Source: a bacterium
GTDB taxonomy: Bacteria > Oederibacteriota > JAJYGY01
Assembly (NCBI GenBank): GCA_021790555.1
Contig: JAJYGY010000071.1
Span: 1-27,363 of the forward strand
Direction: 5' to 3'
Length of the DNA: 27,363 nt
Part shown: in pieces, positions 1-27,363 of the stretch
Numbering within the stretch: the stretch's first letter is position 1
Layout of the letters: each line of letters starts with the position of its first letter
Program-made: the position numbers and the translations under genes
The notes under the pieces: generated by a model
What the model was told of the DNA's origin: nothing
Seen by the model: only the letters and a program-made list of their open reading frames with translations
Databases searched by the model: none

Positions 1-75
1 TGCCCCTCGGCCATCGAAATCCCGGACCACCTGCCTCCCAGCTGGGCCGCCCGGCTCGGCTTCGGCGGGCGCTGA
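1..75 (+). CDS. 3' end of an upstream gene (partial); possibly a 4Fe-4S ferredoxin-type C-terminus
   Basis: Frame 1 reads CPSAIEIPDHLPPSWAARLGFGGR* with GC3-rich codons and TGA at 73-75. CPxxIxIP resembles the end of a 4Fe-4S dicluster segment. Confidence 0.45.
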   Translation, partial: CPSAIEIPDHLPPSWAARLGFGGR

Positions 76-92
76 GGCACGGGGCCGGCGCA

Positions 93-121
93 TTGACAGC
101 GCGCGGCCCCGACCCTATATT
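93..121 (+). promoter_or_regulatory. sigma70-type promoter for the GT-C operon
   Basis: TTGACA (93-98), 17-nt spacer, TATATT (116-121), in a GC-rich background where AT-rich hexamers are rare. Confidence 0.8.
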
Positions 122-128
122 CCACCGT

Positions 129-161
129 GCGCCCCCAACTTAGGGGGGCGCGTTTTCGTTT
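129..161 (+). terminator. Terminator-like hairpin in the 5' leader
   Basis: 8-bp stem GCGCCCCC (129-136) / GGGGGCGC (144-151), 7-nt loop, followed by GTTTTCGTTT. Confidence 0.45.
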
Positions 162-199
162 CATGACACCTTTTGCCGCCTCGGCAGGGGGCCTCAAAA

Positions 200-2800
200 A
201 TGGCGAAAAAAAGGTCCAAAACCAGGGCCGCCCGGCCCGGAAACGGCGTGTTTTCGCTCCTGGCCAGCCTGGGACTGGCCGCCCTGGGGCAGGCCCTGCT
301 CCTGGCCTCGCAGGGCCAGGGCGCCCTGCTGGCCCTGGGCTGGATCCTGGTCCTGGCCGGGGGCCTGACCCTGTGGGCCGGCCGCCGGGCGGGACAATGG
401 AGCGGCGGCATCCAGGGACCCCTGGCCGCGGAAAAATCCCCGCCCCTTTGGCTGGAGGCCTCGGCCCTGGCCGCCATCCTGGTGCTGGCCCTGGGCCTGC
501 GCCTCTACAACATCCACACGCAGCCCAACGCCGGCTTCCGCGACGAGGGCCAGAACGGCAACGTGGCCATCCAGATCATGAAGGGCGAGGTCGTGGACGG
601 CACCGACACGCCCTACCCCGTGTACATCGAGCAGGACACCCAGAACGCCACCGGCTATTTCTACCCCGTGGCCCTGGCCTTCAAGGCCTTCGGCATCTCC
701 ATCCTGAGCGAACGCTTCGTGTCGGTCTTCTACGGCGTGCTGGCCGTGGCCGCCTTCTTCTTCCTGGCCCGCTTCCTCTTCGGCGCCCCCCTGGCGCTCT
801 TCCTCACCCTGGGCCTGGCCACCCTGCGCTGGCACATCAACTTCAGCCGCATCGGGTTCCTGGGCATCATGACCGTATTCCTGGAAATCCCCCTCTTCTA
901 CTTCCTGCTGAAGGGCTTCTGGGGCGCCACCACCGACCCGCTGAAACGCGTCCCGGGCTGGCTGCTGGGTCTGGGGCTGGGCCTGGGGGTGCTGCGCATG
1001 TTCCTGGCCTTCCACCGCCTGGGCTTCCTGGGCGACCTGCTGGTCTCCCTGCTGATGTTCTCCCCCCTGCTGGCCTGCCTGTGGCTGGGCCTGAAGGACC
1101 TCAGGAGTTCGCGCCTGATCATGGCCGGCTTCGTGCTGGCCTTCGCCCTGTACAGCTACATCGCCGCCAGGCTGCTGGTGCTGGTGGTGCTGGGCACCGC
1201 CCTGTACCAGCTCTTTTCCCTGCCGGGCTACCTGAAGGGAAGGGCCAGGACCCTGCTGGCGGGCGCCTTCGGCCTGCTGGCCCTGGGCTCCCTGCTCCTG
1301 GTGGAAGGCTCGGTGCACGCCACCGGGGGCCTGGAGACCCTGGGCAAGGCGCTGTGCGCCGCGGGCGGCCTGCTGTTCCTTGGCCTGCTGGCCTGGCGCG
1401 GCGCCTGGATGAAGGGCTGGTGGAAGCCCCTGGCCCTGGGCTTCGGCTCGGCGCTGTTCTTCAGCGCTCCCCTGACCAATTATTCCATGCTGCACTGGGG
1501 CCAGGTGCAGGCCCGTTCCGACCGGGTCTCCATCTTCAACAACAAGGAGGCGGACAAGCGCGCCTGGGGCGTGAAGCTGCTGCAGGAGGTGCCCCTGACC
1601 CTGGACATGGTCAACGTGCGCGGGGACGGCAACCCCCGCCACAACCTGCCCAACGCCCCCATGCTCAACCCGGCCTGGGCCGCGGCCGTGGCCCTGGGCG
1701 TGTTCTTCTGCCTGCTGCTGGCCTTTTCCGCCCGCCCCTTCTTCTTCCTTCTCTGGTGGCAGGTGGCCCTGCTGGCGGGCTATTATTCCATCGAGGCGCC
1801 GCAGGCCTACCGCACCATCACCGCCATCCCCGTGCTGCTGCTGTTCCTGGGAATGGTGCTGGAGCAGTTCTGGGTGCGCCTGAAATCCTGGCTGAAGGAT
1901 TCCTGGTCCCTGGTGGTGCTCCCCCTGCTGGGGCTGTTCTTCGTGGTGGGGGCCCTTTTCGAGGCGCGGGTCTACTTTGTGGGGCAGGCCAACGACCCGG
2001 GCTGTTGGGCCGAATTTTCCGCCGCCGAGTACCTGATGGGCCAGGACCTCAGGGCGCTCGAGCCGGGCACCCACGGCCTGGTGAGGCCGGACTGGGCCGA
2101 TTCCTACACCTTCCGCTTCATGACCTATCCGGACCGGGACTACGAGTACTTCAACCCCTCCACCCAGATCCCCCTGCGCAACCTGGGTCCCAACCGGGGC
2201 AAGAATTTCCTCTACATCCTGGGGCCCACCTACCTTCCCCTGCTTCCCATGCTGCGGCGCTACTACCCCAAAGGCGACTACCGCGAGGTGCGCCACCCCA
2301 TGACCGGCACCCTGCTCTACTGGACCTATTTCGTGCCCGCCCAGGAGGCCGAGGACCTGGAGACCAGCCCGCTTTCGGGGCTGACGGGCTCCTATTTCGA
2401 GGACAACGCCGACCCCGGCCGGCACTGGCTGGCCTCCAACCTGCGCTTCAAGCGGCTCGATCCCTTCCTGCTCTTCGACTGGACGGTGGACCCGGTGCCC
2501 GGGCACTTCTCGGTGGAATGGGACGGCAGGCTGAAAATCGACCAGGCCGGCCTCTACCACTTCTTCACCCTCTCCAACGACTACGCCCAGGTGCGGATCG
2601 ACGGCCACGACGTGGTGAACCGGGGGCACGAGCCCGCCGGCGACGCCTGGGCCGAGGGCTCCATCCGGCTGTCGCGGGGCACCCACCCGGTGCGCATCCG
2701 CTACTATGAGGAACGCAACTATTCGCGCATGGAGGTGTGGTGGCAGGCCCCCGGGGGCGACAAGGAGGTGCTCCCCAGCTCGGCCCTGCTTCCGAAGTGA
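200..2800 (+). CDS. GT-C fold membrane glycosyltransferase (ArnT/PMT-like, GT83/GT39 type) with C-terminal PA14 domain
   Basis: Many hydrophobic TM segments, DE motif in the first external loop (GFRDEGQNG), WHINFSRIGF segment, and a PA14-like tail (GLTGSYF..FSVEWDG.LKI..G.YHF..SND..V.IDG..G.HPVRIRY). Start set at ATG 200 (MAKKRSK) instead of 173. Confidence 0.82.
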   Translation: MAKKRSKTRAARPGNGVFSLLASLGLAALGQALLLASQGQGALLALGWILVLAGGLTLWAGRRAGQWSGGIQGPLAAEKSPPLWLEASALAAILVLALGLRLYNIHTQPNAGFRDEGQNGNVAIQIMKGEVVDGTDTPYPVYIEQDTQNATGYFYPVALAFKAFGISILSERFVSVFYGVLAVAAFFFLARFLFGAPLALFLTLGLATLRWHINFSRIGFLGIMTVFLEIPLFYFLLKGFWGATTDPLKRVPGWLLGLGLGLGVLRMFLAFHRLGFLGDLLVSLLMFSPLLACLWLGLKDLRSSRLIMAGFVLAFALYSYIAARLLVLVVLGTALYQLFSLPGYLKGRARTLLAGAFGLLALGSLLLVEGSVHATGGLETLGKALCAAGGLLFLGLLAWRGAWMKGWWKPLALGFGSALFFSAPLTNYSMLHWGQVQARSDRVSIFNNKEADKRAWGVKLLQEVPLTLDMVNVRGDGNPRHNLPNAPMLNPAWAAAVALGVFFCLLLAFSARPFFFLLWWQVALLAGYYSIEAPQAYRTITAIPVLLLFLGMVLEQFWVRLKSWLKDSWSLVVLPLLGLFFVVGALFEARVYFVGQANDPGCWAEFSAAEYLMGQDLRALEPGTHGLVRPDWADSYTFRFMTYPDRDYEYFNPSTQIPLRNLGPNRGKNFLYILGPTYLPLLPMLRRYYPKGDYREVRHPMTGTLLYWTYFVPAQEAEDLETSPLSGLTGSYFEDNADPGRHWLASNLRFKRLDPFLLFDWTVDPVPGHFSVEWDGRLKIDQAGLYHFFTLSNDYAQVRIDGHDVVNRGHEPAGDAWAEGSIRLSRGTHPVRIRYYEERNYSRMEVWWQAPGGDKEVLPSSALLPK

Positions 2801-2914
2801 CCGGGGCCCTGCCCGCTTGCCCTTTCGCGGGCCGCGGGTGAAAATGCTGCCGTGCGGCTGCCGCGGGCGCGGCCGCCCGGGCCCGAGACCAAACCATGGC
2901 GCCGGAGGGATGCC

Positions 2915-3721
2915 TTGAAGGCCAGAAAAAAAGTCATCGTGGTCATGCCGGCCTACAACGCCGCCAAGACCCTGGAGAAGACCTACCACGACATCCCCAA
3001 GGGCGTGGTGGACCAGGTCATCCTGGTGGACGACGTCAGCCGGGACGAAACCGTGGAGGTGGCCCGCCGCCTGCGCCTGAAGGTGGTGGTGCACCTGCAG
3101 AACAAGGGCTACGGCGGCAACCAGAAGACCTGCTACACCGAGGCCCTGCTGGCCGGCGCCGACGTGGTGGTGATGCTGCACCCGGACTACCAGTACGACT
3201 CGCGCCTGATCCCGGAGATGATCCAGCCCATCCTCAACGGCCGGGCCGATTTCGTGATGGGCTCGCGCATCATCGGCGAGGGCGCCCTGCGCGGCGGCAT
3301 GCCGCTGTGGAAATACGCCGCCAACCGCTTCCTCACCACCCTGGAAAACTTCGTTCTCAACCACCGCTTCTCCGACCTGCACACCGGGTTCAGGGCCTAC
3401 AGCCGGGCCCTGCTTTCCACCGTGCCCTTCGTGCTCAATTCCGACGACTTCGTCTTCGACACCCAGATGATCGCGCAGGCCAATTTCTTCGGCTTCCCCA
3501 CCACCGAAATCCCCATCCCCACCCGCTATTTCGCCGAGGCCTCCTCGGTGAACTTCCGCACCAGCCTGCGCTACGGATTCGGCACGCTCAGGGTCATGCT
3601 GCAATTGCTGCTTCAAAAAACGGGCCTGGCCCATTATCCTTACCTTGAGAAAAAGCTGCCCGAGGTCATCAGCCGCCCCTACCGCGACCGGATCCTGGGC
3701 CGCCGGGCCCGGCGTTCCTGA
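2915..3721 (+). CDS. GT2 family glycosyltransferase (DPM1-like, HPDYQY subfamily)
   Basis: VMPAYN, LVDDVSRD, NKGYGGNQK, MLHPDYQYD, DLHTGFRAY, F.FDTQMI motifs. GGAGG (2904-2908) lies 6 nt before TTG 2915. Confidence 0.9.
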   Translation: MKARKKVIVVMPAYNAAKTLEKTYHDIPKGVVDQVILVDDVSRDETVEVARRLRLKVVVHLQNKGYGGNQKTCYTEALLAGADVVVMLHPDYQYDSRLIPEMIQPILNGRADFVMGSRIIGEGALRGGMPLWKYAANRFLTTLENFVLNHRFSDLHTGFRAYSRALLSTVPFVLNSDDFVFDTQMIAQANFFGFPTTEIPIPTRYFAEASSVNFRTSLRYGFGTLRVMLQLLLQKTGLAHYPYLEKKLPEVISRPYRDRILGRRARRS

Positions 3722-3744
3722 ACCTTCCATTTTTGGGGCGATTC

Positions 3745-4800
3745 GTGTTCAAGGGAAAGACATTCTGGGGCCTGGTGGTCAGCCTGGCCTGCCTCTGGCT
3801 GCTGTGGATCTCCCTGCGCGCCATGGACTGGGAGAAGGTGCTGCTGGCGCTTGAGCAGGCCGACTACCTGTACCTGCTGCCCGCCCTGCTCCTCTACCTG
3901 GGCGGCTACATCAGCCGGGCCGAACGGGTCTCGCAGATCCTCAAGCCCACCAAGCGCGTCTCCTACCGCAGGGTGCTTTCGCCCCTCATCGTGGGCTTCA
4001 TGTTCAACAACATCCTGCCCGGAAGGCTGGGCGAGTTCGTCTTCGCCCACCAGCTGGGAAAGCAGGAGGGCATCTCGCGCACCACCTCCTTCGCCGCCGT
4101 GGTGATCTCGCGCATCCTGGACGGCTTCACCATCCTGTGCTTCTTCGTCTTCGGCCTGCTGGCCTTCCTGCCCCTTTCGGGCGGGACCGCCGCGCCGGGA
4201 GGCACCCTGGAGGTGGCCGGCCACCTCTTTTCCAAGCAGGAGATCCTGGGCAAGGTCTACCTGGCCGGCATCCTGGGCATGCTGGTGTTCGGGGCCGTGT
4301 TCCTGGCCTGCTTCTGCCTGATCGTGTGGAAGGACATCAGCATCCGCGTGGTCGACCGAATGCTGGTGGTGTTTCCGGACCGCTTTTCTCGGGGCGGCAA
4401 GCAGGCCCTGGAGAAGTTCATCTCCGGCCTGCTCATCCTCAAGAACGCCAAGGAGCTGCTGGGCGTCTTCCTCTTCAACTTCGTGCCCTGGGGCATGGAG
4501 GCCCTGACCTACCTCTTCACGGCCTGGACCTTCGGCCTGGACCTCAACATCCGCCAGGTCTGCCTGGTGATGGGCGTGACCAACCTGGCCATGATCTTCC
4601 CTTCGGCACCCGGCGGGCTGGGCCTTTTCGAGTTCGTGGGCATGGCCACCACCGGCCTGTTCGGCATCCCCACGGCCAAGGCCCTCACCTTCATGGTGAT
4701 GGTGCACGCCATCATCCTGGTGCCCATCGACCTGTGGGGCTTCTATTACCTGCGCCGCGAAGGGCTTTCCTTCCGCCAGGCCCTGTCGGAGAAGGGGTAG
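3745..4800 (+). CDS. Flippase-like membrane protein (lysylphosphatidylglycerol synthase TM / UPF0104 family)
   Basis: GFMFNNILPGRLGEF, SRILDG and IFPSAPGGLGLFE family motifs, multi-TM. Start could be GTG 3745 or TTG 3733. Confidence 0.85.
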   Translation: MFKGKTFWGLVVSLACLWLLWISLRAMDWEKVLLALEQADYLYLLPALLLYLGGYISRAERVSQILKPTKRVSYRRVLSPLIVGFMFNNILPGRLGEFVFAHQLGKQEGISRTTSFAAVVISRILDGFTILCFFVFGLLAFLPLSGGTAAPGGTLEVAGHLFSKQEILGKVYLAGILGMLVFGAVFLACFCLIVWKDISIRVVDRMLVVFPDRFSRGGKQALEKFISGLLILKNAKELLGVFLFNFVPWGMEALTYLFTAWTFGLDLNIRQVCLVMGVTNLAMIFPSAPGGLGLFEFVGMATTGLFGIPTAKALTFMVMVHAIILVPIDLWGFYYLRREGLSFRQALSEKG

Positions 4801-4840
4801 CGCCCCTTCCAGGACCGGGCCCGAGACCTGAGGACCAGGC

Positions 4841-6016
4841 ATGGGCGAAGACGACATCCTTTTGAACGCCGACGACCTGCTCGACATCTTCGGCGCGGCG
4901 GACGACAAGGCCGGGTCCAAGGAAGGCCTGGGCGACTTCCTGCAGGACATCTTCTTCGGGGGCGGGCAGGATTCCCCCGGGGAGGACGGGGGCCCCGTGG
5001 CGGCCAAGCCTCCCGTGGAGGCCGCGGCCGGGCCTGCCGCCCCCTCCCCGGCCCTCGACCCGGCCAGCTACGAGGAATTCAAGCGCCGCGTCATCGAGCG
5101 CCACGAGATGAAGCAGGCCGAGGAGGCGCGCCAGGCCGTCCAGGGCGCGCCGCCGGCGGCCCTGGACGGGGACGAGGAGCGCCGCCGCGAGATGGCGGCC
5201 CGCTACGAGGCCCAGCGCCGCGCCCTGGAGGCCGAGGAGGCCCAGGCCCGCCAGCGCGAGGAGGACGGCGCCGGGGACAAGGACAAGGAAGCCCGCATCC
5301 AGGCCATGGTGGAGAAGTACAAGAAGGCCAAGGAACAGGCCCAGGCCGCCCAGGCAGGGGCTTCGATGGGCCCCGGCACCGGGCTGGCCGAGGCCCTGGA
5401 CGACGGTGAAAAGGAGCGCCATTTCCGGGAATACCTGCAGTCGGTGAAGGCGCGCATGGCCTCGGGCGGCATGCCGCGGCTGCAGCACGCCCGGCCGGCC
5501 GCGCAGGCCCCGGAGTCCGCCCCGGGTCCCGCGCTGGATATCCCCGCCTGCCAGGCCCTGGCACGGATGTTCGAGGAGACCCGCCTGGAGCTGACCCGGC
5601 GGGTGGCCGACAAGATCGGCACCAAGGCGGCCCGCAGCCTGATGATGAAGACCCTTGAAAAGATCCTCAAGGCCCAGGCCCAGGTCTTCAACCGGGCCGC
5701 CCAGGACTTCCGGGGCCAGCTGCGCGCCGACGGGGCCCTGGACGAGGAGCGCCTGGCCCGCAACCTCCACGCCCTGCCCCAGGAAGGGCGCGCCGAGGCG
5801 GCGCAAAGGGCCCTGCACGACCTGATGGAGATGCGCTTCATCGCCATCGAGCTGGGCCTGGGGGTCCGCGCCAAGGGCTTCCTGATCTCGCAGACCCTCC
5901 AGGCCATCGAGGCCGCCTTCGAAAAAAAAGGCTATCCACCCGAGCTGGTCAAGTGGTACCTTGCCGAGGTCGTCCCCTCCACCAACCTGTCGGACGGGGA
6001 CGAAGAGACTTATTGA
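4841..6016 (+). CDS. Hypothetical soluble protein (acidic N-terminus, charged coiled-coil middle, helical C-terminal domain)
   Basis: 391-aa ORF with strong GC3 bias that fills the gap between flanking genes. No family recognised. Confidence 0.8.
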   Translation: MGEDDILLNADDLLDIFGAADDKAGSKEGLGDFLQDIFFGGGQDSPGEDGGPVAAKPPVEAAAGPAAPSPALDPASYEEFKRRVIERHEMKQAEEARQAVQGAPPAALDGDEERRREMAARYEAQRRALEAEEAQARQREEDGAGDKDKEARIQAMVEKYKKAKEQAQAAQAGASMGPGTGLAEALDDGEKERHFREYLQSVKARMASGGMPRLQHARPAAQAPESAPGPALDIPACQALARMFEETRLELTRRVADKIGTKAARSLMMKTLEKILKAQAQVFNRAAQDFRGQLRADGALDEERLARNLHALPQEGRAEAAQRALHDLMEMRFIAIELGLGVRAKGFLISQTLQAIEAAFEKKGYPPELVKWYLAEVVPSTNLSDGDEETY

Positions 6017-6025
6017 GGAGTCCGG

Positions 6026-7339
6026 ATGAGGATTGGGATCGTGGGCGGAGGCATGGCGGGACTGACCGCGGCCCTGGAGCTGGCCGAGGCCGGGCACCGC
6101 GTTTCGGTTTTCGAGAAATATCCCCAGTTCGGGGGCCTGGCCTCCACGGTGGAGGTGGCGGGCGCGCAGTTGGAGCGCTTCTACCACCACATCTTCTCCA
6201 CCGACCTGGACATTCTCGGCCTGATCGAGCGACTGGGCCTCTGGGACCGGTTGAAGTGGTACAAGGACGACACGGGCAACTGGTATCAGGGGCGCTTCTA
6301 TCCCTTCGCCTCCCCCCTGGAGATCCTGCGGTTCTCCCCCGTTCCCCTGTGGCAGAGGCTGAGGCTGGGGGCGGCCGCCTTCTACCTGACCCGCCTGAAG
6401 GACTACCGCGCGCTGGAGCAGGTGACCGCGCGGGACTGGATCACCTCCCACATGGGGGCGGACAGCTACCGGGTTTTCTGGGAACCCCTTTTGAAGGCCA
6501 AATTCGGGGCCCACGCCGAGTCGATTTGCATGTCCTGGATCTACGGCCGCGTGCATTCGCGCAAGGGGCCCAGCAAAAAGGGGACGCCGGCCAACAAGCT
6601 GGGCTACCTGGACGGCAGCGTGCGGGTGCTGGTGGAGGCCCTGGAGGCGCGCCTGAAGGGCCTGGGGGTGGACCTCAGGCCCGGCCTGGCCGTCAAGCGC
6701 CTGGTGGTGGGGGAAGGCCGGGTGCGGGGCCTGGAGACCCGGGAGGGGACCGGGGATTTCGACCGGGTGCTGGTCACCTGCGCCACTCCGCAGCTGCTGG
6801 AAATCGCCGGGGAGGCCCTTCCCGCCGGCCTGACCGACCGGCTGAAGTCGTTCCGCTACTACGGCTCCTGCGTCGCCATCCTGGAGCTGAAGCGGGGCCT
6901 CAGCCCCCACTACTGGGTCAGCGTGCTGGACACCACCATCCCCTTCCTGGCCGTCATCGAGCAGACCCGCATGATTTCCAGCGAAAACTACCGCGGCGAG
7001 ACGGTCCTCTACCTGGCCAAGTACCTGGATCCCGAGGACCCCTTCTACCGGCTTCCCGACGACGCGGTGATGGAGGATTTTTTGGGGCACCTGAAGCGGG
7101 TCTTCCCCTCCTTCGACGGCTCCCAGCTGATCCGCTCGCGGGTGATGCGGGCCCGCTACACCCAGCCCATCATCACGGTGGGGCACGGTTCCCGTGTGCC
7201 GCCGCACCGGCTGCCGGTGAAGGGGCTGTACCTCTGCAACATGACTCAGATCTATCCCGAGGACCGGGGCATGAGCTATTCCATCGGCCTGGGTTCCAAA
7301 GTGGCCGGGATGATGATGGACGACGCGGCCGAGGATTGA
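6026..7339 (+). CDS. NAD(P)/FAD-dependent oxidoreductase (amine oxidase / protoporphyrinogen oxidase-like fold)
   Basis: N-terminal IGIVGGGMAGLTAA..L...G..V.VFE dinucleotide fold, FGGLA, ERFYHHIF, C-terminal IYPEDRGM. RBS GAGGAG at 6015-6020. Confidence 0.88.
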   Translation: MRIGIVGGGMAGLTAALELAEAGHRVSVFEKYPQFGGLASTVEVAGAQLERFYHHIFSTDLDILGLIERLGLWDRLKWYKDDTGNWYQGRFYPFASPLEILRFSPVPLWQRLRLGAAAFYLTRLKDYRALEQVTARDWITSHMGADSYRVFWEPLLKAKFGAHAESICMSWIYGRVHSRKGPSKKGTPANKLGYLDGSVRVLVEALEARLKGLGVDLRPGLAVKRLVVGEGRVRGLETREGTGDFDRVLVTCATPQLLEIAGEALPAGLTDRLKSFRYYGSCVAILELKRGLSPHYWVSVLDTTIPFLAVIEQTRMISSENYRGETVLYLAKYLDPEDPFYRLPDDAVMEDFLGHLKRVFPSFDGSQLIRSRVMRARYTQPIITVGHGSRVPPHRLPVKGLYLCNMTQIYPEDRGMSYSIGLGSKVAGMMMDDAAED

Positions 7340-7368
7340 AACCGGAACCGCACCTACCAGGGAGAACC

Positions 7369-8100
7369 ATGGCCGCAAAGCGAGGAAACCGCAAGCCCGA
7401 CATCTCGGCCTTTTTTCCGGCCTACAACGAGGAGGCCAACATCGAGGCCCTGGCCCTGAGGACCGCCGCGGTGCTCAAGAAGCTGGCCCGCCGCTGGGAG
7501 GTCATCGTGGTCAACGACGGCAGCCGGGACCGCACGGCCGAGGTGGCCCGCCGCCTTTCCCGCCGCGATCCCCGCATCCGCCTGGTGGACCACCGGGTCA
7601 ACCAGGGCTACGGGGCCGCGGTGAAGTCCGGCTTCGCGGCCGCCCGCCACGAATGGATCTTCTTCACCGACGGGGACGGCCAGTTCGACGTCGGCGAGCT
7701 GGCCCAGTTCCTTCCCCTGGCCGGGGACCATGACCTGGTGGTGGGTTACCGCGTCAAGCGCGCCGACGCCCTGCAGCGCAAGCTCAACGCCTGGGCCTGG
7801 GGCAGCCTGGTGAAGGCGCTTTTCGGCCTGCGCGGGGTGCGCGACATCGACTGCGCCTTCAAGCTGGTGCGCCGGCGCGTCTTTGAGAAGATGCGCCTGG
7901 AGACCACGGGGGCCATGATCTCCACGGAATTGCTGGTGAAAGCGCAGAAAAACGGGTTTAAGATCGTGGAGAAGGGTGTGAGCCATTACCCCCGCCGCGC
8001 CGGGGTGCAGACCGGGGCCAAGCTGCGCGTCATCGCGCGGGCCTTCCGGGAGCTGTTCGGGTACTACTTCAAGTGGGGCCGGGAAGGCTATGGGATCTGA
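7369..8100 (+). CDS. GT2 family glycosyltransferase (polyprenol-phosphate glycosyltransferase-like)
   Basis: FFPAYNEE, VNDGSRD, NQGYGAA, FFTDGDGQFD, DIDCAFKL. Real start is ATG 7369 after GGGAG; the track's 5953 start is a shadow extension. Confidence 0.9.
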   Translation: MAAKRGNRKPDISAFFPAYNEEANIEALALRTAAVLKKLARRWEVIVVNDGSRDRTAEVARRLSRRDPRIRLVDHRVNQGYGAAVKSGFAAARHEWIFFTDGDGQFDVGELAQFLPLAGDHDLVVGYRVKRADALQRKLNAWAWGSLVKALFGLRGVRDIDCAFKLVRRRVFEKMRLETTGAMISTELLVKAQKNGFKIVEKGVSHYPRRAGVQTGAKLRVIARAFRELFGYYFKWGREGYGI

Positions 8101-9052
8101 GAGTCCCCAATCGAGGATCTGGGCCTGGGCGGGACTGCTGCTGGTCTGTCCGCGGCTCCTGTTGGCCAACGGAACGACCGGGGCCGACATCCTCCTGGCC
8201 CGGGTCGGCACCCGCGCCTCGGCCATGGGGCAGACCTACGTGGCCCTGGGCGACGACCTGCTCTCCATCCAGTACAACCCGGCCGGCCTGGCCGACCTCC
8301 AGAAGCCGGCCGTCAGCGTGCTGCACGAGGCGGCCATCGCCCAGGTGCAGTACGAGTACTTGAGCTGGGGACAGCACTTTCCCTTCGGGGCGCTGGCGGC
8401 CAGCGTCACCTACCGCCACATGCCCGACATCAACAACCCCGGCGCCGTGGATTCCGCCGTCTCGGCCTACGACGCGCTTTTCACGGTCAGCTACGCCGAC
8501 CATCCGGCGCGCTTCTTCCCCCAGTGGATTCCGCCTTCCTACTCGGACCTGTCCGCCGGCGTCACGCTCAAGTTCCTGCGCAGCCACCTGGCCAGCTACG
8601 ACGCCTACACCGGCGCCCTGGACGCGGGGATCAAAAAGGACCTGGGAGGGGGAATCGAGGGCGGCCTGGCCGTGGCCAACCTGGGGCCGCCCATCCAGTT
8701 CATCAGCGTGGCAGACCCGCTTCCGGCCGAGGCCATGGCCGGCCTGGCCAAGGAGCTGAGCATCTCCAGGAACAACCAGCTGAGGGCGGCGGGCGACTTC
8801 GAATATCCCTTCGACGGCGACCCGCGCATGCACGGCGGCATCGAGGACACCCTGGCGGGCATCCTGGCCCTGCGGGCCGGCTACATCCTGGAGAACGCCC
8901 AGAGCCTGGGGGGCTTCACGGCCGGGCTGGGCATCCGCCTGGAACAGGCCCCGCTGGTCTTCCACTTCGACTATTCCTACCAGCCGGTGTACTACGACGG
9001 GTTTTCCAGTTTCGAGCCCCAGCACCTGCTTTCAATGGAGCTGGAATTCTGA
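8090..9052 (+). CDS. PorV/PorQ-family outer-membrane beta-barrel, paralog 1
   Basis: Signal peptide, G.RASAMG.TYVAL.DD..SIQYNPAGL motif, amphipathic strands, LRAGY, FDYSY, and C-terminal Phe (HLLSMELEF). Confidence 0.8.
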   Translation: MGSESPQSRIWAWAGLLLVCPRLLLANGTTGADILLARVGTRASAMGQTYVALGDDLLSIQYNPAGLADLQKPAVSVLHEAAIAQVQYEYLSWGQHFPFGALAASVTYRHMPDINNPGAVDSAVSAYDALFTVSYADHPARFFPQWIPPSYSDLSAGVTLKFLRSHLASYDAYTGALDAGIKKDLGGGIEGGLAVANLGPPIQFISVADPLPAEAMAGLAKELSISRNNQLRAAGDFEYPFDGDPRMHGGIEDTLAGILALRAGYILENAQSLGGFTAGLGIRLEQAPLVFHFDYSYQPVYYDGFSSFEPQHLLSMELEF

Positions 9053-16999: not shown

Positions 17000-18367
17000 C
17001 TATTTGATGTAGAAGCGCTTGGTCACCCGCTTGGCGAAGTAGCCGGCCGAGGAATAGGTGGCCTCCACCCGGATGGAGATCCGGTAGGCCCCGGGCGAGG
17101 CCAGGGCCCCCTTCTGGTCCCGGCCGTCCCAGTACAGGGACTGCTCCCCTTCCTCCATCTGCCCCCGGAAAACCGGAAAGACCAGGCCCCCCTGGTCGTC
17201 CAGGATGTCGGCCTCCACCTTGGCCCTTTCGGTGAGGGTGAAGTCGATGCGGAGCAGGCCCGTGCCGTCGCTCTGGGCCTGCCTCGAAAGCGCCAGGTTC
17301 TTCAGGTCCGCGCCGATCCAGAAGTACTGCGAGGAGTCGGCCTCCACCACGAATACCTGGCCGTAGTGCCGGTTGATGGCGATGCCGCGCGGCGAATCGA
17401 ACTGGCCGTCGCCCTTGCCCGGGCTTCCGTAGGAATCCAGGTAAACCAGCTGGCGCGTGAACTTGTGCACCTGGTCGTTGCTGCTGTCGGTCACCCAGAC
17501 GTTGTTGAAGTAGTCCAGCGCCAGGCTGTTGAAGTAAACCAGCAGCCGGCCCAGGTCGGCGCCTTCGGCCTCGGCCAGGAGGTCGCCCTGCGGGCTGAAC
17601 TTCTGCAGGCGGGTGTGGTAGTCGTCCACCACGAAAAGGGCCGATTCGCCGCAGCAGGTGTAGGGGTTGCGCGGGTCGGTCACGGCGATGGCCGTGGGGG
17701 CCTGAAGGCTGCTCCCCTGGCCCGGTTCCGACCCGAAGGAATAGAGGAAGTCGCCCGAGGGCGAGAAGACCTGGACGCGGTTGTTTCCGGTGTCGGCCAC
17801 GAACAGCCGGCCCTGGGAATCGAAGGCAACCCCGCTGGGGTCCTCGAACTGGCCGTCGCCGGAGCCCGGGCCGCCCAGGGCCCTCTGCCATTCCAGCCCG
17901 TCCTGGCGCAGCAGCAGAAGGGCCACCCGGTTGTTGCCGGCGTCGGCCACGGCCACGCGTCCGTTGGGGAGCATGGCCACCCCCACCGGGTGGTTGAAGC
18001 AGCCGGCGCCGGCGCCGGGCCGCCCGTACACGGCCAGGCCCTCCATGCTGGGGTTGTAGACCAGGCACGAGGCCCCCGAATTGACCCCGATCACCGTGAC
18101 CTGGTCGTCCTCCGGCCCGCTCTGCCACAGGTGCGCGCAGGCAAGGCCCTGGGGGTCGTCGAAACGCGTCTGGTCTCCCAGGAACAGCTTCAGCAGGGCA
18201 GGGGTGCCGCGGTGGATTCCGAACGGGGTGTGCCAGAAGCTCGGATACACCAGGGTGGTGGGCCCGTTGAGCAGGGACACGGCGGCGCGCAGGGACGGAC
18301 AGGCGCCAAGAAGGCCCCAGGCCGCGAGGCTGAGGCAGAGGGCTCGGAATCTTGGGCGGAAGGTCAA
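17000..18367 (-). CDS. Secreted NHL-repeat beta-propeller protein with C-terminal FlgD-Ig/CTD-like domain
   Basis: Signal peptide, repeated F..P.G.A..VAD.GN.RV units, and a tail WDGRDQKG...PGAYRI. Confidence 0.85.
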   Translation of the reverse strand: MTFRPRFRALCLSLAAWGLLGACPSLRAAVSLLNGPTTLVYPSFWHTPFGIHRGTPALLKLFLGDQTRFDDPQGLACAHLWQSGPEDDQVTVIGVNSGASCLVYNPSMEGLAVYGRPGAGAGCFNHPVGVAMLPNGRVAVADAGNNRVALLLLRQDGLEWQRALGGPGSGDGQFEDPSGVAFDSQGRLFVADTGNNRVQVFSPSGDFLYSFGSEPGQGSSLQAPTAIAVTDPRNPYTCCGESALFVVDDYHTRLQKFSPQGDLLAEAEGADLGRLLVYFNSLALDYFNNVWVTDSSNDQVHKFTRQLVYLDSYGSPGKGDGQFDSPRGIAINRHYGQVFVVEADSSQYFWIGADLKNLALSRQAQSDGTGLLRIDFTLTERAKVEADILDDQGGLVFPVFRGQMEEGEQSLYWDGRDQKGALASPGAYRISIRVEATYSSAGYFAKRVTKRFYIK

Positions 18368-18429
18368 GGGGGGGCGGTCCTCGGAGTCTGGGGCCGGAAT
18401 CCTGAATCTCTGCCGGAAAGGACGGCCGC

Positions 18430-18792
18430 ATGGCCTATTGCGTGGTTCTGATCACCGCCCCGGACGAGGAGGAGGCGGACAGGCTGGCCTCCCTGCTGGT
18501 CGGCGGAAGGCTGGCGGCCTGCGTCAACCAGGTGCCCGGGCTTAAGTCCACCTACCGGTGGAAAGGCGAGGTGCGGACCGCCCGGGAGGTGCTGCTCGTC
18601 GCCAAGACGCTCAAGACCCGGGTCAAGGACCTGATACGGTCGGTCAAGAAGAACCACTCCTACGGCGTGCCCGAGGTCCTCGCCCTGCCGGTCAAGCAGG
18701 GCAGCCGCGACTACCTGGAATGGATCACGGAGAGCCTGAAGCTTCCGTCCGCCGGGACCCCTCCCGCGGACCAACCCAAAAGGAGGTCCTGA
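18430..18792 (+). CDS. cutA: Divalent-cation tolerance protein CutA
   Basis: LAACVN, STYRWKGEV, E.LL..KT, HSY.VPE.LALPV..G...YLEWI. Confidence 0.92.
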   Translation: MAYCVVLITAPDEEEADRLASLLVGGRLAACVNQVPGLKSTYRWKGEVRTAREVLLVAKTLKTRVKDLIRSVKKNHSYGVPEVLALPVKQGSRDYLEWITESLKLPSAGTPPADQPKRRS

Positions 18793-19749
18793 ATGAAATC
18801 CCTGGTGGCCGGCGGAGCCGGCTTCATCGGTTCGCACCTTTGCGAGGCCCTGCTCAAGCGCGGCCACGACGTGGTCTGCGTCGACAACCTCATTTCGGGG
18901 CGCCTGCGCAACCTGCAGGGCCCGGCCATCGCCGGGGCCGGCAGGCGCTTCCGTTTCCTCAGACACGATATCCAGAATCCGCTCAAAATCAAGGTTGATT
19001 TTGTCTTCAACCTGGCCTCGCCGGCCTCGCCCCCTCATTACCAGAAGCACTCCATCTTCACCCTGCGCACGGGGAGCGAAGGCACCTACCAGCTGCTGCT
19101 GCTGGCCGAGCGCTCCAGGGCCCGCTTCCTGCAGGCCTCCACGTCCGAGGTCTACGGGGACCCCGAGCAGCACCCCCAGACCGAGGACTACTGGGGCCAC
19201 GTCAACCCGGTGGGCCCGCGGGCCTGCTACGACGAATCCAAACGCTACGCCGAGGCCCTGTGCATGGAATTCTGGCGCAAGCGGAAGGTGGACGTCCGCG
19301 TCATCCGCATCTTCAACACCTACGGCCCCCGCCTGGACCCCAAGGACGGGCGGGTCATCTCCAATTACGTGATGCAGGCCCTGCGCGGCCAGCCGCTCAC
19401 CGTGTACGGCACCGGCCGGCAGACGCGCAGCTTCCAGTATGTTTCCGACCTGGTGGAGGCCATCCAGAAGGTGATGTTCTCGCCCGGCCAGGCCGGCTGC
19501 GTGTACAACACCGGCAACCCCGGGGAATTCACCATGATCCAGGCGGCCCGCCTGGTGAAGAAGCTGACCGGCAGCTCCTCCCCCATCGTCTTCAAGCCCC
19601 TTCCCAAGGACGATCCGGCCCGGCGCCGTCCCGACATCACCAAGGTCAGGAAGGCCCTGGGCTGGCAGCCCAGGGTGCCCTTCGAAGAGGGCCTGAAGAT
19701 GACCATCCAGTGGTTCCAGGAGGAGCTCAAGGGGAGCCGGGCGGCCTGA
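18793..19749 (+). CDS. UDP-glucuronate decarboxylase (UDP-xylose synthase-like SDR)
   Basis: GGAGFIGSHLC, LASPASP.HY, ASTSEVYGDP, YWGHVNP.GPRACYDESKR, RIFNTYGPR, DDP.RR.PDI. Confidence 0.92.
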   Translation: MKSLVAGGAGFIGSHLCEALLKRGHDVVCVDNLISGRLRNLQGPAIAGAGRRFRFLRHDIQNPLKIKVDFVFNLASPASPPHYQKHSIFTLRTGSEGTYQLLLLAERSRARFLQASTSEVYGDPEQHPQTEDYWGHVNPVGPRACYDESKRYAEALCMEFWRKRKVDVRVIRIFNTYGPRLDPKDGRVISNYVMQALRGQPLTVYGTGRQTRSFQYVSDLVEAIQKVMFSPGQAGCVYNTGNPGEFTMIQAARLVKKLTGSSSPIVFKPLPKDDPARRRPDITKVRKALGWQPRVPFEEGLKMTIQWFQEELKGSRAA

Positions 19750-19759
19750 GCCGCCCCGT

Positions 19760-19788
19760 TTCGAAATTCCGCCTGGTTGTGCTAGAAT
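19760..19788 (+). promoter_or_regulatory. Promoter candidate for the radical SAM / YfhO genes
   Basis: TTCGAA (19760-19765), 17 nt, TAGAAT (19783-19788), with an extended TG at 19780-19781. Confidence 0.6.
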
Positions 19789-19816
19789 CCACCCCGAATC
19801 CAGGCCAGGAGGAGTC

Positions 19817-21271
19817 ATGCCCAGCGTCCTTTTGACGGTTTCGAACCTGCGCTCCATCTTCGGCGACACCAACGCCATTCCCGGCCACCCCCACACCGGG
19901 GTTGCCTACCTCTCCTCCTTCCTGAAGTCCAAGGGGGTCCATGTCGACCTCTACGACGAGCGCATGGACGGGCCGGAGCGCCTGAAGACCCTGCTGAAGA
20001 ACGACTACGACCTGGTGGGGGTCACGGCCTTCAGCTACTCGCTGCGCCACGTCTACGCGCTGGTGGAGAGGATCAAGTCGCTGACCCGCGCCCCGGTGGC
20101 CCTGGGAGGGCCCCACGTGTCGGTGTCCCGCCTGCAGGTATTCAAGGACTGCCCCGTCGACCTGGCCGTCAAGCACGAGGGCGAACTGACCACCCTGGAA
20201 CTTCTGGGGGCCCTGACCCGGCCCGAGCCGGACCTGGCCCAGGTCCAGGGCCTGATGTGGCGCAGGGGCGCCGACCTGGTCGAGAACGCCGACCGCCCCC
20301 TGATCGAGGACATCGACACCCTGCCCTACCCGGACTACGAGTCCTTCGGGCTGGAGCGCTACCCCTGCGCCAAGTCCAAGGCCCTGCCCTTCATCACCCA
20401 GCGCGGCTGCGTCTACAAGTGCAACTTCTGCTCGGTGCCGGTGTCCATGGGAAGCTCCTTCCGCGCCCGCACGCCGGAGAAGACCGTGGCCGAGCTGGAG
20501 CACTGGCACGCCAAGGGCTGGCGCCACTTCCAGATCAACGACGACGTCTTCAACCTGCACCCGCCAAGGGTCATCGAGATCTGCAGACTCATCGTGGAGC
20601 GGAAGCTGGACCTCACCTGGGAGCTTTACAACGGCATGCGCGTCAACGCCGTCAACGAGGAGCTGCTCGACTGGATGAAGCGGGCCGGATGCCGGCTCAT
20701 CTCCTACGGCTGCGAATCCGGCAGCCCGCGCATCCTCAAGATCATCCGCAAGGGCCTCACCAAGGAGATGGTCACCAAGGCCGTGGGCCTGACCCACAAG
20801 GCCGGCATCTCCTGCTCGGTCAATTTCATCGTGGGGCATCCCACCGAGACCTACCAGGACGCCCAGGAAAGCCTGCGCTTCGCCGAGGGCCTGCCGGCCA
20901 GCTTCATCAACTTCTACAACGACACCCCCTATCCCGGCACCGAACTTTTCGAGTGGGTGAAGGCCAACGCCCGCATCCTCTACCCCAAGTACCTGACGGA
21001 ACTGTCCTACAACTCGCGCGAGCCCATCTTCGACACGCCCGAATTCCCCCGCGACGAGCGCATGAAGATCCTGGACCGGGGACGCGACCTCTACGAGCGC
21101 AGCGTGCTGCGCTACCGCATGGGCCCCTTCTGGGGCGGCCTGGCCTTCCGCCTGAGCCGCTGGCCCTGGTTCAAGCAGCTGGGCATGCGCTTCGTCACCA
21201 ACACCCGGCTGGGCCACGCCATCTTCAGCCGCCTGAGCGTCAAGTTCGGGGGCATGGTGTGGGTGCGCTGA
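19817..21271 (+). CDS. B12-binding domain radical SAM protein (class B methyltransferase-like)
   Basis: GVAYLSSFL, LGGPHVS, HEGE, RGCVYKCNFC (CX3CX2C), INDDVF, YGCESGS, YPGTELF. RBS GGAGGAG. Confidence 0.9.
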   Translation: MPSVLLTVSNLRSIFGDTNAIPGHPHTGVAYLSSFLKSKGVHVDLYDERMDGPERLKTLLKNDYDLVGVTAFSYSLRHVYALVERIKSLTRAPVALGGPHVSVSRLQVFKDCPVDLAVKHEGELTTLELLGALTRPEPDLAQVQGLMWRRGADLVENADRPLIEDIDTLPYPDYESFGLERYPCAKSKALPFITQRGCVYKCNFCSVPVSMGSSFRARTPEKTVAELEHWHAKGWRHFQINDDVFNLHPPRVIEICRLIVERKLDLTWELYNGMRVNAVNEELLDWMKRAGCRLISYGCESGSPRILKIIRKGLTKEMVTKAVGLTHKAGISCSVNFIVGHPTETYQDAQESLRFAEGLPASFINFYNDTPYPGTELFEWVKANARILYPKYLTELSYNSREPIFDTPEFPRDERMKILDRGRDLYERSVLRYRMGPFWGGLAFRLSRWPWFKQLGMRFVTNTRLGHAIFSRLSVKFGGMVWVR

Positions 21272-21334
21272 ATTCCCGGCCCGACCCTTCTCCCGTCCCG
21301 GCGCGGCCCGGAACGGACCCTTTTCCGGAGCAGG

Positions 21335-23698
21335 ATGCCCGTCCCGCCTAAACCCCCTTCCCCCGCGCCCTGGCGCCTTTCCGGCCGCGCGGCCTTCCTG
21401 CTGGCCCTGTCCCTTTTCGTGGCGGTCTCGGCCTGGATGTTCTGGCCCTGCCTGGCCGGAGGCAGGATGCTGTGGGGCTCCGACCAGCTCAGCCTGGGCA
21501 TGCCCCTGCAGTTCTCGGCCCGGCGGGCCCTGGCGCGGGGCCAGTGGCCCCTGTGGATGCCCGAGCTGTTCTGCGGCATGCCCGGCCTGGCCTCGATGAA
21601 CAACTTCCTCTACCCCAGCTTCCTGCTCTACGCCCTGGCCGGCGTGCCGGTGCCCTTCATCTTCGGCTACGACGCCTTCCTGCAGGTCGTCCTCTCGGGC
21701 CTGGGAACCTACCTTTTCTGCCGCCGCCTGGGCCTGAGGGGCGGAGCCTCCCTGGTTTCAGGGCTGGCCTTCGCCTGTTCCGGCACCCAGGTCTCTCTGC
21801 TGTTCGCCGGCCACACCAACAACGTCATCGCCATCGCCCTCATCCCCTGGACCTTCTTCGGCATCCAGCTGGCCTTTTCCTCCGCCAGGGCCTGGCGCTG
21901 GTACGGGGGGTTCGGGCTGACCGGCGCCGCCCTGGCCCTGCAGATCCTGGGGGTGGGCATGCAGATCTTCGCCTACGACATCCTGGCCCTGGCGGCCTTC
22001 ACGGCCTGGCTGGCCTGGAGGGAGGGCATGCTCGGGCGCGCCGCCGCCCCGGTGGGCCCCTGGCACCGCCGGCCCTGGGCCCGCCTCGCCCTGGGCCTGG
22101 GTCTGATGGCCCTGCTGTGCACGCTGCTCTCGGCCCCCCAGCTCCTGCCCACGCTGCGCTACCTCGGGTATTCCCTGCGCCACGACTTCTCCTTCAAGGA
22201 TTTCGGCTCCTGGTCCTTCCCCCCGGCCGAATCCCTGCAGTGGATCGTGCCGGGCTTCTTCGGCTGGGCCTCGCCCACCTACTGCGGGCGCTGGGAATTC
22301 AACCTCACCTCGGAATACATGGGCCTGGTTCCCTGGGCCCTGGCCTTCGCCGCCCTGGCCGCCGGGTTCCGCCAGAAGCGCGGACCCCACCGCTTCTTCG
22401 CCGGCCTGGCCCTGGCCTCCTTCGTCATCGCCCTGGGGCACGACACGCCCTTGAGCCGCGTGTTCTTCCACCTGCCCGTGTACTCCGGGTTCCGGTCCTG
22501 GACGCGCTTCCTCTGCCTGCTGACCTTTTCGGTGTGCGTGCTGGCGGGACTGGGCCTGGACGCGCTCCTCGACCCCCGCGAGGGGGCGCGGGCCAGGCGG
22601 GGCGCCCTGGCCTTCTGCGGCCTGGCCCTGCTGGCCTCGGCCTTCTGCCTGGCCGGCGCGCAGGCCTGGGCCGCCGCCGCCGCCCCCAAGGCCGCCCCCG
22701 CCCTGGGGGGCCTGGAGCAGGCCCGCCGGGCCGTCCAGGCCCTGGCCTCCTCCTCGGCCCTGCGGGCCCTGGGCACGGCCCTGGCCCTGGGAGCGGGCTT
22801 TTTCCTCCTCCCGCGTCTGCCCCGCAAGCCCCTGGCCGCGGCCCTGGCCCTGGCCGGCCTGGTGGCCTTCCACCTGTGGGACGTCTCGCAGATGCACGCG
22901 CGCTTCATCACCTTCGCCGACCCGGACCAGGTGCTGGCGCGGCCGGCCTTCCTGAAGGACCTCCCGGACCCCCAGGCGCCCCAGCCCACCCGGTTTCTCG
23001 ATCCGGCCGGCCTGTTCCACATCAACCAGTGGGCCGACTTCGGAATGGAGTCCATCCAGGGCTACCACGGTATGTCCATGCAGAGCGCCGAATCCCTGCG
23101 CGAGGCCATGAAAGGCCATGTCCGGCGAGAACTGAGGCTGCTGAACGTCCGCTACATCCTGGAACGGCAGCCCCTCAACGCCCCGGGCCTGAAGCTGGTC
23201 GGCCAGGACGGCGGCTTCGTGTACGAAAACGAGGACGCCCTGCCCCGCGCCTTCCTGGCGGGCCGGGTCCTGTCGGCCGGCGATCCGGACCAGGCCTACG
23301 CCATGCTGGCGCGGCCGGATTTCGATCCGGGCAGGGACGTCATCCTGGTGCATCCTTCCGGCTTCGCGGCGGTCCCGGGCGCCAAGGGCGGCGTGGAATG
23401 GCTGAGCCGCGGCAGCGATTCCTTCGACCTGCGGGTCACGGCCGGCCAAAACGCCTACCTGGTGGTGTCGCAGTCCTGGTATCCAGGATGGAAGGCCTGG
23501 GTGGACGGCCGTGAAACACCCGTGCTTCAGGCCGACGGCGCGCTGCAGGCCATCGCCCTGCCCGCCGGCGGGCACCGGGTGCGCTTCGCCTTCGAATCCG
23601 CCCCCTTCCAGGCCGGGCTGGGCCTGGCCGGCCTGGGCCTTCTGCTGGCCCTGGGCCTGGCCTGGAAGGCCTGGAGGGAGTCCCCGGAAACGGCTTGA
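21335..23698 (+). CDS. YfhO-family GT-C membrane glycosyltransferase
   Basis: GQWPLWMP..FCGMP, multi-TM core, SIQGYHG, LRLLNVRYIL, NEDALPRAF, LVVSQSWYPGWKAWVDG...ADG.LQAI.LPAG.HRV.F C-terminal domain. Confidence 0.88.
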   Translation: MPVPPKPPSPAPWRLSGRAAFLLALSLFVAVSAWMFWPCLAGGRMLWGSDQLSLGMPLQFSARRALARGQWPLWMPELFCGMPGLASMNNFLYPSFLLYALAGVPVPFIFGYDAFLQVVLSGLGTYLFCRRLGLRGGASLVSGLAFACSGTQVSLLFAGHTNNVIAIALIPWTFFGIQLAFSSARAWRWYGGFGLTGAALALQILGVGMQIFAYDILALAAFTAWLAWREGMLGRAAAPVGPWHRRPWARLALGLGLMALLCTLLSAPQLLPTLRYLGYSLRHDFSFKDFGSWSFPPAESLQWIVPGFFGWASPTYCGRWEFNLTSEYMGLVPWALAFAALAAGFRQKRGPHRFFAGLALASFVIALGHDTPLSRVFFHLPVYSGFRSWTRFLCLLTFSVCVLAGLGLDALLDPREGARARRGALAFCGLALLASAFCLAGAQAWAAAAAPKAAPALGGLEQARRAVQALASSSALRALGTALALGAGFFLLPRLPRKPLAAALALAGLVAFHLWDVSQMHARFITFADPDQVLARPAFLKDLPDPQAPQPTRFLDPAGLFHINQWADFGMESIQGYHGMSMQSAESLREAMKGHVRRELRLLNVRYILERQPLNAPGLKLVGQDGGFVYENEDALPRAFLAGRVLSAGDPDQAYAMLARPDFDPGRDVILVHPSGFAAVPGAKGGVEWLSRGSDSFDLRVTAGQNAYLVVSQSWYPGWKAWVDGRETPVLQADGALQAIALPAGGHRVRFAFESAPFQAGLGLAGLGLLLALGLAWKAWRESPETA

Positions 23699-23777
23699 CC
23701 CGGCGGGAAGGCCGATTTACACCGAAAGGACCGTGTTTGCCGCGGCTTCCCGCGAGGCGCCTAAGGAGCCCTGTTCG

Positions 23778-24497
23778 ATGCCGAACCTTTCCCGAAAAGC
23801 CCTGGTGGTCATCCCCACCTACAACGAACGTGGAAACATCGCCGGCCTGGTGCCCCAGGTGCTGGCCCGCGACCGGCGCCTCGAGGTGCTGGTCGTGGAC
23901 GACGCCTCGCCCGACGGAACCGGCGACGAGGCCGAGCGCCTCCGGCGGCGTTTCCCCGGCCGGGTCCACGTGCTCCACCGCCGGGGCAAGGGCGGGCTGG
24001 GCAGCGCCTATGTGGAGGGCTTCGGCTGGGGCCTGAAACGCGGATACGGCCTGCTGCTGCAGATGGACGCGGACTGGTCCCACGACCCCAAGTACCTGCC
24101 GGATTTTCTGAAGGCCCTTCAGACCGCCGACGTGGTGGTGGGCACCCGCTACCAGGGAGGCCGGGTGAGCGTGGTCAACTGGCCCCTCTCGCGGCTGTTC
24201 CTTTCCACCGGCGCCAGCCTCTACGTGCGCCTGGTCACCGGCCTGCCGCTCTCCGACTGCACCGGGGGCTTCAAGGCCTTCCGCCGCCGGGCCCTGGAAT
24301 CCATCGGCCTGGACAAGGTCCGCTCGGACGGCTATTCCTTCCAGATAGAGATGAACTACAAGGCCCACCGGCGCGGCTTCCGCTTCGCCGAGGTCCCCAT
24401 CATCTTCATCGACCGCACCTCCGGAAGCAGCAAGATGAGCCCCCGCATCGTGCGCGAGGCCATCTGGCGGGTCTGGGCCCTGCGGCTGGGGATATAG
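23778..24497 (+). CDS. Polyprenol monophosphomannose synthase (Ppm1/DPM1-like GT2)
   Basis: VIPTYNERGNI, VDDASPDGTG, GKGGLGSAY, QMDADWSHDP, DCTGGFK, GYSFQIEM, RTSGSSKMS. AAGGAG precedes ATG 23778. Confidence 0.9.
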   Translation: MPNLSRKALVVIPTYNERGNIAGLVPQVLARDRRLEVLVVDDASPDGTGDEAERLRRRFPGRVHVLHRRGKGGLGSAYVEGFGWGLKRGYGLLLQMDADWSHDPKYLPDFLKALQTADVVVGTRYQGGRVSVVNWPLSRLFLSTGASLYVRLVTGLPLSDCTGGFKAFRRRALESIGLDKVRSDGYSFQIEMNYKAHRRGFRFAEVPIIFIDRTSGSSKMSPRIVREAIWRVWALRLGI

Positions 24498-24581
24498 GGG
24501 AATTCCGGGGGTCCTGGGGCGGACGCCGCCCCCTCGGGCCCAGTCGAAGGGCCGGGACTCCGGGACTTTCGGGACAAACCC

Positions 24582-26162
24582 ATGGACCATCCTCGCCTCA
24601 TCGCCGCCCTCCTGGCCGCGGCCCTCTGCCTTCCCTGGCGCGCCCTGCGCGCCGGGTCCGAAAGCGTGGGCACCACCGCCGCCGCCTTCCTGAAGCTGGG
24701 CTCGGGCGCCCGTTCGGCGGCCCTGGGGGACGCCGTGGTGGCGCTGGCGGACGACGCCAGCGGCCTTTCCTTCAACCCCGCCGGCATGTCGCAGATGCTT
24801 CAGGGGGAGGTCCAGGGCACCCACGTGCAGTGGTTCCAGGGCCTCACCTACGAAAGCCTCAACGGGGTCTTCCCGCTGGGCAGCCTGGGCGCGGTGGGCT
24901 CCAGCCTGGACGCCCTGGTGACGCCCCCCATGGAGCGCACCATCCAGGTGGCCCAGACCTCCGATCCCTCGCGCAACTACGTGGGTCTGGACACCTTCAG
25001 CCCCTTCGACCTGGAAGCCGCCTTCTTCTATTCCCAGGCCCTGGCGCCCCAGCTGCTGGGAGGGGCCGGTTTCAAGGTGCTCAACCAGGACCTGGCCGGT
25101 CAGGACGCCTTCAGCGTGGCCTTCGACTTCGGCGCCATCCTGCGCACGCCCCTGGCCGGGCTTCAGGCCGGCCTGGCCCTGCAGAACCTGGGCACGCCGG
25201 TCAAGCTCCAGGACCAGGCCTTCTCCCTGCCCACCCTGCTGCGCGCCGGCCTGTCCCAGTCCCTTTTCCGGGACCGGGTCCACGCCCTGGCCGAGGTCGA
25301 CCTGCCTTTCGACAACAGCCCGGTCCTGGCCCTGGGCCTGGAGGCCGAGCTGGCCGGCACCTTTTACCCGCGCGTGGGCTGGCGCGAGGACGGCCTTTTC
25401 AACCCCTGGTCCGCGGGCCTGGGGGTGGACCTGAGCCCCTGGCGCGTGGACCTTTCGGTGACGCCCCTGGGCGACCTGGGCCTGACCAGCCGGGCCTCCT
25501 TGAGCTACCTTTTCGGCGGCCCCTCGGCCTGGCTGGCATCGGACCGGCCGGCCCTGTCGTCGCTTTCTCCGGATTCGCCGGCGGTGATGCGGGTGATGGC
25601 CACCGCGCCCGACAAGGTGGGCGCCTGGGCCCTGTACCTCTACGACGCGCGCTCCCGCATCGTCCGGAGCCTCCAGGGCCACGGGCCCCCGCCGCGCGAG
25701 CTTTCCTGGAACGGCGCGCTTTCCACCGGGCTTCCGGCCCCCGAGGGGACCTACAAGGCCGTGCTGTCGCTGCGCTACGCCGAAGGGGGGGTGGTGTATT
25801 CCCCGCCCCTGGCCCTGCGGGTGGACAACCGCGCCCCCCGGCTGGCCTTCCAGGCCAGGCCGGATTCGCTGGCCCCGGGCGGCGGCACGGTCTACGTGCC
25901 GGCCTACTTCACCCCGCGCGCCCTCAACGGCGTCGCCTGCGCCGAATGGAAGCTGAAGGTGCTGGACGCTTCCGGCAGGACCTTCCGCACGCTCGAGGGC
26001 GGGGGCGGGCTGCCCGACGTCATCGCCTGGGACGGCCGGGGCGACGGCGGCCAGGAGTACGTGTCGGACAGGGACTACACCTTCGTCTTCAGCGCCACCG
26101 ACGTGCTGGGCCGCCGGGGCCAGGCCCCGCCCCTGACGCTGAGGGCCGTCTTCAGGCAGTGA
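24582..26162 (+). CDS. PorV/PorQ-family beta-barrel (paralog 3) fused to two FlgD-Ig-like modules
   Basis: AAFLKLGSGARSAALG...NPAGM, QWFQG; barrel ends PLGDLGLTSRASLSYLF (25514); then WNG...G.PAPEGTY and IAWDGRGDGG..Y..F motifs. Confidence 0.8.
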   Translation: MDHPRLIAALLAAALCLPWRALRAGSESVGTTAAAFLKLGSGARSAALGDAVVALADDASGLSFNPAGMSQMLQGEVQGTHVQWFQGLTYESLNGVFPLGSLGAVGSSLDALVTPPMERTIQVAQTSDPSRNYVGLDTFSPFDLEAAFFYSQALAPQLLGGAGFKVLNQDLAGQDAFSVAFDFGAILRTPLAGLQAGLALQNLGTPVKLQDQAFSLPTLLRAGLSQSLFRDRVHALAEVDLPFDNSPVLALGLEAELAGTFYPRVGWREDGLFNPWSAGLGVDLSPWRVDLSVTPLGDLGLTSRASLSYLFGGPSAWLASDRPALSSLSPDSPAVMRVMATAPDKVGAWALYLYDARSRIVRSLQGHGPPPRELSWNGALSTGLPAPEGTYKAVLSLRYAEGGVVYSPPLALRVDNRAPRLAFQARPDSLAPGGGTVYVPAYFTPRALNGVACAEWKLKVLDASGRTFRTLEGGGGLPDVIAWDGRGDGGQEYVSDRDYTFVFSATDVLGRRGQAPPLTLRAVFRQ

Positions 26163-26184
26163 CCGCATTCCAAAAGGAGGCAGC

Positions 26185-26541
26185 ATGATCCGCAGACTTT
26201 CCGATCTCGTCCCCCAGGCCGGCGAAAACCTGCGCGGGGGCAGGGGCAGGGGCCATTCCCAGGTGTTCTTCCAGCGCGGCGAGTTCTCCACCCCGCTCAC
26301 CGCCTTCAACGTGCTCACCCTGGATCCGGGCGCCTCGGTGGGCCGGCACCAGCACGTCGGCTCCGAGGAGGTCTACTGGGTGCTGGAAGGCACCGGGCTG
26401 GCCGAGGACGACGACCGCGGGGTGGAGTTGAAGGTGGGCGACGCCCTGCTCACCGGCGACGGACACTGGCATTCCATCCAAAACCCCGGGCCCGGACCCC
26501 TCAGGATCCTGACGGTGCTGTCCGAAAAATCCAGGCCCTGA
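26185..26541 (+). CDS. Cupin domain protein
   Basis: [21 protein letters not shown] and GDALLT..G.WHSI.N cupin motifs. RBS AAGGAGG. Confidence 0.88.
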
Positions 26542-26561
26542 ACCCCAGGAAAGGAGATCCC

Positions 26562-27011
26562 TTGGAAACCATCCGAGTGCAGGTGCAAAGGTTGAATCCC
26601 TCCGGCCCGGAGCTGCCCGCCTACGCCACGCCCGGCAGCGCCGGCATGGACCTGCGGGCCGCCATCGACAAGGCCTGGACCCTGGCCCCGGGCGGACGCC
26701 GGCTGATCCCCACGGGCCTGGCCCTGGCCATTCCCGAGGGTTTCGAGGCCCAGGTGCGCCCGCGCAGCGGCCTGGCCCTGAAGCATGGCGTGACGGTGCT
26801 CAACAGCCCGGGCACCATCGACAGCGACTACCGCGGCGAGGTCGGCGTCATCCTGGCCAACCTGGGAGGCGAAGATTTCGTGGTGCAGCCCGGGGACCGC
26901 GTGGCCCAGCTGGTCTTCTCGCCCGTGGCCCGCGCCCAGTGGGAGGCCAGGGAAGGCCTGGACGCGACGACGCGCCAGGCCGGAGGGTTCGGCCACACGG
27001 GCCGGGGCTGA
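26562..27011 (+). CDS. dut: dUTP diphosphatase
   Basis: [48 protein letters not shown] precedes TTG. Confidence 0.95.
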
Positions 27012-27060
27012 TTCTAATTTATTTGTTAGTTTCATTTTTGACACATAGCGTTTTTGCCAC

Positions 27061-27069
27061 TGTGGATAA
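27061..27069 (-). promoter_or_regulatory. Consensus DnaA box (single)
   Basis: TGTGGATAA is the reverse complement of TTATCCACA. Confidence 0.45.
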
Positions 27070-27142
27070 CTTGCGCCAAAAGGCGGACCCGGCCGCCATA
27101 ATTTCTGAAATTCATATCCTTCAAACAAAACGGAATTTCATA

Positions 27143-27170
27143 TTGACAATATAAACAAAATACCTATACT
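27143..27170 (+). promoter_or_regulatory. Strong sigma70-type promoter for the small ORF
   Basis: TTGACA (27143-27148), 16 nt, TATACT (27165-27170), with AT-rich sequence upstream. Confidence 0.75.
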
Positions 27171-27226
27171 ACGTATTGCGGTGTTTGAAAGAACACACAC
27201 ATCATCTTAGGGAGGGGGGGATTTCA

Positions 27227-27268
27227 TTGGCGACCAAGAAAAAGGCCAAGAAGAAGAAGAAGAAATAA
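27227..27268 (+). CDS. 13-aa lysine-rich small protein MATKKKAKKKKKK
   Basis: AGGGAGGGGGGG RBS (27209-27220), 6-nt spacer, TTG start, 9 Lys codons, TAA at 27266-27268; bracketed by a promoter and a terminator. Confidence 0.7.
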   Translation: MATKKKAKKKKKK

Positions 27269-27293
27269 CGCATTAAAATTCACCGATGTCATC

Positions 27294-27333
27294 AAAGCTA
27301 TGCCCCGTTGTGAAACGGGGCATAGCTTTTTTT
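27294..27333 (+). terminator. Intrinsic terminator
   Basis: Perfect 16-bp stem AAAGCTATGCCCCGTT / AACGGGGCATAGCTTT, GTGA (GNRA) loop, T7 tract at 27327-27333. Confidence 0.9.
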
Positions 27334-27363
27334 ATGCCTTTTTAAAATAAAACCTAGCAGATT

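Follow-up and report, generated by a model that had tools for sequence, protein, structure and literature searches.

The window analysed here, which is one contig in its full length (27,363 nt) from a 2.5-Mb MAG of 76% completeness and 68% GC, carries at its end a stand-alone micro-gene that is very probably real and translated, with the lysine-rich peptide MATKKKAKKKKKK as its predicted product. The anatomy of this micro-gene, its conservation among relatives, a coding-type pattern of substitution and the presence of RNA from an orthologue in RNA libraries were directly observed. The locus combines its own promoter, a strong Shine-Dalgarno (SD) sequence, a reading frame of no more than about 25 codons with at least 50% lysine and no acidic residue, its own terminator and conservation across species. 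As for function, the reading that we prefer, tentatively and with a likelihood somewhat short of even, is that the micro-gene encodes a nucleic-acid-binding oligocation acting by charge.

Genomic location of the micro-gene

The gene dut, assigned by a dUTPase Pfam match, occupies positions 26562-27011 of the window. Past dut the GC content drops from about 70% to 36-38%, and the micro-gene sits in this AT-rich end of the contig, which stops 34 nt past the stem of the micro-gene terminator. The gene order in relatives is dut, micro-gene, glmU, the last being recognised by its NTP-transferase domain and hexapeptide repeats. In the relatives examined, glmU has its own TTGACA-type promoter, located 3′ of the micro-gene terminator.

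Further upstream, positions 24582-26162 (+) of the window encode a 526-aa protein whose N-terminal part matches UPF0164 (Treponema-type) and whose C-terminal part is a FlgD-Ig-like domain; in G002, the genome of a relative, dut is likewise preceded by a FlgD-Ig protein. Elsewhere in the same MAG (G000), two further short basic ORFs with good SD sequences, MARSRKKSKVVKKKR and MKRQFSRKRYRQVTRKGK, were noted at C156:4408 (+) and C135:1903 (-).

Architecture of the cassette

All elements of the cassette lie on the plus strand. Transcription would start from a sigma-70-type promoter, TTGACA-16-TATACT, at 27143-27170 (-35 at 27143-27148, -10 at 27165-27170). This element, identified by its match to the consensus, agrees at 11 of 12 consensus positions and is the sole promoter-like match in 24000-27363, where shuffled sequences give 0.3. 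Both hexamers are near-invariant across the 25 loci described below. An A/T-tract region resembling an UP element abuts the -35 hexamer at 27117-27142 and was recognised from the alignment. In most orthologues this region, directly 5′ of the -35 hexamer, takes the form of an inverted repeat, CAAAAC-N3-GTTTTG, which is degenerate in the window; the repeat could be an UP element or a regulator site.

The 5′ leader begins with a hairpin of 6 bp closed by a GAAA loop (GTGTTT-GAAA-GAACAC, 27181-27196), which is defined by both folding and covariation, 4 of its 6 pairs being preserved through two-sided changes (RNAalifold, 22 sequences). The hairpin is probably an mRNA-stabilising 5′ stem-loop. It is followed by a conserved single-stranded motif, ACACAUCAUCUUAG, at 27197-27210; the form ACACAU(C/U)AU(C/A)UAG is common to the window locus and to the MAT-type genes of families f6 and f10 (see below). 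An extended G-rich SD sequence, GGGAGGGGGGGAU, occupies 27210-27222, with its G-rich tract at 27210-27220 placed 6 nt before the start codon and GGGGG(G/U)GAU conserved among the loci. The SD sequence is predicted to be complementary to the usual 3′ end of 16S rRNA.

The ORF itself starts with TTG and spans 27227-27268, encoding MATKKKAKKKKKK followed by TAA. It reads TTG GCG ACC, then nine lysine codons (seven AAG and two AAA) together with one GCC, then the stop. Downstream, a single-stranded 3′ UTR motif is found at 27277-27293, with a core, GAUGUCAUC, at 27285-27293. No locus departs from this core sequence, and this holds also for loci recovered by BLAST rather than by pattern. The cassette closes with an intrinsic terminator at 27294-27336 (stem-loop 27294-27329), which was assigned by folding and alignment and has a 16-bp stem, a GUGA loop of the GNRA class and a U-run. 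RNAalifold (n=22) finds 15 consensus pairs in the stem, one of them covarying, and the loop is either GUGA or, in a sister family, GAAA, both being GNRA loops.

The whole transcript is predicted to fold with -47.3 kcal/mol, a z-score of -4.4 versus shuffled sequences. In the RNAalifold consensus of 22 sequences there are two helices only, the 5′ hairpin and the terminator, and no pairing is predicted for the SD sequence, the ORF or the 3′ spacer. As predicted from these comparisons, the RNA layout is that of a stable, efficiently translated mRNA and not that of a switch. The original prediction had described a complete stand-alone transcription unit here, and the unit is indeed self-contained with strong signals, its whole cassette being conserved in 25 distinct loci. 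The individual elements on which that description rested, namely the promoter, the GAAA-loop hairpin, a strong ribosome-binding site 6 nt 5′ of TTG, 9 lysines among 13 codons followed by TAA, and the 16-bp terminator with its GNRA loop, were all recovered at the positions listed above. The cassette as a whole is well beyond chance.

A run of one codon followed by an intrinsic terminator 5′ of a same-strand gene is also the layout of the leader-peptide attenuators trpL, hisL and thrL. By analogy, the micro-gene could be a lysine-sensing leader peptide, with ribosome stalling at the lysine codons setting the read-through of the terminator into glmU. We regard this as very improbable, although the likeness of a short, one-codon-rich ORF before a terminator is genuine. 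No conserved antiterminator pairing was found by RNAalifold (n=22), with which the single-sequence fold agrees, and the stop codon lies 25 nt ahead of the terminator stem in the window and 25-35 nt ahead of it among orthologues. The next gene has an independent promoter past the terminator in the relatives examined, glmU is unconnected to lysine supply, and members of the wider family bring their own terminators and are found in unrelated contexts. An attenuator of glmU was therefore rejected for want of an antiterminator and of a metabolic tie to lysine, and in view of the separate glmU promoter.

Conservation and comparative evidence for translation

A search of related genomes for the combination of ribosome-binding site, start codon, short lysine-rich ORF and terminator, as the original prediction had proposed, recovered the cassette repeatedly. 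BLAST of the AT-rich stretch against relatives identified the SD sequence, the ORF and the terminator in 6 of 6 genomes of the same family and order, and a pattern search with the 3′ motif added 6 FCPU426 MAG contigs and 21 metagenome contigs. After deduplication the set holds 25 distinct cassettes with 19 distinct ORF sequences, all from candidate division FCPU426 and located between dut and glmU.

None of the 25 loci has an interrupted frame. The predicted peptides read MATKK... and have 13-18 residues with 8-10 lysines, so that the lysine count stays steady while the ORF length varies. The spacing between the SD sequence and the start codon (ATG, TTG or GTG) is constant, and the stop codon, TAA except for TAG in two loci, comes directly after the final lysine run. 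Frame-breaking indels beside an intact RNA structure, which the original prediction had named as an observation that would speak for a pure small RNA, were seen in none of the 25 loci. In-frame changes of length are, by themselves, weak evidence for translation, because slippage of (AAG)n tracts adds or removes three nucleotides at a time. More informative are the seven sense codons that can be aligned unambiguously (codons 2-5 and the last three), in which third positions vary in 5 of 7 cases and first or second positions in 0 of 14. The anticipated synonymous variation is thus present, the anchored codons differing at third positions only; the corresponding Fisher test gives p about 0.001, a value that overstates the significance since the sequences are related. 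In one pair, G003 and contig L076, 7 of 45 nt (15%) differ while the encoded peptide is identical. Judged on these comparisons, the substitution pattern is that of a translated gene, despite the kinship of the sequences and the slippage of AAG.

The preference for AAG over AAA, which had been taken as a further sign of translation, does not hold up as such. AAG makes up 90% of lysine codons genome-wide in this 68% GC genome, so seven AAG among nine lysine codons are uninformative on translation. Runs of A in the ORFs never exceed 6 nt, and they are not significantly fewer than expected. A separate observation concerns alanine: GCT accounts for 46% of alanine codons in the 19 distinct orthologue ORFs versus about 2% in the long genes of the MAG; the window copy has GCG and GCC. 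The GCT in the micro-genes of the relatives may be a high-expression codon choice.

The opposite strand was considered as well. In the window, an ATG located in ATGACATC, the reverse complement of the 3′ motif, opens a minus-strand frame that reads MTSVNFNALFLLLLLGLFLGRQ; such a frame would allow a hydrophobic poly-Leu/Phe type I toxin, with the plus-strand RNA as its antisense antitoxin. Across the 25 loci, however, this frame alternates between poly-Leu, poly-Phe and poly-Ser and its length ranges from 5 to more than 69 aa, and neither an SD sequence nor a promoter is found on the minus strand. We thus consider the toxin most improbable, and as a conserved coding frame the type I toxin-antitoxin system is refuted, given that both frame and length of the minus-strand ORF are unconserved.

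RNA evidence from an orthologous locus

None of the words sampled from the stretch occur in the RNA runs that belong to the source study of the window, on mine drainage, and the evidence for transcription therefore comes from an orthologue. This orthologue, L063, was seen in four metagenomes and is present in many soil and peat metatranscriptomes. It is covered from the SD sequence to the 3′ UTR by contigs of four runs from four studies; the runs were picked for containing the stretch, and the data are assembled contigs rather than reads. Runs X5 and X7 each yield a contig that matches L063 over 9385-9502/9503 with at most 1 mismatch; this interval includes the SD sequence, the full ORF and 20 nt of the 3′ UTR, and depth is zero across dut and glmU. 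The matching contig in runs X4 and X6 stems from a related strain and extends into the promoter region, which is not transcribed; these two runs may therefore contain carried-over DNA or read-through RNA. Taken together, the data are suggestive of a short, comparatively abundant transcript of the orthologue. The check by RNA sequencing that accompanied the original prediction thus has suggestive support for the orthologue in soil and peat, but not for the stretch in its own study.

Both ends are common to the RNA contigs of two independent studies: one falls within the 5′ hairpin loop, the other just 5′ of GAUGUCAUC. These ends, L063 9385 and 9502/9503, correspond to about 27190 and 27284 in the window, and one of the contigs carries Illumina adapters on both sides. 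A distinct, processed 118-nt RNA would account for the shared ends, but so would an artefact of library preparation or assembly. It was also observed that in the peat run X7 the interval L063 9433-9470 is hit by another highly covered mRNA, that of a lysine-rich protein from a different organism, with an AGGAGA SD sequence, a start reading MAAK... and a contig depth of 87.

A strongly conserved 3′ tail

The most conserved segment of the locus is the tail, consisting of GAUGUCAUC, the terminator hairpin and the U-run. Mean pairwise identity is 0.97 in this 3′ tail, compared to 0.84 at the start of the ORF, 0.75 in the promoter and 0.31 immediately downstream. Other lineages of the poly-Lys family each have a frozen tail of their own. 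This conservation of non-coding sequence is what a purely peptide-centred view, including the polycation model, fails to explain, and it keeps a dual-function RNA viable as an alternative. The RNA would then be the main or a second functional product, with the tail serving as a riboregulator or protein-binding module and the ORF translated as well. The tail might even be freed by cleavage just 5′ of GAUGUCAUC, immediately before which the RNA contigs of two independent studies stop, although such common contig ends may be artefacts as noted above.

Several observations weigh against the RNA as the functional product, and we hold it to be unlikely. A seed-target search of the own genome placed motif-complementary sites at or below chance. 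Hfq (PF17209) is missing from 5 genomes, two of them 100% complete, in which control profiles matched. No Rfam family matched the tail at its gathering score, the best hit reaching 27.6 bits (gathering 43) and PyrR 24.4 bits (gathering 54). Moreover, the ORF is under coding-type constraint, and an RNA function alone is insufficient to account for the locus. Compared to Hfq-dependent sRNAs derived from 3′ UTRs, the tail has the invariant single-stranded seed, the terminator and the U-tail, but Hfq and complementary targets were not found. A similar arrangement of a short ORF with a conserved RNA segment adjacent to the terminator is known from the dual-function RNAs SgrS/SgrT, RNAIII/hld and SR1/SR1P and from 3′UTR-derived sRNAs; the likeness is one of sequence layout, and the present case differs in that no Hfq was found in the 5 genomes.

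A wider family of poly-Lys micro-genes in FCPU426

Stand-alone poly-Lys ORFs of 12-55 aa were found in at least 30 genomes from 8 of 23 families in a 99-genome set of the phylum. The family was traced from weak BLAST hits and an N-terminal codon pattern, and the counts are a lower bound. These ORFs have strong SD sequences and, mostly, terminators, and their genomic contexts are unrelated. Their composition is restricted to K, A, T, V and P, rarely R or G, with no D or E.

Two paralogue types can be distinguished by their starts, MAT... and MAV..., and genomes of f6 and f10 have both. The MAT type resembles the window locus, with a hairpin followed by ACACAU.AU.UAG and an SD sequence of the GGGGGAU type. 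The MAV/MPV type (L010, L044, L046, L048 and L107-L118; families f6, f8 and f10) encodes 16-55 aa, with the long forms made of K/A/V repeats. Its SD sequence is AAAGGAGGUGA, its 3′ UTR has a conserved CACC-N4-GGUG hairpin, and its terminator is of the AAAACCGGGGG type.

Profile searches were made with paralogues of 28 and 35 aa, the 13-aa peptide being too short to scan. Neither paralogue matched any Pfam or NCBIfam family up to E = 10, where HMMER composition filters may mask matches. A PDB sequence search with the 35-aa paralogue returned no similar chain even at E = 10, and 0 of 3 paralogues of 35-55 aa were present in a collection of 15 billion proteins. A full-text literature search found no account of such poly-Lys micro-genes or peptides. 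ESM Atlas neighbours, which we treat as a lead only, are unnamed lysine-rich proteins of several phyla, a few of them with PF07382, and include clusters in which PF07382 is found in 21% of members.

Proposed function as an encoded polycation

On the reading that we prefer, the near-consensus promoter would drive a monocistronic RNA of about 160 nt, whose ends are probably shielded by the 5′ hairpin and the 16-bp terminator. The unstructured, purine-rich middle of this RNA would present the very long SD sequence and the 13-codon ORF to the ribosome. Taken together, the expression signals are predicted to be geared to maximal peptide output. Translation would yield MATKKKAKKKKKK, from which the Met preceding Ala is expected to be removed, leaving a mature 12-mer whose net charge would be about +9 to +10. 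Within the family only charge and composition are conserved and length varies between 12 and 55 aa, which points to charge rather than shape. The peptide would therefore work with no fixed fold, as a presumably abundant oligocation that binds, neutralises or compacts nucleic-acid polyanions. The target may chiefly be nucleoid DNA, and perhaps RNA too, in a manner comparable to a free histone-H1 tail or a protamine. The polycationic micro-protein of the original prediction is in this respect partly supported: the comparative data favour its translation, but the nucleoid and ribosome functions suggested for it are still conjectural.

The proposed charge is within an effective range, given that oligolysines of charge +8 to +10 condense DNA efficiently (PMC2790876). 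Those compounds, like polyamines, resemble the present peptide in charge but are synthetic peptides or metabolites, whereas the poly-Lys peptide is predicted to be the ribosomal product of a dedicated gene. A role as polyamine substitute, which had also been suggested, gained no support. Spermidine synthase (PF01564) is found in 98 of 99 genomes of the phylum, which implies that an oligolysine peptide would be an addition and not a replacement. The speA model gave sub-threshold matches only, probably to other PLP decarboxylases.

Among known proteins, the closest in character are the Hc2/H1-like proteins (PF07382), the C-terminal tails of histone H1 and the protamines, all of which are low-complexity polycations rich in Lys and Ala (also Val and Pro) with a repeat number that varies between lineages. 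The poly-Lys family shares with the Hc2/H1-like proteins the Lys/Ala-rich repeats of variable number and the absence of acidic residues, and the FCPU426 paralogues of 28-55 aa look like short versions of them. The likeness is one of composition, however, and the 28- and 35-aa paralogues have no Pfam match. The window peptide is 4- to 15-fold shorter than the described Hc2/H1-like proteins.

The main peptide-level rival of the polycation model is a ribosome-bound micro-protein, held in a pocket or on the surface of the rRNA in stoichiometric or sub-stoichiometric amounts, as are bS22, bL37, bTHX and eL41. Tiny, unannotated, very basic and highly transcribed genes have proved ribosomal before, and the very strong expression signals of the micro-gene would suit such a role. 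The Borrelia bS22, for example, is encoded by a non-annotated gene of 93 nt with 61% Lys+Arg and occupies a pocket of the 30S subunit formed by h2, h27, h44 and h45 (PMC10618245). The canonical bS22 genes of relatives have the same stand-alone layout as the micro-gene. Two of these were identified in genomes of the same order, L120 (G003:C47:71106-71204, minus) and L121 (G002:C31:11246-11344, minus), each encoding 33 aa with its own SD sequence and terminator. With PF08213 they score 24.5 bits in G003, over the cut-off, and 21.5 bits in G002, and they are probably unannotated. No bS22 gene was seen in the window's own incomplete MAG.

These same genes show that two relatives already encode canonical bS22 elsewhere. 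The micro-gene shares with bS22 and its analogues eL41 and mS38 (24-33 aa) the small size, the usual lack of annotation, the strong basicity, the high transcription and the stand-alone arrangement. It differs in that bS22 has a defined 33-residue pattern of His, Arg, Leu and Gly (PF08213), whereas the poly-Lys peptide has 13-18 residues of Lys, Ala and Thr and a drifting length. Identity with bS22 was consequently rejected, based on the separate bS22 genes in two relatives and on an ORF without the His/Arg/Leu/Gly pattern. For a ribosomal role more generally, the low-complexity K/A sequences of 12-55 aa in the family are a poor fit to a fixed rRNA pocket, and no PDB chain resembles the 35-aa paralogue at E = 10. 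We consider the ribosome-bound role rather unlikely.

A DnaA box linked to the locus

A perfect DnaA box, TGTGGATAA, is located at 27061-27069 of the window (no strand assigned), 5′ of the micro-gene promoter. Among the 25 distinct loci of the order, drawn from the window, L004-L009 and L059-L079, 21 have a perfect box (TGTGGATAA/TTATCCACA) no more than about 300 nt from the cassette, and only 7 perfect boxes occur in the whole 2.5-Mb MAG. In some loci the box is 5′ of the promoter, in others it comes just past the terminator and before the glmU promoter. Near the poly-Lys genes of other families no DnaA box was found, so the box may belong to dut or to glmU. As a general companion of poly-Lys genes it was rejected, being specific to the dut-X-glmU locus of this order.

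The tail and the box could be brought together with the peptide in a two-product unit. An oligolysine polycation and a recognised or released 3′ tail of about 50 nt would cooperate, the tail acting as a riboregulator or as the address or nucleation site of the polycation. A connection to DnaA in this order would let the unit couple the charge balance of nucleoid or ribosome to the replication state, and the unit would represent an undescribed and widespread class of micro-gene. We offer this as a speculative scheme that is, as a whole, distinctly unlikely to hold.

Biological significance

If the peptide is made, the micro-gene would be among the shortest conserved free-standing protein-coding genes known, and bacteria would possess directly encoded oligolysine polycations in addition to polyamines and histone-like proteins. 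For experiments, the locus offers concrete handles in its frozen RNA tail and in the DnaA box linked to it. Gene finders overlook the poly-Lys family as a whole, and protein databases miss it too. Annotation may thus be blind to a recurrent, probably abundant part of the charge economy of the cell, involving nucleoid, ribosome and polyphosphate.
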